Shown piece by piece: positions 1 through 64,000 of a DNA stretch of 64,000 nt (positions within the stretch are counted from its first letter, which is position 1; every line of letters begins with the position of its first letter). This stretch comes from an uncultured Megamonas sp. (lineage in GTDB: Bacteria > Bacillota > Negativicutes > Selenomonadales > Selenomonadaceae). The notes beneath the pieces are model-generated. The model saw only the letters and a list, made by a program, of their open reading frames with translations, had not been told where the DNA came from and did no database searches. The stretch is taken from positions 3,546-67,545 of the forward strand of contig CAUWIH010000001.1 in assembly GCA_963558795.1 (NCBI GenBank). The letters run 5' to 3'. The position numbers and the translations under genes were made by a program.

Positions 1-97
1 AGAAAATAATAGCAGTGAAAAAAATGTTGTTGAAAGTGAAAATTGATATATAAAAAATAAACAAAAAGTGATAAGTATAAATGAAAGGGGCGTTTGT

Positions 98-1429
98 GTG
101 AAAAAAGTTATTATTGTAGGAGCAGGCATGGCTGGAAGTGAGGCTACTTGGCAAGTAGCTAACCGAGGTATAAAAGTAGATTTATATGAAATGCGACCAG
201 AAAAATCTACACCTGCACATAAAACTGCAAAATTTGCTGAATTGGTATGTAGTAATTCTTTACGTGGAGCAGGATTAGAAAATGCAGTAGGTGTATTAAA
301 AGAAGAAATGCGCCAACTAGGTTCTATTATTATGGAATCTGCAGACTATAACCGTGTACCAGCTGGGGGTGCTTTAGCTGTAGACAGAGAAGGATTTAGT
401 CAATATATTACAGATAAAGTAAAAAATCATCCAAATGTTACGGTAATTAATCGAGAAATAGAAGAAATTCCGCAAGAAGAAAATGCTATTACAATTATTG
501 CAAGTGGGCCGTTAACTTCAGAAACATTGGCAAAATCTATTGGGAATTTAACAGGTCAAGATTATTTTTATTTTTATGATGCAGCAGCCCCATTAATTAG
601 CAAAGATTCTATAGATATGAGCAAAGCATATCGTGCTTCTCGTTATAATAAAGGGACAGCTGATTATATAAATTGTCCAATGAATAAAGAAGAATATGAA
701 AAATTTTGGCAAGAATTAACTACAGCAGAACTTGCACCAATCAAAGAATTCGAAAAAGCAAAATTCTTTGAAGGTTGTATGCCTGTTGAAGAAATGGCTC
801 GTCGAGGTGTAGATACACTACTTTATGGACCATTAAAACCAGTAGGATTAGATGATCCAAATACGGGAAAAAGACCACATGCAGTAGTACAACTTCGTCA
901 AGATAATGCAGCAGATAGCCTCTATAATATAGTAGGTTTTCAAACACATTTGAAATGGCCAGAGCAAAAAAGAGTATTTGGTCTTATTCCAGGTCTTGAG
1001 AATGCTGAGTTTGTACGTTATGGTGTAATGCATAGAAATACTTTTATAAATTCACCAGAATTATTACGACCTACATTACAATATAAAGATAAAGATAATT
1101 TACTTTTTGCTGGACAAATGACCGGGGTTGAAGGTTATATTGAATCAGCGGCTTCTGGATTAGTAGCGGGGATAAATGCAGCTTATTTAGCAAAAGGTGA
1201 AAACCCAGTGATTTTCCCAGAAGAAACAGCACATGGCTCAATGTGCAAATATATTACCTCTGCAGTAGCAAAGCATTTTCAACCAATGAATGCTAATTTT
1301 GGATTAATGCCAAGTTTGGGCGAAAAAATTCGTGATAAAAAATTAAAAAAACAAAAAATAGCACATAGAGCATTAGAGTTTTTAACAAAATTTAAAGAAG
1401 ATGTATTGAAATTATCTGAGAAAAACTGA
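98..1429 (+). CDS. trmFO: FAD/folate-dependent tRNA (uracil-54-C5)-methyltransferase TrmFO (Gid)
   Basis: N-terminal [12 protein letters not shown] motif, ELVCSNS, GAVALDR-like and [10 protein letters not shown] motifs. Start moved to GTG at 98 after RBS AAAGGGG (ORF track starts at 68). Confidence 0.95.
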
Positions 1430-1464
1430 TAAGATGAATATAATCTATAAATGGAGATGATAAT

Positions 1465-2007
1465 ATGGATAGTTTTAAAGCGACCACAATTATAGCTGTA
1501 AAAAAAGATGGAAAAACTGCAATTGCAGGTGATGGACAAGTTACATTCGGACAGGCAGCTATTATGAAAGCTAATGCTAGAAAAGTACGTCGTTTATATA
1601 ATAATAAAGTTTTGGCAGGTTTTGCAGGTTCTGTAGCAGATGCATTTACTTTATTTGAAAAATTTGAAGCAAAATTAGTTGAATATCATGGTAATTTAGC
1701 ACGTGCAGCAGTAGAGCTTGCTAAAGATTGGCGTACAGATAGAGTACTTCGAAAATTAGAAGCATTATTACTTGTAGCAGATGAAAATACATTATTATTA
1801 ATTTCAGGTAATGGTGAAGTTATTGAACCAGATGGTAGTGTAGCAGCTATTGGTTCTGGCGGATTTTATGCTTTATCTGCTGGTAGAGCTTTAGCTAAAC
1901 ATTCAGATTTAACAGCAGCACAAATTGCAAAAGAAGCACTTACTATAGCGGCTGATATTTGTGTATATACAAATCATAATATTATAGTTGAAGAATTAGA
2001 TAAATAA
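1465..2007 (+). CDS. hslV: ATP-dependent protease peptidase subunit HslV/ClpQ
   Basis: Propeptide followed by TTIIAV (N-terminal Thr nucleophile), [17 protein letters not shown] and AIGSGG motifs. Confidence 0.96.
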
Positions 2008-2020
2008 AGGGGCTATTTTA

Positions 2021-3412
2021 ATGAAATTGAATGAACAAATTCCTCGTCAAGTTGTTGAAGAATTAGATAAATATATCGTAGGTCAATCTCAAGCAAAACG
2101 TTCCGTAGCAATTGCACTTCGTAATAGATGGCGCAGTCGTCATCTTCCTGAAGAAATGAGAGATGAAATTATTCCTAAAAATATTTTAATGATTGGTTCT
2201 ACAGGTGTTGGTAAAACTGAAATCGCTAGACGCTTAGCTAAATTAGTAAAAGCTCCGTTTGTAAAAGTTGAAGCAACTAAATTTACAGAAGTAGGCTATG
2301 TAGGTAGAGATGTAGAATCTATGGTTAGAGATTTAGCAGAATCTGCTGTACGTATGTTAAAACAAGAAAAATTAGAAGAAGTTCAAGATAAAGCAAAAGT
2401 AATGGCTGAAGAACGCATTTTAGATATTTATGTACCAGAACCAAAATCTAATGCAGTAAGTAATCCATTAAGTTCTATTTTTGGTGGAGCAGATAAAGAA
2501 GAAGAAACTCAAACTGTAGAACAACCAAAATATTCTGCTGGTCGTGAATGGTGTAGAAAACGTCTACAAAAAGGCGAATTAGAAAAAGATATTATTGAAA
2601 TTGATGTAGAACCAAAATCTTCTCCAGTAATTGGTATGTTTGCAGGCTCTGGAATGGAAGATATGAGCAATAATATTCAAGATATGATTGGTAATTTAAT
2701 GCCTAAAAAACGTAAAAAACGTAAAGTTACTGTAGCACAAGCTAGAGAAATTTTCACTAAAGAAGAAGCACAAAAATTATTAGATATGGAAGCTATTTCT
2801 CAAGAAGCAATTAAACTTGCAGAACGAAATGGTATCATTTTCTTAGATGAAATCGATAAAGTAGCAGTGAAAGGTTCTTCTTCTGGCCCAGATGTTTCTC
2901 GTGAAGGTGTACAGCGTGATATTTTACCTATCGTAGAAGGTTGCACTGTTAATACAAAATATGGACAAATGAAAACAGACCATATTTTATTTATTGCAGC
3001 AGGTGCTTTCCATATGGCAAAACCATCTGATTTAATTCCAGAATTACAAGGTCGTTTTCCTATTCGAGTGGAATTAACATCTTTAACAGAAGCAGATTTT
3101 AAACGCATTTTAACAGAACCAACAAATGCTCTTTTAAAACAATATAAAGCATTACTTGCTACAGAAGATGTTTCTATTGAATTTACAGAAGATGCAATTA
3201 GTCGTCTTGCACAAGTTGCTTGTGAAGTAAATGAACAAACTGAAAATATTGGTGCAAGAAGATTGCATACTATTATGGAAAAATTATTAGAAGATTTATC
3301 TTTTACAGCACCAGAATTAGAAGAAAAAAATGTAGTAATCGACGCCAAATATGTTGATGAAAAACTTGGTGGTATTATTAAAAATCGTGATTTGAGCCAG
3401 TTTATTTTATAA
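2021..3412 (+). CDS. hslU: ATP-dependent protease ATPase subunit HslU/ClpY
   Basis: Walker [21 protein letters not shown], Walker [26 protein letters not shown]; directly follows hslV. Confidence 0.96.
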
Positions 3413-3458
3413 TTGGAGGAATATTATACAAAATTCAAAAAAATGTAAAAATTTTTCT

Positions 3459-3486
3459 TTGAAATTGCGATTATATATGATAAAAT
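3459..3486 (+). promoter_or_regulatory. sigmaA-type promoter of codY
   Basis: TTGAAA (3459-3464), N16, extended -10 TGaTAAAAT (3478-3486). Confidence 0.6.
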
Positions 3487-3542
3487 AAAAAAAGGATAAG
3501 CTCAGCAGAAATATATTTTTCTGTGCAGGAAGGGGATAACAG

Positions 3543-4316
3543 ATGGTAACATTACTTGAAAAAACAAGAAAAATAAATAAATTATTACAAAAAGCAGAAG
3601 TCGTAGAATATGATAGTATTTCCCGCGTGCTTAGCAATGTTATTGAAGCAAATGTATATATTGTTAGTAAAACAGGCAAAATTTTCGGTTATGCATTCCG
3701 TGATGATTTTGAATGTGATACTATTATAGATAGAATTGTAAGCCAAGGCGAATTTCCAAAACACTATGTTAATTGGTTATTAAAAATGGATAGTACATCT
3801 TCTAACATTCAACAAAAAGAAACTTGTGCTTTCTTTGATAAAGCTGAATGCTCTGTAGAAGGCAAAATTACTACAATTGTGCCTATTTATGGTGTGGGTG
3901 AAAGAATTGGTACTTTAGTATTAGCTAAATTCAATGAAGACTTTGATGATGATGATTTATTGTTAGCTGAATATGGTGCAACTGTTGTTGGTATGGAAAT
4001 TTTACGTGATAATTCTCAAAAAATTGAAGTTGAAGCACGTAAAAAAGCTACTGTACAAATTGCCTTAGCAACACTTTCTTATTCTGAAATTGAAGCAGCT
4101 GTGAATATTTTAAGTGAATTAAATGGTACAGAAGGTTTACTTGTAGCATCTAAAATTGCTGACCGTGTAGGTATCACTCGTTCTGTAATCGTAAATGCTC
4201 TTCGCAAATTTGAATCTGCAGGTGTTATTGAATCTAAATCTCTTGGTATGAAAGGTACTTATATCAGAGTATTGAATGAACACTTATTAGATGAAATTCA
4301 AAAACTTAAAAGATAA
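3543..4316 (+). CDS. codY: GTP/branched-chain amino acid-sensing repressor CodY
   Basis: N-terminal [16 protein letters not shown] domain, C-terminal w[41 protein letters not shown]. Confidence 0.97.
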
Positions 4317-4424
4317 TAGTAAATAATTTGATTTTTATTTGATGACAGAGAAATAAATGCAGTAATAAATATTCGAAACGAAGAACTAAGAATATTAAGC
4401 ATAACTTAAATAACATATATAAAA

Positions 4425-4594
4425 ACCGTAGAAAACCTAGAAAATGAGTTCTAGTTAGAGAGTTGTTACTAGAAAACCTGCGATTTTAGTCGTGAAAGGT
4501 TTAGAAACTGATATATAACTATATTGGTAGAAACAGTAAAAGCAAATGAATAAATTAAAAAGAAAGAACGATGTTGTTATATCGTTCTTTTTTT
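4425..4594 (+). ncRNA. Candidate structured RNA or long codY 3' UTR (three hairpins separated by TAGAAA linkers, then a terminator)
   Basis: TAGAAA at 4429, 4438, 4470, 4502 and 4528, with hairpins between them; no ORF with a start codon. Confidence 0.3.
4558..4594 (+). terminator. Intrinsic terminator downstream of codY
   Basis: AAAGAACGAT...ATCGTTCTTT inverted repeat followed by a T run. Confidence 0.75.
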
Positions 4595-4618
4595 ATACGT
4601 TTATAAAATAAATATTTA

Positions 4619-4647
4619 TTGTATTTATAAAAAAATTATGCTATAAT
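4619..4647 (+). promoter_or_regulatory. sigmaA promoter of rpsB-tsf
   Basis: TTGTAT (4619-4624), N17, TGcTATAAT (4639-4647). Confidence 0.75.
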
Positions 4648-4659
4648 GCTTAACGGTGT

Positions 4660-4770
4660 AAAAAACGCACACATTCCGATTTTGTACTGTGCCTTTATTA
4701 GATATACCTTGTTGGTACGCTAAGAAGAATATTTAAAAAGGTTGAAACAAAGCTAAAGAATGTGGAGGAA
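4660..4770 (+). promoter_or_regulatory. rpsB (S2) 5' leader, probable autoregulatory RNA
   Basis: ~140-nt leader. 5' CACATTC can pair with 3' GAATGTG, which is followed by GAGG, as in described S2 leaders. Confidence 0.6.
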
Positions 4771-4794
4771 AAAAATAACAGGAGGTGCACCATC

Positions 4795-5529
4795 ATGGCA
4801 GTTATTTCCATGAAACAATTATTAGAAGCAGGCGTTCACTTTGGTCATCAGACTAGACGTTGGAACCCAAAAATGGCTCCATACATTTTTACAGAACGCA
4901 ATGGTATTTACATTATCGATTTACAGAAAACTGTAAAAAAAGTTGACGAAGCTTACGATTTCTTACGTAGCGTAGCTGAAGAAGGCAAAAGCATTCTTTT
5001 CGTTGGTACTAAAAAACAAGCTCAAGAAGCTGTTAAAGAAGAAGCTTTAAAATCCGGCATGTTCTATGTAAATGAAAGATGGCTTGGTGGTATGATGACT
5101 AACTTCGCTACTATCCGTAAAAGCATCAATCGTTTAAAAGAACTTGAAGCTATGGAAGAAGATGGAACATTTGAAGTTCTTAGCAAAAAAGAAGTTCTTT
5201 CTTTAAAACGTGAACAAGAAAAACTTGAAAAATCCCTCGGCGGTATTAAAGACATGGAAAAATTACCAGGCGCTTTATTCATCGTTGACCCACGTAAAGA
5301 AAGAATCGCTGTAGCTGAAGCTAAAAAACTTAATATTCCAATCGTTGCAATCGTTGATACAAACTGCGATCCAGATGAAATTGACTATGTAATTCCTGGT
5401 AACGATGACGCTATCCGTGCTGTTAAACTTTTAACTTCCCGTATGGCTGATGCTGTTATCGAAGGACGTCAAGGTGAAGCTGGCGAAGCTGAAGTAGCAG
5501 AAGAAGTTGCTACTGAAGATGCTGAATAA
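4795..5529 (+). CDS. rpsB: 30S ribosomal protein S2
   Basis: [27 protein letters not shown] and PGNDDAIRA motifs. ATG at 4795 after AGGAGG. Confidence 0.98.
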
Positions 5530-5615
5530 TTTTTAGCGGAATCTTAAATTTATATAACAATTAAAAAAGGTGAGGGTATATCCCTTGCCTTTTATTGACT
5601 AAGGAGGAAATATTA

Positions 5616-6263
5616 ATGGCTATTACTGCAGCATTAGTAAAAGAATTACGTGAAAAAACTGGTGCAGGTATGATGGACTGCAAAAAAGCTCTTTCTGCAA
5701 CTGACGGTGATATGGAAAAAGCAATTGACTTTTTAAGAGAAAAAGGTCTTGCTTCCGCAGCTAAAAAAGCTGGTCGTGTAGCAGCTGAAGGTGTAGTAAC
5801 ATCCTATATTCATGCTGGTGGACGTATCGGTGTATTAGTAGAAGTTAACTGTGAAACAGACTTCGTTGCTGGTACTCCTGAATTCCAAGATTTTGCACGT
5901 GATATCGCTATGCAGATTGCTGCTGCAAACCCAACTTGCGTACGTCGTGAAGAAGTAGATGCAGCTGCTATTGAACATGAACGTCAAGTTCTTCGTGAAC
6001 AAGCTCTTAACGAAGGCAAACCTGAAAAAATCGTTGAAAGAATGGTAGAAGGTCGCCTTGAAAAATATTATAAAGAAGTATGTCTTTTAGATCAGCCATA
6101 CATTAAAGATCCAGATGTTACAATTGCTGACCTTGTAAAAGGTAAAATTGCTAAAATCGGTGAAAATATCTCCATTCGTCGTTTCGTAAGATATCAACTT
6201 GGTGAAGGTATTGAAAAGAAAGCTGATAACTTTGTAGAAGAAGTTATGGCAGCTGTTAAATAA
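5616..6263 (+). CDS. tsf: Elongation factor Ts (short form)
   Basis: [19 protein letters not shown] and [10 protein letters not shown] motifs. ATG at 5616 after AAGGAGG. Confidence 0.97.
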
Positions 6264-6287
6264 TTTCATAAGTTTTATTATGATAAC

Positions 6288-6318
6288 AAAGAGAGAACAC
6301 CTAGGTGTTCTCTTTTTT
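6288..6318 (+). terminator. Intrinsic terminator after tsf
   Basis: GAGAACAC-ctag-GTGTTCTC followed by TTTTTT. Confidence 0.8.
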
Positions 6319-6404
6319 ATAGTAAAAATTCAGTAAAAGAAAATAGAATTATTTAGCATAGAAAAAAGTTATAATGTCTACCGTTTATTATAGATATATG
6401 ATAA

Positions 6405-7186
<782 letters not shown>

Positions 7187-7187
<1 letters not shown>

Positions 7188-7744
7188 TGGTAAAAGAAGT
7201 TATTGCAAATAATGAAGAGCGTATGAAAAAAACACTTAGTGCTGCAAAAGTAGAATTTGCTTCACTTCGTGCAGGTAGAGCGACTCCTGCATTATTAGAT
7301 AAAGTAATGGTAGAATATTATGGTTCACTTGTGCCTGTAAACCAAGTAGGTAATATTTCTGTACCAGAACCACGCATGATTTTAATTCAACCATGGGAAA
7401 AACCTATGCTTCATGAAATTGAAAAAGCAATTACTAGATCTGACCTTGGTCTTAGCCCAAATAACGATGGTACTGTAATTCGTTTAAATATTCCACAGCT
7501 TACAGAAGAGCGTCGTACAGACCTTGTAAAAACATTAAATAAACGTGCAGAAGAATCCAAAGTATCTATTCGTAATATTCGTCGTGATACTAATGAAGCT
7601 ATTAAAAAATTAGAAAAAGCAAAATCTATTACTGAAGATGATGCAAAAAAAGCTCAAGAAGATGTACAAAAAATTGTAGATAAATATATCAAACAAATTG
7701 ATGAAGCTAGAGCTGAAAAAGAAAAAGAAATAATGGAAGTTTAA
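7187..7744 (+). CDS. frr: Ribosome recycling factor
   Basis: LRAGRATP, DLGLSPNNDG, IRNIRRD motifs; TAATG coupling to pyrH. Confidence 0.97.
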
Positions 7745-7746
7745 TT

Positions 7747-7947
7747 ATGGAGTATTTAGGATTACCAGCTGTAGAGGCTATCGAAAGATTGAATGCTAGA
7801 AATATAAAGTTTAAAATGAATTATACTGTACCACTGAAGGGGTATTTTAAAGTAGATACAGATGCTTTATATATTGTTAGAGAAAAGATTTTAGATGGTG
7901 GTATTATTGAACTTACAGCTGCTGCTAAAATGCGAAAGGAGGTGTAA
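7747..7947 (+). CDS. Small hypothetical protein (66 aa; N-terminus loosely PASTA-like)
   Basis: Fills the gap between frr and the ferredoxin; its last codons carry the ferredoxin RBS (AAGGAGG). Confidence 0.55.
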   Translation: MEYLGLPAVEAIERLNARNIKFKMNYTVPLKGYFKVDTDALYIVREKILDGGIIELTAAAKMRKEV

Positions 7948-7949
7948 AG

Positions 7950-8117
7950 ATGGCTTATAAAATTACTGACGATTGCATTTCTTGCGGTGCTTGTGCAGGC
8001 ACTTGCCCAGTAGGTGCTATTTCTGAAGGCGAAAACCATTACGAAATTGATGCAGATATGTGTGTTGAATGTGGTGCATGTCAAGCTGGTTGCCCAGCTG
8101 GTGCTATTGAAGCATAA
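7950..8117 (+). CDS. Clostridial-type 2[4Fe-4S] ferredoxin (55 aa, absent from the ORF track)
   Basis: Manual translation MAYKITDDCISCGACAGTCPVGAISEGENHYEIDADMCVECGACQAGCPAGAIEA*, with two CxxCxxCxxxCP motifs and RBS AAGGAGG at 7936-7942. Confidence 0.95.
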   Translation: MAYKITDDCISCGACAGTCPVGAISEGENHYEIDADMCVECGACQAGCPAGAIEA

Positions 8118-8142
8118 TTAGGCTTTATAGTAAATCGCACTG

Positions 8143-8187
8143 AAAAAGCCCCTCTTATCGTATGGATATAAAGAGGGGCTTATTTCT
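8143..8187 (+). terminator. Intrinsic terminator after ferredoxin
   Basis: AAGCCCCTCTT...AAGAGGGGCTT inverted repeat followed by ATTTCTT. Confidence 0.65.
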
Positions 8188-8217
8188 TATATTTTATGTA
8201 GGAGGAGCTTTAAAAGT

Positions 8218-9003
8218 ATGCTCAAAAAAATATTTTCTTATAAACAAGAAAAGCAAGATATTTCTATAGAACAACAATTAGATTTAACAAGATTGCCACA
8301 ACATATTGGCATTATCATGGATGGAAATGGGCGTTGGGCTACTGGAAAAGGTTTAATTAGAACTTCTGGACATAAAGCCGGAGTAAATACATTAAAAAAA
8401 ATTCTTAAAACTTGTATAAAATATAATATCCCAATATTAACAGTATATGCTTTTTCTACAGAAAATTGGAAAAGACCAGTTACTGAAGTAGATTTTTTAA
8501 TGAAGCTATTTTCTAGCTTTTTAGCTGAACAAATTGATGAAATGTGTGAAGATAACGTACGTATTCACTTTATCGGTAGAGTTGATGAGTTACCAGGTAA
8601 TTTGCCAAAAGAGTTACATGAAGCAGAAGAACGTACTAAAGATAATACAGGTGTATGTTTTAATGTTGCTGTGAATTATGGTGGTAGAGATGAATTAGTA
8701 ACTGCAATAAGAAATATAGCTACTAAAGTAAAAAATGATGAATTGGCTATAGAAGACATAGACGATAAAGTAATCGACGATAATTTATATACTAAAAATT
8801 TACCACCAGTAGATTTAATGATTAGAACAAGTGGCGATATACGTTTAAGCAATTTCTTACTTTGGCAATCAGCTTATGCTGAATTTTGGTTTACTAAAAC
8901 TAATTGGCCAGATTTTTCAGATAAAGAATTTTTAAAAGCTATTGTAGATTTTCAAAAAAGAGATAGACGTTTTGGTGGACTTAGTAAAAATGACAAAAAA
9001 TAA
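8218..9003 (+). CDS. uppS: Undecaprenyl diphosphate synthase
   Basis: HIGIIMDGNGRWA, YAFSTENWKRP, NYGGRDE, RTSGDIRLSNFLLWQSAY motifs. Confidence 0.97.
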   Translation: MLKKIFSYKQEKQDISIEQQLDLTRLPQHIGIIMDGNGRWATGKGLIRTSGHKAGVNTLKKILKTCIKYNIPILTVYAFSTENWKRPVTEVDFLMKLFSSFLAEQIDEMCEDNVRIHFIGRVDELPGNLPKELHEAEERTKDNTGVCFNVAVNYGGRDELVTAIRNIATKVKNDELAIEDIDDKVIDDNLYTKNLPPVDLMIRTSGDIRLSNFLLWQSAYAEFWFTKTNWPDFSDKEFLKAIVDFQKRDRRFGGLSKNDKK

Positions 9004-9017
9004 TTAATTTTAGGGCG

Positions 9018-9851
9018 GTGGAGGTTTTGCTAACACGAATTATCAGTGGTATTATTGGTATGATAATAGCCACCGGTGTAATTCAAATGGGTGGAACAGT
9101 ATTTGTTGGAGTTTCATTGTTATTAGCTTGTCTTGCTTGGCGAGAATATGTAAATGCTTTTAAGCACAAAGAGTATAATATACCTTTATTTTGGGGTATA
9201 TTTATGATTGCGTTTATTATTTTAAGTGGATATTTGATGCAAAATGTAATGTTTGGCATTATAGTTGCCATTTTTGTATCATTTATGAATACAATTTTTA
9301 ATCATAAAAATTTCTCGATAATAGATGCGATTATTACTTTAGCGGGAACAGTATATATAGCAGTTCCATTTTATCATTTAGTAATGTTACGTATTATTGA
9401 AGATAATGTAATTTTAGCGTCAAATAGTATCTTGGGAGATTTTTCGGTGGGCTGTATTTTAATATGGTTAACATTTATTGGTACATGGGCTAGTGATAGC
9501 TTTGCTTATTTTGTTGGTTGTAGTATAGGTAAACATCGTTTATGTCCAGAAATTAGTCCCAAAAAGAGTATTGAAGGGTTTGTTGGTGGAATAATTGGTG
9601 CGATGCTTTGCGTAGGTGCTTTGGGAAGTTATTTTAATTTTGATTTAGTTATCATGTTAATAATGGGAGCACTTATTGCTATTATTGGTACTTTTGGTGA
9701 TTTAGTGGAATCTTGTATTAAACGCTATGTAGGTATTAAAGATTCAGGCACGTTAATTCCAGGTCATGGTGGTGTATTAGATAGATTTGATAGTTTATTA
9801 TTTACAGCACCGCTTGTTTATTATATAGCTATATTTTTGTTAGTTAGATAA
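9018..9851 (+). CDS. cdsA: Phosphatidate cytidylyltransferase
   Basis: Hydrophobic protein; SDSFAYFVG, ISPKKSIEG and KDSGTLIPGHGGVLDRFDS motifs. Confidence 0.95.
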   Translation: MEVLLTRIISGIIGMIIATGVIQMGGTVFVGVSLLLACLAWREYVNAFKHKEYNIPLFWGIFMIAFIILSGYLMQNVMFGIIVAIFVSFMNTIFNHKNFSIIDAIITLAGTVYIAVPFYHLVMLRIIEDNVILASNSILGDFSVGCILIWLTFIGTWASDSFAYFVGCSIGKHRLCPEISPKKSIEGFVGGIIGAMLCVGALGSYFNFDLVIMLIMGALIAIIGTFGDLVESCIKRYVGIKDSGTLIPGHGGVLDRFDSLLFTAPLVYYIAIFLLVR

Positions 9852-9882
9852 TAAGATATTCAGAGTAAAGGAATGTAATATA

Positions 9883-11031
9883 ATGAAAAAAATTGCAGTC
9901 TTAGGTTCAACTGGTTCTATTGGAACACAGACTTTAGATGTAGTGAGAAATCATAATGAGTTTTTGAAAGTTGAAGTTTTAGCAGCAAATAGTAATGATG
10001 AATTGTTAGAAGCACAAATTAAAGAATTTTGTCCTAGTATAGCAATTTTGAATGATAAAAATGCTTATGAACGTTTAAAAGCACGTTATATAGGTAAGAC
10101 AAAGCTTTATTATGGTGAAGAAGGCTTAATTGAAGGTGCGACTACTGATAAAATAGATACAGTAGTGACATCTTTAATGGGTTTTGCAGGTCTTCGCCCA
10201 ACAATGAAAGCCATTGAAGCTGGTAAAAACATTGCATTAGCCAATAAAGAAACTTTAGTTGTAGCTGGCGATTTGGTAATGCAAAAAGCTCGTGAAAAAA
10301 ATATAGAAATTATGCCAATTGATAGTGAACATGGTGCGTTATTTCAATGTTTACAGGGTGAAGATATAACAAAAGTAGATAAACTTTTACTTACTGCATC
10401 TGGTGGACCTTTTAGAGGAAAACATAAAGAAGATTTAGCAAAAGTATCAGTAAAACAATGTTTAAATCATCCTACATGGAAAATGGGAAGAAAAATTACT
10501 ATTGATAGTGCGTCATTAATGAATAAAGGTTTAGAAGTTATTGAAGCAAAACAATTATATAATATAGATTATGATAAAATTCAAGTTGTAGTACATCCAC
10601 AGAGTATAGTACATTCAATGGTACAATATGTAGATGGTTCAGTAATTGCACAATTAGGTTCAACGGATATGCGTTTACCTATTCAGTATGCATTAACTTA
10701 TCCAGAACGTATGATTTGTCCTGCAGAAAAATTAGATTTTTGGCAAATGCAGAATTTGACTTTTGAAAAACCAGATACAGATACTTTTAAAGGTTTAGCC
10801 TTAGCTTATGAAGCTGGTAAAATTGGTGGCTCAATGCCATGCGTAATGAATGCAGCTAATGAAATTGCAGTAGAAGCCTTTTTAAATGAACAAATTAGCT
10901 TTTTAGATATATATAATGTAATTGAAGAAGCTATGCAATCTCATGTAACTTTAGTTGACCCAGAACTTGAAGATTTATTTGAAATTGATAGCCAAGTTCG
11001 TCAGCAAACAAGGGAGAGGATTAAATGTTAA
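9883..11031 (+). CDS. dxr: 1-deoxy-D-xylulose-5-phosphate reductoisomerase
   Basis: LGSTGSIG, LANKETL, PIDSEH, TASGGPF, HPTWKMGRKITIDS motifs. Confidence 0.97.
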   Translation: MKKIAVLGSTGSIGTQTLDVVRNHNEFLKVEVLAANSNDELLEAQIKEFCPSIAILNDKNAYERLKARYIGKTKLYYGEEGLIEGATTDKIDTVVTSLMGFAGLRPTMKAIEAGKNIALANKETLVVAGDLVMQKAREKNIEIMPIDSEHGALFQCLQGEDITKVDKLLLTASGGPFRGKHKEDLAKVSVKQCLNHPTWKMGRKITIDSASLMNKGLEVIEAKQLYNIDYDKIQVVVHPQSIVHSMVQYVDGSVIAQLGSTDMRLPIQYALTYPERMICPAEKLDFWQMQNLTFEKPDTDTFKGLALAYEAGKIGGSMPCVMNAANEIAVEAFLNEQISFLDIYNVIEEAMQSHVTLVDPELEDLFEIDSQVRQQTRERIKC

Positions 11032-12059
11032 TTAGTACGGTTTCTATTGTGTTTGTTTTTGGGTTATTAGTACTTGTGCATGAATTTGGACATTTTATTA
11101 GTGCGAAAAAAACAGGCATGCGTGTAGATGAATTTGCTATAGGATTTGGCCCTAAAATATGGAGTATGCAAAAAGGTGAAACATTATATTCTATTCGTGC
11201 TATTCCACTTGGTGGTTTTAATCGAATCGCTGGTATGGAAAAAGGTATGGATGAAGATGCAGGACAAAGAGCATATTGGGCTCGTCCTGTGTGGGCAAGA
11301 ATGATAGTAATATTAGCTGGTTCAGTAATGAATTTTATATTGCCATTTTTGATTTTTGCTGGAGTATTTTTCTTTAGTGGAATACAAACTCCGTCAAATG
11401 AGCCAGTTATTGGTCAAGTTGTTTCTGGAGAAGCAGCAAGTCAAGCTGGCTTAAAAACTGGTGATAAAATTTTAAAAGTAAATGGTGAAGAAGTTACTTC
11501 CTGGACAAATTTTGTGCAAAAAGTACAAAATGCAGATGGTAAAATTTTAAAAGTAGATTTTATTCGCGATAATGAACCAATGGCTACATCAGTAGTGCCA
11601 AAATATGATGAACAAGCTAAACGTGCATTAATTGGTGTAACAGCACCGATGAATGTGAAGAAAGTAAGTTTTATTGATTCGATAACTTTAGCGTTTACTA
11701 CAGTAATTAGTATTGTTTATCAAATGTATAGTGGACTTATTGGTATGATAACAGGTACAGTATCAGCTGAATTATCTGGACCAGTAGGTGTGGCTCAAAT
11801 GACAAGTCAAGCAGCACATTTGGGATTAGTTCCATTATTACAATTTGCTGCATTATTGAGCTTAAATTTAGGGATAATAAACTTATTACCTATACCAGCA
11901 TTAGATGGCGGTCATTTTGTAGTGTTATTAGTAGAAGCTATTCGTGGTAAAGCTATTGAGGCTAAATATGTACGTGTAGTGCAAATGGCAGGTATAATTT
12001 TATTATTATCTTTGATGTTTTTTGCAACTGCACAAGATGTAAGTAGATTGTTTGGCTAA
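11025..12059 (+). CDS. rseP: RIP/S2P metalloprotease RseP/RasP with PDZ domain
   Basis: HEFGH, PDZ domain, NLLPIPALDGG. Confidence 0.94.
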   Translation: MLISTVSIVFVFGLLVLVHEFGHFISAKKTGMRVDEFAIGFGPKIWSMQKGETLYSIRAIPLGGFNRIAGMEKGMDEDAGQRAYWARPVWARMIVILAGSVMNFILPFLIFAGVFFFSGIQTPSNEPVIGQVVSGEAASQAGLKTGDKILKVNGEEVTSWTNFVQKVQNADGKILKVDFIRDNEPMATSVVPKYDEQAKRALIGVTAPMNVKKVSFIDSITLAFTTVISIVYQMYSGLIGMITGTVSAELSGPVGVAQMTSQAAHLGLVPLLQFAALLSLNLGIINLLPIPALDGGHFVVLLVEAIRGKAIEAKYVRVVQMAGIILLLSLMFFATAQDVSRLFG

Positions 12060-12089
12060 TAAATACAACATAAAAAGGTGTTGGATATA

Positions 12090-13148
12090 ATGATAAAAAG
12101 AAAAAATACACGTCAAATCAGTATCGGAAATGTAAAAATTGGCGGTGGAGCACCAATTTCAGTACAATCAATGACAAATACGAAAACGACTGATACAAAG
12201 AAAACAGTAGAGCAAATAAATGCTTTAGTACAAGCTGGTTGCGATATTGTACGTTTAGCAATGCCGGATATGGAGGCTGCGGAAAATATTTATAATATTA
12301 AAAGTCAAGTAAATGTTCCATTAGTTGCAGATATTCATTTTGATTATCGTTTAGCATTGAAGGCTATTGAACAAGGTATTGATGCTTTACGTATAAATCC
12401 AGGGAATATTGGTAGTAAAGATAAAGTACAAGCTGTTGTCAATGCAGCTAAAGCAAAACATATACCTATTCGTATTGGTGTAAATGCAGGTTCATTAGAT
12501 AAAAAATTATTAGCAAAATATGGTAAAGTAACGCCAGAGGCTTTAGTAGAAAGTGCATTAGAACATGTAAAAATCTTAGAAGAATTGGATTTTCATGATA
12601 TAAAAATTTCATTAAAAGCACATGATGTACCACTTACATTAGATGCTTATCGTTTAATGAGTGAAACAGTAGATTATCCACTACATTTAGGTATTACGGA
12701 AGCTGGCACAGTTAATACTGGAATTATAAAATCTGCTGTAGGTATTGGTGCTTTACTTGCCGAAGGAATTGGCGATACTTTTAGAATTTCACTTACAGGT
12801 GACCCTGTGAATGAAGTGAAAGTGGCCAATGAAATTTTAAAAGCTTTAGGCTTGAAAGAATATGGACCTACATTGATATCTTGTCCTACTTGTGGTCGTT
12901 GTAATATAGACTTACCAAGTATTGCTGAAAAAGTAGAAAAAAGATTAGTGGGTATAACTAAACCAATAAAAGTCGCTGTTATGGGGTGTGTAGTAAATGG
13001 ACCTGGAGAAGCACGTGATGCAGATATTGGCATTGCTGGCGGAAAAGGTGAAGGTTTGGTTTTTAGAAAAGGTGAAGTAATTAATAAAGTACCAGAAGAT
13101 AAATTAGTAGATGCTTTATTTGAAGAGTTAGATAAACTCATAAAATAA
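12090..13148 (+). CDS. ispG: HMBPP synthase IspG (GcpE)
   Basis: [28 protein letters not shown] and [10 protein letters not shown] Fe-S motifs. ATG at 12090 after AAAGGTG. Confidence 0.97.
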
Positions 13149-13149
13149 T

Positions 13150-13189
13150 AAAAATGCACATCAAGGAAATAGCTTTGATGTGCATTTTT
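13150..13189. terminator. Bidirectional terminator between ispG and bioC
   Basis: AAAAATGCACATCAA...TTGATGTGCATTTTT, 15-bp inverted repeat between convergent genes. Confidence 0.8.
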
Positions 13190-13229
13190 GCATATATATA
13201 AGGAAATTTAATTATTTTAGTTGTTATTT

Positions 13230-13898
13230 TTAACTTTTTGTAGCAAAAAAGCAAGCGCCTTTATAGGTTAAGGTAGTATCAGGAAAAGATTTTATTTTTT
13301 TTACACTGCTTGTAGTAGCAAATCCTGTAACACCTGTATTTTTTAAATGTTTTAAAGCATCAATAGGTGTATTGAAATTAAGTTTATATTCGTATTCTTG
13401 TGAGTGAATACAAGTATAATATTTTTTTAAAATGAATAAAATATCATTATGAGAAAGATATTTTAAAGAAACGTTAAAATGATTAGTAATTTCATAAAGA
13501 TTATCTTGAATATAAATGGAGAATGCTAAGTTTTTGCTATGGTTAGATAATTTATAGATTAATTTTTCGAAATCATTAATCCATTGAAAGACAGAACTAG
13601 AAACAATAATATCGGTATCAGGGATAGATAACTCTTCAATATTTCCTTGGAGAAATTCTGTATAGCAAATATCATCTAAATGGGCTTTAGAATTATAAAT
13701 ATCATTTAATATAATAATGGAAGGGCTATAAGTATTTAAAAATAATTGTGTAAAAATGCCAGTACCACAGCCAATTTCTAAGACACTATTATATGAACCA
13801 GCGTTATGTTTTTTTAAAATATCTAGTAAGTTTTGAGCCAATTTTTTTTGCACAAGTGCATTTTCGTTGTAAGTATTAAATTTATGATTAAAATTCAT
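13230..13898 (-). CDS. bioC: Malonyl-ACP O-methyltransferase BioC-like
   Basis: SAM motif VLEIGCGTG, IVSSSVFQW, HLKNTGV; coupled to the BioG-like gene below a BirA box. Confidence 0.8.
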   Translation of the reverse strand: MNFNHKFNTYNENALVQKKLAQNLLDILKKHNAGSYNSVLEIGCGTGIFTQLFLNTYSPSIIILNDIYNSKAHLDDICYTEFLQGNIEELSIPDTDIIVSSSVFQWINDFEKLIYKLSNHSKNLAFSIYIQDNLYEITNHFNVSLKYLSHNDILFILKKYYTCIHSQEYEYKLNFNTPIDALKHLKNTGVTGFATTSSVKKIKSFPDTTLTYKGACFFATKS

Positions 13899-14496
13899 TT
13901 GGTTGCGCCTCCCAAAGGTCCTGCCAAGAAGTAATTTTATGCCAAATATAATGACCGCAAGTCAAATTTATTATAGGCACATTATTTTTCTTGAAATATA
14001 ATTGTTGTTTGGCGGTAGGAATAATTTTATCATTAGTGGCAACAATAGCTTTAGTAAAAAGGTTTGGTAAATTATCAGTATAATTATCTTTAAAATATTG
14101 TAGTTCATTTAATATATCATTAAAATTTTTTTTAGGAGGTTGGAAATTTTCATCAATAGCCATATTATTATAAAATTTTAATAAATTTTCAGGTGTAAGA
14201 GTATTTAAGGTGAGATTTAGTATTTTAGGATGAATGCCGTATTTGCCAATAGTATTACTATGTCCATTAATAGCGATGATTTGTGTGCAAGTTAATGGGT
14301 TTTTTAGTAAATATTTAGTTAAGTAATAACAGCCAAAAGACCAACTAATAGCCATAATTTCGTCATAAGTATCAAGTGGAAAATTGATTTCATAAGGAAA
14401 GTTTATGATTTTTAATTCAAAATTATCCGGTATAGCTAGATTTTTAAAATTTGATTGATCCATGCCCCAACCATTGAAAAATAAGATACAATTCAT
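13888..14496 (-). CDS. bioG: Pimeloyl-ACP methyl ester esterase, BioG/DUF452 family
   Basis: LFFNGWGMD start typical of DUF452, nucleophile elbow SWSFG, D(KII)P and GHY triad candidates. Confidence 0.78.
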   Translation of the reverse strand: MNCILFFNGWGMDQSNFKNLAIPDNFELKIINFPYEINFPLDTYDEIMAISWSFGCYYLTKYLLKNPLTCTQIIAINGHSNTIGKYGIHPKILNLTLNTLTPENLLKFYNNMAIDENFQPPKKNFNDILNELQYFKDNYTDNLPNLFTKAIVATNDKIIPTAKQQLYFKKNNVPIINLTCGHYIWHKITSWQDLWEAQPNEF

Positions 14497-14533
14497 AAAT
14501 ATTACCTCGAATAAATTTTTATTAAATTGTGTT

Positions 14534-14567
14534 AATGTTAACTTTGAAAATAATTATGGTTAACATT
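14534..14567. promoter_or_regulatory. BirA operator upstream of bioG-bioC
   Basis: Perfect AATGTTAAC-N16-GTTAACATT palindrome, matching the BirA consensus TGTTAAC-N14-16-GTTAACA. Confidence 0.85.
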
Positions 14568-14728
14568 TTACAGTGAGTTATATCAAAAGTCAATAGCAGT
14601 ATATTTGCTGGATAATATAAAATCCTATTGCCAAAATACTTTTTATAGTATATATTTATTTTAGCTATTTACCAAAATTTTACATAATAGTAAATTTTAT
14701 ATAAGAAAAAAAGAAGGGACGGTTAAAT

Positions 14729-16423
14729 TTGTTAAATAAAGGATTTTTAGGCAAAATAACAAATTATTTGCAAAGAGTTTTTGATGAACATTTTATGTTT
14801 ATTTTAACTTTATTTATAATTAATAGTGTAACTACAGCGTGGTCTCTTTTTGCTGAGGATAAAGCTGAAGTAGCAATAGGATATATTTTTTCAGTATGGT
14901 TAGGTTCTTTTTTAATAACTTGCATTATTGATTTATTACCAAAAAGATTTTTGCAAAAAATAGTAAAAATAATATTATTAATACCTATTGGTATAGTGTT
15001 TATTGGTGAGTTTTTTACCATGTATTGTTATAAAGCTTTAATTGGTACAGGTATTATTAATTCTGCTTTAGAAACTAATATGCGTGAAGCTACAGAATTT
15101 TTATCTATGTATGTGGGTTTTTCAGGATTATTTACAATTGTAGCAATAATTGTAGCCGGAGTTTTATTATATAAATATAATCCGTTCAAAAAAATAAATA
15201 TAAGTTATAATACTAAGACAAAATTGGTTAGCGTCTTAGTGGTGGCAAGTTTATTTTATACAATAAGAATGTTTGCGGTATATACTGATTTTATTTGGGA
15301 CGATAAGGTGTTACCAATACAGAGAGTATATGCATCTACATCTGTTGCGGTGAAGAATATGCAAGCATATAAAGAGTTATCATCACAGGTAAATAGTAAG
15401 GTAGAACTTACAGAAAATAAGAGTGAAATAAAAAATATAGTATTTATTTTGGGTGAATCTACAAATAGAAATCATATGCATTTGTATGGATATTATTTAC
15501 CAAATACGCCAAACCTTGATGAATTAAATCAAAAAGGTGAATTAAGTGTTTTTCGTGATGTAGTAAGTCCACATTCAACGACGATTGCTGTTTTGAGTAA
15601 ATTATTTACTTTTTGCGATCATGAATCAGATAAGGAATGGTATAACTATAATAATTTAATTGATGTAATGAATGCAGCTGGTTATAAAACACATTGGCTT
15701 TCTAATCAAGAAACTTCTGGTGTTTGGGGTAATGTGGCACAAATTTATGCAGCACATAGTACTGTAAGTGCATTTACACGTATTCGTGATTCTCGTGAGG
15801 ATTATGGTATTGTAGATGGTGAATTATTCCCACTTATTGATGATGCTATTGCCAATAGAAGTGAAGATAAAAACTTTTATGTAGTACATCTCATGGGTGG
15901 TCATGGATTATATTATAATCGTTTCCCTTATAGTTTTAGTAAATTTAATAAAGATGATATAACTTTACCAATCAGTGATGGTAAAAGGGAGATTGTAGCT
16001 CAATATGATAATGCACTTTATTATAATGACTATATTGTAAGTAGTATTATTGATAAATTCCGTGATAGCGAAACATTAGTTATTTATGTACCGGATCATG
16101 GGGAAGCTGTATACGATGAAGGCGAAGACATGTCAGGTCATATAGAAGAAAATCCAACTCATCATATGATAGAGATACCAGTGATTATATGGGCGTCTGA
16201 TAAATTTAAAGCAAAATATCCTGAAAAATGGTCTGAAATAAAAGCAGCAGTAAATAGACCATATATGACAGATGATATGATTCATACAGTAATGGATATT
16301 GCAGATATAAAAACTGCAGAATTCGATCCAACAAGAAGTATTATAAATGCTAAATTTAATGATAAACGACCACGTATATTTGATGGTATGGATTATGATA
16401 AAGAAATAAAAGAAGTAAAATAA
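14729..16423 (+). CDS. Phosphoethanolamine transferase (EptA/CptA family)
   Basis: N-terminal transmembrane helices plus sulfatase-like domain: ILGESTNR, putative catalytic Thr in PHSTTI, HLMGGH, PDHGE. Confidence 0.85.
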   Translation: MLNKGFLGKITNYLQRVFDEHFMFILTLFIINSVTTAWSLFAEDKAEVAIGYIFSVWLGSFLITCIIDLLPKRFLQKIVKIILLIPIGIVFIGEFFTMYCYKALIGTGIINSALETNMREATEFLSMYVGFSGLFTIVAIIVAGVLLYKYNPFKKINISYNTKTKLVSVLVVASLFYTIRMFAVYTDFIWDDKVLPIQRVYASTSVAVKNMQAYKELSSQVNSKVELTENKSEIKNIVFILGESTNRNHMHLYGYYLPNTPNLDELNQKGELSVFRDVVSPHSTTIAVLSKLFTFCDHESDKEWYNYNNLIDVMNAAGYKTHWLSNQETSGVWGNVAQIYAAHSTVSAFTRIRDSREDYGIVDGELFPLIDDAIANRSEDKNFYVVHLMGGHGLYYNRFPYSFSKFNKDDITLPISDGKREIVAQYDNALYYNDYIVSSIIDKFRDSETLVIYVPDHGEAVYDEGEDMSGHIEENPTHHMIEIPVIIWASDKFKAKYPEKWSEIKAAVNRPYMTDDMIHTVMDIADIKTAEFDPTRSIINAKFNDKRPRIFDGMDYDKEIKEVK

Positions 16424-16427
16424 AAAA

Positions 16428-16461
16428 TAAGTCCCTTAAGTATTTACGCTTAAGGGACTTA
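16428..16461. terminator. Terminator-like hairpin between convergent genes
   Basis: TAAGTCCCTTAAG...CTTAAGGGACTTA perfect 13-bp inverted repeat. Confidence 0.7.
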
Positions 16462-16463
16462 AT

Positions 16464-16964
16464 TTATTTACTTAATAAAGCTTTTTGCCAAGATTCTTGG
16501 AGCATCGGTAAACGAAAACGTGCATTAGCTGGACTAGTGGAAGGCAAAGTATAAAATGTGAATTGGGGATTATTTAATAAATCTTTATTATATTTTTTAA
16601 AACATTGAAAAGATTTTCCACCATTAAAGCAAATAGTAGTTATTTTAGGATATTTATTAAAAAGTTCATTAAAATCATTAGATTTTTCGTCATAAATAGC
16701 ACTGTCTAAGCTACCTTTACGAATACAAGAGTCAATAGAATCCCATAAGGCAACATGATTTTTAAGGAGCATAGATAATTTTTCTTGATAATTTGTAGGT
16801 ACGATGCCTTGATTGAAAAATATTGACATTAAAGGCCAAAATCTGTTTTGTGGATGTGCATAATATTGTTGCTGTTCAAGGGATTTTACGCTGGGCATTG
16901 AGCCTAAAATAAGGATAGTACAATTTTCATCAATAGATGGTGAAAAACCGCTGAGTCGATTCAT
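16464..16964 (-). CDS. Uracil-DNA glycosylase superfamily, hypoxanthine-DNA glycosylase (family 6-like)
   Basis: LILGSMPSVKSL..QYYAHPQNRFW, LWDSI, FNG and LPSTSPAN motifs. Confidence 0.85.
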   Translation of the reverse strand: MNRLSGFSPSIDENCTILILGSMPSVKSLEQQQYYAHPQNRFWPLMSIFFNQGIVPTNYQEKLSMLLKNHVALWDSIDSCIRKGSLDSAIYDEKSNDFNELFNKYPKITTICFNGGKSFQCFKKYNKDLLNNPQFTFYTLPSTSPANARFRLPMLQESWQKALLSK

Positions 16965-17027
16965 AATATATTAACCTCACTAAGTTAATTTTAAAATTAA
17001 AATATTTAAAGGTATATAAGCTGAAAG

Positions 17028-17798
17028 TTATTCTTTGATAAATTGTTTTATTGTTTGTTCGACAAGGTCTAAATCAACTGTGGTATTATAACATGGGCCA
17101 TTAGGGCGAATATTTAAAACACCAGCAGCAGGCAGTGGATATACATCTTGAATACCGCTAGTCAAATCACGTTCACAAGCGATGGCTAAAATCATTTTAG
17201 GACGAAGTTCTTTGGCGATTTTTCTAGCTAGTGTACCACCTGTGGCTACGCGAAAATGAAAACCTAAACGTTCAGACATTTCGATAAGTGGTCCTACACT
17301 ACATCGATTACATCGTTTGCAATTTTTAATATCATGAGTTATTTTGTGCGGACAAGAGGCAAGCTGTAGACAATGAGGAGAAATAACTAATAAATCTTTT
17401 GCTAAAACTTTAATGTGACGGTTCGCTAAAATATAGTTGTTTAAAGCAATGAAAGAACGTTCAATTTCACGTCTTTTGATATGAAAGATTTTTCCCCATA
17501 AAATAATTAGCGGAAACAAAAGATTAATAAAGATAAAGATATATTTATCTAAAAACGAAAATATTCGTATATTGGCGACATTAAATACCATATTTAAAAT
17601 AAATAAAAAGCAAAGAATGAAAATAAGGCTAGAACATATTACTAAAAATTGAGCTAATAATGTTAAATCTAAACTAATTAATCTAGGATAACATAGCCAA
17701 AGAATAAGATATGTTAATAAAACAATACTAAATAAACTAAGCATGGATAGCTTGATAAATAATCGTTTTTTGGTAGTAGTTAAAATATTGTCGTGCAT
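17028..17798 (-). CDS. DUF116 domain membrane protein
   Basis: Two TM helices then PHCLQ..CPH..C.RC..C, ATGGTLAR and AIACERDL..G; typical neighbour of fmt. Confidence 0.85.
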   Translation of the reverse strand: MHDNILTTTKKRLFIKLSMLSLFSIVLLTYLILWLCYPRLISLDLTLLAQFLVICSSLIFILCFLFILNMVFNVANIRIFSFLDKYIFIFINLLFPLIILWGKIFHIKRREIERSFIALNNYILANRHIKVLAKDLLVISPHCLQLASCPHKITHDIKNCKRCNRCSVGPLIEMSERLGFHFRVATGGTLARKIAKELRPKMILAIACERDLTSGIQDVYPLPAAGVLNIRPNGPCYNTTVDLDLVEQTIKQFIKE

Positions 17799-17888
17799 AA
17801 TATAACCTAGTCTTTCATAAAATAATTAAATATTAAACGGAATAAGAAAGCGAAAATAGCAAATATATTTGCTACTTTCGCTTATATA

Positions 17889-18827
17889 CTAAATAAAAGC
17901 TATATTAGAGTCAATAAGTTCTTTTTTATGTCCATTTAAATAAGAACTTGTTGGCATTTTGGCTTTATTTGGTGGTTGGATTTCTAATAATTCAAGAGCA
18001 CCATTACCTGTAGCAACAATAATACTATGTTTAGTTAAGTCTAAAATAGTACCAGGTTTACCTGTACCTGTAGTTACTTTGGTTTGCCAGATTTTAAATT
18101 TTTTACCATTTAAAGTAGTATAAGCTACTGGCCAAGAGTTTAAACCGCGAACAAGATTATGAATTTCAGTAGCAGATTTTGTCCAATCGATACGACAATT
18201 ATCATTATTAAGCATTTTTGCATAGCAAGATAAATTATCGTCTTGTTTAGTGCGTGGAGCTGTATTATTTTCAATTTTTTGTACAGTTTCTAATAATAAA
18301 TTTGCACCTTGAAGCATTAATTTATCATGAAGCATTTCGGTAGTCATGTCAGGTGTGATAGGTGTAGTAGCTTTTAAAATCATATCACCAGTATCAAGGC
18401 CTACATCCATATACATAGTAGTAACACCTGTTTCTTGGTCACCATTAATGATTGACCAATGAATAGGTGCAGCGCCACGCCAACGAGGAAGTAAAGAAGC
18501 ATGTACATTTACACAACCTAAAGCAGGAATATCTAAAATTTCTTTAGATAAAATTTGTCCAAAAGCAACAACGATGATTAAATCGGGATTGAGTTCACGA
18601 AGTTGAGCTACGCATTCAGCTGTTTTGATTTTTTCTGGTTGAAAAACTGTTAAATTATGTTCAATAGCAAATTTTTTAACAGGGGACATAGCTAGTTTTT
18701 GCCCACGTCCTTTTGGTCTATCTGGTTGTGTATATACAGCACTAACGTGATAATGTTTGTGTAAAATTTCTAAACAAGGTACAGCAAAATCTGGAGTACC
18801 CATAAATACGATATTTTTTATAGACAT
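17889..18827 (-). CDS. fmt: Methionyl-tRNA formyltransferase
   Basis: FMGTPDFA, TQPDRPKGRG, NVHASLLPRWRGAAPI, DTGD motifs. Confidence 0.97.
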   Translation of the reverse strand: MSIKNIVFMGTPDFAVPCLEILHKHYHVSAVYTQPDRPKGRGQKLAMSPVKKFAIEHNLTVFQPEKIKTAECVAQLRELNPDLIIVVAFGQILSKEILDIPALGCVNVHASLLPRWRGAAPIHWSIINGDQETGVTTMYMDVGLDTGDMILKATTPITPDMTTEMLHDKLMLQGANLLLETVQKIENNTAPRTKQDDNLSCYAKMLNNDNCRIDWTKSATEIHNLVRGLNSWPVAYTTLNGKKFKIWQTKVTTGTGKPGTILDLTKHSIIVATGNGALELLEIQPPNKAKMPTSSYLNGHKKELIDSNIAFI

Positions 18828-18838
18828 AAAGATACCTC

Positions 18839-19297
18839 TTAGTTTTGTGCTTTGTGTAAATTAGTAGCAATATCAATAAATAATTGACCATGTAAATGAT
18901 CAATTTCGTGTTGAAGACAACGAGCAAGCAATCCTGTAGCAGTAATACGATGACGTTTACCACGGCGATTTAAATATTCAACACTTACTTTACTAGCACG
19001 TTCAACTTCACCATAAATATTAGGAACACTAAGACAACCTTCAGTGTCTGTAGCACTGCCTTCTTTACGAATAATTGTAGGATTGATAAGTTCTAAAAGA
19101 CCTTCGCCAACATCAATAACTACAACTTGAATAGATTTGCCAACTTGTGGAGCAGCAAGACCAACACCATTAGCTTTATACATAGTTTCTGCCATGTCGT
19201 CGAGTAAAGTACGAATGCTTTTATCAATTTTTTCAATTGCTTGTGCTTGTTGTTTTAAAACAGCGTCACCAGCTTTTGTTATATCTAAAATAGCCAT
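18839..19297 (-). CDS. def: Peptide deformylase
   Basis: GVGLAAPQ, EGCLS and QHEIDHL motifs. Confidence 0.97.
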   Translation of the reverse strand: MAILDITKAGDAVLKQQAQAIEKIDKSIRTLLDDMAETMYKANGVGLAAPQVGKSIQVVVIDVGEGLLELINPTIIRKEGSATDTEGCLSVPNIYGEVERASKVSVEYLNRRGKRHRITATGLLARCLQHEIDHLHGQLFIDIATNLHKAQN

Positions 19298-19440
19298 AAA
19301 AAACCTCCTAAAAAATCACTTAAATTCACTGATATAAATTTTAACATAACTGTAGTTTAAAATCCAATCGAAAGCAAAATAAATGATATTTATGCTATAA
19401 TATTAAATAACTAGGATAAATATATTTGGAGAGTAAAATT

Positions 19441-20001
19441 ATGAGAAGTAGAACCTATTTAACACCTAATAGACATGAAAAATATATGATTGTTGATGGA
19501 TATAATGTAATAAATGCTTGGACTGAATTAAAAAAAATAGCAAGTGAAGATTTAGAATTAGCTAGAGATAAATTAGTGCATTTATTAATGGAATATGGAC
19601 AATATGAAAAATATGATGTTACGGTAGTTTTTGATGCACAATATACAAGTGCAGAAGAAAATATTGAAGAAAAATCCAAACATTGTAAGGTAGTTTATAC
19701 TAAAGAAAAAGAGACAGCAGATAGTTATATTGAGCGAAGTGCGTATGAAGCAACTAGATATTATGGTAAAGAAGTATATGTAGTAACATCAGATGGTGCA
19801 GAGCAGTCATTGATATTAGGTGCGGGTGCATATCGTATAACAGCAAAAGAATTATTACGAAGTATAAAACATAGTAAAAAAGATATTCGTGATGAATATA
19901 CTAGTATTCATGCATTACCCTTAAAACGTAGTGAAATTGGTTCAAGGATAACCGATGAAGTAATGGAAAAGTTAGAACAAATGCGTAAAAGTAAAAAATA
20001 A
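19441..20001 (+). CDS. NYN-domain protein, YacP/Rae1-like endoribonuclease
   Basis: IVDGYN, VVFDA, TADSYIE and VVTSD...EQ acidic NYN motifs. ATG at 19441 after GGAG. Confidence 0.85.
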   Translation: MRSRTYLTPNRHEKYMIVDGYNVINAWTELKKIASEDLELARDKLVHLLMEYGQYEKYDVTVVFDAQYTSAEENIEEKSKHCKVVYTKEKETADSYIERSAYEATRYYGKEVYVVTSDGAEQSLILGAGAYRITAKELLRSIKHSKKDIRDEYTSIHALPLKRSEIGSRITDEVMEKLEQMRKSKK

Positions 20002-20020
20002 TATTTGGTAGTTGCAATTT

Positions 20021-20058
20021 AAACAAAATGGGGTATAAAAGATTTCCCCATTTTGTTT
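20021..20058 (+). terminator. Hairpin/terminator after the NYN gene
   Basis: AAACAAAATGGGG...CCCCATTTTGTTT inverted repeat. Confidence 0.6.
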
Positions 20059-20112
20059 AGATTTTTTGTTATAATCTAAATTATAGATAAACATTATTGG
20101 GGAGGTATCTTT

Positions 20113-21735
20113 ATGGATGGCCAAACAAAAATTTCTTTAATAGAACTTGCGCAAAAAGAGCAGAAAAATCATAAAAGTTTGATAACAGCAGTAAGAGTAA
20201 ATAATGTTGTTCGTGATTTACAAACTAATGTAAGTGATAAAGATAAGCTAGAATTTATCGATATGAGCACTGAAGACGGTATGCAGGCTTATCAACGTAG
20301 TGTATTATTTTTGATGATGTCGGCTGTAAATTTATTATATCCAGATAAAGATGTAGTAGTAGAACATTCAGTAAATAATGGTATTTATTGTGAATTATTG
20401 CCTAAAGGCGATTTAACAGCTGAAATGGTAGATAATATACGTGAAAAAATGTTAGAAATTGTAAATAAAGCCAAAGAAATAAGAAAAGGGTCTTTACCTC
20501 GTGAGGATGCTGTGGCATTGTTTAGAGAATCTCAACAAATTGCAAAAGCAAAATTAATAGAATCTTTACCACAAGAATCAGTGAGTTTATATTATTGTGG
20601 TGGATATTATGATTATCTTTATGGACCAATGGTATATAATACATCTTTGTTAGATAAATTTGCGATTGATTTTTATGAACCAGGATTAATTGTACGTACA
20701 CCATTAAAAACGAATCCAGTAGAAGTACCACCATCAATGAAGCAAAAAAAATTATCGATGATATTATCTGAAGCAGATAAATGGGCTAATATTTTAAAAT
20801 GTAATTATGTTACGAATTTAAATGAATATATTAATAAACATAATGTTAGTGAATTGATTCGTATATCAGAAGCGTTACATGAAAAGAAAATAGCACAAAT
20901 AGCAGACCATATTGTTGATGATATAAATAATTTACGTTTAATCTTGATAGCAGGTCCATCTTCTTCAGGAAAAACAACATTTGCGCAAAGATTACGTATT
21001 CAATTATTAGTAAATGGTATAAATCCGATATCAATTTCTTTAGATGATTATTTTTTAGATAGAGCACATACGCCAAAAACTCCTGAGGGAGAATATGATT
21101 TTGAATCGGTAAATGCTTTAGATATAGAGTTATTCAATCAACATATGGTAGCACTGTTAAATGGTGAAGAAGTAGAAATACCTGTATATAATTTTGTTAC
21201 AGGAACACGTGAATGGAAAGGTAATGTAGTAAAATTAGAGCCAAATCAACCAATTATTATTGAAGGTATTCATGGATTAAATGAAGAACTTACACGTGAT
21301 GTTCCAAGTGATAAAAAATATAAAATTTATATAAGTGCATTAACACAATTAGCAATTGATGGTCATAATCGCATACCAACAACAGCTGCTCGTCTTATTC
21401 GTCGTATTGTACGTGATAATCAATTTAGAGGAACACAAGCATTAGGCACAATAAAACAATGGCCAGATGTACGCAAAGGCGAAGAAAAAAATATTTTTCC
21501 ATATCAAGAAAATGCTGATATAATGTTCAATTCAGCATTAATATATGAACTTGGAGTATTAAGAAAATATGCAAGACCATTATTAATGAAAATAACTTCC
21601 GAAATACCAGAATATAGTATTTCTAAGCGTTTAACAGATTTTCTTGACTATTTTGAAGATATTACAAATGAAGAAGATATCCCGAATAATTCTATTTTAA
21701 GGGAATTTATCGGTGATTCATGTTTTTTTAAATAA
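20113..21735 (+). CDS. Nucleoside (uridine) kinase fused to an N-terminal ThrRS-like TGS/editing region
   Basis: N-terminus resembles ThrRS N1/N2 (AVRVNN, YQRS, NGIYCE). C-terminus has P-loop AGPSSSGKTT, ISLDDYF and EGIHGLN. Confidence 0.8.
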   Translation: MDGQTKISLIELAQKEQKNHKSLITAVRVNNVVRDLQTNVSDKDKLEFIDMSTEDGMQAYQRSVLFLMMSAVNLLYPDKDVVVEHSVNNGIYCELLPKGDLTAEMVDNIREKMLEIVNKAKEIRKGSLPREDAVALFRESQQIAKAKLIESLPQESVSLYYCGGYYDYLYGPMVYNTSLLDKFAIDFYEPGLIVRTPLKTNPVEVPPSMKQKKLSMILSEADKWANILKCNYVTNLNEYINKHNVSELIRISEALHEKKIAQIADHIVDDINNLRLILIAGPSSSGKTTFAQRLRIQLLVNGINPISISLDDYFLDRAHTPKTPEGEYDFESVNALDIELFNQHMVALLNGEEVEIPVYNFVTGTREWKGNVVKLEPNQPIIIEGIHGLNEELTRDVPSDKKYKIYISALTQLAIDGHNRIPTTAARLIRRIVRDNQFRGTQALGTIKQWPDVRKGEEKNIFPYQENADIMFNSALIYELGVLRKYARPLLMKITSEIPEYSISKRLTDFLDYFEDITNEEDIPNNSILREFIGDSCFFK

Positions 21736-21760
21736 GCTTAGAGTATAAAAATTATAAAAG

Positions 21761-21800
21761 ATAAAGCCCTATGAATTTATGAATTCATGGGGCTTTATTT
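21761..21800. terminator. Bidirectional terminator
   Basis: ATAAAGCCCTATGAATT...AATTCATGGGGCTTTAT inverted repeat between convergent genes. Confidence 0.75.
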
Positions 21801-21811
21801 ATAGTTTTAAA

Positions 21812-22687
21812 TTAATAACAATTTTTATTACAATTACTACAGCCATTGCAGATAATTTTACTAGCACACATATAGCATTTTTGTTTATATTGTTTTTGAT
21901 AATATTTATCCTCAGATATGTTTCGACCAAAATTATCGTATAATTTAAAATTAATTTTTTCACCTTGATAATTCATACCAGATTTAAAAGCCATTTTACT
22001 TTGCAATTCTTTATGTGGTAAGTGATATATTTTTTTATCTTTCATAAATATTGTACCTGTTTCCATAAAACAAAATGTAATATTTTCTTGTACACAATCT
22101 GCACGTAATTTTTTTATCCAATCAAAATTACAAATTCTAGCACCATTATAGTTTTCGCCACCACAAATTACTTGTTGTATCTGTTTAGTTTGTAAGTATT
22201 TTAAGATATTTATTTCACTTAGTATAGGAGCACAAATAATCCCTTTATGTTTAAATGGTAAATCTAATAGTATCGGAATACGTTCATCTGCTCGTTGTTG
22301 ATTTTCACAAGTTACATGTAAAAAAACATTTTCCCAACCATCATGCCAATTATTTGGTAAACATTTATAAATACGTTCAGCTCGTTTAGTTATGAGGATA
22401 AAAATAACATCAGGTCTAGAATGAATGATTTGCCAAGCCTCTTCTCGCCAATTATCAGCCTTGTCTAAGAAAAAATCAGAAGTCATACATACACGAATAG
22501 ATTCACCACTTTTTATTTTGTATTCGCCATGACGATTTTTAGCCAAAGGATAATAAAAATTATTTTTTACTTTATAGATATAGGCACCACTATTACCACG
22601 AATTTTATCAAGATAATACATATAGCAGTTTTTACAGCCTTCACTATATTTTATACAACCATGCCATGGATTCCAAATATCATGCAT
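21812..22687 (-). CDS. DUF5131 / phage Gp37-Gp68-like radical-SAM-like protein with Cys-rich tail
   Basis: WNPWHGC..SEGCKNCY (Cx6CxxC), MTSDFF, LITKR, VICGGE; C-terminal CYMC..IICNGCSNCNKNC. Confidence 0.75.
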   Translation of the reverse strand: MHDIWNPWHGCIKYSEGCKNCYMYYLDKIRGNSGAYIYKVKNNFYYPLAKNRHGEYKIKSGESIRVCMTSDFFLDKADNWREEAWQIIHSRPDVIFILITKRAERIYKCLPNNWHDGWENVFLHVTCENQQRADERIPILLDLPFKHKGIICAPILSEINILKYLQTKQIQQVICGGENYNGARICNFDWIKKLRADCVQENITFCFMETGTIFMKDKKIYHLPHKELQSKMAFKSGMNYQGEKINFKLYDNFGRNISEDKYYQKQYKQKCYMCASKIICNGCSNCNKNCY

Positions 22688-22855
22688 TTTTGTCTCCTAT
22701 TAAGATTAATCTAGATTTGTATAGTTAGATAAATTAATTTTATTTAGTATAGCATAATTTAAATAAAAAAATAATGAATAATCCAATAAGTTGCTACATA
22801 TACAAAAAAAGAGTAAAATCATTAGTAAGCGACTTTTTATATAAGAGGTGTTTTT

Positions 22856-23941
22856 GTGATAAATCTATTAGATAAAATAGAAGAAAAAATTTTAAATAAT
22901 CAACGTTTAACCAAAGAAGATGGATTGGCATTATTTGCGTCTAACGATCTTGCACGTATTGGTTATTTAGCTGATTTAGTACGTAAACGTATTAGTGGAG
23001 ATTATGTATATTATAATGTGAATTGTCATTTGAATTTGACGAATATTTGTACTGCACTTTGTGATTTTTGTGCTTTTGGTTGTGAAGCTACGGATAAAAA
23101 AGCTTACGCAATGACTATGGAGCAAATTTATAATAAAGTGGCTAATGCATGTAAAGACCCTAGCATGAGAAATTTGCATATTGTAAGTGGTCTACATCCA
23201 GATTGGCCATTTAGTTATTATGTAGATATTATAAAAATGCTAAAAAGAGAATTTCCGCATTTACATTTAAAAGGTTTTACAGGTGTAGAGATTACACATT
23301 TTGCTAAAATATCAGGAAAATCTATTCGTGAAGTGCTTACAGAGTTGAAAGAAGCAGGTATTGAGGCTATGCCTGGTGGTGGTGCAGAAATCTTAAACGA
23401 TAGAATTCGCCAAAAACTTTGTCCCAATAAAGCTACAGCAAAAGAATGGTTAGAAGTATCAAGAACTGCACATCAATTAGGTATAAAAACTAATGCGTCA
23501 ATGCTTTATGGTCATATTGAAACAATTGAAGAACGTGTCGACCATTTACTTACATTACGTGCTCTTCAAGATGAAACAGGCGGTATTCAGACATTCATTT
23601 GTTTCCCATTCCACCCAGCTAATACCAAATTAGGAAAAACAGTTGCACGTACAAATGTTTGGGATGATTTAAAAACAATGGCTATTTGTCGTTTAATGTT
23701 AGATAATATCCATAATATTAAGGCTTATTGGGTTATGCTTACTTTACCAATAGCACAATTGGCCTTGGGCTTTGGAGCTAATGATATTGATGGTACTATT
23801 AGCGAAGAAAAAATCATGCATGATGCAGGAGCAAATTCGCCAAAAGCAATGACTCAAGATAAATTAATAGATTTAATCAAACAAACAGGCAGAATTCCTG
23901 CTGAATGTGATTGTAATTTTAATATTATTAAAACTTATTAA
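22856..23941 (+). CDS. mqnE: Aminofutalosine synthase MqnE-like radical SAM enzyme, copy 1
   Basis: NLTNICTALCDFCAF (CxxxCxxC), MPGGGAEI, MLYGHIET, HPANT, NIKAYWVM, NDIDGT. Confidence 0.8.
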   Translation: MINLLDKIEEKILNNQRLTKEDGLALFASNDLARIGYLADLVRKRISGDYVYYNVNCHLNLTNICTALCDFCAFGCEATDKKAYAMTMEQIYNKVANACKDPSMRNLHIVSGLHPDWPFSYYVDIIKMLKREFPHLHLKGFTGVEITHFAKISGKSIREVLTELKEAGIEAMPGGGAEILNDRIRQKLCPNKATAKEWLEVSRTAHQLGIKTNASMLYGHIETIEERVDHLLTLRALQDETGGIQTFICFPFHPANTKLGKTVARTNVWDDLKTMAICRLMLDNIHNIKAYWVMLTLPIAQLALGFGANDIDGTISEEKIMHDAGANSPKAMTQDKLIDLIKQTGRIPAECDCNFNIIKTY

Positions 23942-23973
23942 TAGACTATTTTATTATTTTGGAGAAAAGTTTT

Positions 23974-25050
23974 ATGTTAATTGAACAACAAGCAATAAAT
24001 AAAGCTAAAAATGGCGAACGTCTTAATTTTGAAGAGGCACTATATTTATATGAAAATGCAAGTACTTTAGATTTAGCTACATGGGCGAGAACAGCAAAAG
24101 AACGTCATAGTGGTAAAGATGTTTTTTATAATATTAATCGTCATATCAATCTTTCTAATATTTGTACAGCAGATTGTCCATTGTGTGCATTTTCTTGTAA
24201 TGAAGGGGAAAGTCAAGGATTTGTATTGACTAAAGAAGATGTTGAACAAAAAATAAAAGATACTATTCAAGAAGTACAAGGGCTTACTGAAATTCATATT
24301 GTAAGTTCTTTACATCCAACAAATGATTTTAATTATTATGTAGAAATATTAGAGTCTATAAAAAAATTATTACCAAATGTGCATATTCAAGCATTTACTC
24401 CAGTAGAAATTGTGCATTTTAGTAAAATATCTGGATTGTCGATTAGTGAAGTATTGAAAAAACTACAAGAAGTAGGATTAGATTCGTTACCTGGTGGCGG
24501 TGCTGAAATTTTAGATGATAGCGTTCGTGCAAAAATTTGTCCTAATAAAGCCAATACTAAAGAATGGATTGAAGTAATTAAGACTGCTCACAAAATGGGT
24601 ATGAAAACTAATGCGTCGGAATTATATGGTCATGTTGAAAATATTAAGCAACGTTTAGCCCATTTATTTACGCTACGAGATATTCAAGATGAAACAGGAG
24701 GATTTCAAGCATTTATTTCATTTCCTTTTCACCCAGCGAATACAAAATTTCCTGATATAACGCCAGTAAGCTCTACTGAAAGTTTACGTTTTATTGCGAT
24801 TTCTCGTTTAGTTTTGGATAATTTTGCGCATATAAAAGCTTTTTGGATGATGCTTACTATGCCGATAGCTCAATTAGCCTTAGCTTTTGGTGCTGATGAT
24901 TTAGATGGAACAGTAGAAGAAGAGCAAATAATTCATGCTGCCGGAGCAAAAACTGGTCAAAAAATGACAATTACAAGGCTTGCCAAAATTATCAGCGAAA
25001 CAGGATATATTCCTGTACAGCGTGATTCTTTATATCATAAATTGAAATAA
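23974..25050 (+). CDS. mqnE: Aminofutalosine synthase MqnE-like radical SAM enzyme, copy 2
   Basis: NLSNICTADCPLCAF, LPGGGAEI, LYGHVE, HPANT, HIKAFWMM, DDLDGT. ATG at 23974 after GGAG. Confidence 0.75.
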   Translation: MLIEQQAINKAKNGERLNFEEALYLYENASTLDLATWARTAKERHSGKDVFYNINRHINLSNICTADCPLCAFSCNEGESQGFVLTKEDVEQKIKDTIQEVQGLTEIHIVSSLHPTNDFNYYVEILESIKKLLPNVHIQAFTPVEIVHFSKISGLSISEVLKKLQEVGLDSLPGGGAEILDDSVRAKICPNKANTKEWIEVIKTAHKMGMKTNASELYGHVENIKQRLAHLFTLRDIQDETGGFQAFISFPFHPANTKFPDITPVSSTESLRFIAISRLVLDNFAHIKAFWMMLTMPIAQLALAFGADDLDGTVEEEQIIHAAGAKTGQKMTITRLAKIISETGYIPVQRDSLYHKLK

Positions 25051-25091
25051 TAAATATAAAAAGTTAAATAAAATAAAATTTGAGGTGTAAA

Positions 25092-26123
25092 ATGAATAGA
25101 CTTTCTGATAAAGAAGCTATTGAACTTTTAAAATATGGCGATATTTTGACTTTAGGTCAAACAGCAAATGCAATTCGTCAAGAAAAACATCCAGGAAATA
25201 CTGTTACCTTTATTGTTGACCGTAATATAAATTATACGAATGTTTGCGTTAATGAATGTCGTTTTTGTGCATTTTTCCGTAGAGAAAATCATAAAGATGC
25301 ATATTTATTACCAATGGAAACTATTTTACAAAAAGTAAAAGAAACTAAAGAGGCAGGTGGTACTCAGATTATGCTCCAGGGTGGGTTACATCCATCATTG
25401 CCATTTAGTTACTATTTAGATATGATTAGCACTATAAAAAAAGAATTTCCAGAGATAGTGATACATTCGTTTTCGCCAGCTGAGATACTTCATTTTGCGA
25501 AGATTTCAGGTAAATCAATAAAAGATGTTTTATTAGATTTAAAATCAGCAGGACTTGCCTCACTTCCAGGTGGTGGAGCAGAAATTTTAGTTGACCGTGT
25601 ACGTAAAATCGTAAGTCCTAAAAAAATCATGACTGATGATTGGCTAAATGTTATGGATAATGCTCATTCCATTGGTATGGAAAGCACAGCAACTATGGTT
25701 TTAGGTCTAGGCGAAACAGTAGAAGAACGTATAGAGCATATGCGTCGTATCCGTGATTTACAAGATAAAACAGGTGGTTTTAGAGCATTTATTATGTGGA
25801 CATTTCAGCCAGGTAATACTGATTTAGGTGGCGAAAAATTTTCTTCATGGGAATATCTAAAAACTTTATCGGTAGCTCGTATGTATTTTGATAATGTAAG
25901 TCATATTCAAGGTTCTTGGGTAACACAAGGACAACAAATTGGACAAATTACTTTAGCTTTTGGTGCTGATGATTTGGGTAGTATTATGCTTGAAGAAAAT
26001 GTTGTACGTGCAGCAGGAACAGCTTATCAAATGTCTATCGATAAAATGGTAAATACTATAAATAAAGCTGGTTTTAAAGCAGCTCAACGTGATACAGAAT
26101 ACAATATTATTCGTCGTTTTTAA
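25092..26123 (+). CDS. mqnC: Cyclic dehypoxanthine futalosine synthase MqnC
   Basis: DRNINYTNVCVNECRFCAF, LQGGLHP, FIMWTFQ, HIQGSW, GSIMLEENV. ATG at 25092 after GAGGTG. Confidence 0.88.
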   Translation: MNRLSDKEAIELLKYGDILTLGQTANAIRQEKHPGNTVTFIVDRNINYTNVCVNECRFCAFFRRENHKDAYLLPMETILQKVKETKEAGGTQIMLQGGLHPSLPFSYYLDMISTIKKEFPEIVIHSFSPAEILHFAKISGKSIKDVLLDLKSAGLASLPGGGAEILVDRVRKIVSPKKIMTDDWLNVMDNAHSIGMESTATMVLGLGETVEERIEHMRRIRDLQDKTGGFRAFIMWTFQPGNTDLGGEKFSSWEYLKTLSVARMYFDNVSHIQGSWVTQGQQIGQITLAFGADDLGSIMLEENVVRAAGTAYQMSIDKMVNTINKAGFKAAQRDTEYNIIRRF

Positions 26124-26149
26124 ATAAATAAAAAATTAAGGAGTTTTTT

Positions 26150-26983
26150 ATGAATAAACAAATTATTCCACAAGCAGATTATGCAATTATTGGAGGCTCG
26201 GGGACTTTATCAAGTAATTTCCCTTTAGGTGCAAAATGTGATGATGTAAAAATTATTCAAGACCGTATGGTTTTTGATACACCTTATGGAAAAACTACAG
26301 AACTTCGTTTATTTGAAGTAGCTGGTATTCGCGTATTAACTTGTAAAATGCATGGTTGGCGTAGTGGTGTAAATCGTGCAGATGCATCTCGTCAATTATT
26401 TTGGACATTTCGTGAAGCAGGTGTAAAACGTATTTTCTCTGAAGGCGGAGTTGGTACAATTAATAAATTATTAGACCCAAGAGATTTTTTAATACCTGAT
26501 GATTATCTTGATATGTCTGTGCGAAAAGATGTAGGTCTTGAAGGTAAATATTTATTGGTTATGAGAGATGCACTTTGTCCGCAAATGCGTGAAGAATTAA
26601 TTAAGCAGACACGTAAACATTTTGATGGTAGAATTTTTACACGTGGAACTTATGCTAATACTGATGGTCGTCATTTTGAAAGCCCTGCAGAAATAGCTAT
26701 GCTTAATGGTCATGCAGATATTGTAGGTCAATCTATTTGTCCAGAAGTATATCTTGCTCGTGAAATTGGAGCTTGTTATGCGGGTCTTTATTATGTAGTA
26801 AATTATGGTGAAGGTATAAAAAAATGGTCACATCAAGTATTAGAAGATATCTTCTATGATGATGCTCCAATGATTAGTAAAATTTTATTAGACACTATTC
26901 GTTCTTTAGCTAAACAAGATAGAGAATGTGAATGTTTATCTTTACGCAAAGAAACTTTATTAAAAGGTATTTATGATGATTAA
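26150..26983 (+). CDS. MTAP/MTIP-fold nucleoside phosphorylase homologue with altered active site
   Basis: IIGGSG, PYG, HG, PDDYLD, FESPAE and PE..LAREIG.CYA identify the MTAP fold; several phosphate- and base-binding residues differ. Confidence 0.8.
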   Translation: MNKQIIPQADYAIIGGSGTLSSNFPLGAKCDDVKIIQDRMVFDTPYGKTTELRLFEVAGIRVLTCKMHGWRSGVNRADASRQLFWTFREAGVKRIFSEGGVGTINKLLDPRDFLIPDDYLDMSVRKDVGLEGKYLLVMRDALCPQMREELIKQTRKHFDGRIFTRGTYANTDGRHFESPAEIAMLNGHADIVGQSICPEVYLAREIGACYAGLYYVVNYGEGIKKWSHQVLEDIFYDDAPMISKILLDTIRSLAKQDRECECLSLRKETLLKGIYDD

Positions 26984-26995
26984 TAGATAAACTAG

Positions 26996-27046
26996 AAAAG
27001 CACATGAAAAGTTAAAATTATAATTAACTTTTCATGTGCTTTTTTT
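26996..27046 (+). terminator. Intrinsic terminator of the mqn operon
   Basis: AAAAGCACATGAAAAGTTAA...TTAACTTTTCATGTGCTTTT, 20-bp inverted repeat plus T run. Confidence 0.85.
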
Positions 27047-27149
27047 ATTAGTTATTTGTTTTAAATAGAAAATTTTAGCAAAGAAAATTTAAATAGTTTG
27101 CGATATTTTGTGATATAATAAAAATAATTTAAAAAATGGAGGAGAATTT

Positions 27150-27791
27150 ATGGTAAATATATATAAAATAGCTCTAGTTTGTTGTTTATTGATTGGTGTA
27201 TTTACAACAACTGCTTTAGCTAGTGTAGAAAGTGGTTATAAAGGTAATCAATCAAAAGGTTATAGTTTTGCTTATCCTATAGTAAATACAGAAGATAAGA
27301 AAGTGACTAAAGAGATAAATAACGACATTGAAAAACAAATGTTGGATTTAGAGAAAAAAATTAAAAATCATGTTTATAGTAAAGTCGATATGACATATTA
27401 TGAAAAATATGAAGATGACAATATTGTATCGTTGATGTTTTATGTAAATGCTAAAGCAAAATTTACAGAAGATGTAAAATTAAATGGCTATACGATTACG
27501 TATGATAAACATACAGGTGAACATGTGCCAATGAAAAAATATTTGAATATATCTTTAGAACAATTACAACAAGCCTTGAATAATAGTAGAGCATATGCTG
27601 TAGATGGCTTAGATAATGGTGTGAATTTAGCAAAAAAAATACCATATGTAAGTACAAATTATTTTATTTGTCATGATGGCTCAATTGGTCTTTTATACCA
27701 ACCAGGGGATTTGATGGATGTAAAAGATGGTGCTTGTAAAATAGTTATTTCACCAGAGACAATAAATGAAGTTAATCATTTAAATAATTAA
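27150..27791 (+). CDS. Secreted/periplasmic protein (DUF3298/RsiV-PdaC-like, tentative)
   Basis: Sec signal peptide ending TTALA; YP, INNDI, IVSL and TYDKHTGE pattern. Confidence 0.55.
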   Translation: MVNIYKIALVCCLLIGVFTTTALASVESGYKGNQSKGYSFAYPIVNTEDKKVTKEINNDIEKQMLDLEKKIKNHVYSKVDMTYYEKYEDDNIVSLMFYVNAKAKFTEDVKLNGYTITYDKHTGEHVPMKKYLNISLEQLQQALNNSRAYAVDGLDNGVNLAKKIPYVSTNYFICHDGSIGLLYQPGDLMDVKDGACKIVISPETINEVNHLNN

Positions 27792-27810
27792 TAAAAATGG
27801 TGGTGATACA

Positions 27811-29073
27811 ATGGAAAATTATGAGCCTTTGGCAATATTAGTTTTTATTGTATTTTTAGTAACAGTAGGATTAATTATTACCAAAAAAGTAGAGTTTGTA
27901 AGAGCATTGCCTGCTTTTGGGATAATTACAGCGATATTAGCAGGCGTACCTATTAGTGGTAGTGAAAACAGTATTGCTGATTTTGTGATTGTACAAGGGG
28001 CAACAAGCTTATCGGAAATAATGTTTATTTATATTTTAGCGATGATGTTTGCTTGCTTTTTATTAGATTGTGGTGTAGACAAAATCATTGATTATTTATT
28101 TATGCATTATTGTATAAATAATTTAAAATCAATTGTGTGGATAGTAAGTTTAATTGCAATATTATTATCTAGTGTTATAGCCAATTTAGGAGCTGTAATT
28201 TTAGTAGCGATAATATTTGTACCTATATTGTTAAAAATTGGTTTTAACAAGCAAAGTGCGGTAGCATTAATTTTATTATCAACATCTATAGGTAGTTGTT
28301 TAAATCCAGGATATCATTTGTTATATACTAAATTATTATTATGGGATATTGAACAGGTAAAAAATTATTATTATATCATGGCTACTTTTGGTATGATAGC
28401 GCTGATTACTTTTATTGGGATAAATATAAAATATGTAAATGGACAAAATTGTAATACTGTAGAAAAAATGAAAGTAAATTGGCCATTATTATTAGTTATT
28501 ATTATTCCAGTAGTTATAATGATGATATTTAATCTAAATATTGAATGTGCGATTATTTTAGCATTATCATATGGATTGTTAGTAAATGGCTCGAAAAATC
28601 CATTTATGGATATGTTAGAATTATTAAAATTAGCGATAGCACAATCAATAAATGTGATAATTTTATTAGCGTCAGTAGGGATTTTTATGCATGCCGTAAA
28701 GACTCCTGAAGTAATAAATTTAATGGCACCGTTACTTTTAAAATTAATGCCTAATACGCCAATACAATGTTTGTTATTTTTTACTGTTTTATCACCATTA
28801 GTACTCTATAAAGGCCCATTTAATTTACAAGGTATGGGTGCGGGATTAAGTTCTGTAATTATAGCATCAACTAGTATGAATCCGATGGTTCTTGCTATGG
28901 CTTTGTTATCGTTAAATAATTTACGAAAAATGATGGACCCTTTGGATACACAAAATATAGCTTTAATGCAATATGTAGAAGTAGATACAAATTTAGTAAT
29001 AAAGAAAATATTACCATATGCTTTGGGAATAAATTATTTTATGTTGTTTTATGCCTTAGTTGCAGTAATTTAA
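27811..29073 (+). CDS. Polytopic membrane transporter (ion-transporter superfamily, organic-acid permease-like)
   Basis: About 11-12 hydrophobic segments, SIGSCLNPG and PLVLYKGP; substrate unknown. Confidence 0.6.
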   Translation: MENYEPLAILVFIVFLVTVGLIITKKVEFVRALPAFGIITAILAGVPISGSENSIADFVIVQGATSLSEIMFIYILAMMFACFLLDCGVDKIIDYLFMHYCINNLKSIVWIVSLIAILLSSVIANLGAVILVAIIFVPILLKIGFNKQSAVALILLSTSIGSCLNPGYHLLYTKLLLWDIEQVKNYYYIMATFGMIALITFIGINIKYVNGQNCNTVEKMKVNWPLLLVIIIPVVIMMIFNLNIECAIILALSYGLLVNGSKNPFMDMLELLKLAIAQSINVIILLASVGIFMHAVKTPEVINLMAPLLLKLMPNTPIQCLLFFTVLSPLVLYKGPFNLQGMGAGLSSVIIASTSMNPMVLAMALLSLNNLRKMMDPLDTQNIALMQYVEVDTNLVIKKILPYALGINYFMLFYALVAVI

Positions 29074-29077
29074 TACA

Positions 29078-29119
29078 AAAAAAGCATTTTCTATAAATTC
29101 ATATAGAAAATGCTTTTTT
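29078..29119. terminator. Bidirectional terminator
   Basis: AAAAAAGCATTTTCTATA...TATAGAAAATGCTTTTTT perfect 18-bp inverted repeat. Confidence 0.85.
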
Positions 29120-29130
29120 ATTTTAGCTAA

Positions 29131-29820
29131 TTATTTTTTACTTACAGGTTCAATATCTTCTTTAACCCATAATTCATTATGTTCTTTAGCAATGTGCATA
29201 GCTAAACGACCATTACCAAACATACAGATAAATTCTTTCCAGTTATAAATACCGAGAGGAATATGACCAAATACGACACAAAGAGTAAGACCAATACCTA
29301 CTACTAAATGAATCATATCAGCCCAATAAGCGATTTGTTTTGGTACAAGTGGTAATGCGATATATAAAATTAGACCAGTTACAACAATGATGATAGTACC
29401 AAAGAATACCATAACACCCATCATTTTTTGTCCAGAGTTCATTTTACGCATTGGAGGAACAGGGATTTTTTTCCCTAAAAACATTTTCTGTGGATAACCG
29501 CCACCCACTTTGAGCCAGTCAACATCGCGTTTGCTCCAATCAAAGATTTCACGCCAGAAAGCAGCAACACGTTTTGGTTGGAAGAAGAAAAACCAAACAC
29601 AAGAAAGTGTTAAAATCCATGCACCGATAATATGAATTTGCATCACAAGATGCATAAAAGAATCACCTAAAGGGTAACCGAAAGAATATAAGAACGGACG
29701 TAAGAATAATACAATTCCAGTAAATGCGGCAGGCAAGAAGCCTAGAACAAGACACCAGTGAAATAATCTAGTCGCTAAGGAGTGTTTTAATACAATAGCG
29801 TTATTATCAAAATCTTGCAT
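29131..29820 (-). CDS. Di-heme cytochrome b membrane anchor (FdnI/HyaC-like) of the hydrogenase
   Basis: Four TM helices with His in RLFHW, QIHI, MIHL and FGHI; KMNSGQK loop. Confidence 0.85.
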   Translation of the reverse strand: MQDFDNNAIVLKHSLATRLFHWCLVLGFLPAAFTGIVLFLRPFLYSFGYPLGDSFMHLVMQIHIIGAWILTLSCVWFFFFQPKRVAAFWREIFDWSKRDVDWLKVGGGYPQKMFLGKKIPVPPMRKMNSGQKMMGVMVFFGTIIIVVTGLILYIALPLVPKQIAYWADMIHLVVGIGLTLCVVFGHIPLGIYNWKEFICMFGNGRLAMHIAKEHNELWVKEDIEPVSKK

Positions 29821-29840
29821 GATTGCCTCCTTGTATACAA

Positions 29841-30146
29841 TTAAATTTTAGTACGATCAATATATTTTGTATGGAATAACTGTTCAGCTAGAGGACTAAG
29901 TGGTTCTTTAGCAAGTTTATCATACATAGCTAATAAGCTTTTATTATGATGACTTTGTCTGAAGGCTTGTTTTTCGTCATCTTGATATAATCCAGCAGCA
30001 CGCATTTTGATATATTTATTACGGTCTTGAACAATATCAGTAACACTATAAGCACCAGTCCAAAGTATAGCAGTCAAAATACCTGCCATACCTAAAAATT
30101 CGCGTCGGGAAACAGTTATTGCCTTTTCAATATAATCATATTTCAT
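29841..30146 (-). CDS. hydB: [FeFe] hydrogenase small subunit with twin-arginine signal/anchor
   Basis: SRREFL Tat motif plus hydrophobic stretch; R..GLY..D, SHHN..L..MY and LFHT.Y small-subunit motifs. Confidence 0.88.
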   Translation of the reverse strand: MKYDYIEKAITVSRREFLGMAGILTAILWTGAYSVTDIVQDRNKYIKMRAAGLYQDDEKQAFRQSHHNKSLLAMYDKLAKEPLSPLAEQLFHTKYIDRTKI

Positions 30147-30172
30147 GTCAATATATACTCACTTTCGTAAAA

Positions 30173-31429
30173 TTACCATGGTAAGATAGCTTTGAATTTG
30201 TCAATCCAAGAAGTACCCATAGGATTGATAGGCTGACCACCGCCATTTACGCAACCACCAGGGCAGTTCATAACTTCGATGAAATGATATGGAGAAGTAC
30301 CGTTTTCCACTTCAGCTAATAATGGTTCTACGTTTTTAGTACCATGAACAACTGCTACATTTAAAGTAATTTCTTTATCGCTATTAGCTAATTTGATAGG
30401 AACTTGAGCAGTTTTTACTTTTTCTAGTCCACGAACAGGAGTGTAATTGAGATTAGGTAATTCAGTGCCAGTTAATTCAAAATAAGCTGTACGTAAAGCT
30501 GCTTCCATAACCCCACCAGTAGTACCGAAAATTGTACCTGCACCTGTATATTCAGCTAAAGGATTGTCTTTTTCTTCAGATGGCGTTACATTGCGTAAAT
30601 CAATGTTTAATTTTTTTAGTAATCTAGCTAAGTCTCTAGTAGTGAGAACAATATCAGTATCTTGATATGTAGCTGTATGACCATGTTGTTTCCAGTAATC
30701 AGCAGCAGATGTAAATTCTGGGCGAGATGCTTCGAATTTTTTAGCTGTACAAGGATAAACACCAACACAATAAATATTTTCAGGTTCTGTATGCCAAACT
30801 TCAGTAGCACCGTAAATTTTTACAACAGGGCCTGTCATACCTTGTGGAGATTTTGCAGAAGATAAATGATTGATAAGATTTGGGTGATATAATTCAACAT
30901 AGCGAACCCAAGATGGACAACAAGATGTGAACTGTGGTAATGGGCCTAATTCATGATGAGAAGGTTCATTTAATAAATATTTTTTAATTTTAGCAATAAG
31001 TTCAGTACCTTCTTCTAAAATAGTGTTGTCAGCAGCAAAATTTACATCCATAATTTTAAATCCTGCTTGTTTTAAAGCACCATATAATTGTTCAGTAACT
31101 AAAGAGCCTGGTTCCATATTGAACTCTTCACCTAAAGCTACACGAACAGCAGGTGCAACTGTAGCAACCACAGTTAATTGTTTGTTTTGGAGCTTTTCGA
31201 TTACAACGTCCACCGGATCAAAAGTATCTTCAATAGCACCAAATGGGCAGTTTACAAGACATTGTCCGCATTGTAAACATTTTGTGTTGTTGATGTGATG
31301 CGTAGCACCATAGCTACCCTCGATAGCATTAGTAGGACAAAATGATTTACATGAATCGCAACCTTTACATATTGATGGGTTAATATGGATAAGTTCGTTC
31401 AATTCATTCTGTTGATAAGTATTATTCAC
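30173..31429 (-). CDS. hydA: [FeFe] hydrogenase large subunit (2x[4Fe-4S] plus H-cluster domain)
   Basis: CKGCDSCKSFCP and CLQCGQCLVNCP; H-cluster motifs FTSCCPSW, YPCTAKKFE, EVMNCPGGCVNGGGQP. GTG start after AAAGGAGG. Confidence 0.95.
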   Translation of the reverse strand: MNNTYQQNELNELIHINPSICKGCDSCKSFCPTNAIEGSYGATHHINNTKCLQCGQCLVNCPFGAIEDTFDPVDVVIEKLQNKQLTVVATVAPAVRVALGEEFNMEPGSLVTEQLYGALKQAGFKIMDVNFAADNTILEEGTELIAKIKKYLLNEPSHHELGPLPQFTSCCPSWVRYVELYHPNLINHLSSAKSPQGMTGPVVKIYGATEVWHTEPENIYCVGVYPCTAKKFEASRPEFTSAADYWKQHGHTATYQDTDIVLTTRDLARLLKKLNIDLRNVTPSEEKDNPLAEYTGAGTIFGTTGGVMEAALRTAYFELTGTELPNLNYTPVRGLEKVKTAQVPIKLANSDKEITLNVAVVHGTKNVEPLLAEVENGTSPYHFIEVMNCPGGCVNGGGQPINPMGTSWIDKFKAILPW

Positions 31430-31719
31430 ATATATAACCTCCTTTGTAATTTATTAGCTATATTTATTATACTAGAAGATATATGCACGAACAAACCCCG
31501 TGGGGGGATATTTTTTACAAAATGTAAATATAAATATAAAGATATATTAATATAAGATAATAATTATTAATTAATAAACAAAAAAATTAACAATATTGAT
31601 TAATTGCATACATAGTTGAACAGTGGGATTGTACAAAGTTGTATTATTTGTGTAAAAATGATGTAAAAAAGTGTTAATTTTAAAAATATAGGGTAGAGGG
31701 ATGAGGTATGAAAAAACAA

Positions 31720-31759
31720 AAAAAGCACTGATTAAAAAATAAAATAATCAGTGCTTTTT
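31720..31759 (-). terminator. Terminator of the aminopeptidase gene
   Basis: AAAAAGCACTGATT...AATCAGTGCTTTTT inverted repeat. Confidence 0.75.
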
Positions 31760-31779
31760 ATATATTTTAAATGTGAAAA

Positions 31780-33198
31780 TTAAGCATCTTTTAAGAATGC
31801 ACTATAACCTTTTTTAGTTTCATAAATGTCAACTTTGCTAGTAACTTCCCATGGAGAGTGCATATTGAGTACAGCTACACCACTATCGATTACTTGCATA
31901 CCATAAAGTGCCATGATATAAGCGATAGTACCGCCACCACCTAAATCTACACGACCAAGTTCAGAAAATTGAATGGCAACATTATTTTTTTCCATGATAG
32001 CACGAATATTACCAAGATATTCAGCATTAGCATCATTAGAGCCAGATTTTCCACGAGCACCTGTAAATTTGTTAAATGCCATACCATGACCTAAAAATGC
32101 AATATTTTTCATATCAAAAGCAGATTTATATAAAGCATCATAAGCAGAAGTTACATCGGAAGAAAGCATTTTGCAGTTAGCAAGACAACGTCTAAGTGTA
32201 AGGTCATTATATTGTCCAAGTAAATTTAATACTTCGGCAACAGCATTTTCAAAGAAACGAGATTGCATTCCAGTAGCGCCCACAGAGCCAATTTCTTCTT
32301 TATCGACAAGTAAGCAACAAGCAGTGCGTGCTACATCTTTAGTTTCAAGCATAGCCACTAATGAAGTATACGCACAAACTCTATCATCTTGACCATAAGA
32401 AATAATCATACTACGGTCAAAGCCTGCTTCTCTAGCACGACCAGCAGGAACAACTTCAAGCTCAGCAGAAAGGAAATCTTCTTCTTCAATATCATATTTT
32501 TTAGCGATTATTTTTAAAACATTAGCTTTTACAGCATCTTTTTCACTGCTATCTAAAGGAATAGAGCCTACTAAAATATCAAGATTTTCACCTTCAACAA
32601 CTTTAGCTGCATTTTTTTGCATTTGTTCTTGTGCCAAATGAATTAATAAATCCGTTACACAAAAAACAGGGTCATTATCATCTTCTCCGACACAGATATT
32701 TACAATAGAACCGTCTTTTTTGGCTACAACACCATGGATAGCAAGAGGTACTGTTACCCATTGATATTTTTTGATACCACCATAATAGTGAGTATCCATA
32801 TAAGCAAGACCGCCATCTTCATATAGTGGATTTTGTTTAATATCAAGACGAGGACTATCAATATGTGCACCTAAAATATTCATACCTTGTTCAAGAGGTT
32901 CACTACCAATATTAAATAGAGCAATAGATTTTTTCATACATACAGAGTATACTTTATCGCCAGCTGTTAGTGTTTCATTGTTTTTAATAATATCAGCTAA
33001 ATCTTTATAGCCAGCTTTTTTTGCCTGAGCAATAATTTCTGTGATACATTCACGTTCTGTTTTACATTCACTTAAAAAATTACGATAATTCAAGCAAAGT
33101 TTTTCTAAAGATTTTTTTTCACTAGCGGAATAATTATTCCATACATCTTTTTTTGTTGTATTTTTTAAGGCTTTTTTGTCTTTTTTTTCTTTAGCCAT
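31780..33198 (-). CDS. M18 family aminopeptidase (ApeA-like)
   Basis: GAHIDSPRLD, HYYGGIKKYQW, GQDDR, DKEEIGS, SSDV, MHSP. ATG at 33198 after GAGGTG. Confidence 0.92.
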   Translation of the reverse strand: MAKEKKDKKALKNTTKKDVWNNYSASEKKSLEKLCLNYRNFLSECKTERECITEIIAQAKKAGYKDLADIIKNNETLTAGDKVYSVCMKKSIALFNIGSEPLEQGMNILGAHIDSPRLDIKQNPLYEDGGLAYMDTHYYGGIKKYQWVTVPLAIHGVVAKKDGSIVNICVGEDDNDPVFCVTDLLIHLAQEQMQKNAAKVVEGENLDILVGSIPLDSSEKDAVKANVLKIIAKKYDIEEEDFLSAELEVVPAGRAREAGFDRSMIISYGQDDRVCAYTSLVAMLETKDVARTACCLLVDKEEIGSVGATGMQSRFFENAVAEVLNLLGQYNDLTLRRCLANCKMLSSDVTSAYDALYKSAFDMKNIAFLGHGMAFNKFTGARGKSGSNDANAEYLGNIRAIMEKNNVAIQFSELGRVDLGGGGTIAYIMALYGMQVIDSGVAVLNMHSPWEVTSKVDIYETKKGYSAFLKDA

Positions 33199-33301
33199 AA
33201 CTAGCACCTCATATCTATAAATCTTGTAATATATTTATTATAACAAAATTATGGCAAATAAAAAAATAAATATATTGATAAGATTAATATACATGAAACG
33301 A

Positions 33302-33349
33302 TTAGAGAATATGGAGATAGTTCTCTAAATTGGTTATTTATGCTATACT
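33302..33349 (+). promoter_or_regulatory. hslO promoter with an overlapping palindrome
   Basis: TGcTATACT (33341-33349); TTAGAGAAt-N9-gTTCTCTAA (33302-33328) over the -35 region. Confidence 0.45.
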
Positions 33350-33400
33350 ATTATTCAATTTATAATTAAAATATGTATTTTATGGAGGATAAATATAAAA

Positions 33401-34303
33401 ATGAAAGACCATTTAATAAAAGCCGTAGCAGATGGCGTTCGTGTACATGCTGCTGTTACAACTAATTTAGTAAATGAGGCAGTTTCTCGCCATGATTGTT
33501 ATCCAGTAGCTGCAGCTGCACTTGGTCGTACCATGACAGGTGCATTACTTATGGCGGCAAATCTTAAAAATAAAGAATGTATCACTATAAAATTTAATGG
33601 TAATGGTCCATTAGGCTCAGTAGTGGCTGATGCTAATCAAGAGGGTTTTGTGCGTGGTTATATCAATAATCCACATGTGAATTTACCATTAAATGCAAAA
33701 GGTAAATTAGATGTAGGTGGCGGTGTAGGTGCTGGTATTTTATCGGTTACTCGTTTTACAGGATTGAAAGATCCGATTACTGGTAGTTGTGAAATAGTAT
33801 CTGGTGAAATTGCCGAAGACCTTACAAATTATTTATATACATCAGAACAAACAGCTTCAAGTGTGGGTCTTGGGGTATTGGTTAATCCAGATTTAAAAGT
33901 AGTAGCGGCTGGCGGATTTATTTTGCAATTATTACCAGATGCGTCTGAAGAAACTATTGCTAAATTAGAACAAAATCTTTCTCAAATAAAACCTGTTTCC
34001 ACTATGGTAAATGAAGGTCTTGACGCTCGTGGTATTATAGCTCAATTACTTCAAGGTTTTGATAAAGTAGATTATTTAACAACAACAGATTTAGCATTTA
34101 AATGTCAGTGTTCAAAAGAACGTATTGAAGATGTATTAATTAGCTTAAATGAGCATGATTTACAATCTTTAGTAGATGATGGTAAAGCAGAAGTATGTTG
34201 TCATTTCTGTGGAGCGAAATATCAATTTAATAAAGATGAACTTACTGCTATTTTGCATGTAGCTCAAAAATTAAATCAACATCAAGTAAAAAAAGCTGAA
34301 TAA
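33401..34303 (+). CDS. hslO: Redox-regulated chaperone Hsp33
   Basis: LGRTMTG, GEIAEDL..Y..TSEQ, GGFILQLLP; Zn switch CQCS...CHFC. Confidence 0.95.
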   Translation: MKDHLIKAVADGVRVHAAVTTNLVNEAVSRHDCYPVAAAALGRTMTGALLMAANLKNKECITIKFNGNGPLGSVVADANQEGFVRGYINNPHVNLPLNAKGKLDVGGGVGAGILSVTRFTGLKDPITGSCEIVSGEIAEDLTNYLYTSEQTASSVGLGVLVNPDLKVVAAGGFILQLLPDASEETIAKLEQNLSQIKPVSTMVNEGLDARGIIAQLLQGFDKVDYLTTTDLAFKCQCSKERIEDVLISLNEHDLQSLVDDGKAEVCCHFCGAKYQFNKDELTAILHVAQKLNQHQVKKAE

Positions 34304-34310
34304 TATTATA

Positions 34311-34354
34311 AAAAAAGCTAACTATTTAAAATTAATTAGATAGTTAGCTTTTTT
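34311..34354. terminator. Bidirectional terminator hslO/ligA
   Basis: AAAAAAGCTAACTAT...ATAGTTAGCTTTTTT inverted repeat. Confidence 0.8.
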
Positions 34355-34367
34355 ATTGAAGAAAATA

Positions 34368-36386
<2,019 letters not shown>

Positions 36387-36534
36387 TTATAAAATTAAAT
36401 TGATTTTGCTTTAATCTATTAAGTATAAAATTTTTATCTTGTATAAAAAAACCAGCTATTACAATATTATTTTAATAATAGCTGGCGTATCTTTTATATT
36501 ATAACAAATTTTTAGGTGAAGTTAAATTCTTTAT

Positions 36535-38805
36535 TTATACTTTACTAATTGGTGCGTATTTTTGCATTAAGGCTTTAATACCTTGTCCAGGAAAAGCAAT
36601 TTTTAATTCTACCTCTTCACCGCTACCTTTTACAGAAACAATAGTGCCAATGCCCCATTTATTATGTTTGGCTTTGTCGCCTACCTTCCATTTGATAGAT
36701 AAGTCAGGACGAATTACATTTCCTGCAGGTTTAGTAGTTTTTGCTTTATCGAAAAGACTACCGCCGAGTAAATTTGGTTTACTAGCAGTTGAATTATTAT
36801 ATTTTGTTGTTGAATATTGGTTACCAAAATGATTATAAGAACTACCCATGGAGCTACTTGTGCCAAATAATGGTTTGATTTTGGCTTCACGTTCTTCTAA
36901 ATATTGGCTTGGAATTTCACTGATAAAACGAGATGGTTCATAGCTTACTGTTCTACCAAATAGCATACGACCTTTAGCATTAGTGATATATAATTTTCTT
37001 TCAGCACGAGTAATACCTACATAGCAAGTACGACGTTCTTCTTCAATTTCTGTTTCATTCATTAATGTACGAGAATGAGGGAATAAACCTTCTTCCATAC
37101 CTGCCAAAAATACTACCGGAAATTCTAGACCTTTAGCAGAATGCATAGTCATAAGTGTTACACGGTCATCTTCAATATCAGCATTATCGATATCAGAAAC
37201 AAGAGAAACTGTACTTAAAAAGTTTTCTAAAGTTGGTTCATCGGTTGTTTTTTCGAAGTCTTTAGCTACACTTAATAATTCTTTGATATTTTCGATACGT
37301 GTTTGATTTTCGACAGTATTTTCTTTTTCTAAATCAGCTTTATAACCTGATTTGTCGATTACTTTTTCAATTAAATCATGTACAGAAAGTTCTGTGGATA
37401 AATTAATCATTTCAATGACAAATTCAGCAAAATTAGCTAAAGATTGTTTGGCTTTTGGTGTGATAGGAGCTGTTTCAGGTGCAGAGACAGCATCAAATAA
37501 AGTCATATTATACATTTCAGCAAATTGAGCTAATTTATCTATTGTTACAGCACCTAAAGAGCGTTTTGGTACATTAATTATACGTTTTAAGCTGATAGTA
37601 TCTTCGGGATTGTAGATAAGGCGTAAGTAAGCTAAAATATCTTTGATTTCTTTACGGTCATAGAATTTTAATCCGCCAACCATAGTATAAGGAACACCAG
37701 CACGCATAAAACCTTCTTCTAAAGCACGAGATTGAGCATTGGTACGATAAAGTACAGCCATATCACCATAAGAAACATTAAATAAAGTTTTTTGTTTTAT
37801 TGCTTCTTCAGTGATAAATTTTGCTTCATCACGTTCATCATTTGCGGTATAATGAATGATTTTTTCGCCTTGTGGATTATCTGTCCATAATTTTTTGGGC
37901 TTACGGTCAATATTATGTTCGATAACCATATTAGCAGCATTTAAAATAGTTTTTGTGGAACGATAATTTTGTTCAAGCTTTATTACCGTAGCTTCAGGAT
38001 AATCTTTTTCAAAATCCATGATATTACGAATATCAGCACCACGCCAACCATAAATAGACTGGTCAGCATCACCAACAACGCAAAGATTGCGATACATACC
38101 TGCAAGTAAGCTAGTAAGTTGATATTGAGCACCATTAGTATCTTGATATTCGTCTACTAAGATATATTTAAAACGTTCTTGATATTTTTGGCGAATATCT
38201 GTATGTTCCTGTAATACTTTTACGGCAAGCATTAACAAGTCATCAAAATCTAAAGCATTATTTTCAATTAAATTTGCTTGATACATATTATAAATTTCAG
38301 ATATTTTTTTAGCAAAAAAATCACTAGCTTCATTGGCAAAATCAGCAGGTGTCATCATCATATTTTTGGCATTAGAAATAGTAGATTGCACAGCATATGG
38401 AGAATATTGTTTTTCATCTAGATTTAATTCTTTTAGACAATTTTTGATTAATGTTTGTGCATCTTGTGTATCATAGATAACAAAATTCTTTTTATAAATG
38501 CCAAGAGCTTCGATTTCAAAGCGTAAAAATTTAGCACAAAAGGAGTGGAAAGTACTAAGCCATACATATTTGGCTTTTTCACCAATCATGCGATCAACAC
38601 GTTCACGCATTTCAGTTGCAGCTTTGTTAGTGAAAGTAATAGCTAAGATATTATATGGAGATACACCATTATCTAATAAATTAGCAATTTTACAAGTTAA
38701 AACTTTAGTTTTACCAGAACCGGCACCAGCCATAATTAATAAAGGCCCATTAATATGAGCAACAGCTTGTGCTTGAGCGGGATTTAAACCGTCATATATA
38801 TTCAA
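36535..38805 (-). CDS. pcrA: ATP-dependent DNA helicase PcrA
   Basis: AGAGSGKT, TFTNKAA, VDEYQDTN, GDADQSIY, MHSAKGLEF, C-terminal Tudor-like domain. Confidence 0.97.
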   Translation of the reverse strand: MNIYDGLNPAQAQAVAHINGPLLIMAGAGSGKTKVLTCKIANLLDNGVSPYNILAITFTNKAATEMRERVDRMIGEKAKYVWLSTFHSFCAKFLRFEIEALGIYKKNFVIYDTQDAQTLIKNCLKELNLDEKQYSPYAVQSTISNAKNMMMTPADFANEASDFFAKKISEIYNMYQANLIENNALDFDDLLMLAVKVLQEHTDIRQKYQERFKYILVDEYQDTNGAQYQLTSLLAGMYRNLCVVGDADQSIYGWRGADIRNIMDFEKDYPEATVIKLEQNYRSTKTILNAANMVIEHNIDRKPKKLWTDNPQGEKIIHYTANDERDEAKFITEEAIKQKTLFNVSYGDMAVLYRTNAQSRALEEGFMRAGVPYTMVGGLKFYDRKEIKDILAYLRLIYNPEDTISLKRIINVPKRSLGAVTIDKLAQFAEMYNMTLFDAVSAPETAPITPKAKQSLANFAEFVIEMINLSTELSVHDLIEKVIDKSGYKADLEKENTVENQTRIENIKELLSVAKDFEKTTDEPTLENFLSTVSLVSDIDNADIEDDRVTLMTMHSAKGLEFPVVFLAGMEEGLFPHSRTLMNETEIEEERRTCYVGITRAERKLYITNAKGRMLFGRTVSYEPSRFISEIPSQYLEEREAKIKPLFGTSSSMGSSYNHFGNQYSTTKYNNSTASKPNLLGGSLFDKAKTTKPAGNVIRPDLSIKWKVGDKAKHNKWGIGTIVSVKGSGEEVELKIAFPGQGIKALMQKYAPISKV

Positions 38806-38891
38806 AAGAAAATCCTCCTATAACAAAAATAACAATAATATTTGAGTGTATATATTATTGTAGCATATAAAGATTAAAATAAATGCTTGAT

Positions 38892-39959
38892 TTAAAATTT
38901 AAATTTAAATTTTGCATTGGCCTTTAGATATGGTAATAAAATTAAATCATAAGGTAAAAGTTTGGCAATAGTATTAATTTTATTATCTTGAGGTAAAGTA
39001 GTGGTAATAATTTGTAATTCACCTATATAACGAGCATAAAAAATATTATCTAAAGTGATATCGCCAATATTTCGTGAAGTAATATATTCAGGAGAAATAT
39101 GCACATTTTTAAATAACATACGACTTTCTTGAGTACGAATAGCCGTATCTGCTTCATCAATACGAACAGTAAATTTATTTTGGGCTAAAATATCTAAAAT
39201 ATCTTGATTTTGAGTGAGTGTTTTTATATTCAAAAGTGTATAATCTTCATTTAAATAAGAAAAAGCCGTGAATTCTTCTTTTGTAGGTAGGCTATCGCCA
39301 ATAAAAATAGAGTCAATGCCTAGTAATTTTAGATGTTGCATAGCTACACTTGCAGGTAAATAGCGATGACATTCTAAGCTAGGTAAGCCACGTTTAAATG
39401 GCGAACGCGGTTTATTATAACTAGGAACAAAAGCACCGATAGAGATATTATATTGGCGTAACAATTTATTTTGTGTGATAAATTTTTCAATACTTAGCCC
39501 TGTACCTTCACGTGGATAAAAATTATGCAAAGCATCAATTTGGTTGAAATTTGTGTGATAAAATTTTAATTCTTCAAGAAAATCCGCAGTAATTGTGGAG
39601 GCATTGAATTGAAGTTTTATATCTTGATTGCTTAATTTGGCAATTTCTTGAGCAGTATAGCCAAAGTCTAAGCGAAGTGTAGTAATACCTAAAGAGCGTA
39701 GTTTTGCTATATTTAATTTATCCATATTTAAGATAGTCAAAGTATTAGGAGAAATATCAGAGATAACTTCCATATCATATTTTCTAGCCAAAGCTAAAAT
39801 TTGTGCTAAATTTTCTTTAAAGGAACTTAAATTTGTTTCAGGTATATGCAAAGAAGTAAAAATTCTTTTTATATGATATTGATGAGCTAGATTAATTAAA
39901 TTTAAATTTTCTTCAAGGGTATTATCAAGGCCTACATAAATAGAAATACCAAATTGCAT
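38892..39959 (-). CDS. mupG: 6-phospho-N-acetylmuramidase MupG (DUF871)
   Basis: FGISIY, IFTSLHIPE, RLDFG, HNFYPR..TGL, GLPSLECHR; downstream of murP/murQ. ATG at 39959. Confidence 0.85.
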   Translation of the reverse strand: MQFGISIYVGLDNTLEENLNLINLAHQYHIKRIFTSLHIPETNLSSFKENLAQILALARKYDMEVISDISPNTLTILNMDKLNIAKLRSLGITTLRLDFGYTAQEIAKLSNQDIKLQFNASTITADFLEELKFYHTNFNQIDALHNFYPREGTGLSIEKFITQNKLLRQYNISIGAFVPSYNKPRSPFKRGLPSLECHRYLPASVAMQHLKLLGIDSIFIGDSLPTKEEFTAFSYLNEDYTLLNIKTLTQNQDILDILAQNKFTVRIDEADTAIRTQESRMLFKNVHISPEYITSRNIGDITLDNIFYARYIGELQIITTTLPQDNKINTIAKLLPYDLILLPYLKANAKFKFKF

Positions 39960-39963
39960 AAAA

Positions 39964-41316
39964 TCACTCCTTAGGGTCGTTGAAACCAATAATATACGTA
40001 GCAATAAAACCAAAAATATAAGCAGTAATTAAGCCTATTAAATAACAACCAATATTATCAGTACTAGCAGTAAGTGGTAAACCAGACAAACCGATCGAAG
40101 TAGCACCAACATGAAAATAAGCTTGCACTGCACCACCAAAAGCACCGCCAATACAAGCCCCCATGAATGGTTTTCCAAGTGGTAAAGTAACACCATAAAT
40201 CAAAGGCTCGCCAATTCCCATAAATCCAACAGGTAAAGCAGAAATAATGGTTTGTTTTAATTTTTTATTTTTAGTTTTTAAATAAACAGCAATAGATGAG
40301 CCGACTTGTCCTGCTCCAGCCATTGCTAAAATAGGCAATAAAATAGTAATACCGTATTGATTTAGTAGCTCAGCATGAATAGGTGTAAGACCTTGATGAA
40401 GTCCAGTCATAACTAATGGTAAAAACACTCCACCAATAACAAAACCAGTGATTGCACCACCAGAATTAATCGCTGAAGTAACAATTAGTCCAATATTTTC
40501 AGCAATGATACCACCTAGTGGTTGTAAAATAAATAATGCAGGGAAGGTAGCAAGCAAAATTACAAGTAGTGGTGTTAAAAACAAATCTAAAATTTGGGGC
40601 ACAATTTTGTGTAGTTTATTTTCAAGCCAAGAAGAAAATGCTACAACAAGTAAAACAGCAACAATACCACCACGATCAGCTAATAAATCAATGTTAAATA
40701 AACTAATATTATTTAACATAGGATGTGTGATAATTACAGCCATAGTACCACCAAGCATAGGTGAGGCATGAAATTCTTTGGCGGTATTTACCCCAACAAA
40801 AATATTTAATCCCCAAAAAACAGCATTACCAGCAATTTGTAAAACTTGAATAGCAGGATATTGACTAAGTGTAGGGTCGAATTTAAAAGCAATATTTAAA
40901 AGACCAGTAATTAAACCACAAGCAATAAAAGCCGGAATTAAAGGCATGAAAATATTAGAAATACGTTTGAGCATTAATTTAAATGGTGTAGCATTTTTTT
41001 GACGAATTTCTTGATGAAGTTTTTCTGCTTGACCAAAATTACTTGCTTGATTTTTAGATTTTTGCTTATTTTTATTTAATAATAATTTAAATTGAGCAGT
41101 TACTTCATTTACTTTTCCTGGACCTAAAATAATTTGTAATTCATTACCATTTAGATTTACCCCAAGAACATTATTTATATTTTTTAGTTCAGTAAGAGGT
41201 AAATTTTCTGTATTAGTTAAATTTAAACGTAATCGTGTCATGCAATTATGAACTTTAGTAATTTCAAAATTTTGCATGAGTGTATATATTTCTTGAGCAG
41301 TTTGTTGTAAATTCAT
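39964..41316 (-). CDS. murP: PTS EIIBC, N-acetylmuramic acid family (MurP-like)
   Basis: EIIB HNCMTRLRL, QIILGPG; EIIC GLHQ, MAGAGQVG and GIGEPLIYG. Confidence 0.85.
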   Translation of the reverse strand: MNLQQTAQEIYTLMQNFEITKVHNCMTRLRLNLTNTENLPLTELKNINNVLGVNLNGNELQIILGPGKVNEVTAQFKLLLNKNKQKSKNQASNFGQAEKLHQEIRQKNATPFKLMLKRISNIFMPLIPAFIACGLITGLLNIAFKFDPTLSQYPAIQVLQIAGNAVFWGLNIFVGVNTAKEFHASPMLGGTMAVIITHPMLNNISLFNIDLLADRGGIVAVLLVVAFSSWLENKLHKIVPQILDLFLTPLLVILLATFPALFILQPLGGIIAENIGLIVTSAINSGGAITGFVIGGVFLPLVMTGLHQGLTPIHAELLNQYGITILLPILAMAGAGQVGSSIAVYLKTKNKKLKQTIISALPVGFMGIGEPLIYGVTLPLGKPFMGACIGGAFGGAVQAYFHVGATSIGLSGLPLTASTDNIGCYLIGLITAYIFGFIATYIIGFNDPKE

Positions 41317-41335
41317 ATCAACCTCATAAATAAAT

Positions 41336-42232
41336 TTATTTATTTGCTAATGCCTTGGCGATAAAACCTTGATTAGCATTTAATTTATCCATTGCTTGTG
41401 TATAGTTTAAATTAGCTAAAATCATTAAAATAGCAGGTTTTACTTGACCATTTGTTTCTTTTAATACAGCAATAGCAGTATCTTCAGTGCAATCAGTTGC
41501 TTCCATAACAATTTTTCTAGCACGAGCAACAAGTTTTTCATTAGAGGCTTTTACATCAACCATTAAATTACCATAGACTTTACCGAGTTTTATCATGGTA
41601 CAAGTAGATAACATATTCAGTATCATTTTTTGAGCAGTGCCGGCTTTCATACGAGTACTACCTGTGATAGCTTCTGGCCCTGTTAATGCTTCAAGAGCAA
41701 TATCAGCATGATGACTGATTTTACTATTGGGAGAACAGCTAATAGCAATAGTTAATGCACCAATATCATGAGCAAAATCCAATCCACCAATAACATAAGG
41801 TGTTCTACCACTAGCGGCGATACCGACAACACAATCTTTATTTGTTAAATGTTTATTAGACAAATCATCCTGAGCTAAAGTAAAAGAATCCTCTGCGCCT
41901 TCTTGTGCTTTAAAGATAGCATTATAACCACCAGCAATAATGCCTTGTACCATTTCAGGGTCGGTGCTATAAGTTGGGGGACATTCTACAGCATCTAAAA
42001 TACCAAGTCTACCCGAAGTACCTGCGCCAATATAAAATAAACGACCACCATTTTGTAGGCGAAGAGTGATTTCATCAATAGCTTTAGCAATTTGTGGTAA
42101 AATATTACGTATAGCGATAGCTACGCTCTTATCTTCTTCATTTAAAAGCATACACATTTCTAGTGTAGAAACAGTATCTATATTTATAGTATAAGGATTA
42201 CGTTGTTCCGTTAATAAATTATTAAGTAACAT
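41336..42232 (-). CDS. murQ: N-acetylmuramic acid 6-phosphate etherase
   Basis: GAGTSGRLG, DAVECPPTY, GAEDS, GIAASGRTP, GSTRMKAGTAQK. Confidence 0.95.
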   Translation of the reverse strand: MLLNNLLTEQRNPYTINIDTVSTLEMCMLLNEEDKSVAIAIRNILPQIAKAIDEITLRLQNGGRLFYIGAGTSGRLGILDAVECPPTYSTDPEMVQGIIAGGYNAIFKAQEGAEDSFTLAQDDLSNKHLTNKDCVVGIAASGRTPYVIGGLDFAHDIGALTIAISCSPNSKISHHADIALEALTGPEAITGSTRMKAGTAQKMILNMLSTCTMIKLGKVYGNLMVDVKASNEKLVARARKIVMEATDCTEDTAIAVLKETNGQVKPAILMILANLNYTQAMDKLNANQGFIAKALANK

Positions 42233-42400
42233 AAAAAAGCCTCCAAATCATTAATTTTTAAGAGAATATGTAATTAATTATATGTATAGATAAGCTAAAT
42301 AACAAGTTTTAATAAACTTTAAATTCTATTTTAAAGAAAATTTAATCTTTAGATGATATATTAAAGACAAATAAAAAATAAGACAAAAGGTCGTGTTAAT

Positions 42401-42691
42401 ATGTTAAAATTATTAAAAGGAAAAATGAAAAACGTTGTTTCTATTATAGCATTAGCTTGCTTTTTGAGTACTCCATTAACTTATCTAGCTCAACCAGCTA
42501 CAGCAGATGCTGCTATCTTCCATAGAGATAGAGGACATCATCACGGTTGGCACAAAGATCATTGGGATGATGACCGCTGGGATGATGATCGTTGGGATCA
42601 TGATGATGATAAAGATTTTGATAAAGGCGATATAGCAGCTGCCGTTGTAATTGGTGGAGTTGTTGGAGCTGTAATTGCAAATAATACTTGA
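42401..42691 (+). CDS. Secreted His/Trp/Asp-rich small protein with C-terminal glycine-zipper-like segment (paralogue 1)
   Basis: Signal peptide ending ATADA; HHHGWHKDHW(DDDRW)x2; tail DKGDIAAAVVIGGVVGAVIANNT. Alternative start ATG 42425. Confidence 0.75.
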   Translation: MLKLLKGKMKNVVSIIALACFLSTPLTYLAQPATADAAIFHRDRGHHHGWHKDHWDDDRWDDDRWDHDDDKDFDKGDIAAAVVIGGVVGAVIANNT

Positions 42692-42717
42692 TTTGGATAA
42701 ACATGGGAGGAAGTAAA

Positions 42718-43209
42718 ATGAGAGAATTATTTTCCAAAAGAGCAAAAAAAATAATTTGTGGTATATCTCTTTCCTGTTTTTTATGTAGTCCTGTAAGTTA
42801 TGTTTTTGGTATGCAAAAAGCAGCTGCAGCGGCATTAGATAATAATGTAGTTTATGAAAATAATTTTGATGTAACACAATTTGATGATAAAAAATGGGAT
42901 AGAGATCATAAGCGCCCTCATTGGACTAAAGACAGATGGGATGATGATAAATGGGATAAAGACCATAATAAAAGACCACATCGTCCACATTGGGACAAAG
43001 ATGATAAATGGGATGATGATGATTGGTGGGATAGAGACCACAAACGTCCTCATCGACCACATCGTCCACATTGGGATAAAGACAGATGGGATGATGATGA
43101 CTGGTGGGAAGATCGCAAAGATGATGACAAAGACTATGATAGAGGCGATGTAACAGCTGCTGTATTAATTGGTGGTGTTATCGGTGCGATTATTGCAAAA
43201 AATACTTAA
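42718..43209 (+). CDS. Secreted Trp/Asp/Arg-Pro-His repeat protein with C-terminal glycine-zipper-like segment (paralogue 2)
   Basis: RBS GGGAGG then ATG 42718; signal ending KAAAAA; tail DRGDVTAAVLIGGVIGAIIAKNT, nearly identical to paralogue 1. Confidence 0.8.
   Translation: MRELFSKRAKKIICGISLSCFLCSPVSYVFGMQKAAAAALDNNVVYENNFDVTQFDDKKWDRDHKRPHWTKDRWDDDKWDKDHNKRPHRPHWDKDDKWDDDDWWDRDHKRPHRPHRPHWDKDRWDDDDWWEDRKDDDKDYDRGDVTAAVLIGGVIGAIIAKNT
42895..43107 (+). repeat. Three coding repeat units WD(R/K)DH(N)K-(RPH)n-W(T/D)KD..WDDD with n = 1, 2, 3
   Basis: Read directly from the translation; synonymous codons vary between copies. Confidence 0.9.
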
Positions 43210-43240
43210 TAACTATCAAATTGAATATCAAATAAATGAA

Positions 43241-43280
43241 ATAAAAGCTAGATTAGTATATACTAATCTAGCTTTTTTAT
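43241..43280. terminator. Bidirectional terminator
   Basis: AAAAGCTAGATTAGTA..TACTAATCTAGCTTTT inverted repeat between convergent genes. Confidence 0.8.
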
Positions 43281-43282
43281 TT

Positions 43283-45199
43283 TTAGAAATTATATTCTAT
43301 ACCTAAAAGAACAGTTCTACCATTGGCTGGACAATATCCGTCAATAATAGAGCCTATTTTTTCATAAGATTCATTAGTTAAGTTTGCTAATTTTAGATAA
43401 GTAGACCAATTATCATTAATTTTATAGTTAAAGTTAGCGTCAATAATAAAATAGCTACTATCATAATAACTATGATCACGACCAGATACACCAGTGAATA
43501 ATAAATTATTATGCCAAATATCGTCATGATAACTAAAGCGCATTTTATAGCTATTAGGAGCTACTGCATTGACATCAGTTTGCTCATGATTACCAAAATC
43601 AGTTTTAGTGCTAGTATGAGCATAGCTAAGTGTCATATCATATTTTGGACTAAATTCTTGAGTATAATCTAATTGGAAACCTTGTTTTTTCTGGTCAGCA
43701 AAATTTATTGCATGAAATTTTTTATCATTAAGATTGTATTGCCAGCCGATAGGGTCATCAATTTTTTCTAAAAATACATTAAAATTGAGCATACTTTTTT
43801 CAGATAATTTATGACGAATACCGAGGCTACCTTTATAACCGGTTTCAGGTTCGAGGTTTGGATTACCCTTGATATAATCATTATTAAAATAAAGTTCATC
43901 TAAAAATGGTGTAGCATAGATTTCTTGAAGTGAAGCATAAATAGTAGTTTTATCATCAGCTTGATAATTTAAAGCACCATTGGAAACATATTTACCACCA
44001 AATTCACTATTGCTGTTATATAAAGACGTTCCAGTAAGAATTAATTTATCAAAACGGCGAGTAGATTGAAAATAAATAGAAGTATTATCGATACTTTCAT
44101 TATAATTTGCACTAAATGGTTCAGAGTAAGAATTATTTATATTATCTACATTGGTATGACGATAAATTAAACCAGCAGATAAAATATGGTCTTTACTTAT
44201 TTGCCAAGCATCATGCCAATCAATACCACTTGCAGTATTTTCCCAGCGATTATAACTAGGTTCATTTTCTTGTTCAACAAAACCAGTTGGAATATAGCTA
44301 TCTCCTTGTGTATAGTTATGATAAATTGTAACGTAAGCAGGAGTATTAGTTTTTTCTTTATAATTATAAGTCAAATCAAAATGATTGATTAATTTTTCAT
44401 AATTATAATTTTGAGGATAATTTGCAAAAATCCATGTTCCTGTATCATTACTTAAATGGCTATAGTTGAAGGTAAGTGAAGAATCATCTGTTAATTGTTT
44501 ATCAATACGATAAGACATTTCACGACGATTTTTTTCAGAGTTTGGTAATTCGTGATCATCGCCATCTATACCGTGATATTTTTGATAATCAATATTATCA
44601 AAGCCACCAGTAGCGACCCAAGACCAATCTTTGATACTACCGCTAGTTATGGCTTTAGTTTTCCATTGACCATGCTGACCACCAGCGATATCAATAGTAG
44701 TTTCACGATTAGTTCCCTTTTTGGTAATAATATTAATAGCACCGCCAGGTGTATCATAATTTAAAGCATTTGCGCCTACAGCACCATGAACGATTTCAAT
44801 ACGTTCAACATTCATAATAGAAGGTAATAAATCTAAATCGTAAGAGGCACGCCCATTAGTTAAGCCTTTATCCATATTTAAACGACGACCATCAATGAAA
44901 AATGCTACACGGTCATCACCATCGATACGAATAACAGTATTAGCCGTATTGATAGAGCCTGGATTTACGATAACACCATTAGCATAGGTAAGTGCTTCTG
45001 CAACATTTTGGTAATGATTATCGTGAATTTCTTGAGCGGTAATAATTGTAGTATAAGCTGGGGTTGTAACTAAAGCATTATTGTCGATAATACTATGTAC
45101 ATTGGGATAAGGTGCTTCGTTTGCATATGAATTGTTTGGGAAAAGCAACGAGCAACTAGCTAAACCTAAAATTAATAAAGTAGATTGATGTTTATTCAT
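43283..45199 (-). CDS. TonB-dependent outer-membrane receptor
   Basis: Signal peptide; plug motifs IITAQEI..VAEAL..ANGV, IDGRR, ERIEIVHG, GGAINIITK; NPNLEPE; C-terminal GIEYNF beta-signal. Confidence 0.9.
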   Translation of the reverse strand: MNKHQSTLLILGLASCSLLFPNNSYANEAPYPNVHSIIDNNALVTTPAYTTIITAQEIHDNHYQNVAEALTYANGVIVNPGSINTANTVIRIDGDDRVAFFIDGRRLNMDKGLTNGRASYDLDLLPSIMNVERIEIVHGAVGANALNYDTPGGAINIITKKGTNRETTIDIAGGQHGQWKTKAITSGSIKDWSWVATGGFDNIDYQKYHGIDGDDHELPNSEKNRREMSYRIDKQLTDDSSLTFNYSHLSNDTGTWIFANYPQNYNYEKLINHFDLTYNYKEKTNTPAYVTIYHNYTQGDSYIPTGFVEQENEPSYNRWENTASGIDWHDAWQISKDHILSAGLIYRHTNVDNINNSYSEPFSANYNESIDNTSIYFQSTRRFDKLILTGTSLYNSNSEFGGKYVSNGALNYQADDKTTIYASLQEIYATPFLDELYFNNDYIKGNPNLEPETGYKGSLGIRHKLSEKSMLNFNVFLEKIDDPIGWQYNLNDKKFHAINFADQKKQGFQLDYTQEFSPKYDMTLSYAHTSTKTDFGNHEQTDVNAVAPNSYKMRFSYHDDIWHNNLLFTGVSGRDHSYYDSSYFIIDANFNYKINDNWSTYLKLANLTNESYEKIGSIIDGYCPANGRTVLLGIEYNF

Positions 45200-46124
45200 T
45201 GTGAAAATAATCCTTTCCTAAATCTGTATATTTAATTTTTAAATAAATAGTGATAGCAATAAAAAAGTTACAAATATTTTTTAATAAAAATAGTAAATTT
45301 ATAATAAGATAGGTACGTAGAGTAGTTAAAATTCTAGATATTTTAGCATAAATTAAAATAAAAATAAATAAAAATATATTTATTGTAGAATGTTGACGAT
45401 GTTTTTTTACCTTAGTGTACAGTTTTAATAATAAAGTATTGATTGCTTTGCCTATAAGATTACCCAATTGAGAAGTAAGCAAACTCAAAAAAGCAATGAT
45501 TAATAAACTAATATCTACCCCAATAAAATAGATAGCGCCAATACTTAAAAAAGGAATGATTAGTAAAAATAAGATTTTTAAACAGATTAAATTGAAAAGC
45601 ATAATAATAATGTTTCTCAGTAATCGTTTAAACATTAAGGTATGGGTAATGATGAAATTTTTTAAACGAAAAATAGCATTACTAAGTGGCCATAATGATT
45701 TACAAAAAATTTTAAGGTCAGTTAATCTTTGGCGTAAATGGTCAAAAAATTGTAACCAAAATTGACGAAAATCAGTAGGTATTTGACGGATAATTTGGAT
45801 TAAATTATTTGGAGAAAAATTCATTAATAATGATTTAATGAAACGTGAGATATCATTAAATGAAGGAATAAGATTATTAAAACTATGAGCTATTTGACGA
45901 ATGGAAGATAAAATATCTTTAAACGAATTAAAAGATAAATTTATATTCATTAAATGTTGAAGAAAATTACTAAGTGGTAAAGGTAAAATAGTAAAAAATA
46001 AACAAATAATAATACCTAAAAATCGAAATAAAATAACAAAAAATAAATATCTTAAAAATAAAAATGGTTGACGTTTAAAAGCCAAATATTTGATATACAG
46101 TTGGCGTTTTAGCTTAGAAAACAT
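45192..46124 (-). CDS. Hypothetical basic, hydrophobic membrane protein (ORFan-like)
   Basis: 310 stop-free codons in very AT-rich DNA, RBS GAGGTG, 8-nt overlap with the receptor start; no recognisable family motif. Confidence 0.55.
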   Translation of the reverse strand: MFSKLKRQLYIKYLAFKRQPFLFLRYLFFVILFRFLGIIICLFFTILPLPLSNFLQHLMNINLSFNSFKDILSSIRQIAHSFNNLIPSFNDISRFIKSLLMNFSPNNLIQIIRQIPTDFRQFWLQFFDHLRQRLTDLKIFCKSLWPLSNAIFRLKNFIITHTLMFKRLLRNIIIMLFNLICLKILFLLIIPFLSIGAIYFIGVDISLLIIAFLSLLTSQLGNLIGKAINTLLLKLYTKVKKHRQHSTINIFLFIFILIYAKISRILTTLRTYLIINLLFLLKNICNFFIAITIYLKIKYTDLGKDYFHNE

Positions 46125-46184
46125 AAAAACACCTCAAATGAAATATATAACTGCCTATAGTATATAGTCATTTGAGGTGTTTTT
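46125..46184 (-). terminator. 17-bp inverted repeat after bioA; its downstream arm contains the RBS of the next gene
   Basis: AAAAACACCTCAAATGA (46125-46141) / TCATTTGAGGTGTTTTT (46168-46184). Confidence 0.7.
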
Positions 46185-46197
46185 TCAAGAGTGGATT

Positions 46198-47550
46198 TTA
46201 AATATGGAGTGTTTCGTTGATAGAGCTATAACAAAGGTCAATAGCTTTATCTAAAGTTTCTTTGTCTATATTTAATGGAGGATTAAAATATAAAACATCA
46301 CCTAATGGTCGAAGTAATAAGCCTTTAGTTAAGGCTAATTTATAAATTTGATAACCTAGACGTTTATCACTAGCAAAAGCTTGTTTAGTGTCTTTATTTT
46401 GAACTAATTCAATAGCATTTATTAAACCAAGATGACGAATTTCACCAACATTAGGATGATTTTCAAAAACATCTTGAAGTTTTGCATGTAAATATTTAGC
46501 AGTATCTTGAGCTTTTTCTAAAATATGTTCTTCACGTAATATTTTTTGAACAGCAAGAGCTGCAGTACAGCCAAGAGGGTTACCACTATAAGTATGACTG
46601 TGCATAAAGGCTTTACCTTCACTGTAATCAGCATAAAAAGCATCATAAATTTTTTGTGTAGTAATAGTTATAGCCATTGGCATATAACCACCAGTTAAGC
46701 CTTTGGAGATAGTCATAATATCAGGAGAAACATTTGTATAATCAAAAGCAAACATTTTACCAGTACGACCAAAACCAGTAGCAATTTCATCAGCGATTAA
46801 AATAACATTATATTCATCGCAAAGTTTACGTAATTTTTCAAGATAAAGTGGTGGATACATACGCATACCTGCACTACCTTGAATAAGTGGTTCAACAATA
46901 ACAGCAGCAAGTTCATTACCGTATTTGGCAAAATCTTCCTCAGCATGAACAAAACATTCACATTTACAAGTATCACGATTTAAGCCATAAGGGCAACGAT
47001 AACAATCAGGAGCTTGAGTATGCACTGCATTCATAAGCATTGGTTTATAAATTTTAGCATATAAATCCATACTACCAACGGATAAAGCACCAATAGTTTC
47101 ACCATGATAACCTTCAGATAAACACATAAAACGTTGTTTTTGTGGATTGCCTGTTTGATAATGATATTGGAAAGCCATTTTTAAAGCACATTCTACAGAG
47201 GCAGAACCATTATCACTAAAGTTGAATTTACATAATCCTTTTGGCACTATTTTTATCAATTCTTGACAAAGTTTAATAGCTGGCTTATGAGAAAGATTAG
47301 CAAAGATAACATGTTCAAGAGTATCTAATTGTTTTTTTAGTGCTTCATTAATTGTAGGATTAGCATGACCTAAAAGATTACACCACCAAGAACTAATGAT
47401 ATCTATATATTCTTTGCCATTAATGTCATATAAATAACTACCTTTACCATGGTCAATGACAATAGGTTTTAATTCTTCATAGTCTTTCATTTGTGAGCAA
47501 GGATGCCAGATATATTTTAAATCTTCGTCAACCCAATTTGTATTACACAT
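46198..47550 (-). CDS. bioA: Adenosylmethionine-8-amino-7-oxononanoate aminotransferase
   Basis: IWHPCSQM, SSWWCNLLGH, SDNGSASVE.ALKMA, YHGET, DEIATGFGRTG, SKGLTGG, HSHTYSGNP. Confidence 0.95.
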   Translation of the reverse strand: MCNTNWVDEDLKYIWHPCSQMKDYEELKPIVIDHGKGSYLYDINGKEYIDIISSWWCNLLGHANPTINEALKKQLDTLEHVIFANLSHKPAIKLCQELIKIVPKGLCKFNFSDNGSASVECALKMAFQYHYQTGNPQKQRFMCLSEGYHGETIGALSVGSMDLYAKIYKPMLMNAVHTQAPDCYRCPYGLNRDTCKCECFVHAEEDFAKYGNELAAVIVEPLIQGSAGMRMYPPLYLEKLRKLCDEYNVILIADEIATGFGRTGKMFAFDYTNVSPDIMTISKGLTGGYMPMAITITTQKIYDAFYADYSEGKAFMHSHTYSGNPLGCTAALAVQKILREEHILEKAQDTAKYLHAKLQDVFENHPNVGEIRHLGLINAIELVQNKDTKQAFASDKRLGYQIYKLALTKGLLLRPLGDVLYFNPPLNIDKETLDKAIDLCYSSINETLHI

Positions 47551-47580
47551 AATAATCCATTCCTTATTTTCTTAAATTTA

Positions 47581-48249
47581 TTATAAATATAATTCTTTTA
47601 AAACATTAACATCAATATCAATATCAGTGTCATTTGGTTTTACAAGAGCAAGAACTTTATAATTAGTGAGTTCTTCAATCATTTTAATATTATCATCTTG
47701 CATAATACCACCAGTATAATTATTTAAAATGATACCTTGAATTTTAATATTTTGTTGTTTTAAATATTCAATAGTAAGAACTACAGAATTTATAGTACCA
47801 AGACCAGCATCAGCAATAATTAATGCTGGTAAATCTAACCAATGAATAATATCAGTAAGAAAATATTTAGCTTCATCATCATAACGAATAGGACAAATAA
47901 TGCCGCCACTACCTTCAACAGTGACAAAATCATATTTTTGTTGGACAGTGTGATAATCTTTAATAACTACATTTTTTTCTACAGGATTACCTTCAAGTTG
48001 ACTAGCTAAATGAGGAGAAACAGCATGTTTATATAAATAAGATAGTAAAGTTTTTTCTTCTTGATGAATATCAGCTATTTTATTGACATAGCCAGCATCA
48101 CTATTAGTGATATCATTTGCACCACTTAAAGCTGCTTTATAATAACCAGCATTTAAATTAGCTTCACGTAATTTTTTTACAAGTAAAGCAGTTACATAAG
48201 TTTTACCAATATCTGTACCAGTTGCAGTAATAAATAAACCTTTACTCAT
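47581..48249 (-). CDS. bioD: Dethiobiotin synthetase
   Basis: FITATGTDIGKT, YYKAALSG, SPHLA, VEGSGG, LGTIN. Confidence 0.95.
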   Translation of the reverse strand: MSKGLFITATGTDIGKTYVTALLVKKLREANLNAGYYKAALSGANDITNSDAGYVNKIADIHQEEKTLLSYLYKHAVSPHLASQLEGNPVEKNVVIKDYHTVQQKYDFVTVEGSGGIICPIRYDDEAKYFLTDIIHWLDLPALIIADAGLGTINSVVLTIEYLKQQNIKIQGIILNNYTGGIMQDDNIKMIEELTNYKVLALVKPNDTDIDIDVNVLKELYL

Positions 48250-48269
48250 AGGACATCTCTTTTCTTAAA

Positions 48270-48836
48270 TTAATTATAATATCTTAAATTAGGTATTAGT
48301 TTTTTACCTAAAATAGCAGCAATGATACAAAGAACAATATCTCCAGGTACAGCTAGTAAGAAACAATATAAAAATAAAGGCCATACACCAATTGGAGTAT
48401 TTAAATAAAAATTATTGATGATATAAACATAAATCATGCCAAATCCATAAACAAAGAATAGATTTACAAAATTTACAAAGATTAAATAAGTATAAGATAA
48501 ATGTTGACGTTTTTCCGTTAATTTGCCAGCAAAATAAGCACCAACAGCAAAACCGATTAAATAACCAAATGTTGGCTGGAGAATATATCCAGGACCACCG
48601 CCTTCAGTGAAGATTGGTATACCAATTAAACCAATAATGATATATGTAAATACACTAATAAATCCAAGATTTGCACCCAATAGTAATCCTGCCAAAGTAG
48701 TAAATAATAATTGCAAAGTAAAAGGACAGACAGGAACAGGAATTTTTATGAATGCACCAATAGCAATTAAGGCTACGAATAAAGCACATAAAATCATGTT
48801 TTTAGTAGTTAAAGTTTTTTGGGAATTAGTTGACAT
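48270..48836 (-). CDS. bioY: Biotin ECF transporter S component
   Basis: VPVCPFTLQ, GLIGIPIFTEGGG, PTFGYLIGF, PGD motifs. Confidence 0.92.
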   Translation of the reverse strand: MSTNSQKTLTTKNMILCALFVALIAIGAFIKIPVPVCPFTLQLLFTTLAGLLLGANLGFISVFTYIIIGLIGIPIFTEGGGPGYILQPTFGYLIGFAVGAYFAGKLTEKRQHLSYTYLIFVNFVNLFFVYGFGMIYVYIINNFYLNTPIGVWPLFLYCFLLAVPGDIVLCIIAAILGKKLIPNLRYYN

Positions 48837-48888
48837 AAATAATCACCTTATTTGTATTTTTATAGTTATTAAAGCATATATACACCAT

Positions 48889-48921
48889 ATTGTCAACTAA
48901 AAAAAAGATATGGTTAACCTT
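48889..48921. promoter_or_regulatory. BirA operator upstream of bioY-bioD-bioA
   Basis: ATTGTCAAC-N15-GTTAACC (half-sites at 48891-48897 and 48913-48919). Confidence 0.75.
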
Positions 48922-48927
48922 GTGGAT

Positions 48928-48958
48928 AAAAAAAAACAGCCAATAAAATGGCTGTTTT
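48928..48958 (-). terminator. Terminator of the sorbitol operon
   Basis: CAGCCA-N6-TGGCTG with a long T tract on the minus strand. Confidence 0.65.
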
Positions 48959-48985
48959 AAATTTAGATAGGGATAAGATAGGTTC

Positions 48986-49014
48986 TTGACAGGATAAACT
49001 CTTTATCATATGCT
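48986..49014 (+). promoter_or_regulatory. Orphan sigmaA promoter pointing into the srlD 3' UTR
   Basis: TTGACA (48986-48991), N17, TATGCT (49009-49014); the spacer carries a GATAA-N5-TTATC palindrome. Confidence 0.6.
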
Positions 49015-49020
49015 TGTATT

Positions 49021-49088
49021 AACCTTGATGTGTGCAAATATCAGGTTCTAAGTCACTATGAAACGGCAATTTCGTAGTGGCTTTTTTT
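49021..49088 (+). ncRNA. Candidate ~68-nt two-hairpin small RNA
   Basis: Promoter immediately upstream, hairpin 49021-49047, 13-bp terminator stem 49051-49082 with two G.U pairs that form only on the + strand, then a T run. Confidence 0.55.
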
Positions 49089-49119
49089 ATTAAGCATATG
49101 TATTTTTTCATAATTGTAA

Positions 49120-49935
49120 TTAACCTCTAGTTTTTCCACCAGCTACATTGAATGTAACACCATGAACATAAGAAGCACGATGGCTACTTAAAAACATTAC
49201 CATATCAGCAACTTCGGAAAGTTTACCATCACGACCAAGTGGTGTGGTTTTTGTACTTGTATAATCGGCACGAAGTTGTTCAACTGTTATACCACGAGTA
49301 TACGATAAAGCTTCTTCATAATTTAATGTGCGAAGACCAGTAGCTTCTAAAATACCAGGGGCAACGCCGACAACACGCACATTATATTTTCCTAATTCTT
49401 TTGCCCAAGAACGAGTGAAAGAATTTACAGCGTTTTTAGTTGCAGCATAAATACTTTGTCCTTCAGAGCCTTCAAGACCACTTTCAGAAGACATGTTGAT
49501 GATAACACCTTTGCCATTTTGAACAAATTCATGACCTAAAGCTTGAGCACAAAGATATACACCTTTGATATTTACTGCAGAAACTTTATCAAATACAGCA
49601 TCATCTAATTCATATTTACCATACGGATCATTTTTATCAACTAAAAGACGAGGAATATTAATACCAGCATTATTTACTAAAATGTCTAATTTACCAAATT
49701 TAGCTTTAGCGGCATTGACCATATTTTTTACGCTTTCGGATTTAGTTACATCAGTAATTACATAAAGAAATTCTCCACTACCTTCATGTAAATCATATTC
49801 TGGAGTTTGTGGATTCATATCACAAACTACTACATTTGCACCATTATCCAAGAATGCTTGAACTACAGCTTTACCAATACCTGATGCACCACCAGTAACT
49901 ACAGCTGTTTTACCTTCAAGATCTAACCATGACAT
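49120..49935 (-). CDS. srlD: Sorbitol-6-phosphate 2-dehydrogenase (SDR)
   Basis: TGGASGIG, NNAGINIPRLLVD, SSESGLEGSEGQS.YAATK; last gene of the glucitol PTS operon. Confidence 0.92.
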   Translation of the reverse strand: MSWLDLEGKTAVVTGGASGIGKAVVQAFLDNGANVVVCDMNPQTPEYDLHEGSGEFLYVITDVTKSESVKNMVNAAKAKFGKLDILVNNAGINIPRLLVDKNDPYGKYELDDAVFDKVSAVNIKGVYLCAQALGHEFVQNGKGVIINMSSESGLEGSEGQSIYAATKNAVNSFTRSWAKELGKYNVRVVGVAPGILEATGLRTLNYEEALSYTRGITVEQLRADYTSTKTTPLGRDGKLSEVADMVMFLSSHRASYVHGVTFNVAGGKTRG

Positions 49936-49973
49936 ATAAAATCACTCCAATTAAAATTTTAAAAAAATTATAT

Positions 49974-50342
49974 TTAAGCTTTGAAAATAGCTATTTCTGT
50001 TCCAACTTCTGGAAGTGAAATAGATTTATCTTCAAGATATAAGCTACCTTCTAGAGATTCACCATCTTCGTTACTATTAAAACGTAAGGCGATATGACCT
50101 AAATTAGCAAGATTTTTTTGAACTTCAGAGCCAACGGCTACAATTTTATATTCAATATTATTAATTTGTAAAATATCACCGATTTCAATAGTATCAGTTA
50201 GATTATTACCTTTATGAATTAAACAAAATTCAGCAAGTTCAGCTGGGACATTTTCATTAAAGAGAATAATCATTTTTTCTCCAATGAAATCTTCAGCCAT
50301 AGGACCTAAATTTTTTACAATAGTAGAATAAATTTTTTGCAT
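49974..50342 (-). CDS. srlB: PTS glucitol/sorbitol EIIA
   Basis: IILFNENVP.ELAEFCLIH and NL.NLGH.ALRF motifs. Confidence 0.92.
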   Translation of the reverse strand: MQKIYSTIVKNLGPMAEDFIGEKMIILFNENVPAELAEFCLIHKGNNLTDTIEIGDILQINNIEYKIVAVGSEVQKNLANLGHIALRFNSNEDGESLEGSLYLEDKSISLPEVGTEIAIFKA

Positions 50343-50406
50343 AATATGTTTTCTCCTTAATAAAATCAGTTATTGATAATATAATATTATAAACTATAGT
50401 AAAATA

Positions 50407-51411
50407 TTAGCTTTCATATAAACCAAAGCTAGCAAGCCATGCAAGTACAACGTTGATTGGACCAGTGATGAAACGAGAATATAATACAGATGGAACACCT
50501 ACTTCAACTGTTTGAGGTTCAGCTTCAGCAAGACCAAGACCTACAGGAATAAAGTCACATGCTGCTTGAGCATTAATGGCAAATAAAGCAGGAAGTGCAA
50601 GGCTTGGAGGAATATTACCTTTACCAATTTCAACCCCAATTAATACACCAATAACTTGGGCAATAACAGCACCAGGTCCGAGGAATGGAGATAAAAATGG
50701 GAAAGAGCAAATTAATGCTAGAATAACAAGACCGATAACAGAGCCAGCAAGAGGAGTAAGAACATGAGCAATGATATCACCAATACCACTTGCCAATATG
50801 ACACCAATGAGCATGGATACAAATGCCATAAAAGGTAAAATTGTTTTTATAATAGTATCAATAGTATCACGGCCAGCTTGATATAAAGTAGCAGTGATAT
50901 ATCCCATAAATTTACCAACTTTAGCCATAAAACCTACATCAGTTTGTTCGGTGATTTTTTTGCTAGTATCGTATGTAGATTTTACATTGTCAGGTGTTTT
51001 TTCAGATTCAGCAGGTGCTACATTTGGAGTAGCTGTTGAATTGCTTAATTTAATACAATCTTCTTTTACCGCAGATACATAAATATCTTCTTTTATAAAT
51101 TTAGCCATAGGGCCACTGGCACCTGTTGGATTTAAGTTAATAGTGAAAATACGTTTTTTAGGATAAATTCCGCAACGAAGAGTACCACCGCAATCAATGA
51201 TTACACAAAGAATTTCATCTTCAGGTACGCTAGTTTTGAATCCATCAATGAGTTCACAACCTGTCATTTCAGCAATTTTTTGAGAAACTGGAGAAATAAC
51301 ACCACCTGTGATATTAACTACTTTATTCTTTTTATCATCTGGAACTAAAGTAAGCGGACCGCCGAATCCACCAGCACCAGCATTAACAACAACACTATTA
51401 TATTTAGCCAT
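50407..51411 (-). CDS. srlE: PTS glucitol/sorbitol EIIBC
   Basis: [39 protein letters not shown]. Confidence 0.94.
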
Positions 51412-51442
51412 GATAGATATCTCCTTTTATAGATAAAATAAA

Positions 51443-52000
51443 TTAAGCTTGATGAGTAGTTTTTACTTTATCGCTAAGAACTACGCCTTGTTGTTTAGAA
51501 ACATATGCAGTAGTGAAATCAGTTACTACACCGCCAATAAAGTTGATTAAAATACCGATTAAAAAATAACGAAGAGCCAAATCAACAGTAGAAAATCCAA
51601 GTTGAGTAATACCATTAGCGATACCTAAAAATACGAATAATTCACCAGGATTTACATGAGGAAATAAACCGTTTAAAGTATGACATGAACGAGATGCTGC
51701 TGCATAATAAGATGGTTTATATCTTTCTGGCATAAATTTACCTAAAGATAATGTCATTGGATTACAAAAGAAGAAAGTACCAATAACCGGTAAAATCATG
51801 TAACGAGAAAATATGTTACCAGCACAAAGATGAGCAAATTTTTCTACTTTGTCAGTACCTACAAACAATATAAGCGCATTCATAGCAACCAATAAACAAA
51901 TGAGTGTAGGTACGATGCCAGTAACAAGGCCAATAAATGTTTCACCACCCTTATTAAACATACCAATAAAACCTTGAGCCAATAATACTAAAGTGTCCAT
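51443..52000 (-). CDS. srlA: PTS glucitol/sorbitol EIIC
   Basis: [17 protein letters not shown] and [12 protein letters not shown]. Confidence 0.94.
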
Positions 52001-52033
52001 AAACTTCTCTCCTTTAATTATAAAATTTTTAAA

Positions 52034-52441
52034 TTATTGTGATGTATTATTCATACATGTGGACGCTTCTTGTTGTTGAGTATATTGCTTATATTCGTCG
52101 ACAGCAGATAAAATGGCCAATTTTGTCTGCTTATCGAAATTAAGACAATCATTTTCGGTAATATCTGGTAAATAAAGACCATTTAAATCATCAAAATTTT
52201 TGAAATTGGCAAAAGTAGTAACGCCTTGTAATTTTTTACCTTTAATGATTTTACAATTTTCGTCTATACATAATAATAATAAGCAGCCTGCTTTAAATCG
52301 TCCTCTGGCTTTGCCAATAGCAACTCGGCCAGATTGTTGAAGCTTTTTTAATTCTTTATTAAATTTTTTTAATTGAAATATATTTAATAAACCTTGAAGA
52401 AGCCACATGACAATACCTAGAACAATAAAAGTCCAAAACAA
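52034..52441 (-). CDS. gutM: Glucitol operon activator GutM/SrlM
   Basis: N-terminal TM W.LQ.LL..FQLK.F, GRVAIG and G.TTFA.F; operon position. Confidence 0.85.
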   Translation of the reverse strand: MFWTFIVLGIVMWLLQGLLNIFQLKKFNKELKKLQQSGRVAIGKARGRFKAGCLLLLCIDENCKIIKGKKLQGVTTFANFKNFDDLNGLYLPDITENDCLNFDKQTKLAILSAVDEYKQYTQQQEASTCMNNTSQ

Positions 52442-52447
52442 AGGGCA

Positions 52448-53419
52448 TCACTCCTTACAGTCATCAAATTTTAATAATTTTTTAGCAGTTGTTTCATCTG
52501 TAATTAAGATATTGATTAATTTTCCTTTTAAAGCACTATAAATAGCAGGGATTTTTTCATCAAAAGCAGCAACACCAATAACATATTTTACATTATGCAA
52601 TTGAGCAAAAGGTATAGCTATAGTTCTATTTACAACTTCAGTAGGAACTTCATTACCATTTTTATCATAAAAGCGAGTACATGTTTCGCCAATAATAGCA
52701 TTACCAAAGGTAGACGTAATATATTCGGATTTTATACCATTAGTCCAAATTACATTGGAAGCAAGTGTTGGAGAACCAATACCCACAAAAGCAATATCTA
52801 AATTATCCCAAAGTTTTTGGATATTTTGATAATTTGTATCATTGATAATAGCTTGTTTCGTAGCAGGGGTTTTAGTGATTGCAGGTGCATATAAATAATG
52901 GCTTCTGGATTTGAAAGCATTGGCAACTTTATAACAAATAGTATTAGCATGAAGTTCAATATTAAGATGTTCTAAATTACCGACTTTTTCAGCACCACCA
53001 ACTAAAGGAACAAAGTCAGCTTCGACTTTAGGAAAATCTTCCAATGCTGCTTGAGCACCAATAGCGCCCATAGTACGTCCCCAGTTAAAACCAATTACCA
53101 TATTGTTTTTTATTAAACGTTTTAACATTAATAAACCGGCTTTACCCAAGTTAGAATAAACTTCATCAGGATTATTACTAGATGGAACAATGAAAACTTC
53201 TTTTAAATTAAATTTTTCTTCCAAAGCGGATTCTAAAGTTTCATAAGAATCTTGAGCGATGAATATTTTTACAATACCAGTGTCTTTGGCACGTTTTAAA
53301 TATTTACTAACAGTACTTCGGTCAATACCTAATTTTTGAGCAATTTCGCTCTGTTTCATATCGGCTTCATAATACATGTGAGATACTTTTACAAGAATTC
53401 TTCGAGATATAGGTTGCAT
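52448..53419 (-). CDS. SorC/DeoR-family sugar-binding transcriptional regulator
   Basis: MYYEADMKQSEIAQKLGIDRSTVSKYL HTH, WGRTM, GIGS, L.TDE.TA. Confidence 0.9.
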   Translation of the reverse strand: MQPISRRILVKVSHMYYEADMKQSEIAQKLGIDRSTVSKYLKRAKDTGIVKIFIAQDSYETLESALEEKFNLKEVFIVPSSNNPDEVYSNLGKAGLLMLKRLIKNNMVIGFNWGRTMGAIGAQAALEDFPKVEADFVPLVGGAEKVGNLEHLNIELHANTICYKVANAFKSRSHYLYAPAITKTPATKQAIINDTNYQNIQKLWDNLDIAFVGIGSPTLASNVIWTNGIKSEYITSTFGNAIIGETCTRFYDKNGNEVPTEVVNRTIAIPFAQLHNVKYVIGVAAFDEKIPAIYSALKGKLINILITDETTAKKLLKFDDCKE

Positions 53420-53486
53420 GATAAAAACCTCTTTCGTTTTAATAATATTTATTATTTTTATTATAAGATAAAGTAGAGAATCAAGC

Positions 53487-53561
53487 TATCGTCACATATG
53501 TGAAGATATATCTCATTTGTTCCGGCAAACATATAATAACACTAATGAAAAATACTGTCAA
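53487..53561 (-). promoter_or_regulatory. Sorbitol operon promoter and downstream palindromic operator
   Basis: Minus strand TTGACA (53561-53556), N17, TGtTATTAT (-10 at 53538-53533); TATCgTCACATATGTGAaGATA at 53487-53508. Confidence 0.7.
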
Positions 53562-53738
53562 TAAAAAATACAAAAAAACACATTAAATAAAAAATTTTGA
53601 AAATTTTAAAATAATAAAGCATATAATAAAGAAATATGTACGATTAATGCTATTCTTGACATGAAAAAATTGATGTCGTATATTATAATTAATTGTAGTT
53701 TTATTAACTAAAGTGTTAAAGTAAACGGAGTGTTTTTT

Positions 53739-54029
53739 ATGATAAATCCAAAATTAAAAGATTCATTAAATGATCAATTATGTAAAGCGGTATTAAAATT
53801 AGAAACTGTTGATGAATGTTATCAATTTTTTGAAGATATTTGTACAGTAAATGAACTAAAATCTTTAGCGCAACGTTTAGAAGTGGCAAGAATGCTTCGT
53901 GCGGGACATACTTATGAAGAAGTAGTGGAAGGTACAGGGGCTAGTACAGCTACTATTAGTAGAGTAAAACGTTGTTTAAATTATGGTGCTGATGGCTATG
54001 ACACGGTATTAAATCGTTTAGAAGAATAA
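53739..54029 (+). CDS. yerC: YerC/YecD TrpR-like DNA-binding protein
   Basis: ECYQFFEDICT..EL..LAQRL.VA.ML..G.TY..V...TGASTATISRV.RCL.YG. Promoter TTGACA-N17-TATATT at 53656-53684. Confidence 0.9.
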   Translation: MINPKLKDSLNDQLCKAVLKLETVDECYQFFEDICTVNELKSLAQRLEVARMLRAGHTYEEVVEGTGASTATISRVKRCLNYGADGYDTVLNRLEE

Positions 54030-54049
54030 AATAAAGAGACAATGAATTT

Positions 54050-54601
54050 ATGTGGCAAAGAATTATTCAGTTTTGGCGAGCAATTAATGCTAAGATAAAC
54101 TTTGAAGATAAACTTTTTATTGAAAAATATTTAAACGAGCAAGAACAAGATTTATTTTTTGCAATGCGAATATATGACCAAAGACATGTACTGAATGTAG
54201 CATATACTGCTCAAAAAATAATAAAAACAGAGCATATATTAGATATAGATGAAAGATTATTGATAAAAGCTTGTCTTTTACATGATGTAGGAAGAACAGC
54301 TCAAGATATTTGTTTATTTGATAAAATTATGAATGTGCTTTTAGGAAAATTTTTACCTCAAAAAAGTAAACAATGGAGCGAAAAAGCACAAAAATTACAA
54401 AGTGTCTTTCCTAGAAGTTTTTGGCAAAGAAGAAGATTTGCGATGTTTGTTTATTATAATCATGCTCAACTTGGTGCAAAAAAATTAGAAACAATAGGTT
54501 TAGTAGAAATCGCTAATATTATAAAATATCATCATAGTCCTTTTAATGATAATATGAAAAAGGAATTACAGATACTTTGTAGAGCTGATAGTTTAAATTA
54601 A
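54050..54601 (+). CDS. HD-domain metal-dependent phosphohydrolase
   Basis: H..NV, LLHDVG, H...GA, HH and AD motifs. Confidence 0.85.
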   Translation: MWQRIIQFWRAINAKINFEDKLFIEKYLNEQEQDLFFAMRIYDQRHVLNVAYTAQKIIKTEHILDIDERLLIKACLLHDVGRTAQDICLFDKIMNVLLGKFLPQKSKQWSEKAQKLQSVFPRSFWQRRRFAMFVYYNHAQLGAKKLETIGLVEIANIIKYHHSPFNDNMKKELQILCRADSLN

Positions 54602-54638
54602 TAATGTGATATAATATTATTTGAGAGAAAATTAAGAG

Positions 54639-55715
54639 GTGAAAATTTTGGCGAAATTAAAATATAGAGCAGGTTTAAAAGATATGCCTACATATCATGT
54701 AACAAGTAGAGATTGGAATGTAAAAGTAAATGAAAATGAATCTAATTTAAATTTACCACCACTTGTAGAAGAGCGTTTAATGGCGAGATTATCTTATATG
54801 GCATTTAATCGTTATCCTACAGAATCAGTAGAGTTACTAAGAGAACAGATTGCGGATAATTTTCGTTTGAGTAAAGATAATGTATTACTTGCTAATGGTT
54901 CAAATGAAATTTTACAAAAATTGTTTTTTGCTTTTGGTGGTAGAGCTAGAAAAGTAGTTTATCCAAATCCATCATTTTCTTTATATGAAGTACATGCCAA
55001 ATTAAGTGGTTCAACGATTGTTACGGTAGACTTAAAAGATGATTATACTTTTGATTCAGGTCGTTTCGTAGATGCTGTAAAAGAAAATAAAGCTTCTCTT
55101 GCAGTCATTTGCTCTCCGAATAATCCTACAGGTACCAAAATTCCTTTAGGTGATATTGAATATGTAGCGAGAAATATAGATTGTGCATTAGTTATAGATG
55201 AAGCTTATGTGGAATTTTCTGGTGAATCAGCAATGTGCTTTTTACAAAAATATCCACATTTAATGATAACAAGAACCTTTTCCAAAGCATATGGTTTGGC
55301 TAGTGCTAGAATAGGATATTTACTTGCTGATAAAAAGGTCATTGATATGGTAAGTAAAGCTATATTGCCGTACCATGTAAATGCTTTATCTGCTATTAGT
55401 GCAGATGTAGTATATCAATTAAGAGATGAATATATTCCACGTATTCAAATGACAATAGCTGAAAGAAAACGTCTAAGTGAGCAATTAGCTAAAATTTCAG
55501 GTGTAAAAGTATATCCGTCTGTAACAAATTTTGTGCTAATTAATTATAAAAAAGCTAAAGCTTTAAATGAGTATTTAGAAAATATTGGAATAGGTGTATG
55601 CTCTTTTGATGAAAATGCTCGTTTAGAAAATTGTTTACGTATTACAGTAGGTACAAGACAAGAGAATGATATGATTTTTAAAGCTATTGACGATTTTGTT
55701 AAATCACAAAAATAA
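54639..55715 (+). CDS. hisC: Histidinol-phosphate aminotransferase-like PLP enzyme
   Basis: NRYP, NGSNE, PNNPTG, DEAY, RTFSKAYGLASARIGY, LRITVG. Real start may be TTG 54648. Confidence 0.8.
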   Translation: MKILAKLKYRAGLKDMPTYHVTSRDWNVKVNENESNLNLPPLVEERLMARLSYMAFNRYPTESVELLREQIADNFRLSKDNVLLANGSNEILQKLFFAFGGRARKVVYPNPSFSLYEVHAKLSGSTIVTVDLKDDYTFDSGRFVDAVKENKASLAVICSPNNPTGTKIPLGDIEYVARNIDCALVIDEAYVEFSGESAMCFLQKYPHLMITRTFSKAYGLASARIGYLLADKKVIDMVSKAILPYHVNALSAISADVVYQLRDEYIPRIQMTIAERKRLSEQLAKISGVKVYPSVTNFVLINYKKAKALNEYLENIGIGVCSFDENARLENCLRITVGTRQENDMIFKAIDDFVKSQK

Positions 55716-55859
55716 TAAAAGCTAAAAGTAAAAAAAGTAAGCTATAAATTCATAGTTATGTATATTTGGTGCTTTACAAATTAATAAGTATTACAATTAG
55801 TTATTAAATATTTATCAAACTTACTTTAAGCAAGCTGATAGTTTGGGGGTTAGATTAAA

Positions 55860-56561
55860 ATGATAGATATTAATGAAATAAAATTCAACGAAAAAGGTTT
55901 AGTTCCAGTTATTGTACAAGAAGTTAACGGTGAAGTATTAATGCTCGATTATATGAATAAAGAGGCTTTACAAAAAACGATAGATACTGGAAATACTTGG
56001 TTTTATGATTGCTTGCGTAATAAGCTTTGGCAAAAAGGAACAATTTCAGGTAATAAACAAATAATTAGTGAAATTTTTTATGATTGTGATAAAAATGCTT
56101 TATTAGTAAAAGTACATCAAAATGGCGTAGCTTGTAAAACAGGAACATATAGTTGTTTTACTAATCGTAGATTATTCCCAGATGAAAAAGATTTAATTCC
56201 AGTGGCACAAGGTCAAGATAATACAGCTATTGCAAAAATATTGAACGAATTATATCAAAGAATCAAAGATTGTCAAATTCATCAAGTAAAAGGTTCGTAT
56301 ACTTATAATTTATTTAGTGAAGGACAAGACTCTGTTTTAGCTAAATTGGGAATGCAAGCGACAAAATCTGTAGTTGCCTCTAAAAATTTGGATAGAGATG
56401 AAATCCTTAGTGAAATGGGTGATTTGTGGTATCATTGTTTGATATTACTTGCATATCATAATATTACTCCTGAAGAATTACTTGCTGAACTTATGCAACA
56501 ACGACATGGTGGGAAATATCACGATTTAGATAAGCATGAATTAAAAAAATACATGGATTAA
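55860..56561 (+). CDS. hisIE: HisIE-like fusion with degenerate catalytic motifs (probable pseudoenzyme)
   Basis: Fold-level match (GLVP.IVQ, YMNKEAL, W.KG..SG, DCD, C.TG..SCF, GSYT, DL.YH) but SRSR, DxDxD, CHTG and GEEAxE are altered. Confidence 0.75.
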   Translation: MIDINEIKFNEKGLVPVIVQEVNGEVLMLDYMNKEALQKTIDTGNTWFYDCLRNKLWQKGTISGNKQIISEIFYDCDKNALLVKVHQNGVACKTGTYSCFTNRRLFPDEKDLIPVAQGQDNTAIAKILNELYQRIKDCQIHQVKGSYTYNLFSEGQDSVLAKLGMQATKSVVASKNLDRDEILSEMGDLWYHCLILLAYHNITPEELLAELMQQRHGGKYHDLDKHELKKYMD

Positions 56562-56605
56562 AATTTAGATTAAAAAGATAAATAAGTAAATAAGGTGGAT
56601 TAGTA

Positions 56606-57328
56606 ATGAGTAATGCAAGAATAGAATATATGAAAGAATCTGCATGGAAACGTGGCATGGGTAAAAAAGTGGAAAAAATACCACCTTTTGAATTACCATA
56701 TGCCAAAGATGCAGTATTGGTAGACCTTGTAGAACCAGATATTTTACCAGATAAAAATATAAATTTTTTGGAAATGGTAGAAGTTCGTTCTACAATTCGT
56801 CAATATGATGATGAGAAAGAATTAACTAATAAAGAATTATCATATTTACTTTGGTGTACTCAAGGTCTAAAAATGGTCATGCAGACAAAAACTATTCGTA
56901 ATGTACCATCAGCTGGCGGAAGAAATGCTTTAGAAACTTTCTTATATATTCGTCGTGTTGAAGGCATTAAACCGGGGTTATATCGCTTTTTACCATTAGA
57001 ACATAAGTTATTATTAGTATCTGATGCAGATGATATTGAAGAAAAAATTTGTGGTCAATTTTCTACAATTGGTGTTGCAAATAATTCTGCAGTAGTATTT
57101 TTATGGACTGCTGTATATGAAAGAATGGCTTGTATGTTTGGTGAACGTGCATATCGTTATATTTATTTAGATGCAGGTCATGTTTGTCAGAATTTATATT
57201 TAGCAGCACAGACAATGCATATAAAAGTATGTGCATTAGGTGCTTTTGATGATGAAATTTTAAATCAAAATCTTGGTTTTGATGGAGAAAATCAATTTGT
57301 TGTTTATGGTGCAGGTGTAGGAAAATAG
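56606..57328 (+). CDS. SagB/ThcOx-like nitroreductase-family oxidoreductase
   Basis: R.TIRQY, LS.LLW.TQG, R.VPSAGGR..LE, RAYRY..LDAGH..QNLYL, GAFDD. Confidence 0.85.
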   Translation: MSNARIEYMKESAWKRGMGKKVEKIPPFELPYAKDAVLVDLVEPDILPDKNINFLEMVEVRSTIRQYDDEKELTNKELSYLLWCTQGLKMVMQTKTIRNVPSAGGRNALETFLYIRRVEGIKPGLYRFLPLEHKLLLVSDADDIEEKICGQFSTIGVANNSAVVFLWTAVYERMACMFGERAYRYIYLDAGHVCQNLYLAAQTMHIKVCALGAFDDEILNQNLGFDGENQFVVYGAGVGK

Positions 57329-57341
57329 AATAAGCTAGAGT

Positions 57342-57393
57342 AAAAGAACTCAATTAAGTGATACTTATGAGTGTTACTTAATTGAGTTCTTTT
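57342..57393 (+). terminator. Intrinsic terminator
   Basis: AAAAGAACTCAATTAAGT...ACTTAATTGAGTTCTTTT, 18-bp inverted repeat. Confidence 0.8.
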
Positions 57394-57409
57394 TGTATAT
57401 AATTTAAAT

Positions 57410-57488
57410 TTTCCGCATAAAAATATAATGAGGAAATTTTTATAATATTTAAAATAAAATACAAAAATATTTCCGCATGTTGCGGAAA
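57410..57488. promoter_or_regulatory. LicR/MtlR-type PRD regulator binding sites
   Basis: TTTCCGCA-tgt-TGCGGAAA (57470-57488) and TTTCCGCA-N11-TGAGGAAA (57410-57436). Confidence 0.6.
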
Positions 57489-57553
57489 ACAATCAATCTA
57501 TGATGGATTGCTAATTTTTGATACAATTTAATCAAGTTAAGGGAGTATTGAAA

Positions 57554-59479
57554 ATGGCAAAGATTAATAAACGAAGAAAGAAAATATTTGATATGTTAAA
57601 AGAACATCAAACAGGATTGAGTGGAGAATTTATGTCTCAACAGTTAGGTGTTTCTTCAAGAACAATACGTTCAGATATAAAAGCTTTACAAGAATATTTA
57701 GTTGAATATGATATACGAATAATTTCTAGCCCTAATAAGGGATATCGCTTTAATAAATTTGAGCAACTTGATACTGCTGAACAAAATTTGTTTCAAGAAG
57801 GTGTTAGTAATTTAGAAACAGCAAAACAAAGGATAAATTATATATTGTATAGACTGTTAGAAAATACTTTTAAAGATATTGTTATTACACAAAATGATTT
57901 AGCAGAAGAAATGTATATAAGTTTATCTACATTAAAGATGCATTTAAATGAAGTAAAAGATATCTTACAAAAATATGATTTAAAAGTTACACAATATAAA
58001 ACAAAGGGTATAAAGGTTATTGGTGAAGAAGTTAAGATACGTTATTGCATAGTAGATATGATAAATACATGTAGTACAGAAAAATTTTTCCAGAAGATTT
58101 TAGCAAATGTAGATATTGAGTTATTAGATAAAATAATAAAAGAAACATTAAGTTATAAAAAAATACAATTAGCAGATAGATCTAAAGAAAAATTTTGTCT
58201 ACATATAGCAATAGGCATGCAACGTTCTAATTGTAATAAATTTGTATCCTATCCGTCTAGTATTGCTAATAAAATAGAAAATACTTTTGAATATAATGTA
58301 GCTAAAGAGTTAATAGATAATATATTAAAAAAGATGAATATAGATATAGCTTGTTCAGAAGTATATTATATTGCTCAATGCTTATTAGCTAGCAAGAAAT
58401 TAACAGATATTAGTGAATCAATGGACAAAAAACATGTAAAAAAATTAGTAAATATAATTTTAAAAGAAATTCATGAAAAGTTATCTATTGATTTTACTAA
58501 CGATGAATATTTGATTGATGGTTTAACATTACATTTAAACATAGCATTAACAAGAATTCAATTTCAGATGAATATCAGAAATGAATTGTTAGAAACTATA
58601 AAAAATGATTATCCGTTAGCATTTCAAATGGGGGTAATTGCTGGTAAAATTGTTGAACAATATGACAACATAAAAATTAATGAGAATGAAATTGGTTATA
58701 TAGCTTTACATTTTGGTGCAGCATTAAGTAGAAATGGTATAAAAGAAAATATTCAGGCTAAAAATATAATAATAGTATGCTCTTCAGGATTAGGGATATC
58801 TGTATTACTAAAGGCGAAAGTTGAAGAATATTTTCATAATAGATTAAATGTAGTAAAAGTTTTACCAGGTTATGAAGTTAATGAGAAAACACTAGAAAAT
58901 ATAGATTATATATTATCTACAGTTCCATTAAAAAATATTGCTTCAGATAAAATAATTAAAATTAATCGTATGTTACAAAAAGAAGATGTAGAAAATATTG
59001 AAAATAAGATTTTTCACAAAATAGATACAGATTTAATAGAAATTACAACTTTTTTTAATAAAGATAATTTTTATATTGATAAAGATTTTGAAACAAAAGA
59101 AGAGTGTATAAATTTTTTAGCGGATGAGGCTATAAAAAAAGATTTAATGGATGAAATGTCTAAAGAATCTATTTTTGAAAGAGAAGAGATATCATCTACA
59201 TCAATAGGTGATTTAACAGCAATACCACATCCAATATCAACAGATACAAAAAAATCTTTTATCTCTATTTTAGTATTAAATAAACCTATAATGTGGGGAG
59301 ATTTTTTAGTACAGGTTGTATTTCTATTAAATATAGAAAAATCAAAAGCTAATTTATGGGAGCCTATGTTTTTAAAATTGTATAACTATATAAAAGAAAA
59401 AAATGGAATAAATTCATTATTAAAAAATAAATCATATGATATGTTTTTAAAAGAATTTATAAGTTTTTCTCAAATATAA
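57554..59479 (+). CDS. PRD-containing PTS regulator (BglG/LicR/MtlR-like: HTH-Mga-PRD-EIIB-EIIA)
   Basis: LGVSSRTIRSDI HTH, YISLSTL, PRD His in LTLHL and IALHF, EIIB VCSSGLG, EIIA AIPHP. ATG at 57554. Confidence 0.9.
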   Translation: MAKINKRRKKIFDMLKEHQTGLSGEFMSQQLGVSSRTIRSDIKALQEYLVEYDIRIISSPNKGYRFNKFEQLDTAEQNLFQEGVSNLETAKQRINYILYRLLENTFKDIVITQNDLAEEMYISLSTLKMHLNEVKDILQKYDLKVTQYKTKGIKVIGEEVKIRYCIVDMINTCSTEKFFQKILANVDIELLDKIIKETLSYKKIQLADRSKEKFCLHIAIGMQRSNCNKFVSYPSSIANKIENTFEYNVAKELIDNILKKMNIDIACSEVYYIAQCLLASKKLTDISESMDKKHVKKLVNIILKEIHEKLSIDFTNDEYLIDGLTLHLNIALTRIQFQMNIRNELLETIKNDYPLAFQMGVIAGKIVEQYDNIKINENEIGYIALHFGAALSRNGIKENIQAKNIIIVCSSGLGISVLLKAKVEEYFHNRLNVVKVLPGYEVNEKTLENIDYILSTVPLKNIASDKIIKINRMLQKEDVENIENKIFHKIDTDLIEITTFFNKDNFYIDKDFETKEECINFLADEAIKKDLMDEMSKESIFEREEISSTSIGDLTAIPHPISTDTKKSFISILVLNKPIMWGDFLVQVVFLLNIEKSKANLWEPMFLKLYNYIKEKNGINSLLKNKSYDMFLKEFISFSQI

Positions 59480-59495
59480 GTAGGTGCATATTTTT

Positions 59496-60158
59496 ATGGA
59501 AAAAAATATAGAAATAAAAAAAGAAGTAGTATTTTATGCTAAGTTATTAGATAAAAAAGGTTTAGTTAATCCATTAGAAGGTAATATATCAATTTATGAT
59601 AGAGATAGTAATAAGTTATACATTACACCATCAGGAACAAGAAAATCTTTATTAACGGAAAGTGCTATAGCTGTTTTACAAAATGGAAAACAAATAGAAG
59701 GATATTTAAAACGTTCTAGTGAGTATTTATTACATGAAGCTGCACTAAAAGCTAGACCAGATTGTAATGCAGTAGTGCATACACATGCGCCATATTTAAC
59801 AGCTTTTGCATATTGTAATAAAGATATAAAATTACGTTGTTCATCGACATTTGCTTTATTGTTTGAAGAGATTCCATGTTTACCATATGGGCAGCCAGGA
59901 ACAAAAGATATAGCAAATGGAATTGAAGAAGCTATAAAAGAGCATGATTTGATATTACTAGGAAATCATGGTTGTTTAACAGTAGCACCCACTTTAGAAA
60001 AAGCTATAGCTATTTTAGAAGCTGGTGAAGAAGTTATGAAAATATATACAATAGCTAGCTCTATAGGAACAATAAAAGATATAGCTAATGATAAATGGGA
60101 AAAAATGTGTAATGAACATCTTGGTAGTAAAAGAAATAGGTATAAGAGAAGGGAGTGA
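59496..60158 (+). CDS. Class II aldolase/adducin-family sugar-phosphate aldolase or epimerase
   Basis: EGNIS, ITPSG, SSE..LH, HTH and NHG metal motifs. ATG at 59496. Confidence 0.85.
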   Translation: MEKNIEIKKEVVFYAKLLDKKGLVNPLEGNISIYDRDSNKLYITPSGTRKSLLTESAIAVLQNGKQIEGYLKRSSEYLLHEAALKARPDCNAVVHTHAPYLTAFAYCNKDIKLRCSSTFALLFEEIPCLPYGQPGTKDIANGIEEAIKEHDLILLGNHGCLTVAPTLEKAIAILEAGEEVMKIYTIASSIGTIKDIANDKWEKMCNEHLGSKRNRYKRRE

Positions 60159-61204
60159 AGAGAATGCAGGCTGCTATTATGTATGGACCAAATGATATAA
60201 GGGTAGAGAATATAGAAAAACCAAAGTGTCCACCAAATGGTCTAATTTTAAAAGTTTTATCAATAGGTTTATGTGGTTCAGATATTAGAAATATGACAAC
60301 AGATTCATGTAAAGGAAAATATCCACATATATTTGGTCATGAAATAGTAGGTATGGTTGATGAAATAGATATAAATACACCAAAATATAAAGTTGGAGAT
60401 AAATTATATATTTATCCTGAGGATCATTGTTTAAAATGTGATGAATGTAGAGCTGGTCATAGTGAAAATTGCTTAAATCCAGGTGATTATATTGCTAGAC
60501 AAGGTGGTTTTGCTGATTTTGTTGTTGTGACGAATAAGCAAATTAATAGAGATGCAGTCTTTAAATTACCTGAAAACATAAATTTAGATAATGCTACGCT
60601 TAGTGAACCATTATCATCAGTATATGCTTGTCAAGAAAATATTAATATTACACTAGGAGATAGTGTGGTTATTATTGGAGCAGGGCCTATAGGCTGTTTT
60701 CATGCGCAAATGGCAAAAATAAGAGGAGCTAAATGCGTTATTATGGTTGAAATTAATGATAAACGATTGGAAATGGCAAAACAGTTTGGTGTTGATTATA
60801 CTATCAATAGTTTAAAAGAAAATCCTGTAGCTAAAATAAAACAGATTACAAATAATAAAGGTGCTGATAAAGTAATATCAGCTAATCCATCAAGTAATGC
60901 TCAGGCGCAAAGTATTTTTATGGCGAAAGCTGGAGGAATAGTAGTATTTTTTGGTGGTGTTCCTAAAGGGACACTAGTTAGTTTGGATACAAATTACATT
61001 CATTATAATAATTTATGGATTTATGGTCATTTTGGAGCTAATAGTATACAAGTACAAAAAGCGTTTGAATTGGCTATTAGTAAAAATTTTCCAGCAGAAA
61101 AATTTATTACTCATGTATTGCCATTAAAAGATATTAATAAAGGTATAGAGTTAACAAAATCAGGAGAGGCTATAAAAGTAGTTTTACATCCTAATTTAAA
61201 TTAA
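60155..61204 (+). CDS. Zn-dependent polyol(-phosphate) dehydrogenase (MDR)
   Basis: GLCGSD, GHE, C..C..C.......C structural Zn, LSEP, GAGPIG. Confidence 0.88.
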   Translation: MKRMQAAIMYGPNDIRVENIEKPKCPPNGLILKVLSIGLCGSDIRNMTTDSCKGKYPHIFGHEIVGMVDEIDINTPKYKVGDKLYIYPEDHCLKCDECRAGHSENCLNPGDYIARQGGFADFVVVTNKQINRDAVFKLPENINLDNATLSEPLSSVYACQENINITLGDSVVIIGAGPIGCFHAQMAKIRGAKCVIMVEINDKRLEMAKQFGVDYTINSLKENPVAKIKQITNNKGADKVISANPSSNAQAQSIFMAKAGGIVVFFGGVPKGTLVSLDTNYIHYNNLWIYGHFGANSIQVQKAFELAISKNFPAEKFITHVLPLKDINKGIELTKSGEAIKVVLHPNLN

Positions 61205-61238
61205 TAAAAATTATAAATATTTTGAGGAGGAATTTAAA

Positions 61239-61532
61239 ATGATTAAAGGATTAGTTGCATGCGGTAGCGGAATTGCTACATCAACAGTTGCTCAGCAGGC
61301 AGTAAAAAAAATATTGGCAGATGCAGGTATTGAAGCTGATATTAGTAAAGGAAATATCACAGAAATTCCAGTAAAACAGAACACTGTAGATATTATTTTT
61401 ACAACATCTAATTATACACAACCTACAAAAGTTCCTGTAATAAAAGTTTTTGGTTTAATTTCTGGAATTGGAAAAGATAAAATTAAAGATGAAATTATTG
61501 CAGCTTGTTTAGAAATTGAAAAAAATAAATAA
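61239..61532 (+). CDS. PTS EIIB, galactitol/ascorbate family
   Basis: VACGSGIATS phospho-Cys loop. Confidence 0.88.
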   Translation: MIKGLVACGSGIATSTVAQQAVKKILADAGIEADISKGNITEIPVKQNTVDIIFTTSNYTQPTKVPVIKVFGLISGIGKDKIKDEIIAACLEIEKNK

Positions 61533-61621
61533 ATTTTTTATTTAATTATCTGAGAAGCGTTAGTTATCAAAATATTTGTTTTTTTTGAAAATTAACGCTT
61601 CTTGAAGAAAGGTTGAAGAAT

Positions 61622-62881
61622 ATGGATACGTTATTAAACATTGTTCAAACAATATTAGGTATGGGTGCTGTTGTAATATTACCTATTATGATATTTATAC
61701 TTGGACTTATTTTTAGAATGAAAATTGGTGCAGCTATTCAAGCTGGCTTAATGATTGGTATCGGTTTTCAGGGGTTATTGTTAGTTATTAATTTATTAAT
61801 GGCATCTATTGATCCTGTTGTTAAATATTATCAAAGTATGGGTAGTGGTTTTACTACTGTAGATATTGGTTGGGCTGCTTTGGGAGCAATTTCATGGACA
61901 GCACCATTTGCCCCACTTGCAGTACCACTTATTATTTTAGCTAATGTTATTTTAATAAAAGTTGGCTTAACAAAAGTAATGAACGTAGATATGTGGAACT
62001 ATATTCATTTCTTAATTCCAGGTGCAGTAGCTTATGCTTTATTTGATAGTGTTATTTTAGGATTAGTTATTACAGTTGGTTTATCTATTTTAGCTTTATT
62101 TATTGCTGAAAAAGTAGCTCCTCATTGGGAAAAAGTTTTTGGTTTAGAAGGTACAACTTGTACTTGTATGTCATTCATTAGTTATATGTGGCCATTATCA
62201 ATAATTATTAATAAAATTATTGATTGTATTCCAGGGTTAAATAAATTTGATTTAGATTTGACAAAATTACAATCTAAAATTGGATTTTTTGGTAATCCAG
62301 CATTTATAGGGTTAATTGTAGGTATTTTATTAGGTATTATAACAGAACAACCAATTACAACAATTACTACTATTGCAATGGGTCTTGCTAGTGTACTTTT
62401 ATTAATCCCAAGAATGGTTGCAGTAATGATGGAAGGTTTATCTTCTATTGGTACAGCTGCAAATGATTTTATGCAAAAACATATTGCTAAAGACGCACAA
62501 TTATGGATTGGTATGGATGTATGTTTAGGTTTAGGTCATCCAACTTGTATCGTATGTACTGCACTTTGTATTCCATTTACAATTTTATTAGCATTTATTA
62601 TTCCTGGAATGACATTTTTCCCAATCGGTTTATTAACAAGTATTTGTTATATAACTGTTATGTGTGTAATGGCAAGTAATGGTAACTTAGTTCGTTCATT
62701 AATTTGTTCAATGGTAAGTATTGTTTTAATTACTTGGGCAGCAAATACTTTTGCGCCAGAGGCAACAATGATGTTAAAAGCATTAGGTGTTCCAGTTGAA
62801 GGTATGATAACAGAAGGTGGACATTTTGGTTTTAATTTACCAGTAGTTATTATAAGTGCTATTTCTAGAATTTTAGGATAA
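61622..62881 (+). CDS. PTS EIIC, galactitol (GatC) family
   Basis: IGIGF.G, VDIGW, NVDMWNY.H, EG.T, IGMD...GLGHP motifs. ATG at 61622. Confidence 0.88.
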   Translation: MDTLLNIVQTILGMGAVVILPIMIFILGLIFRMKIGAAIQAGLMIGIGFQGLLLVINLLMASIDPVVKYYQSMGSGFTTVDIGWAALGAISWTAPFAPLAVPLIILANVILIKVGLTKVMNVDMWNYIHFLIPGAVAYALFDSVILGLVITVGLSILALFIAEKVAPHWEKVFGLEGTTCTCMSFISYMWPLSIIINKIIDCIPGLNKFDLDLTKLQSKIGFFGNPAFIGLIVGILLGIITEQPITTITTIAMGLASVLLLIPRMVAVMMEGLSSIGTAANDFMQKHIAKDAQLWIGMDVCLGLGHPTCIVCTALCIPFTILLAFIIPGMTFFPIGLLTSICYITVMCVMASNGNLVRSLICSMVSIVLITWAANTFAPEATMMLKALGVPVEGMITEGGHFGFNLPVVIISAISRILG

Positions 62882-62934
62882 TAAAATTTTTTATAGGCTA
62901 ATAGTTTTAAGTCTATTATGTGAGGTTTATATGA

Positions 62935-63381
62935 ATGGATAATTCAAAAAAATATATAGCTATAGAAGCAGATGCACAAAATTGGGAAGAAGCAATAAAA
63001 CTTTGTGGAGAAGCTTTAATTGCTAATAATTGTATAGGACAAGGTTTTGTAACAGCTTGTATAGAAAGAGAAAAATCATTTCCAACTGGGTTACCAACTG
63101 TAATACCTGTAGCTATACCACATGCAGCTTCTGATGAAGTTAATATAACATCAGTATGTATATTGAAGTTAAAAAATCCAGTAGAATTTAAACGAATGGA
63201 TGATTCTAGCGAATCTATTAGAGCAAGATTAGTCTTTAATTTAGCAATAAAAGGACATAATGAACATCTTGATTATTTACAAAATTTAATTGCATTTGTT
63301 ATGGACGAAGAAAAAGTGAAAAAATGTTTATCTTTGTCATTAGGTGAAATACCTAATTATTTGGAAAATAATATGTCTTAA
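62935..63381 (+). CDS. PTS EIIA, fructose/mannitol/galactitol type
   Basis: REKSFPTGL and VAIPH phospho-His motif. Confidence 0.88.
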   Translation: MDNSKKYIAIEADAQNWEEAIKLCGEALIANNCIGQGFVTACIEREKSFPTGLPTVIPVAIPHAASDEVNITSVCILKLKNPVEFKRMDDSSESIRARLVFNLAIKGHNEHLDYLQNLIAFVMDEEKVKKCLSLSLGEIPNYLENNMS

Positions 63382-63410
63382 TGATGTAAAAAATAAGTGA
63401 GGTGTTCTTG

Positions 63411-64000
63411 ATGAATAATAATATAAAAATATTACCATCATTATTTGCAGCAGATATTTTTGATTTAAAAAGTCAAATAAAGATATTAGAGAGATGTAAA
63501 GTTGATTTATTGCATATCGATGTTATGGATGGAAATTTTGTAAGTCGAATGGCATTTGGCGCAGAGCATATACAAATGATAAAAAAATATACAAAGATAC
63601 CTTTAGATGTACATTTGATGGTTAAATATCCAGAGAAACATATCAGTGATATTTTAGAAGCTGGAGCAGATATTATTACAATTCATCAAGAATCTACATT
63701 ATGTTTATATCATTGCTTAGAAATGATACAAAGAAAAGGGAGAATGGCTGGAGTAGTCTTAAGTCCAGCCACTCCAGTTCAAAATATAAAATATATTTTA
63801 TCTTTAATTGATATGGTATTGATAATGACAGTAAATCCTGGTGAAAAAAATCAAGTATTTTTGTTTGATATGATAAATAAAATTAAAGAGGTATCAGAAT
63901 TATTAAAAGACAAGAATATTGATATAGAAGTTGATGGTAGTATTGATGATAAAACAGCAGTATTATGTCAAGCTGCAGGAGCAAATATTTTTGTATCTGG
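63411..64000 (+). CDS. Ribulose-phosphate 3-epimerase family protein (Rpe/AlsE-like), truncated by the window end; absent from the ORF track
   Basis: Manual translation MNNNIKILPSLFAAD...HIDVMDG...DVHLM...MTVNPG...EVDG; RBS GAGGTG. Confidence 0.88.
   Translation, partial: MNNNIKILPSLFAADIFDLKSQIKILERCKVDLLHIDVMDGNFVSRMAFGAEHIQMIKKYTKIPLDVHLMVKYPEKHISDILEAGADIITIHQESTLCLYHCLEMIQRKGRMAGVVLSPATPVQNIKYILSLIDMVLIMTVNPGEKNQVFLFDMINKIKEVSELLKDKNIDIEVDGSIDDKTAVLCQAAGANIFVS

What the first reader, a model, noticed from the sequence alone, without database searches (positions are those of the whole stretch)
26150..26983. MTAP-fold enzyme with a remodelled active site closing the mqnE-mqnE-mqnC operon: candidate non-orthologous MqnB
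The step between MqnE and MqnC needs removal of the purine (MqnB or MTAN hydrolase), and no such gene is in this operon. Instead the last gene before the terminator is an MTAP homologue. By eye against human MTAP: the phosphate-binding RH is MH (Arg60 lost), TTACG is EGGVG (Thr93 lost, new Glu), NMT is GQS, and the base-specifying TDYD is VNYG. Asn at that position, as in MTIP/PNP, favours 6-oxopurines such as the hypoxanthine of futalosine. Loss of phosphate ligands plus a new Glu suggests conversion to a hydrolase, which would be an undescribed variant of the futalosine pathway (inference). Alternatively it recycles the 5'-deoxyadenosine made by the radical SAM enzymes.
Basis: partly seen in the sequence, partly recalled or inferred. 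Interest (0 to 1): 0.75.

Follow-up and report, generated by a model that had tools for sequence, protein, structure and literature searches.

The report
MTAP-like futalosine-cleaving enzyme candidate (mqnZ)
The last gene of a vitamin-K2 (menaquinone) operon in a Megamonas gut bacterium encodes a nucleoside-cleaving enzyme of the MTAP family whose phosphate pocket has been rebuilt; it most likely removes the purine from the pathway intermediate futalosine, a step for which these bacteria have no known gene, but the gene had already been noticed in 2016 and given a different job.

Summary
ORF 26150-26983 (+, 277 aa) is a real, transcribed, high-confidence MTAP-fold protein.

The gene is not undescribed. 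Ravcheev & Thiele 2016 (PMC4746308) named it mqnZ in Megamonas, Mitsuokella and Selenomonas and proposed that it replaces MqnD. Their own table shows these genomes also lack mqnB and mtnN.

- The purine and ribose ligands are strictly conserved.
- Both hypoxanthine determinants of PNP and MTIP (Glu, Asn) are present.
- In two other lineages the homologue is followed directly by an aminofutalosine-deaminase-family amidohydrolase, once inside an eight-gene mqn cluster.
- More distant relatives sit beside adenosine deaminases.
- MqnC lies directly upstream in 47 of 80 genome loci. Six genomes in which the genes are unlinked still carry mqnC.

The predicted substrate is futalosine rather than aminofutalosine. 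Loss of Arg60 and Thr93, with a gained acidic residue that covaries family-wide, suggests hydrolysis, but this is untested.

Open points are the missing deaminase in Megamonas and a still-orphan MqnD step. Salvage of 5'-deoxy-nucleosides remains a live rival. No biochemistry exists.

The parts
22856..23941 (+). mqnE paralogue 'E1' (aminofutalosine synthase type radical SAM), first gene of the operon
   Evidence: NCBIfam TIGR03700 scores 481.3 bits against a cut-off of 434.55. It is 49% identical to E2. This paralogue is present in Selenomonadaceae operons and absent from Sporomusaceae-type operons.
23959..25050 (+). mqnE paralogue 'E2', the type that is conserved next to mqnA/mqnC in other Negativicutes
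   Evidence: TIGR03700 scores 435.7 bits, just above the cut-off. It is the best match of the single MqnE in the E-A-C-Z operons of Pelosinus, Propionispira and Dendrosporobacter, at 60-65% identity.
25080..26123 (+). mqnC (cyclic dehypoxanthinyl futalosine synthase)
   Evidence: TIGR03699 scores 499.3 bits against a cut-off of 428.1. It lies directly upstream of the MTAP-like gene in 47 of 80 genome loci.
26138..26143 (+). Shine-Dalgarno AAGGAG of the MTAP-like gene
   Evidence: Read directly from the sequence. It sits 6 nt before the ATG at 26150.
26150..26983 (+). MTAP-fold gene ('mqnZ' of Ravcheev & Thiele 2016), 277 aa; candidate futalosine N-ribosyl-cleaving enzyme
   Evidence: Orthologues are 66-96% identical across Selenomonadales and Sporomusaceae.
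26348..26353 (+). Met67-His68, in place of the phosphate-binding Arg60-His61 of human MTAP
   Evidence: Alignment. The codons were checked.
26441..26449 (+). Glu98-Gly99-Gly100, in place of Thr92-Thr93-Ala94 (phosphate loop); the acidic residue covaries with loss of Arg60
26675..26680 (+). Phe176-Glu177, equivalent to PNP Phe200-Glu201 and the L-E of MTIP; hypoxanthine N1-H ligand (MTAP has Phe-Ser)
   Evidence: Glu177 is at least 90% conserved in alignment A1.
26729..26734 (+). Gln194-Ser195, in place of Met196-Thr197
26801..26803 (+). Asn218, equivalent to PNP Asn243 and the MTIP Asn (MTAP has Asp220); 6-oxopurine determinant
26996..27050 (+). Intrinsic terminator (20-bp stem, 8-nt loop, T run) closing the operon
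   Evidence: RNA contig depth falls here.

Best explanation
The gene encodes a trimeric-type NP-I (MTAP/MTIP/PNP fold) enzyme that cleaves the N-ribosidic bond of futalosine. It releases hypoxanthine and gives dehypoxanthinyl futalosine, the substrate of MqnC, which is encoded immediately upstream. In Megamonas and other Selenomonadales and Sporomusaceae it therefore fills the MqnB/MTAN step of the futalosine route to menaquinone. These genomes have neither mqnB nor mtnN.

Shown:
- It has the MTAP fold.
- It is co-transcribed with mqnE'-mqnC.
- Its ribose and purine ligands are conserved.
- It carries the Glu/Asn pair that specifies hypoxanthine in PNP and MTIP.
- It has lost two phosphate ligands (Arg60, Thr93) and the Met under the ribose.
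- It has gained an acidic residue in the phosphate loop.

Inferred:
- The substrate is futalosine, so aminofutalosine must first be deaminated by an enzyme encoded elsewhere.
- The nucleophile is water rather than phosphate. This would give MqnC its free-hemiacetal substrate directly.
- The clade-specific Trp70-Arg71, His228 and the C-terminal Arg266-Lys267 tail may line the pocket for the carboxybenzoyl-ethyl group at the 5' position.
For: (1) Anatomy. The gene is last in the operon, with 26-nt spacing, a strong RBS and a terminator. One metatranscriptome contig spans 24440-26870, and two further runs bridge the mqnC/Z junction.

(2) Linkage.
- MqnC is directly upstream in 47 of 80 genome loci, in three different gene orders: E1-E2-C-Z, E2-mqnA-C-Z and E2-C-Z.
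- A 50%-identical homologue (P0122) lies in a cluster UbiD-UbiA-UbiX-MqnE-MqnA-MqnC-Z-amidohydrolase.

(3) Six Selenomonadales genomes whose Z is unlinked still carry mqnC on another contig.

(4) Phyletic pattern from the literature.
- Megamonas hypermegale and Mitsuokella multacida have mqnA, mqnE, mqnC, mqnL, mqnP (and mqnM in Megamonas only) but mqnB 0, mtnN 0 and mqnD 0.
- Negativicutes without the Mqn pathway (Veillonella, Phascolarctobacterium, Acidaminococcus) have mqnZ 0 (PMC4746308 Table S1).

(5) Base pocket. Glu177 and Asn218 are at least 90% conserved. They align with PNP Glu201/Asn243 and with the Glu/Asn of P. aeruginosa MTIP, which was crystallised with hypoxanthine.

(6) Deaminase pairing.
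- P0122 and P0123 are each followed within 4 nt by a cog0402-type amidohydrolase. Its best NCBIfam hits include the aminofutalosine deaminase family.
- P0126 and P0129 sit beside adenosine deaminase.

(7) Phosphate site. In 92 family members, 32 of 45 sequences without Arg60 have Glu or Asp at position 92, against 2 of 47 with Arg60. Gln or His replaces Met196 in 33 of 45 against 3 of 47.

(8) No MqnB, MtnN or MqnD homologue is in the window or in any Negativicutes Z locus flank.
Against: - There are no biochemical data for any member.
- No deaminase is seen in the Megamonas operon, in the 64-kb window or in any Negativicutes Z locus. Ravcheev's table gives mqnX 0. A strictly 6-oxopurine-specific enzyme would therefore lack a known source of futalosine.
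- 27 of 80 genome loci have Z away from mqn genes.
- The close homologues P0121 and P0124 (49-52% identity) have no mqn gene within 8 kb.
- If Z does the MqnB step, the MqnD step stays without a gene, so the pathway is still incomplete.
- Whole-genome absence of mqnB, mtnN and mqnD rests on a 2016 table for two genomes. I could not re-test it.
- The covariation count is not corrected for phylogeny.
Confidence: 0.6

Rival explanations
1. By-product disposal. The enzyme cleaves 5'-deoxyinosine or 5'-deoxyadenosine (or methylthioinosine), formed from the 5'-deoxyadenosine released by MqnC and other radical SAM enzymes. This would be as in the archaeal DadD plus MTIP-type route. It sits by mqnC only because MqnC is a producer.
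For: - MqnC releases 5'-dAdo (established enzymology).
- Megamonas lacks mtnN according to PMC4746308 Table S1.
- The wider Arg60-less family occurs beside adenosine deaminases and nucleoside-type transporters without mqn genes.
- The amidohydrolases next to P0122 and P0123 also score on 5'-deoxyadenosine and MTA deaminase models.
- One third of the Selenomonadales loci are unlinked to mqn genes.
Against: - Every anaerobe with radical SAM enzymes needs this function. Yet the gene is reported only in genomes with Mqn genes and is absent from Veillonella, Acidaminococcus and Phascolarctobacterium.
- The unlinked cases I could assess all retain mqnC.
- C-Z adjacency is conserved through three operon rearrangements and recurs inside an 8-gene mqn cluster in another lineage.
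- Salvage enzymes normally keep phosphorolysis to save the ribose as ribose-1-phosphate, whereas here the phosphate site is dismantled.
Confidence: 0.2
2. MqnD replacement (Ravcheev & Thiele 2016). The protein converts cyclic dehypoxanthinyl futalosine into 1,4-dihydroxy-6-naphthoate.
For: - mqnD is absent from the genomes that have this gene, and the gene occurs only with other mqn genes (PMC4746308).
- I found no MqnD homologue near any Negativicutes locus, whereas true MqnD lies beside MqnC in a Peptococcaceae locus and a Chloroflexota locus.
- It is the only uncharacterised gene conserved in these operons.
Against: - The MqnD substrate has no purine. Yet the purine-binding Glu177 and Asn218 and the ribose-stacking Phe176 are the most conserved residues of the family.
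- The same genomes also lack mqnB and mtnN, and that step matches the chemistry of the fold.
- Coupling to deaminases that act on the adenine ring makes sense only if the base is still attached.
- The original authors themselves noted that sequence analysis gave no support.
Confidence: 0.07
3. An ordinary inosine/guanosine phosphorylase or hydrolase of purine salvage that happens to be linked to mqn genes in one lineage.
For: - It has the Glu/Asn 6-oxopurine signature, and His228 aligns with PNP His257, the 5'-OH ligand.
- Relatives lie beside adenosine deaminase.
Against: - Its best NCBIfam PNP model score is 56.8 bits against a cut-off of 302.6.
- The phosphate site is dismantled.
- Linkage to mqnC is conserved in many genera and in an unrelated mqn cluster.
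- The phyletic pattern follows the Mqn pathway.
Confidence: 0.06
4. A re-ordered pathway. The enzyme acts after MqnC on a cyclised nucleoside (cyclic futalosine). Its product is channelled in a way that makes MqnD unnecessary, so that one protein covers both missing steps.
For: - Both the nucleosidase step and the MqnD step lack genes in these genomes.
- The gene always follows mqnC rather than mqnE.
Against: No evidence shows that MqnC accepts a nucleoside, and nothing in the sequence suggests a second activity. This is pure speculation.
Confidence: 0.04

Closest known systems
'MqnZ' as predicted by Ravcheev & Thiele, Front Microbiol 2016 (PMC4746308)
   Same: It is the same gene family: a PF01048 protein clustered with mqnC and mqnE in Megamonas hypermegale (MHY_27640), Mitsuokella and Selenomonas, and with mqnEAC in Thermosinus, Pelotomaculum, Syntrophomonas and Syntrophothermus. 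The window comes from a Megamonas genome (96% and 92% identity to Megamonas loci).
   Different: They assigned it the MqnD reaction on phyletic grounds alone. The residue-level and deaminase-context evidence here points to the nucleosidase (MqnB-type) step instead. Neither assignment has been tested experimentally.
Futalosine hydrolase MqnB (EC 3.2.2.26) and aminofutalosine nucleosidase MTAN/MtnN (EC 3.2.2.30)
   Same: The proposed reaction and pathway position are the same. The Pfam family (PF01048, NP-I fold) is the same. MqnB also acts on the hypoxanthine form, downstream of a deaminase.
   Different: It is not orthologous. MqnB and MtnN sequences from D. piger, Alistipes and C. coli give no tblastn hit to the window, and no MqnB or MTAN model appears among its NCBIfam hits. 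Its nearest relatives belong to the MTAP/MTIP/PNP branch, not the MTAN branch.
5'-Methylthioinosine phosphorylase (P. aeruginosa PA3004, PDB 3OZB)
   Same: The fold matches (Foldseek TM 0.73-0.85). It shares the Glu and Asn hypoxanthine pair and accepts a 5'-modified inosine.
   Different: MTIP keeps Arg-His, Asn93 and Met-Thr and is a phosphorylase. The window protein has Met-His, Gly99 and Gln-Ser, plus a new Glu98. Its score on the NCBIfam MTIP model is 82.6 bits against a cut-off of 223.
Human and archaeal MTAP (1CB0, 3T94, 1WTA)
   Same: These are the best sequence and structure matches. A C-terminal Cys-x-Cys motif is shared with archaeal MTAPs.
   Different: Identity is 22-27%. The adenine-specifying Ser178, Asp220 and Asp222 are replaced by Glu, Asn and Gly. 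Phosphate ligands Arg60 and Thr93 are lost. His137 of the 5'-methylthio pocket is Leu.
Human purine nucleoside phosphorylase (1PF7)
   Same: The equivalents of Glu201, Asn243, Ser220 and His257 are all present.
   Different: Sequence relation is much weaker (E 1e-4). The equivalents of the phosphate ligands Arg84 and Asn115 are lost.

Membership tests
Pfam PF01048 PNP_UDP_1 (NP-I nucleoside phosphorylase/hydrolase superfamily) | Profile match above the gathering score | tested here: met
   87.9 bits against a cut-off of 25.1, covering residues 12-250.
Trimeric-type MTAP/PNP fold | Three-dimensional fold superposes on solved MTAP, MTIP and PNP | tested here: met
   AF2 pLDDT 93.7. Foldseek E 1e-20 to 1e-22, TM 0.73-0.85 to 3T94, 4GLF, 1WTA, 1CB0, 3OZB and 1I80. 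The oligomeric state was not tested.
S-methyl-5'-thioadenosine phosphorylase (MTAP, TIGR01694 equivalog) | Score above the curated equivalog cut-off | tested here: not met
   110.9 bits against a cut-off of 274.85. The other MTAP models also score far below their cut-offs.
S-methyl-5'-thioadenosine phosphorylase (MTAP) | Adenine-specifying Ser178, Asp220 and Asp222 (human numbering) | tested here: not met
   Glu177, Asn218 and Gly220 in the window protein.
Phosphorylases of the MTAP/PNP branch | Complete phosphate site (Thr/Ser18, Arg60, His61, Thr/Asn93, Ala94 amide, Thr/Ser197) | tested here: not met
   Ser17, His68 and Ser195 are kept. Arg60 is Met67 and Thr93 is Gly99. An acidic Glu98 is gained. 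Whether phosphate is still used cannot be tested with these tools.
S-methyl-5'-thioinosine phosphorylase (MTIP, NF006599) | Score above the cut-off, and the Glu/Asn hypoxanthine pair | tested here: inconclusive
   The Glu/Asn pair is present, but the score is 82.6 bits against a cut-off of 223.
Futalosine hydrolase MqnB / MTAN (MtnN) | Sequence homology to characterised or annotated MqnB or MtnN | tested here: not met
   No tblastn hit of D. piger or Alistipes MqnB, or of C. coli MtnN, to the window or to Negativicutes loci at E<=1e-4. No such NCBIfam hit.
Futalosine hydrolase (functional class, EC 3.2.2.26) | Releases hypoxanthine from futalosine to give DHFL | not testable with these tools
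   Needs an enzyme assay.
'mqnZ' (Ravcheev & Thiele 2016) | PF01048 protein clustered with mqnC and mqnE in Selenomonadales genomes that lack mqnD | tested here: met
   The operon is in the window. Identity to Megamonas loci is 92-96%. Absence of mqnD in the whole genome was not re-tested and is taken from PMC4746308.
1,4-dihydroxy-6-naphthoate synthase MqnD (PF02621) | VitK2_biosynth fold or homology | tested here: not met
   No PF02621 hit. MqnD queries do not hit this gene.

The most novel reading that the evidence does not exclude
The window protein belongs to a large, uncharacterised branch of the MTAP family. In this branch the phosphate-binding Arg was lost, an acidic residue was gained in the phosphate loop, and Met196 became Gln or His. 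This would be a phosphorylase-to-hydrolase conversion inside the trimeric PNP/MTAP lineage, specialised for 5'-substituted inosines made by partner deaminases. In Negativicutes this hydrolase would define a third, non-orthologous solution for the purine-removal step of the futalosine pathway, after MqnB and MTAN. That pathway would also run without MqnD, implying a further unknown enzyme or a re-ordered route. The extra MqnE paralogue E1 of Selenomonadaceae is a candidate for that unknown enzyme.
Probability: 0.3. Interest if true: 0.75.

Novelty: new variant of a known kind. Interest (0 to 1): 0.55.

Why it matters
- The futalosine pathway is a drug target and a marker of quinone metabolism. 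In Selenomonadales two of its steps have no assigned gene. This order includes abundant gut, rumen and oral bacteria such as Megamonas, Selenomonas, Anaerovibrio and Mitsuokella, and the beer-spoiler Pectinatus.
- The only published assignment for this gene (MqnD) is probably wrong. Correcting it would fix metabolic reconstructions of vitamin K2 production by gut and rumen microbiota.
- Enzymologically, it would be a natural case in which the MTAP/PNP scaffold abandoned phosphate, and it would give a function to a broad unannotated sub-family.
- It also sharpens the remaining hole. If Z is the nucleosidase, an MqnD-independent route to 1,4-dihydroxy-6-naphthoate must exist in these organisms.

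Tried and rejected
1. Literature searches for a characterised MTAP-type futalosine enzyme (futalosine + phosphorylase + MqnB; aminofutalosine + MTAP; mqnZ; futalosine + Negativicutes genera) found only Ravcheev & Thiele 2016. The 2017 paper listed for 'mqnZ' has no such term in its main text.

I then designed a Negativicutes-specific degenerate DNA pattern that matched 54 of 54 held MqnC genes and 0 of 74 others. The collection scan was again truncated and also picked up Acidobacteriaceae. It therefore gave six positive co-occurrence cases but no usable negatives.

3. Contexts of distant family members were mixed. P0121, P0124, P0137 and P0139 have no informative neighbours. P0132 is on too short a contig.

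4. A search for a deaminase in the window and in all Negativicutes loci, using the two amidohydrolases as queries, found nothing.

5. The PF02621 gene in Sporomusaceae operons (c2) might have been MqnD. It is MqnA-like: it sits upstream of MqnC as in many phyla, and is only 26-31% identical to MqnD queries.

6. I could not inspect the model's coordinates. Whether Glu98 actually points into the phosphate site and how large the 5' pocket is remain unknown.

7. Whole-genome presence or absence of mqnB, mtnN, mqnD and mqnX in Megamonas could not be recomputed, because only flanks of about 10 kb are retrievable.
Full report
**What is there.** The window is from a Megamonas genome. The protein of ORF 26150-26983 is 96% identical to that of an uncultured Megamonas MAG and 92% identical to that of M. 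hypermegale. Four genes form a tight unit on the + strand:
- an MqnE-type radical SAM gene (E1, 22856-23941)
- a second MqnE-type gene (E2, 23959-25050; 49% identical to E1)
- mqnC (25080-26123)
- the 277-aa ORF

The gaps are 17, 29 and 26 nt. The last ORF has an AAGGAG ribosome-binding site 6 nt before its ATG. It is followed after 13 nt by a 20-bp hairpin with a T run.

In a gut metatranscriptome run, one assembled contig covers 24440-26870, that is E2 through mqnC into the ORF. Depth drops from 26.7 to 5.4 and then 2.7 past the end of that contig. Two other RNA runs have contigs that bridge the mqnC/ORF junction. These are assembled contigs, so DNA carry-over cannot be excluded.

**Family and fold.** The ORF is a PF01048 protein (87.9 bits). 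Its best NCBIfam hits are MTAP models, but at 110.9 bits against a cut-off of 274.85. The MTIP and PNP models score lower still. The closest solved structures by sequence are archaeal and human MTAP (E 1e-22 to 1e-18). An AlphaFold2 model built on a 42-sequence alignment has mean pLDDT 93.7 and pTM 0.92. It superposes on MTAP, MTIP and M. tuberculosis PNP with TM 0.7-0.85. 'MTAP-fold enzyme' is therefore correct.

| Human MTAP | Window protein |
|---|---|
| Arg60-His61 | Met67-His68 |
| Thr92-Thr93-Ala94 | Glu98-Gly99-Gly100 |
| Asn195-Met196-Thr197 | Gly193-Gln194-Ser195 |
| Thr219-Asp220-Tyr221-Asp222 | Val217-Asn218-Tyr219-Gly220 |

- Ser178 of MTAP is Glu177 here. The protein therefore carries both residues that specify 6-oxopurines in PNP, Glu201 and Asn243. 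The same pair is present in P. aeruginosa MTIP, which was crystallised with hypoxanthine. MTIP keeps Arg-His, Asn93 and Met-Thr.
- The phosphate-site changes are a family trait, not a peculiarity of this protein. Among 92 aligned relatives, 32 of 45 without Arg60 have Glu or Asp at position 92, against 2 of 47 with Arg60 (Fisher p = 5e-12, not corrected for phylogeny). Gln or His replaces Met196 in 33 of 45 against 3 of 47.

Glu177 and Asn218 are among the most conserved residues in the family alignment: each is conserved in at least 90% of sequences. The enzyme therefore still binds a purine nucleoside, most likely a hypoxanthine nucleoside. It has dismantled half of its phosphate site and gained a carboxylate there.

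**Prior description.** Ravcheev & Thiele (Front Microbiol 2016, PMC4746308) reported a PF01048 gene clustered with mqnC and mqnE in Megamonas hypermegale (MHY_27640), Mitsuokella multacida and six Selenomonas strains. They also found it with mqnEAC in Thermosinus, Pelotomaculum, Syntrophomonas and Syntrophothermus. They named it mqnZ and proposed that it replaces MqnD, because it was found only with other mqn genes and never with mqnD. They conceded that sequence analysis gave no support.

Their Table S1 gives, for both Megamonas and Mitsuokella, mqnA 1, mqnE 1, mqnC 1, mqnD 0, mqnZ 1, mqnX 0, mqnB 0 and mtnN 0. The pathway is still labelled incomplete. Two steps therefore lack a gene in these genomes: purine removal and MqnD. 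No later paper in the library deals with this gene.

**Context across genomes.** I examined 80 genome loci encoding orthologues (66-96% identity; Selenomonadaceae and Sporomusaceae).
- 47 have MqnC directly upstream.
- 27 have no radical SAM gene upstream although the sequence is present.
- 6 are at contig ends.

The linked loci come in three arrangements:
- E1-E2-C-Z in Megamonas, Pectinatus, Anaerovibrio and Mitsuokella
- E2-mqnA-C-Z in Propionispira, Pelosinus and Dendrosporobacter
- E2-C-Z in Selenomonas and Centipeda

The constant feature is C-Z. For six genomes of the unlinked type I found MqnC on another contig: CAMUZU01, JAFRSO01, CAMUZG01, JAILRS01, CAMJAZ01 and JAFYNH01. The scans were truncated, so negatives cannot be assessed.

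In Ravcheev's table, Negativicutes that use the Men pathway or no quinone have no mqnZ. These are Veillonella, Phascolarctobacterium and Acidaminococcus. No MqnB, MtnN or MqnD homologue is found in the window or in any Negativicutes locus flank. True MqnD lies beside MqnC in a Peptococcaceae locus and a Chloroflexota locus.

**Context of more distant relatives.** An exhaustive search of 1.8 billion cluster representatives gave 33 representatives at E < 1e-30.
- P0122 (50% identity) lies in a metagenomic cluster TetR-UbiD-UbiA-UbiX-MqnE (504 bits)-PF02621-MqnC (464 bits)-Z-amidohydrolase. The amidohydrolase start overlaps the Z stop by 4 nt. Its best NCBIfam hits are TRZ/ATZ hydrolase (156 bits) and the aminofutalosine deaminase family (142 bits), both below cut-off.
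- P0123 (47% identity) is likewise followed after 4 nt by a truncated amidohydrolase of the same kind. That protein is 32% identical to a deaminase next to mqnC in a Frankiaceae genome.
- P0126 and P0129 (41-44% identity) lie beside bona fide adenosine deaminases, above the TIGR01430 cut-off. For P0126 there is also a QueT-type ECF transporter.
- P0128 (39% identity) lies next to a UbiE/MenG-type quinone methyltransferase.
- P0121, P0124, P0137 and P0139 have uninformative neighbours.

The recurring partner is an enzyme that converts an adenine nucleoside into a hypoxanthine nucleoside. That is what the Glu/Asn pocket predicts.

**Interpretation.** The simplest reading is the Streptomyces/Thermus form of the pathway:
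1. MqnE makes aminofutalosine.
2. A deaminase makes futalosine.
3. A nucleosidase releases hypoxanthine to give DHFL.
4. MqnC cyclises DHFL.

In this reading the MTAP-like protein takes the place of MqnB. The MqnD assignment is disfavoured because the MqnD substrate has no base, while base ligands are the best-conserved part of the protein. It is also disfavoured because deaminase coupling makes sense only with the base still attached.

Hydrolysis rather than phosphorolysis is an inference. It rests on the loss of Arg60 and Thr93 and the gain of a covarying acidic residue. This is analogous to how MTAN differs from PNP, which I state from general knowledge of those families. It also rests on the fact that MqnC uses the free hemiacetal, so a 1-phosphate product would need a further phosphatase. 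I give the hydrolase sub-claim about 0.6 if the main reading is right.

**Weak points.**
- No deaminase is found in the Megamonas operon, in the window or in any Negativicutes locus, and mqnX is 0 in the 2016 table. Either a housekeeping deaminase elsewhere supplies futalosine, or the enzyme accepts aminofutalosine despite its pocket.
- One third of orthologous loci are unlinked, and two close homologues have no mqn neighbours.
- The wider family clearly also works outside menaquinone synthesis.
- Disposal of 5'-deoxyinosine or 5'-deoxyadenosine from radical SAM chemistry remains a serious rival (about 0.2). It is weakened mainly by the pathway-restricted phyletic pattern and the persistence of C-Z adjacency.
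- If Z is the nucleosidase, the MqnD step remains orphan.

**Verdict.**
The MqnB-type role and the 6-oxopurine specificity are supported. The hydrolase claim is untested. The novelty claim is overstated, because the gene was already published as mqnZ.
- I rate it a new variant of a known kind: a non-orthologous nucleosidase candidate of the MTAP branch for the futalosine pathway.
- It is of moderate interest. It corrects a published assignment and exposes a further pathway hole.

Noticed in passing
window 22856-25050; loci L001, L005, L013, L035, L049, L091 versus L007, L018, L034, L036: There are two MqnE-type radical SAM genes in tandem, E1 and E2, 49% identical. Both are at or above the MqnE equivalog cut-off. 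Sporomusaceae-type operons carry only the E2 type, next to mqnA. E1 is an extra paralogue of Selenomonadaceae, sometimes displaced (after Z in L013, 2 kb upstream in L035). Its role is unknown. It is a candidate for the missing MqnD-type step or for a second substrate.
   Followed up: partly
window 29131-31429 (- strand): A three-gene unit lies 2 kb downstream of the mqn operon. It comprises an [FeFe]-hydrogenase large subunit with two 4Fe-4S motifs (30173-31429), an iron-hydrogenase small subunit with a twin-arginine-like leader (29841-30146) and a cytochrome b561 / Ni_hydr_CYTB membrane protein (29131-29820). This looks like a periplasmic, quinone-reducing [FeFe] hydrogenase, a plausible user of the menaquinone made next door.
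   Followed up: partly
Megamonas and Mitsuokella genomes (PMC4746308 Table S1); all Negativicutes loci L001-L080: The MqnD step has no gene in these genomes. The only PF02621 gene seen in the Negativicutes operons is MqnA-like. If the MTAP-like protein is the nucleosidase, an MqnD-independent conversion of cyclic DHFL must exist.
   Followed up: partly
L082-L084 (P0126), L167 (P0129): Arg60-less MTAP-family relatives lie next to adenosine deaminase. In L082 the order is QueT-type ECF S-component, Z-like gene, ECF ATPase, EcfT, adenosine deaminase, GntR, Dak1 and Dak2. This looks like an uptake-and-breakdown module for an unknown adenine nucleoside.
   Followed up: partly
L172 4669-6144 (P0121): A 491-aa gene call fuses an RNase H domain to a full Z-like domain (52% identical). 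It may be a real fusion or a merged gene call. No mqn genes are nearby.
   Followed up: no
L171 1029-2790 (P0128): A divergent Z-like protein has Asp instead of Asn at the base position and Leu-Gly instead of Gln-Ser. It overlaps an upstream 343-aa gene with no NCBIfam family hit. It is followed by a UbiE/MenG-type methyltransferase that scores 313.8 bits on the methyl-plastoquinone MpqE model, against a cut-off of 335.
   Followed up: no
window 21812-22687 (- strand): A DUF5131 protein (136 bits) with many Cys-rich motifs is transcribed divergently from the mqn operon. It shows a weak hit to 'radical SAM mobile pair protein A'. No link to the operon is seen in other genomes.
   Followed up: no
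L174-L293 (pattern scan): MqnC of Acidobacteriaceae (Terracidiphilus, Granulicella, Edaphobacter) shares the 30-residue C-terminal motif that otherwise separated the Negativicutes MqnC sequences held from the 74 other MqnC sequences held. None of these loci has a Z, MqnB or MqnD gene within 8 kb.
   Followed up: no
window 26927-26935 and homologues: The C-terminal Cys260-x-Cys262 motif is at least 90% conserved across the family. It is shared with archaeal MTAPs. In a mesophilic anaerobe its role (metal site or disulfide) is unclear.
   Followed up: no

What the first reader, a model, noticed from the sequence alone, without database searches (positions are those of the whole stretch)
29131..31429. 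Tat-exported, cytochrome b-linked [FeFe] hydrogenase next to menaquinone genes: an H2-respiration module in a gut fermenter
The operon is large subunit (no signal peptide), small subunit with SRREFL and no obvious AxA cleavage site, and a four-His di-heme cytochrome b. This is the layout of periplasmic uptake enzymes usually built on [NiFe] chemistry. The futalosine cluster ends about 2 kb away. Together they suggest H2 to menaquinone to fumarate respiration feeding succinate/propionate formation, which would make the organism an H2 sink (inference). No maturases or tat genes are in the window.
Basis: partly seen in the sequence, partly recalled or inferred. Interest (0 to 1): 0.6.

Follow-up and report, generated by a model that had tools for sequence, protein, structure and literature searches.

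The report
Cytochrome b-anchored periplasmic [FeFe] hydrogenase
A gut Megamonas bacterium carries a three-gene cassette for an iron-only hydrogenase that is exported across the cell membrane and wired to the vitamin-K2 (menaquinone) pool through its own cytochrome b. The design is real, but it is already described in Sporomusa, Syntrophomonas and Shewanella, and whether it consumes or releases hydrogen here is not known.

Summary
Window 29131-31429 (minus strand) is an intact hydA-hydB-hydC operon. HydA has all H-cluster and F-cluster motifs and no signal peptide. HydB carries a twin-arginine signal (SRREFL). HydC is a four-helix FdnI-type cytochrome b with four invariant His and a conserved quinone loop.

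- The architecture is already described: S. wolfei Hyd2ABC, S. ovata HydA2B2C2, Shewanella HydABC. Earlier notes of this scan record it on other DNA too (e1-2497746, e1-1973352, e1-4156624).
- The gene order is conserved in all 72 of 77 related loci that retain the upstream flank.
- The nearness to the futalosine genes is coincidental.
- The genome also has a canonical Tat-exported, cytochrome b-linked [NiFe] uptake hydrogenase. That enzyme is near-universal in the family, so the H2-sink idea does not depend on this operon.
- The cassette is accessory. It is a clean 2,654-bp indel, missing at the same site in four other Megamonas genomes.
- Direction is unresolved. Two of the three studied relatives are thought to evolve H2.

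Verdict: a new member of a known kind, of modest interest.

The parts
30173..31429 (-). hydA, [FeFe] hydrogenase large subunit (418 aa, GTG start). It has two [4Fe-4S] F-cluster motifs (aa 21-32 and 51-62) and H-cluster motifs P1 (aa 167-174), P2 (aa 224-233, Tyr in place of the usual Met) and P3 (aa 385-400). It has no signal peptide.
31438..31443 (-). Shine-Dalgarno AGGAGG, 8 nt upstream of the hydA GTG.
   Evidence: Read directly from the sequence printed
29841..30146 (-). hydB, small subunit (101 aa). The twin-arginine motif SRREFL (aa 13-18, nt 30093-30110) is followed by the hydrophobic stretch FLGMAGILTAILWTGAY (aa 17-33) and then the Fe_hyd_SSU domain (aa 43-98).
29131..29820 (-). hydC, four-helix FdnI-type di-haem cytochrome b (229 aa). 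The proposed haem ligands are H21 and H186 (cytoplasmic-side haem) and H63 and H171 (periplasmic-side haem). The invariant K126-x-N128-x-G130-Q131-K132 loop aligns with the FdnI quinone-site loop.
29078..29119 (.). Bidirectional intrinsic terminator hairpin (18-bp stem flanked by A and T runs). It is shared by hydC and the convergent transporter gene, and it is also present at the empty site of the other Megamonas genomes.
31430..31779 (-). 350-nt upstream region that belongs to the cassette. It holds a terminator-like hairpin just after the M18 peptidase stop (about 31717-31759), promoter-like hexamers TTTACA-17-TACAAT (31656-31628) and a TATAAT about 35 nt before the start codon. No Rfam family matched and the fold is not significant.
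29126..31779 (.). The 2,654-bp presence/absence segment: hydCBA plus its upstream region. In G116, G071, G089 and G047 the transporter gene and its terminator directly abut the M18 peptidase stop codon.

Best explanation
The operon encodes a HydABC-type membrane-bound [FeFe] hydrogenase whose catalytic site faces the periplasm. Megamonas is a diderm Negativicute, so it has a periplasm.

Assembly (inferred). HydA receives its H-cluster in the cytoplasm from HydE/G/F, which are encoded next to the second, cytoplasmic hydrogenase. HydA binds HydB, and the folded dimer is exported by TatAC on HydB's twin-arginine signal. HydB's hydrophobic N-terminal stretch may stay uncleaved as the anchor helix.

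Electron path (inferred). The dimer docks on HydC. Electrons run from the H-cluster through two [4Fe-4S] clusters to the periplasmic-side haem b (H63/H171), then to the cytoplasmic-side haem b (H21/H186), and on to a menaquinone site on the cytoplasmic face.

Energetics. This geometry is a redox loop. H2 oxidation outside coupled to menaquinone reduction inside builds proton-motive force. The reverse reaction consumes it.

My commitment for this organism. In the H2-rich gut the enzyme mainly works as an H2:menaquinone oxidoreductase that feeds FrdCAB (fumarate to succinate to propionate). That includes recapturing H2 made by the cell's own cytoplasmic NuoF-linked [FeFe] hydrogenase. It works as a nickel-independent partner of the [NiFe] HupSLC.

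Shown here: gene content, motifs, fold, synteny and the genomic repertoire. Inferred: export, haem and quinone binding, and above all the direction.
For: - All catalytic and cluster motifs are intact.
- The Tat motif [ST]RREF is conserved in all 64 HydB homologues aligned.
- tatA/tatC and hydEGF are present.
- HydC has four invariant His in transmembrane helices. Its best sequence and fold match is FdnI.
- The loop carrying the NSGQK motif has 11 K+R, against 1 and 0 in the other two loops. By the positive-inside rule this places it in the cytoplasm.
- The hydA-hydB-hydC order is kept in all 72 of 77 loci with enough flank, in Negativicutes and Syntrophaceae/Smithella.
- The S. ovata orthologue (L054; 68, 64 and 56% identity) matches the HydA2B2C2 that was detected in an H2-oxidising membrane band (PMC9430772).
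- The genome has frdCAB and futalosine genes but no molybdopterin enzyme, hence no formate dehydrogenase to feed a Shewanella-type formate-to-H2 route.
- From established redox potentials, H2 (-414 mV) to menaquinone (-74 mV) is strongly downhill.
Against: - Direction is untested.
- In S. wolfei (PMC5101538) and S. oneidensis (the 2026 preprint, which cites Meshulam-Simon 2007 for no physiological H2 oxidation by HydAB) the same architecture is assigned to H2 evolution from menaquinol.
- The genome already has a [NiFe] uptake enzyme.
- HydABC is an add-on, not a replacement: 10 of 11 HydC-positive family genomes also have the [NiFe] enzyme. This hints at a different role.
- Six other Megamonas genomes do without it.
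- Export, haem content and quinone reactivity were not measured.
Confidence: 0.5

Rival explanations
1. Same complex, opposite direction. HydC oxidises menaquinol and HydAB reduces protons in the periplasm, at the cost of proton-motive force. The enzyme would act as an electron-overflow valve when fumarate or CO2 is limiting, as proposed for Shewanella HydABC and for reverse electron transfer in S. wolfei.
For: - Two of the three studied relatives are assigned to H2 evolution (PMC5101538; bioRxiv 10.64898/2026.10.15.759383).
- The family is common in the obligate syntrophs Smithella and Syntrophaceae.
- HydABC coexists with a [NiFe] uptake enzyme in 10 of 11 family genomes, as it does in Shewanella and S. 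ovata.
- [FeFe] enzymes are generally biased toward H2 production (established knowledge).
Against: - Menaquinol to H2 is about 340 mV uphill at standard conditions, so it is feasible only at very low H2. Gut isolates build up H2 to several per cent (10.64898/2026.06.24.733704).
- The organism already has a cytoplasmic NuoF-linked [FeFe] hydrogenase for H2 release and a fumarate reductase as a quinol sink.
- It has no formate dehydrogenase to drive a Shewanella-type route.
Confidence: 0.3
2. A truly bidirectional buffer. The complex runs either way with the redox state of the menaquinone pool and the local H2 pressure, balancing electron flow rather than serving one route.
For: - SoHydAB is bidirectional in vitro (2026 preprint).
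- The redox-loop geometry is reversible in principle (FdnI fold).
- The same module occurs in fumarate respirers, acetogens and syntrophs.
Against: There is no direct evidence. It is hard to separate from the two readings above without physiology.
Confidence: 0.15
3. HydC is only a membrane dock, or is unrelated to quinones, and HydAB passes electrons to some other periplasmic carrier. Alternatively the cassette is silent cargo.
For: - Desulfovibrio HydAB uses a soluble cytochrome c3 (established knowledge).
- The cassette is absent from close relatives.
Against: - Four haem-ligand His and the FdnI quinone-loop residues are invariant across 24 diverse HydC sequences.
- Three-gene synteny is strict.
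- All three ORFs are intact, with a strong ribosome-binding site.
- Near-identical HydC (99%) is recorded on 18 contigs.
Confidence: 0.05

Closest known systems
Sporomusa ovata HydA2B2C2 (SOV_3c02090/02080 plus cytochrome b; Kremp, Roth and Mueller 2022, PMC9430772)
   Same: - Also a Negativicute.
- Same hydA-hydB-hydC order, with the Tat signal on HydB and an FdnI-like cytochrome b.
- The only full S. ovata hydABC locus found (L054) is 68, 64 and 56% identical for A, B and C.
- It also coexists with a cytochrome b-linked [NiFe] HupSLC.
- Its subunits were found in an H2-oxidising membrane band.
   Different: - The host is an acetogen, and the proposed acceptor chain ends at methylene-THF reductase rather than fumarate reductase.
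- Equating L054 with HydA2B2C2 is my inference, since no locus tags were available here.
- Sporomusa species carry two or three paralogous loci, whereas this genome has one.
Syntrophomonas wolfei Hyd2ABC (Crable et al. 2016, PMC5101538)
   Same: A membrane-bound three-subunit [FeFe] hydrogenase with a HydC membrane subunit. It is proposed to be linked to the menaquinone pool through a quinone loop.
   Different: [quoted passage not shown]
- The host is a monoderm syntroph.
Shewanella oneidensis HydABC (hydC formerly called 'fdh'; bioRxiv 10.64898/2026.10.15.759383)
   Same: - An M2(D)-type HydA plus a Tat-bearing HydB plus an operon-encoded cytochrome b linked to menaquinone.
- It coexists with a [NiFe] Hya enzyme.
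- An N-terminal HydB helix was proposed to enter the membrane.
   Different: - hydGXEF lie in the same operon there, but here the maturases are on another contig.
- There the electrons come from formate dehydrogenase, which this genome lacks.
- Its in vivo role is H2 evolution.
Desulfovibrio vulgaris/desulfuricans periplasmic HydAB (PDB 1HFE)
   Same: It is the closest solved structure to HydA (E 1.5e-95). It has the same split into large and small subunits, with export on the small subunit's Tat signal.
   Different: - It is soluble, its signal is cleaved, and it reduces cytochrome c3.
- It has no cytochrome b gene.
- Its P2 motif has Met where this HydA has Tyr.
Wolinella succinogenes [NiFe] HydABC and E. 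coli formate dehydrogenase-N (FdnGHI, 1KQF)
   Same: They have the same bioenergetic logic. A periplasmic catalytic dimer sits on a di-haem cytochrome b that reduces menaquinone on the cytoplasmic side, forming a redox loop that feeds fumarate or nitrate reductase. HydC's best fold match is FdnI.
   Different: - The catalytic subunits are unrelated ([NiFe] or Mo-bisPGD).
- Their anchor helix is C-terminal on the electron-transfer subunit. Here the only candidate anchor is HydB's N-terminal signal.

Membership tests
Heterodimeric Tat-exported [FeFe] hydrogenase (M2(D) type; HydDB group A1, called 'A5' in 10.64898/2026.06.24.733704) | H-cluster motifs P1 (TSCCP), P2 (xPCxxKxxE) and P3 (ExMxCxxGCxxGGGQP) | tested here: met
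   TIGR02512 scores above its cut-off. P2 has Tyr in place of Met, as in 17 of 68 family members.
Heterodimeric Tat-exported [FeFe] hydrogenase (M2(D) type; HydDB group A1, called 'A5' in 10.64898/2026.06.24.733704) | Two N-terminal [4Fe-4S] F-clusters and no further accessory domains | tested here: met
   Two CxxCxxCxxxCP motifs, Fer4 hits, and alignment to 1HFE_L from residue 13.
Heterodimeric Tat-exported [FeFe] hydrogenase (M2(D) type; HydDB group A1, called 'A5' in 10.64898/2026.06.24.733704) | A separate small-subunit gene (Fe_hyd_SSU) that carries the only twin-arginine signal | tested here: met
   PF02256 at 2e-17, SRREFL, and no signal on HydA.
Heterodimeric Tat-exported [FeFe] hydrogenase (M2(D) type; HydDB group A1, called 'A5' in 10.64898/2026.06.24.733704) | HydE, HydF and HydG maturases and a TatA/TatC translocase in the genome | tested here: met
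   all above the curated cut-offs.
Heterodimeric Tat-exported [FeFe] hydrogenase (M2(D) type; HydDB group A1, called 'A5' in 10.64898/2026.06.24.733704) | Periplasmic location of the mature enzyme | not testable with these tools
   Needs cell fractionation or reporter fusions.
Cytochrome b-linked membrane-bound [FeFe] HydABC (S. ovata HydA2B2C2, S. wolfei Hyd2ABC, S. oneidensis HydABC) | A third, co-oriented gene directly downstream that encodes a Ni_hydr_CYTB/FdnI-family cytochrome b | tested here: met
   There is a 20-nt gap after hydB.
Cytochrome b-linked membrane-bound [FeFe] HydABC (S. ovata HydA2B2C2, S. wolfei Hyd2ABC, S. oneidensis HydABC) | Orthology and conserved synteny with a described member | tested here: met
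   The S. ovata DSM 2662 locus L054 has the same order, with 68, 64 and 56% identity. All 72 loci with a usable flank keep the A-B-C order.
Cytochrome b-linked membrane-bound [FeFe] HydABC (S. ovata HydA2B2C2, S. wolfei Hyd2ABC, S. oneidensis HydABC) | Sequence homology of HydC to the S. wolfei and S. oneidensis HydC proteins | not tested
   Their sequences could not be obtained.
Cytochrome b-linked membrane-bound [FeFe] HydABC (S. ovata HydA2B2C2, S. wolfei Hyd2ABC, S. oneidensis HydABC) | Electron exchange with the menaquinone pool | not testable with these tools
   The only sequence proxy is the invariant KxNxGQK loop aligned to the FdnI quinone-site loop.
FdnI/HyaC-type di-haem cytochrome b (PF01292) | Four transmembrane helices with four bis-His haem ligands: one in helix 1, one in helix 2 and two in helix 4 | tested here: met
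   H21, H63, H171 and H186 are invariant. The helices run 15-39, 53-80, 129-153 and 161-192. The fold match to 1KQF_C has TM 0.72/0.76. H57, which phmmer paired with FdnI H57, is not conserved.
Group 1 respiratory [NiFe] uptake hydrogenase (W. succinogenes HydABC type) | A [NiFe] large subunit (PF00374) as the catalytic subunit | tested here: not met
   The catalytic subunit here is [FeFe]. A true group 1 [NiFe] operon is on contig C34. The window operon may work like one but is not a member.

The most novel reading that the evidence does not exclude
In this family the Tat signal of HydB is never cleaved. Its unusually conserved hydrophobic stretch (LWTGAY) is the single transmembrane helix that docks HydAB onto HydC, taking the place of the C-terminal tail anchor of [NiFe] and formate-dehydrogenase electron-transfer subunits. 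In fumarate-respiring gut Selenomonadaceae the complex would then be a genuine respiratory uptake [FeFe] hydrogenase. It would need no nickel and would give high flux at the high H2 pressure of the gut, giving the species that carry the cassette an edge as H2 sinks.
Probability: 0.3. Interest if true: 0.5.

Novelty: new member of a known kind. Interest (0 to 1): 0.3.

Why it matters
Those catalogues usually count group A [FeFe] enzymes as H2 producers, and they assign selenomonad H2 uptake to the [NiFe] enzyme alone.

A cytochrome b-anchored, outward-facing [FeFe] enzyme in a fumarate respirer could go either way. If it takes up H2, the species that carry it are stronger H2 sinks than predicted, and their uptake would not depend on nickel supply. 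If it releases H2, they are leakier.

This Megamonas species could be compared with a relative such as M. hypermegale, whose syntenic site is probably empty. That would be a natural with/without pair for settling the direction of this enzyme class. The architecture itself is not new.

Tried and rejected
I obtained genomic context through the search for related loci instead.
- A profile search with 24 HydC sequences listed only close relatives among its top 120. It did not surface the S. wolfei or Shewanella proteins, so direct homology to those two remains untested.
- The ESM Atlas look-up gave only generic cytochrome b561 and formate-dehydrogenase-gamma clusters.
- Rfam found nothing credible, and the 5' leader folds no better than shuffled sequence (z = -0.6). 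No riboswitch is claimed.
- I first read the clean indel as a horizontal gain. A single-gene (M18 peptidase) tree puts this genome outside a clade of the four cassette-less genomes (support 0.78). One gain or one loss therefore explains it equally well.
- The HydABC tree places the window basal within the Selenomonadaceae clade and not nested in Selenomonas. The direction of the event is left open.
- I considered the lack of AxA as proof of an uncleaved signal. I rejected this as proof because T-G-A|Y fits the signal-peptidase rules.
- The signal region is as conserved as the mature domain: 0.69 against 0.73 mean majority fraction. That is suggestive only, because hydrogenase Tat signals can also be conserved for chaperone binding.
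- I rejected a functional reading of the mqn adjacency.
- A HydDB classification could not be run.
Full report
WHAT IS THERE. Window 29131-31429 holds three minus-strand ORFs separated by 26 and 20 nt.

The first ORF, hydA (30173-31429, 418 aa, GTG start behind an AGGAGG ribosome-binding site), matches Fe_hyd_lg_C at 1e-79. It passes the NCBIfam group A [FeFe] model with 433 bits against a cut-off of 406. It has two CxxCxxCxxxCP ferredoxin motifs and the three H-cluster motifs. Its closest solved relative is the periplasmic HydA of Desulfovibrio, 1HFE_L, E 1.5e-95. It has no signal peptide.

The second ORF, hydB (29841-30146, 101 aa), is an Fe_hyd_SSU small subunit at 2e-17. It carries SRREFL followed by a 17-residue hydrophobic stretch.

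The third ORF, hydC (29131-29820, 229 aa), is a PF01292 cytochrome b at 4e-16. Its best NCBIfam hit is formate dehydrogenase gamma, below the cut-off. Its only solved sequence relative is E. coli FdnI.

An AlphaFold2 model built on 24 homologues has pLDDT 91.7 and shows four long helices. Foldseek puts FdnI (1KQF_C) first with TM 0.72/0.76, and the [NiFe] Hyd-1 cytochrome b second.

In the 24-sequence alignment H21, H63, H171 and H186 are invariant. They sit in helices 1, 2 and 4, as the FdnI haem ligands do. H57, which phmmer had paired with FdnI H57, is not conserved.

The loop K126-N128-G130-Q131-K132 is invariant and aligns with the FdnI loop N110/G112/Q113. From my memory of the 2002 FdnGHI structure paper, that loop lines the menaquinone site on the cytoplasmic side. 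It lies in a segment with 11 Lys+Arg, against 1 and 0 in the other loops, so the positive-inside rule also places it in the cytoplasm.

THE REST OF THE GENOME. The assembly is 2.14 Mb in 96 contigs and 99.99% complete. The flanking M18 aminopeptidase is 88% identical to those of Megamonas hypermegale and Candidatus M. gallistercoris, and 73-74% identical to Selenomonas.

- hydE, hydG and hydF lie on contig C32, directly after a second, 583-aa HydA that is preceded by a NuoF-like gene. This is a cytoplasmic NADH-linked or bifurcating-type enzyme.
- tatC and three tatA genes are present.
- Contig C91 ends inside frdA and contig C88 begins with the same residues. Together they give fumarate hydratase, frdC (b558 family), frdA and frdB.
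- No molybdopterin oxidoreductase was found, so there is no formate dehydrogenase.
- Contig C34 carries a textbook group 1 [NiFe] operon: a small subunit with its own Tat signal, a large subunit and a HyaC-type cytochrome b above its cut-off.

HOW WIDESPREAD. HydC homologues are abundant in Negativicutes. A scan of one genome per species returned 77 loci from Selenomonadaceae, Propionispira, Schwartzia, Sporomusa, Pelosinus, Propionispora, Dendrosporobacter, and the syntrophs Smithella and Syntrophaceae.

In all 72 loci where the upstream flank is present, hydA and hydB precede hydC in the same order. None of the 77 loci has mqn, frd or [NiFe] genes within 5 kb. Between 10 and 14 have hydE or hydG nearby.

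Within the family the module is patchy. HydC was found in 11 of 120 sampled genomes and in none of six other genomes of the same genus. The [NiFe] large subunit was found in 111 of 120 and in all six. Ten of the eleven HydC-positive genomes also have the [NiFe] enzyme, so HydABC is an addition, not a substitute.

A CLEAN INDEL. In four other Megamonas genomes the homologue of the 420-aa transporter gene (window 27811-29073) and its terminator directly abut the stop codon of the M18 peptidase. Window 29126-31779 is missing to the base.

The missing 2,654 bp contain hydCBA and 350 nt upstream. That upstream region holds a terminator-like hairpin and promoter-like hexamers. The cassette is therefore a self-contained transcription unit.

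In those genomes the mqn cluster lies elsewhere, about 540 kb away in G071. The 2-kb nearness to the futalosine genes is thus peculiar to this genome and says nothing about function.

Gain or loss cannot be decided. An M18 tree puts this genome outside a clade of the four cassette-less genomes (support 0.78). The HydABC tree puts the window at the base of the Selenomonadaceae clade.

WHAT IS ALREADY KNOWN.
- Crable et al. (PMC5101538) showed that S. wolfei Hyd2ABC is a membrane hydrogenase induced about 20-fold under syntrophic butyrate growth. They placed it in a quinone loop that produces H2 by reverse electron transfer.
- Kremp et al. [quoted passage not shown] They noted the Tat signal on HydB2.
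- A 2026 preprint (10.64898/2026.10.15.759383) characterises Shewanella HydAB. It describes HydC as the operon-encoded cytochrome b that links the enzyme to menaquinol for H2 evolution.
- Selenomonad H2/fumarate respiration is long known and is credited to the group 1d [NiFe] enzyme (PMC6776011).
- Megamonas was proposed as an H2 sink in 2014 (PMC3962364). A 2026 preprint lists it among flexible H2 producers and consumers (10.64898/2026.06.24.733704).
- Earlier notes of this scan record the same architecture on other DNA: e1-2497746, judged a known design, and e1-1973352 and e1-4156624.

MECHANISM AND DIRECTION. The anatomy supports a redox loop. H2/H+ chemistry takes place outside, electrons cross the membrane through two b haems, and quinone chemistry takes place inside.

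With E0' of -414 mV for H2, -74 mV for menaquinone and +33 mV for fumarate (established values), uptake is strongly exergonic and would build proton-motive force. The reverse reaction needs proton-motive force and very low H2.

Several points favour uptake here. The organism lives in an H2-rich habitat. It has fumarate reductase as a quinol sink. It has a cytoplasmic hydrogenase for H2 release. It has no formate dehydrogenase to drive a Shewanella-type route. I therefore favour uptake, including recapture of its own H2, at about 0.5.

Evolution stands at about 0.3. It is supported by the two best-studied relatives and by the add-on distribution beside a [NiFe] uptake enzyme. A truly bidirectional role stands at about 0.15.

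THE HydB SIGNAL. There is no AxA. The N-terminal and hydrophobic regions are about as conserved as the mature domain: mean majority fraction 0.67-0.69 against 0.73 across 64 sequences. Neither HydA nor HydB has any other hydrophobic helix.

This fits a retained signal anchor that packs against HydC, in the way the C-terminal helices of FdnH and HyaA pack against their cytochromes. However, T-G-A|Y is an acceptable signal-peptidase site, and Tat signals of hydrogenases can be conserved for other reasons. This remains a hypothesis.

VERDICT. This is a real, intact and well-defined operon, and a new member of a described enzyme class. The claim of unusualness, the weight put on the mqn neighbourhood and the confident uptake reading are not supported as stated. 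Interest is modest, at 0.3. The open question is the physiological direction of this enzyme class in gut fumarate respirers, and comparing this species with its cassette-less relatives offers a convenient way to test it.

Noticed in passing
window 29126-31779, against L116, L117, L118 and L119: hydCBA plus 350 nt upstream is a base-precise 2,654-bp presence/absence segment between the M18 peptidase stop codon and a shared bidirectional terminator. Four other Megamonas genomes have the empty site. Whether it was gained or lost is unresolved.
   Followed up: partly
window 27150-29073 (+): Two genes sit between the mqn operon and hydC: a 213-aa protein with a signal-peptide-like N-terminus and a 420-aa polytopic membrane protein. 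Neither has any Pfam or NCBIfam hit. The pair is conserved next to the M18 peptidase in other Megamonas genomes. It may be an undescribed transporter family.
   Followed up: partly
window 29670-29693 (HydC residues about 44-51): This HydC has an 8-residue insertion (LYSFGYPL) in the periplasmic loop between helices 1 and 2. None of the 14 other homologues aligned has it. The loop would face HydAB.
   Followed up: no
window 30755-30757 (HydA residue 225): The P2 motif reads YPC instead of MPC. The Tyr variant occurs in 17 of the 68 family HydA sequences compared, and the rest have Met. This is the subject of a separate first-reader note (e1-5211093).
   Followed up: partly
G037 (same family, 100% complete): This is the only sampled family genome with HydC but no [NiFe] large subunit at E <= 1e-30. 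It is a natural case for asking whether HydABC alone supports H2 uptake.
   Followed up: no
L053/L062/L095, L057/L059, L064/L066, L050/L083: Several Sporomusa species carry two or three paralogous hydABC loci: S. aerivorans three, and S. acidovorans, S. silvacetica and S. malonica two each.
   Followed up: no
G000 contigs C91 and C88: The fumarate hydratase-frdC-frdA-frdB locus is split across two contigs of about 2 kb that overlap within frdA. The short contigs may point to a repeated or hard-to-assemble region.
   Followed up: partly
L075, L084, L087: hydABC loci of the Negativicute type sit on contigs labelled Patescibacteria, Terriglobia and Nitrospiraceae MAGs, and the L084 and L087 loci fall inside the Negativicute part of the tree (L075 next to Sporomusa). 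Binning errors seem more likely than gene transfer.
   Followed up: no

Follow-up and report, generated by a model that had tools for sequence, protein, structure and literature searches.

Two tandem Megamonas genes predicted to encode exported proteins with a common glycine-zipper tail, members of an unnamed Selenomonadaceae family

Two small genes, here called A and B, stand in tandem in DNA of an uncultured Megamonas sp. (the window, i.e. the whole stretch of 64,000 nucleotides that was analysed). The question is what these low-complexity proteins are and what they might do in the cell envelope. The genes are tandem paralogues that form a single transcription unit, as a preliminary description of the locus had proposed; both open reading frames, a conserved −10 element and a terminator bear this out. 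The features of the unit are as follows.

42401–42691, + strand: gene A, open reading frame for a 96-aa precursor, the small A-type paralogue.
42718–43209, + strand: gene B, open reading frame for a 163-aa precursor, the B-type paralogue.
42313–42372, + strand: AT-rich stretch upstream of the pair, containing an imperfect direct repeat of 30 nt (TRF: period 30, 2 copies, 80% matches).
42354–42362, + strand: extended −10 promoter element TGATATATT, read from the sequence.
42705–42710, + strand: Shine-Dalgarno sequence GGGAGG of gene B, 7 nt before ATG 42718.
43243–43276, both strands: bidirectional intrinsic terminator with a 15-bp stem and T-runs on both strands.

The MLKL(I/L)KG N-terminus of gene A is kept in other Megamonas, which places the start at ATG 42401 and not at the internal ATG 42425. 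The listed open reading frame of gene B opens at TTG 42688; the true start is ATG 42718, as given by the GGGAGG sequence upstream and by the N-terminus MRELFSK, which is common to homologues. The upstream block is conserved in four Megamonas loci and its repeat region is a possible candidate for a regulator site. The extended −10 is invariant in the window and in M. funiformis L001, L007 and L004. The terminator is shared with a convergent TonB-dependent receptor gene (43283–45199, Plug and barrel domains), and a 310-aa open reading frame and bioA/D/Y lie on that same side; mupG, murP and murQ lie on the other. Rfam and tRNA scans of the window gave no match.

Metatranscriptome contigs cover both genes more deeply than their flanks, which supports expression of the pair in vivo. 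In four runs of one study the pair is found at a word depth of 30–130 and the receptor-side flank at 0–9. Depth in contigs reflects expression poorly, and some runs may contain carried-over DNA (depth is flat in run X29). The murQ-side flank is also at 0–9 in three of these runs, and in the fourth one contig continues from murQ into the pair. One run of a second study gives the pair a depth of 27 vs 0–15 for the flanks. A single RNA contig covers both genes from 42369, the position at which the contig of run X25 starts, 7 nt downstream of the extended −10. The RNA contig of run X30 stops at 43274, within the terminator.

Both precursors begin with a predicted Sec-type signal peptide.

42401–42511, + strand: signal peptide of A, aa 1–37, from direct reading and comparison of n/h/c regions across the family.
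42718–42834, + strand: signal peptide of B, aa 1–39, from comparison of n/h/c regions across the family.
42835–42885, + strand: mature N-terminal segment of B-type proteins, LDNNVVYENNFDVTQFD, alignment columns 40–56.

The signal of A has a Lys-rich n-region, the h-region VVSIIALACFLSTPLTYLA and a predicted signal peptidase I site at A35-D-A37|A38. That of B consists of the n-region MRELFSKRAKK, the h-region IICGISLSCFLCSPVSYVFGM and a predicted site at A37-A-A39|L40; an AF2 model of B places helices in the signal region at 5–23 and 32–39. The common motif noted earlier in the two signal regions holds, with L18, C20, F21, L22, P25 and Y28 invariant in an alignment of 15 Megamonas sequences, as is A37 of the B-type signal. 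The assignment to Sec likewise stands; n/h/c regions with AxA sites, often AEA, are found in all genera of the family. A lipoprotein reading, prompted by the invariant L(A/S)C, was tried and rejected. No family member matches the lipobox [LVI][ASTVI][GAS]C by DOLOP, G+LPP or PS51257-style patterns, ALAC (and SLSC) has the wrong residues at −3 and −2, and the Cys at position 20 is missing outside the Megamonas clade. Downstream of the cleavage site, LDNNVVYENNFDVTQFD has the consensus L-[DN]-x-N-x-x-Y-E-[NQ]-[NQ]-F... conserved in B-type proteins, and weaker (Y/F/Q)E(Q/V)Q-like motifs are seen in other genera; the segment is possibly a short interaction motif. Predicted mature N-termini of many members begin with HPH, SPRHH or ASHH.

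The second conserved part is the C-terminal tail.

42623–42688, + strand: C-terminal module of A, GDIAAAVVIGGVVGAVIANNT, a glycine-zipper helix with an NNT end, from alignments.
43144–43206, + strand: C-terminal module of B, GDVTAAVLIGGVIGAIIAKNT, a juxtamembrane G-D, an AxxxGxxxGxxxA helix and a terminal KNT.

The tails of A and B share 16 of 23 residues (pairwise BLASTP, E = 1e-6) and the zipper of B is canonical, A148xxxG152xxxG156xxxA160; on both points the first description was right. In the 15 Megamonas sequences D..DKD.D.GD..AAV.IGGV.GA.IA.NT is invariant, and 28 sequences from six genera show no change at G152, G156, A157, I159 or A160. The family consensus, at the extreme C-terminus, is [Y/H]-x-x-G-[D/E]-x-x-(A/T)-A-x-x-x-G-(G/A)-V-x-G-A-x-I-A-(K/N)-N-T. 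Over the last 22 codons dN is 0.02–0.4, vs a dS of 0.5–1.6 or saturated, both within and between genera; together with about 450 homologous 90%-identity clusters this takes the observation beyond chance. In the module of B the dN/dS ratio lies far under 1. Gene conversion was rejected as the source of the common A/B tail, as synonymous divergence is high (dS 0.54 vs dN 0.16).

The AF2 model of B gives a tail helix at 142–161. The apolar run is single, only 14–16 residues long and situated at the extreme C-terminus, with a summed Hessa central-scale free energy near zero (−1.0 to +0.4, with one member excepted), and the tail thus appears to be a marginal stop-transfer segment. Most members have an acidic residue before the helix and a Lys after it. 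A search of the PDB with the family profile gave low-complexity noise and a syndecan-2 transmembrane peptide (E = 1.8). A simple anchor role does not explain the invariant terminal (K/N)NT.

Between signal and tail lies a segment of a different kind.

42557–42604, + strand: 15-nt tandem repeat (3.2 copies, TRF) coding the (W)DDDR units of A.
42928–43109, + strand: 78-nt tandem repeat (2.4 copies, TRF) coding the WDDDDWWDRDHKRPHRPH units of B.

The middles of A and B consist of Asp/Trp/His/Arg-rich repeats and are disordered; in the AF2 model of B, whose confidence is too low for a fold comparison (pLDDT 48.7), helices are terminal only, with disorder between them. The preliminary description was correct in this, but its Arg-Pro-His repeats are found in B only, and A has WDDDR repeats and a His cluster. 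The mature middles contain 32–39% Asp with Arg/Lys/His/Trp, and both are strongly acidic (net charge −8 in A and −10 in B). The 78-nt repeat of B includes a 9-nt repeat, CGTCCACAT, three times. One 15-nt unit of A is absent in some strains (a deletion at 42563 in run X28; 91-aa variants P0122 and P0123), and A occurs in public data as four near-identical clusters that differ in repeat units. The copy number of WDDDDWWDRDHKRPHRPH in B is hypervariable between strains, with variants of 134–178 aa and with indels at 42948–43012 in RNA/DNA contigs. Among 173 B-type proteins there are 33 lengths and 117 distinct middles, yet only 7 different C-terminal 25-mers.

A and B belong to an unnamed family without a Pfam or NCBIfam model match, so that the earlier label of an uncharacterised envelope protein is retained. 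Pfam and NCBIfam searches with full proteins and fragments showed nothing at threshold. Sub-threshold matches were to PF05433 and the syndecan transmembrane segment, and in a few members to ZrgA, Asr and an HHHH-motif protein, the last three composition-driven and, in NCBIfam, far under cut-offs. A profile search of 1.84 billion proteins gave 34 representatives, all 182 aa or less and of low complexity. A single-sequence search with B gave 299 homologous clusters, the named ones all Megamonas 'hypothetical protein', and a homologue search with a broad alignment added only Megamonas 'hypothetical protein' clusters. The named genomes that carry the family all belong to Selenomonadaceae (Megamonas, Pectinatus, Mitsuokella, Selenomonas, Centipeda). 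Family-wide conservation is limited to the signal peptide and the last ~25 residues.

Across the family the middle ranges from 18 to 190 aa in length, from −24 to +21 in net charge and from 0 to 28% in His content (10–28% in many members). Homologues show poly-Asp, Glu/Arg-rich, Gln/Pro-rich and net-basic middles, and some lack His; in the oral Selenomonas group some members are both net basic and without His. Thus the His-richness first noted in the pair extends to many homologues but not to all, and the Trp/Asp richness is a Megamonas peculiarity and not a family trait. With such variation in composition, the selected and conserved part is the tail and not a defined metal-binding sequence, and metal binding cannot be a family-wide function unless as generic polyelectrolyte behaviour.

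A cross-genus comparison of neighbourhoods showed no conserved neighbour gene. The pair does face a TonB-dependent receptor across the common terminator, as had been described, but this adjacency is genus-level synteny confined to Megamonas. A functional link to the receptor was therefore discarded, the two being neighbours in Megamonas only and convergent. The chromosomal position of the locus is fixed in all six Megamonas loci examined, and a B-type gene is present at the same position in every one. A-type orthologues lie upstream of B in other Megamonas; the locus copy number is 1, 2 or 4 among species. One species has lost the A-type copy, and of 50 M. funiformis contigs 26 carry it frameshifted, as a null allele. 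The T5/T6 tract of the M. funiformis copy raised the question of phase variation, but T5 is mostly tied to one flanking haplotype, which makes a common null allele likelier than rapid switching. A and B do not form an obligate two-component system: B is the constant member and A an accessory duplicate.

The explanation that fits best, which we hold tentatively and at somewhat less than even chance, is that A and B are cleaved, membrane-held envelope proteins whose zipper tail oligomerises or docks and which display a cation-binding polyelectrolyte in the periplasm. Judging from the sequences, the precursors would be Sec substrates that signal peptidase I cleaves after A-x-A, and the 14–16-residue glycine-zipper helix would keep the protein in a membrane. 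The likeliest arrangement is that of a type-I anchor (N-out, C-in) of the cytoplasmic membrane, Asp/Glu lying outside and Lys inside, as suggested by the acidic residue before the helix and the Lys after it. The small-residue face of the helix may pack on its own copies, on the paralogue or on a conserved membrane partner. A dense polyelectrolyte would thereby be placed in the periplasm, where in this Megamonas the poly-Asp/Trp/His segment may bind and buffer cations (divalent metals, protons, polyamines) beside the membrane. The disordered, highly charged and usually His-rich segment of the mature protein evolves by repeat slippage. Cation binding by A, B and the His-rich members is plausible from the His content of many middles, the HPH-type mature N-termini and the acidity of A and B. 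A stand-alone function with a dispensable A is indicated by the lack of a cross-genus neighbour, the copy number and the frameshifted A copies.

Since the tail is a marginal stop-transfer segment, the protein could also be freed to the periplasm or reach the outer membrane. On the latter view, which we consider unlikely, the family consists of outer-membrane-associated glycine-zipper stress proteins like SlyB, OsmB and YfgH of Proteobacteria, without a lipid anchor. The tail would escape stop-transfer, insert in the thinner outer membrane, oligomerise and stabilise lipid/protein domains, with the charged segment facing the periplasm or the surface. The short apolar tail of marginal hydrophobicity, weak half-domain matches to PF05433 and a diderm Firmicute host are in keeping with this, and the hypervariable repeats would suit surface exposure. 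Negativicutes are not known to have the Lol pathway for lipoproteins, and a proteinaceous anchor would therefore make sense. No route is known, on the other side, by which this lineage would deliver a helical protein to its outer membrane. PF05433 proteins (SlyB/Pcp, OsmB, YfgH, the Rickettsia 17-kDa antigen) are, like A and B, small exported envelope proteins of diderms; they are abundant, and the (G/A)xxxGxxxG helix that they conserve presumably makes them oligomerise in the membrane; A and B likewise have a zipper. Glycine-zipper lipoproteins are described as abundant outer-membrane stabilisers (bioRxiv 10.64898/2025.12.22.696046).

Matches to the PF05433 'glycine zipper 2TM' domain are weak half-domain matches, all under the gathering score of 24.2 bits. 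With the tail of A alone the score is 18.3 bits and the match is confined to model positions 22–41 of the 43 in the domain, and among other members only P0152 matches (17.2 bits); full-length A and B give no match at E ≤ 10 and B has none. Homology to SlyB was rejected, as an hhalign comparison between the family profile and SlyB of E. coli (sequence checked against PDB 7ojf) gives a probability of 1.2%. Furthermore, A and B have a single helix and not a two-helix hairpin, a disordered polyelectrolyte instead of a folded domain, and no lipobox, whereas characterised E. coli members carry the lipobox Cys. Insertion of the tail in the outer membrane, which the preliminary description had suggested, is only a possibility.

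A distinctly unlikely alternative is that the family consists of relatives of the RcnB family (PF11776), accessory proteins of periplasmic metal homeostasis, which have degenerated and lost the RcnB core. The signal peptide, the charged/His-rich low-complexity linker and the hydrophobic tail, GD-hydrophobic-(T/G)G-hydrophobic, would have been retained; the tail could be a beta-hairpin or a partner-binding element and the function would be to modulate metal efflux or uptake. RcnB proteins do share this layout, with a charged/His/Pro-rich linker and a C-terminal GD-hydrophobic-G-hydrophobic tail, and many members of the present family are His-rich. An exhaustive profile search found P0150 (E = 1e-5), a bona fide RcnB-domain protein (3e-14 vs PF11776) with the same layout, but its score of 97.5% is biased, as P0150 was chosen by similarity. 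Five plasmid RcnB proteins were collected independently, by a search with the RcnB-domain part of P0150 alone; tblastn of full-length P0150 against plasmids had given no match. Hhalign of the family profile against these five aligns the last 22 residues (probability 76%, E = 2e-5), a match so short and apolar (22 columns of Gly/Ala/Ile) that it is within the range of convergence. The ~35-residue RcnB core, W-x-RGDRLP...L-x-x-PP-x-GY-x-WV, is absent from the family alignments, and none of the 20 true members in the alignment matches PF11776 at E ≤ 1, although the outlier P0150 does. There is no rcnA-like efflux gene as a conserved neighbour, and the ranges differ, the A/B family being from Selenomonadaceae and the collected RcnB-family proteins proteobacterial. 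The RcnB-family tail is nonetheless the closest sequence resemblance of the family, a weak one. By the titles cited in PMC13371490, RcnB is periplasmic, required for Ni/Co homeostasis and Cu-binding.

Other periplasmic proteins show a partial likeness. The SilE/PcoE metal sponges and the acid-shock protein Asr are Sec-exported, disordered, His- or charge-rich and soluble, without a conserved hydrophobic tail. The A/B family resembles them in export, disorder and composition, but it has the conserved tail and no sequence homology to them.

Less probable again, and in our view doubtful, is a Selenomonadaceae-specific envelope organiser whose oligomerising zipper tail plants a polyelectrolyte/His-rich brush in the periplasm or at the surface. 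The brush would set the local availability of cations, polyamines and metals or the spacing of the envelope, its repeat region would diversify fast under host or phage selection, and the tail may have common ancestry with the RcnB-family tail. Selenomonadaceae, as diderm Firmicutes, are not known to have Lpp or Lol.

C-terminal sorting tags (LPXTG, PEP-CTERM, GlyGly-CTERM) consist of a motif, a helix and a basic tail and are found on many unrelated passengers per genome, and NCBIfam/TIGRFAM tag models recognise them. The tail of the A/B family differs in having at most one Lys and in that all 34 representatives are small low-complexity proteins; no sorting-tag model is present among the 25 most matched NCBIfam families at E ≤ 1, and this candidate was rejected.

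The preliminary description had also offered a two-peptide glycine-zipper toxin. As such a toxin or as a bacteriocin, A and B would act together on competitor membranes, like CdzC/CdzD or class IIb. In favour are two small tandem genes with a glycine zipper in each, but the idea is very improbable given that no conserved type I secretion, ABC transporter or immunity-like gene lies beside the pair, that the leaders are Sec/AxA and not double-glycine or T1SS-type, that the mature parts are Asp/Arg/His-rich and not Gly/Ala-rich or cationic, that the position of the family is fixed in all six Megamonas loci, and that many genomes retain B but have A deleted or frameshifted. Class IIb bacteriocins have a double-glycine leader, a peptidase-domain ABC transporter and an immunity gene, and require both peptides. 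A and B are unlike them, many genomes having no A-type copy or only a null one. Also in favour, glycine zippers are found in Caulobacter CdzC/D and in membrane-depolarising toxins. In the contact-dependent Cdz systems, however, cdzA/cdzB type I secretion genes and a multi-pass cdzI immunity gene are adjacent, and CdzC/D have T1SS-type leaders, an extended glycine zipper and a mature part of which 75% consists of a handful of residue types (PMC5380434). The two adjacent small genes with zipper segments are thus like Cdz, but the pair has no cdzAB-type or CdzI-type genes.

If a generic anchor and spacer is the true explanation, the finding is an ordinary one. Selenomonadaceae, Megamonas among them, are common in the gut, the rumen and the mouth; within the Firmicutes their Gram-negative-type envelope is unusual, and their small envelope proteins are little known. 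The family reported here is well represented in gut metatranscriptome contigs, unnamed in Pfam/NCBIfam and restricted to one bacterial family; its tail is under strong purifying selection and its middle is of strain-variable length. To learn which partner the tail binds, and if metals, protons or polyamines are captured by the charged middle, would contribute a component to diderm-Firmicute envelope biology and might account for differences between strains of a prevalent gut commensal.

Genes A and B are situated between murQ and a TonB-dependent receptor gene. The features of this region, in window positions, are:

41336-42232, minus strand: murQ, from matches to SIS domains
42354-42362, plus strand: extended -10 element TGATATATT, invariant in four Megamonas loci
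42401-42691, plus strand: gene A, open reading frame of 96 aa
42718-43209, plus strand: gene B, 163 aa (MRELFSK...), ATG 7 nt 3' of GGGAGG
43243-43276, both strands: bidirectional terminator with a 15-bp stem
43283-45199, minus strand: TonB-dependent receptor gene, from matches to Plug and barrel domains

The open reading frame listed for B began at TTG 42688. The true start is ATG 42718, since GGGAGG lies 7 nt upstream and the resulting N-terminus is common to B homologues. A BLASTP alignment of A and B is restricted to the last 23 residues (70% identity, E-value = 1e-6). Alignment with orthologues shows an N-terminal hydrophobic block in which L18, C20, F21, L22, P25 and Y28 are invariant and a C-terminal block, D..DKD.D.GD..AAV.IGGV.GA.IA.NT, and thus bears out the anatomy proposed in the preliminary description, tandem paralogues with shared motifs at both ends. 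The middles are encoded by tandem DNA repeats (15 nt in A; 78 nt and 9 nt in B). Repeats are therefore present in both proteins as described, but those of the Arg-Pro-His type are confined to B.

RNA libraries clearly contain A and B as a single unit; expression was a point on which the preliminary description had made itself depend. Four metatranscriptome runs from a single study yield contigs over the pair at a word depth of 30–130, with 0–9 on the receptor side and, in three of the four, 0–9 on the murQ side, contig depth being a rough measure of expression only; in the fourth run one contig of depth 58 extends from murQ into the pair. A single RNA contig (42369-43144) crosses both genes. 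A second study supplies a run in which a contig of depth 27 stops at 43274, i.e. at the terminator, with flanks at 0–15. One further run, X29, displays flat coverage and probably contains DNA. A and B are shown to be co-transcribed, in keeping with the proposal that the pair is its own transcription unit, and the terminator said to be shared with the receptor gene is the bidirectional element listed. The region upstream of A is conserved in the four Megamonas loci. An imperfect 30-nt direct repeat at 42313-42372, TAAACTTTAAAT..TATTTTAAAGA.AA, overlaps the -10 element, is kept across Megamonas species and may be a regulator binding site.

Divergent from the pair is a complete operon for MurNAc recycling (mupG, a murP-like PTS EIIBC, murQ; 38892-42232, minus strand), the two sharing a 168-bp intergenic region. 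On the other side, a hydrophobic Phe/Leu/Ile-rich open reading frame of 310 aa (45192-46124, minus strand) overlaps the start of the receptor gene. It gave no match in a Pfam search, is conserved between Megamonas species at only 45–57% identity, and gives way to a 70-aa open reading frame in the L004 species. The receptor gene and the 310-aa frame share a strand, in head-to-tail arrangement, with bioA, bioD and bioY (43283-48836, minus strand), and this order, which is kept in Megamonas, is a hint of an uptake locus related to a vitamin or cofactor. The receptor gene adjoins the family in Megamonas only, and no neighbor gene is common to different genera outside Megamonas. Thus the association is a genus-level synteny of convergent genes rather than a system, and the functional link to the receptor suggested earlier is not sustained.

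A and B have no match in Pfam or NCBIfam. B homologues form 299 clusters at 90% identity in a single-sequence search and 450 in a profile search; the named clusters are all Megamonas "hypothetical protein" and none carries a Pfam domain. A homologues form only four near-identical clusters. When 1.84 billion representatives were searched exhaustively with an HMMER profile, only 34 proteins reached E ≤ 1e-3, none longer than 182 aa. With one genome scanned per species, 34 loci were obtained, in Megamonas, Pectinatus, Mitsuokella, Selenomonas and Centipeda, in unnamed Selenomonadaceae, Selenomonadales or "Veillonellaceae" MAGs, and in one Acidaminococcales MAG. With named genomes as the guide, the stand-alone family is shown to be confined to Selenomonadaceae; it is a genuine group of small proteins, expressed and without an earlier name. 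The window species is a Megamonas other than M. funiformis, neighboring proteins being 67–92% identical to their M. funiformis counterparts.

Every member displays a basic n-region, an h-region of 18–23 residues (up to about 30 in some) and an A-x-A site, with AEA very common. Judged by these sequences, the N-termini are canonical Sec/signal peptidase I signals. The lipoprotein reading is rejected, as lipobox patterns gave 0 matches among members and the conserved Cys is limited to the Megamonas clade. The C-terminal consensus of all members is [Y/H]-x-x-G-[D/E/N/S]-x-x-(T/A)-(A/G)-x-x-x-G-(G/A)-V-x-G-A-x-I-A-(K/N)-N-T, with G152, G156, A157, I159 and A160 (B numbering) invariant in 28 sequences; its spacing is that of an AxxxGxxxGxxxA glycine zipper. 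In the last 22 codons dN is 0.02–0.4 versus dS of 0.5–1.6 or saturated. Between A and B the values are 0.16 and 0.54, so the likeness of their tails reflects purifying selection and recent gene conversion is ruled out.

Between the two ends there is almost no conservation. The middle ranges from 18 to 190 residues, from −24 to +21 in net charge and from 0 to 28% in His, and is poly-Asp/Trp/Pro, Glu/Arg, Gln/Asn/Pro or Lys/Gly-rich. Trp/Asp/His content, earlier taken as the defining feature, does not define the family, which includes basic members that lack His. Many predicted mature N-termini carry His motifs (e.g. HPH, SPRHH, SPFHHGH, ASHH); B-type Megamonas proteins have LDNNVVYENNFD in common instead. 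Among 173 full-length B-type proteins there are 33 lengths and 117 middles versus only 7 C-terminal 25-mers. Indels of repeat units are seen directly between strains, and the charged disordered middle is shown to evolve through repeat slippage. In an AF2 model with the family alignment, helices are limited to the signal and to C-terminal residues 142–161 (mean pLDDT 48.7), in line with an ectodomain that is intrinsically disordered.

The position of the Megamonas locus is constant and its copy number variable. One species (L004 3492-3860) has a single B-type copy, with A reduced to its first eight codons (MLKLTKGT*) behind the conserved promoter. Two copies are found in the window, in M. funiformis loci and related MAGs, and in M. 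hypermegale, and four tandem paralogues (94, 165, 151 and 144 aa) in Candidatus Megamonas gallistercoris (L008 3680-5429). Thus the tandem array grows and shrinks between species. One of the four has a degenerate tail, STSIVVGNVVGAIINKGI. Megamonas sp. UBA1796 (L019, L040) carries extra short members of 69 and 100 aa at two other sites, with mature N-termini beginning HPH.. or HPL..., so genomes can hold dispersed as well as tandem copies. The M. funiformis A-type gene (L001 5689-5953) is polymorphic for a T5/T6 tract, a 1-nt difference within the signal-peptide coding region. Of 50 human-gut metagenome contigs (L046-L095), 26 have T5, a frameshift that leaves an open reading frame of only 25 codons; in the other 24 the tract is T6 and the 88-aa frame is intact. 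Since T5 is mostly tied to one flanking haplotype, a common null allele seems likelier than fast phase variation; the A-type is thus dispensable, and the B-type is retained.

Cleavage would fall between A37 and A38 in A and between A39 and L40 in B, after which the tail would keep the protein in a membrane. An acidic residue precedes the tail helix and a Lys follows it, which fits an N-out/C-in anchor of the cytoplasmic membrane. The small-residue face may serve self-association, association of the paralogues or docking on a conserved partner, and this would account for the near-invariance of a mere "anchor" across genera. The exposed segment would form a membrane-proximal polyelectrolyte, in the window Megamonas (poly-Asp/Trp/His, net charge −8 and −10) one that binds cations; transition metals are plausible ligands given the His enrichment of many members. 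Membrane-held, tail-associating, cation-binding polyelectrolyte proteins are the explanation tentatively put forward here, at somewhat less than an even chance. It is weakened by an apolar run of only 14–16 residues whose free energy, summed on the Hessa central scale, is close to zero, and by the basic His-free members; nor does an anchor account for the invariant terminal (K/N)NT. Because of the short run and its near-zero energy, release to the periplasm or insertion of the tail into the outer membrane is possible.

An outer-membrane role like that of SlyB is unlikely. Glycine-zipper lipoproteins are described as oligomers that stabilise the outer membrane (bioRxiv 10.64898/2025.12.22.696046), and the family may work similarly to glycine-zipper 2TM proteins. 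The isolated A tail scores 18.3 bits and one distant member 17.2 bits against PF05433 (glycine zipper 2TM), covering a half-domain only and below the cut-off of 24.2. However, the family shows a single helix instead of two and lacks a lipobox, and hhalign against SlyB gives a probability of 1.2%; membership in PF05433 is rejected.

An RcnB-like periplasmic accessory role is rather less probable still. The RcnB tail is the closest sequence resemblance found: the Selenomonadaceae profile aligns to the last 22 residues (GDFVLAAIATGVISSII...) of five annotated RcnB-family proteins from proteobacterial plasmids with a probability of 76% (E-value = 2e-5) over a short, apolar segment. P0150, an outlier from the exhaustive search, is a true RcnB-domain protein (PF11776, 3e-14) and is laid out like the family, with a signal, an Arg/Asp-rich linker and a hydrophobic tail. 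But the family is without the RcnB core and no member matches PF11776. A C-terminal sorting tag is excluded, since the tail is found solely on small low-complexity proteins and no tag model is among the NCBIfam matches listed. Class IIb bacteriocins need a transporter of their own, an immunity gene and leaders other than Sec; none of these is found at or near the pair and family loci, where leaders are Sec-type, and the two-peptide toxin once suggested is very improbable. The Cdz two-protein bacteriocin has the same needs (PMC5380434).

The label of an uncharacterised envelope protein stands, and the family is best filed among small exported glycine-zipper envelope proteins. It is lineage-specific, well transcribed and hypervariable, with a simple architecture.

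Follow-up and report, generated by a model that had tools for sequence, protein, structure and literature searches.

An uncultured Megamonas species very probably carries, between the stop codon of the sorbitol operon gene srlD and the operon terminator, a separate gene for a small RNA (sRNA) of about 68 nt, which points at srlD. If this predicted gene is real, the balance tilts towards the srl 3'UTR as the main partner of its RNA. The two statements combined, namely a real, Megamonas-specific sRNA of about 68 nt acting chiefly on the srl 3'UTR, have about an even chance of being correct as judged from the sequence. The unit is probably an undescribed, genus-specific cis-antisense sRNA. Members of Megamonas are abundant in the gut of humans, dogs and birds, and no described regulatory RNA was found in the literature for Megamonas or for Negativicutes in general. 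The candidate is tied to sorbitol catabolism, and its comparative support is unusually good. It suggests a compact model in which an operon is controlled from its 3' end by a convergent sRNA, with the promoter of the sRNA occluded by transcription of the target. The sRNA would form a clean new family for RNA databases, and current concepts are left unchallenged.

The features are listed in Table 1, where the coordinates refer to the window, that is, the whole stretch of 64,000 nt analysed here. The operon is arranged as srlR-gutM-srlA-srlE-srlB-srlD on the - strand, and is followed by bioY (48270-48836), bioD and bioA.

Table 1. Features of the predicted sRNA gene and the 3' end of the srl operon.
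Feature	Coordinates	Strand	Basis or description
-35 hexamer TTGACA of the sRNA promoter	48986-48991	+	sequence, consensus scan
-10 hexamer TATGCT, 17-nt spacer from the -35	49009-49014	+	consensus scan
Predicted sRNA, about 68 nt	49021-49088	+	fold and covariance model
Hairpin 1, GUGUGCAAAU	49021-49047	+	8-bp stem, one bulge, 10-nt loop
Intrinsic terminator, 14-bp stem with two U.G, loop CGGCAA, T-run	49050-49088	+	
Non-conserved GATAA-N5-TTATC palindrome within the promoter spacer	48993-49007	strandless	
srl operon 3'UTR, holding the antisense of the whole sRNA gene	48925-49119	-	
srl operon intrinsic terminator, stem 48958-48933, T-run to about 48928	48928-48958	-	consensus scan
srlD, sorbitol-6-phosphate dehydrogenase, last operon gene	49120-49935	-	
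ORF of 30 codons opposite the sRNA within the srl 3'UTR, considered non-coding	49019-49111	-	

The first-pass annotation, made from the sequence alone, had described a TTGACA-N17-TATGCT promoter, two hairpins and a T run as a self-contained unit without an ORF of its own. The promoter was confirmed at 48986-49014 of the + strand, and both hairpins and the T run were found in place, with a terminator stem of 14 pairs. The arms of hairpin 1 are AACCTTGAT (49021-49029) and ATCAGGTT (49040-49047), with one bulged T, and those of the terminator are AAGTCACTATGAAA (49050-49063) and TTTCGTAGTGGCTT (49070-49083), of whose pairs two are U.G. A linker of 2-3 nt separates the two hairpins. The terminator T-run (U7) ends at 49088, and about 30 nt remain between it and the stop codon of srlD. 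The putative start of the RNA was placed 7-8 nt past the -10 hexamer, and its 3' end within the T-run. According to the ORF list of the window, no ORF follows the unit on the + strand, and its own strand holds no conserved ORF. A small protein encoded by the + strand was considered and rejected; the single ATG ORF there has 7 codons and is not conserved. A perfect 9-nt inverted repeat, CATATGCTT / AAGCATATG (49008-49016 and 49092-49100), flanks the transcribed part of the unit and forms a long-range helix in the predicted fold of the srl-sense UTR. It has one mismatch in the sister-species locus L001 and is missing from the M. hypermegale clade.

The closest relatives of the SrlD protein are those of Megamonas (93, 91 and 90% identity), and other Selenomonadaceae come next, which assigns the window to a Megamonas (Negativicutes). 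The unit is present after srlD in all three Megamonas loci that were obtained via srlD (L001, L002 and the M. hypermegale locus L067), and also in a variant from grouse caecum (L080). Metagenomes were scanned with a pattern consisting of the -10 hexamer and 15 nt of the terminator apex, the -35 hexamer not being required, and 54 true copies and 14 chance matches were retrieved. About seven distinct variants of the unit can be distinguished, which fall into two clades: one contains the window, L001, L098 and L083, and the other, the M. hypermegale group, contains L067, L076, L002 and L080. The unit is single copy, and it is always convergent with srlD and directly downstream of it. On its other side, the second clade has a gene for an amino-acid permease followed by a bidirectional terminator in place of bioY. 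Since the neighbour on the far side differs between the clades, the unit is linked to srlD.

All 12 bases of TTGACA and TATGCT and their 17-nt spacing are invariant among the loci obtained via srlD. Every homologue has an unchanged wider -35 motif, CTTGACAGGA, and this holds also for the 54 metagenome contigs, which were retrieved without requiring it. The sequence of the spacer itself differs between lineages and is replaced between the clades. The identity of srlD third codon positions to those of the window is 69% for L001, 47% for L067, 50% for L002 and 64% for L080, and the corresponding values for the terminator hairpin are 94, 85, 82 and 85%. The apical 16 nt of the terminator, TGAAACGGCAATTTCA, are invariant, and the lower stem covaries. 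The sequence of hairpin 1 changes at a roughly neutral rate and its loop is only loosely conserved; the rest of the srl 3'UTR also evolves at about the neutral rate. The first-pass annotation had read the GATAA-N5-TTATC palindrome (halves at 48993-48997 and 49003-49007) as a sign of regulation. This reading was rejected because the palindrome is not conserved: the M. hypermegale group, where the spacer reads GGAATTTTCGTGTAGCG, lacks it, and it is broken by a 49005 A>G change in a close strain.

A covariance model of the family gave 88 bits on the unit, which is the sole strong match in the window, and with the filters off the model detected no second copy or paralogue there. Matches of 22 bits at 21729-21815 were inspected and rejected, as they correspond to an ordinary bidirectional terminator at 21765-21800 (AAAGCCCTATGAATT...AATTCATGGGGCTTT). 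Among the 75 srlD loci of other genera, the model found no homologue outside Megamonas. In a relative from the Selenomonadaceae, L003, whose SrlD is 87% identical, srlD is followed by a terminator and bioY without the unit (L003 3814-3981). The Megamonas unit therefore resembles an insertion of about 130 nt in an ancestral srlD-bioY spacer, and it looks like an insertion specific to the genus.

The search of Rfam that had been proposed with the first reading was run on the whole window, and Rfam 15 at gathering thresholds gave no match, leaving the unit without any family. In a second search of the region 48800-49200 at E <= 10, the best sub-threshold match on the unit was SpF01, which scored 20 bits (E = 2.8) where the threshold is 55. 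A weak match to ctRNA_pND324 at 48834-48876 lies outside the unit and far below its threshold. BLAST searches of phages and plasmids and a pattern scan of viral contigs gave no match to the unit.

The predicted fold differs between the two strands. The 71-nt RNA of the + strand gave -25.2 kcal/mol (z = -5.85), a value reached by none of the 200 shuffled sequences, whereas the - strand of the unit gave -14.3 kcal/mol (z = -2.6). The fold of the - strand is weaker because the two U.G pairs turn into A.C mismatches there. All seven variants form the same two hairpins on the + strand, at -23.5 to -31.8 kcal/mol, compared with -13.4 to -19.8 kcal/mol on the - strand. Across the variants, 99.4% of the cells of the terminator stem are paired, and no pair is broken. 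One pair is altered on both sides (A-U to G-C), three are altered on one side only, between Watson-Crick and G.U, and one U.G pair is fixed. In all cases, the one-sided changes are A.C mismatches on the srl-sense strand. The argument from G.U pairs by which the + strand had first been chosen therefore holds in each of the seven variants. In hairpin 1, the second pair, A-U, is replaced by G-C, and in L083 by G.U, and a bulge or mismatch occurs at the same place in all seven variants. These pairings were read from the folds of the individual sequences, and the compensatory counts for helix 1 in the alignment were set aside because MAFFT shifts hairpin 1 by 1 nt between the clades. As there are only about seven distinct variants in two clades, the covariation of the stems is suggestive and falls short of being statistically decisive.

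Promoter-like matches are frequent in AT-rich DNA, and the promoter could be such a chance match beside a bidirectional srlD terminator, with no gene present. Around the unit, loose promoter-like matches are not commoner than in shuffled sequence (7 in 2 kb, 12 expected). In the 64 kb window, with both strands counted, the stringent pattern TTGACA-N16-18-TATNNT is rare, with four sites found and 1.5 expected, and two of the three other sites belong to the region that holds the divergent promoters of the srl operon and the trpR-like gene. We regard the comparison across species as the strongest argument against chance: the hexamers, their spacing and both hairpins are kept despite near-saturated synonymous divergence. 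Furthermore, the hairpin has two mismatches on the - strand and no U-tract after it, and the srl transcripts pass through it, as described below. It is thus hardly credible that there is no gene.

The RNA data consist of assembled, unstranded contigs of public runs, which were aligned mainly to the sister-species locus L001; a search for small-RNA or miRNA libraries gave none. In at least eight RNA runs, contigs extend without a break from srlD across the complete unit to L001 3990-3994 (about 48968-48972 of the window), and this end lies 5-8 nt before the stem of the srl terminator. In X26 and X29, the contig ends are fused to the Illumina adapter. In X29, branches with depths of about 89, 102 and 13 end at this point and about 26 continue towards bioY; about 89% of the depth stops there. 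The end is either the limit of random priming before the hairpin or a processing site. Their continuity with srlD and the read-2-type adapter at the end favour the srl sense strand, the contigs themselves being unstranded. Because they run from srlD through the unit, the unit is located inside the srl 3'UTR in antisense, and the overlap claimed at first reading is thus covered over its whole length by srlD-continuous, unstranded contigs. In the sister species, the hairpin 49050-49083 does not stop the srl transcripts. It had been argued that this hairpin is not the srlD terminator and that a separate one lies further on. Both points were upheld, since the contigs pass through the unit and end just before the counterpart of the - strand stem listed in Table 1. 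The srl terminator has a homologous hairpin in L001, and in the M. hypermegale group a non-homologous bidirectional terminator occupies the same relative place. Adapter junctions at the predicted ends of the sRNA were looked for in X29, the deepest run (about 310x over srlD), and none were present in its unstranded contigs. The runs compared with the M. hypermegale locus L067 were without that lineage.

In several runs the UTR is better represented than the srlD coding region. In X32 and X33, a contig covering L001 3812/3813-3991/3993 is the only one in 1.7 kb, and the depth of the srlD coding region is 0; in X35, the same contig has a depth of 21.5 compared with 10-13 for the coding region. 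Only the last 60-90 nt of srlD and the UTR are covered in X20, X21 and X28, and a contig of X7 matches 48929-49088 of the window with 12 unmatched bases. These contigs suggest that the srl 3'UTR region gives rise to a stable RNA of about 180-215 nt, longer than the predicted sRNA, with the caveats that they are unstranded, that their depth values are flat and that some run labels are uncertain. The species is probably a 3'UTR fragment of the srl sense strand, and it is perhaps stabilized or generated by pairing with the sRNA. As a separate observation, the UTR-only contigs (L001 3812-3993, about 48968-49122 of the window) carry a snap-back chimera formed via TTAATAATTATATTATTAA, an AT palindrome located at the stop codon of srlD.

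The functional RNA might then be this srl-sense, 3'UTR-derived sRNA of about 180-215 nt, which shares the terminator of the operon, and the promoter on the + strand would then be silent or of secondary importance. The UTR-only or UTR-deeper contigs of the runs above and the fold of the srl 3'UTR (z = -4.1) agree with such an RNA. However, it leaves unexplained why TTGACA and TATGCT are invariant at a fixed distance of 17 nt while the spacer is free, and why the one-sided changes in the stem are all G.U on the + strand and A.C on the srl-sense strand. The remainder of the UTR is near neutral, and the contigs are unstranded and in part uncertain in their run labels. As a replacement for the + strand sRNA we therefore consider the 3'UTR-derived RNA quite unlikely; as one member of a sense/antisense pair it is compatible with the cis-antisense sRNA.

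For the cis-antisense sRNA, the layout of the locus suggests the following mechanism. The near-consensus sigma-70-type promoter would start the RNA at about 49021, and the RNA would fold into the two hairpins and end at its own intrinsic terminator. Since every srl mRNA holds its exact complement, a duplex of about 68 bp is possible, which would lie downstream of the coding region of srlD and upstream of the srl terminator hairpin. The invariant CGGCAA loop and its mirror loop would probably be the first parts to make contact. The duplex may then be a substrate for a double-strand-specific RNase, and the cleavage would alter where the srl message ends and, through this, how stable it is. We lean slightly towards destabilization, which would damp leaky expression of srl, although the sign is not readable from the sequence. 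Heavy srl transcription would run over the sRNA promoter and thereby shut it off, and we therefore infer that the sRNA and the operon are expressed inversely.

A purely cis-acting antisense RNA needs no invariant apex of 16 nt, and thus a further constraint must act on the sequence. The apex leaves room for a function in trans or in protein binding. The sRNA may accordingly be real and act mainly in trans, in which case its convergent position would make its level an inverse read-out of srl transcription. The CGGCAA loop with the upper stem, or the UG(N)GCAAA loop of hairpin 1, or both, would bind distant mRNAs or a protein. The invariance of the apex above a covarying lower stem, which a cis role alone would not demand, speaks for such a role. 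So does the U-rich tail behind the strong hairpin, as a tail of this kind is the usual chaperone-binding module of trans-acting sRNAs. On the other hand, the loop of hairpin 1 is only loosely conserved, and none of the 72 translation-initiation regions of the window pairs with the sRNA better than with shuffled sRNAs (the best pairing is -26.0 kcal/mol, whereas the mean of the best hits of the shuffles is -27.9 kcal/mol). We regard a mainly trans-acting sRNA as a minor possibility.

A larger scheme joins these elements in a device of two RNAs, in which a stable, processed srl 3'UTR fragment is accompanied by the convergent sRNA, the promoter of the latter being silenced by read-through from the operon. 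The sRNA would serve as an inverse meter of sorbitol transcription, its CGGCAA apex would act in trans on other genes for carbon sources, and the abundant 3'UTR fragment would titrate the sRNA as an mRNA-derived sponge. It is unlikely that all of these parts hold jointly. If they do, this would be the first description of an RNA-based regulatory circuit in gut commensals of the Negativicutes.

As the unit points into srlD, the promoter and hairpins might also form a leader or attenuator, with regulated read-through of the terminator producing a long antisense RNA across srlD-srlB, by which the operon would be silenced. Riboswitch-controlled antisense RNAs are known. However, the terminator is strong (14 bp, U7), hairpin 1 stands apart from it, no alternative antiterminator pairing is predicted, and no riboswitch or leader family matched. 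The regulators of the operon are the SorC-type SrlR and GutM, which are DNA-binding proteins, and no BglG-type RNA antiterminator is encoded among them. For these reasons an attenuator is very unlikely. The particular case of a PTS RAT/antitermination leader was tried and rejected: hairpin 1 lies 2-3 nt from the terminator without overlapping it, and there is no BglG/LicT-type regulator. Antitermination is unlikely because the regulators bind DNA and the two hairpins do not overlap.

The srl sense strand contains a short reading frame past srlD, and a protein of 27-41 aa could be made from it, with the + strand RNA as its antisense regulator in the manner of a type I toxin-antitoxin system. 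Convergent pairs overlapping at their 3' ends are typical of the type I systems of Bacillus, and the locus has this arrangement. The KLPFHSD frame is open in the variants examined and has 27-41 codons in most of them, and AGGAAG-N6-ATG, with a good ribosome-binding site, precedes it in L002, L080 and L076. However, outside the core that is fixed by the RNA hairpin, a frameshift prevents alignment of the peptides from the two clades. Non-synonymous changes are numerous in the part within hairpin 1, the position of the start codon varies, and the frame is broken in L067 and in the T-run length variants L097, L124, L130, L141 and L099. The product would be hydrophilic, has no Pfam match and was missed by the gene callers. 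In the first reading no toxin ORF had been seen. This stands in that a conserved small toxin ORF was not found among the variants, the frame being hydrophilic and not conserved as a protein; it needs correction in that an srl-sense ORF is open in most of them. We judge a functional protein here to be most improbable.

Compared with known systems, the unit has three features of cis-antisense sRNAs: a predicted promoter of its own on the opposite strand, its own terminator for a short RNA, and transcription of the opposite strand across the gene in at least eight RNA runs at L001 (unstranded contigs). GadY of Escherichia coli is a cis-antisense sRNA over the 3'UTR of gadX; the pairing leads to double-strand-specific processing, and the target is stabilized. 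Both GadY and the Megamonas sRNA are small RNAs with their own promoters opposite the 3'UTR of a target, and in both the pairing, which for Megamonas is a prediction, would take place past the coding region. GadY differs in that it belongs to another phylum and shares no homology of sequence or structure (no Rfam match), and its stabilizing role was tested experimentally, whereas the Megamonas sRNA is predicted. MtlS of V. cholerae acts on mtlA of the mannitol PTS, and its level is set inversely by the opposing transcription of the target (PMC6597380); it works through extensive complementarity and proximity (PMC4615234). The Megamonas sRNA is likewise an antisense sRNA at a PTS locus for a sugar alcohol, and it may be controlled by target transcription in a similar way. 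However, MtlS covers the 5'UTR and blocks translation, whereas the Megamonas RNA covers the 3'UTR and does not reach a ribosome-binding site, and the two are not homologous. By analogy, GadY and MtlS appear to be the closest functional precedents, neither being a homologue.

Two further likenesses concern form. RatA/txpA and SR4/bsrG of Bacillus subtilis are also convergent: the 3' ends overlap by about 70 nt, and the small RNA is structured and has its own promoter and terminator. At the Megamonas locus, however, there is no conserved hydrophobic toxin ORF, and the overlapped transcript is that of a catabolic operon. Plasmid ctRNAs share the two hairpins, the length of about 70 nt and a loop-loop contact as the likely first step, whereas the Megamonas unit is chromosomal and has no rep gene and no plasmid, phage or viral match.

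Several observations were made on the neighbouring genes. A likely bioY promoter lies on the - strand (48868-48919), with TTGACA at 48896-48891, a 17-nt spacer and TTTAAT. An imperfect inverted repeat, GGTTAACC-N14-GTTGACAA (48919-48890), overlaps this promoter and resembles a BirA-type biotin operator, and similar GTTAAC...GTTGAC pairs are present in L001 and L003. The region immediately past bioA (43283-46124, - strand) encodes a TonB-dependent outer-membrane receptor of 638 aa and holds a 310-aa ORF without a Pfam or NCBIfam match. At the other end of the operon, between srlR and a gene of the Trp-repressor family (53730-54029), two consensus-like promoters are placed back to back at 53533-53561 (- strand) and 53656-53684 (+ strand). 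These are probably the promoter of the srl operon and that of its divergent neighbour.
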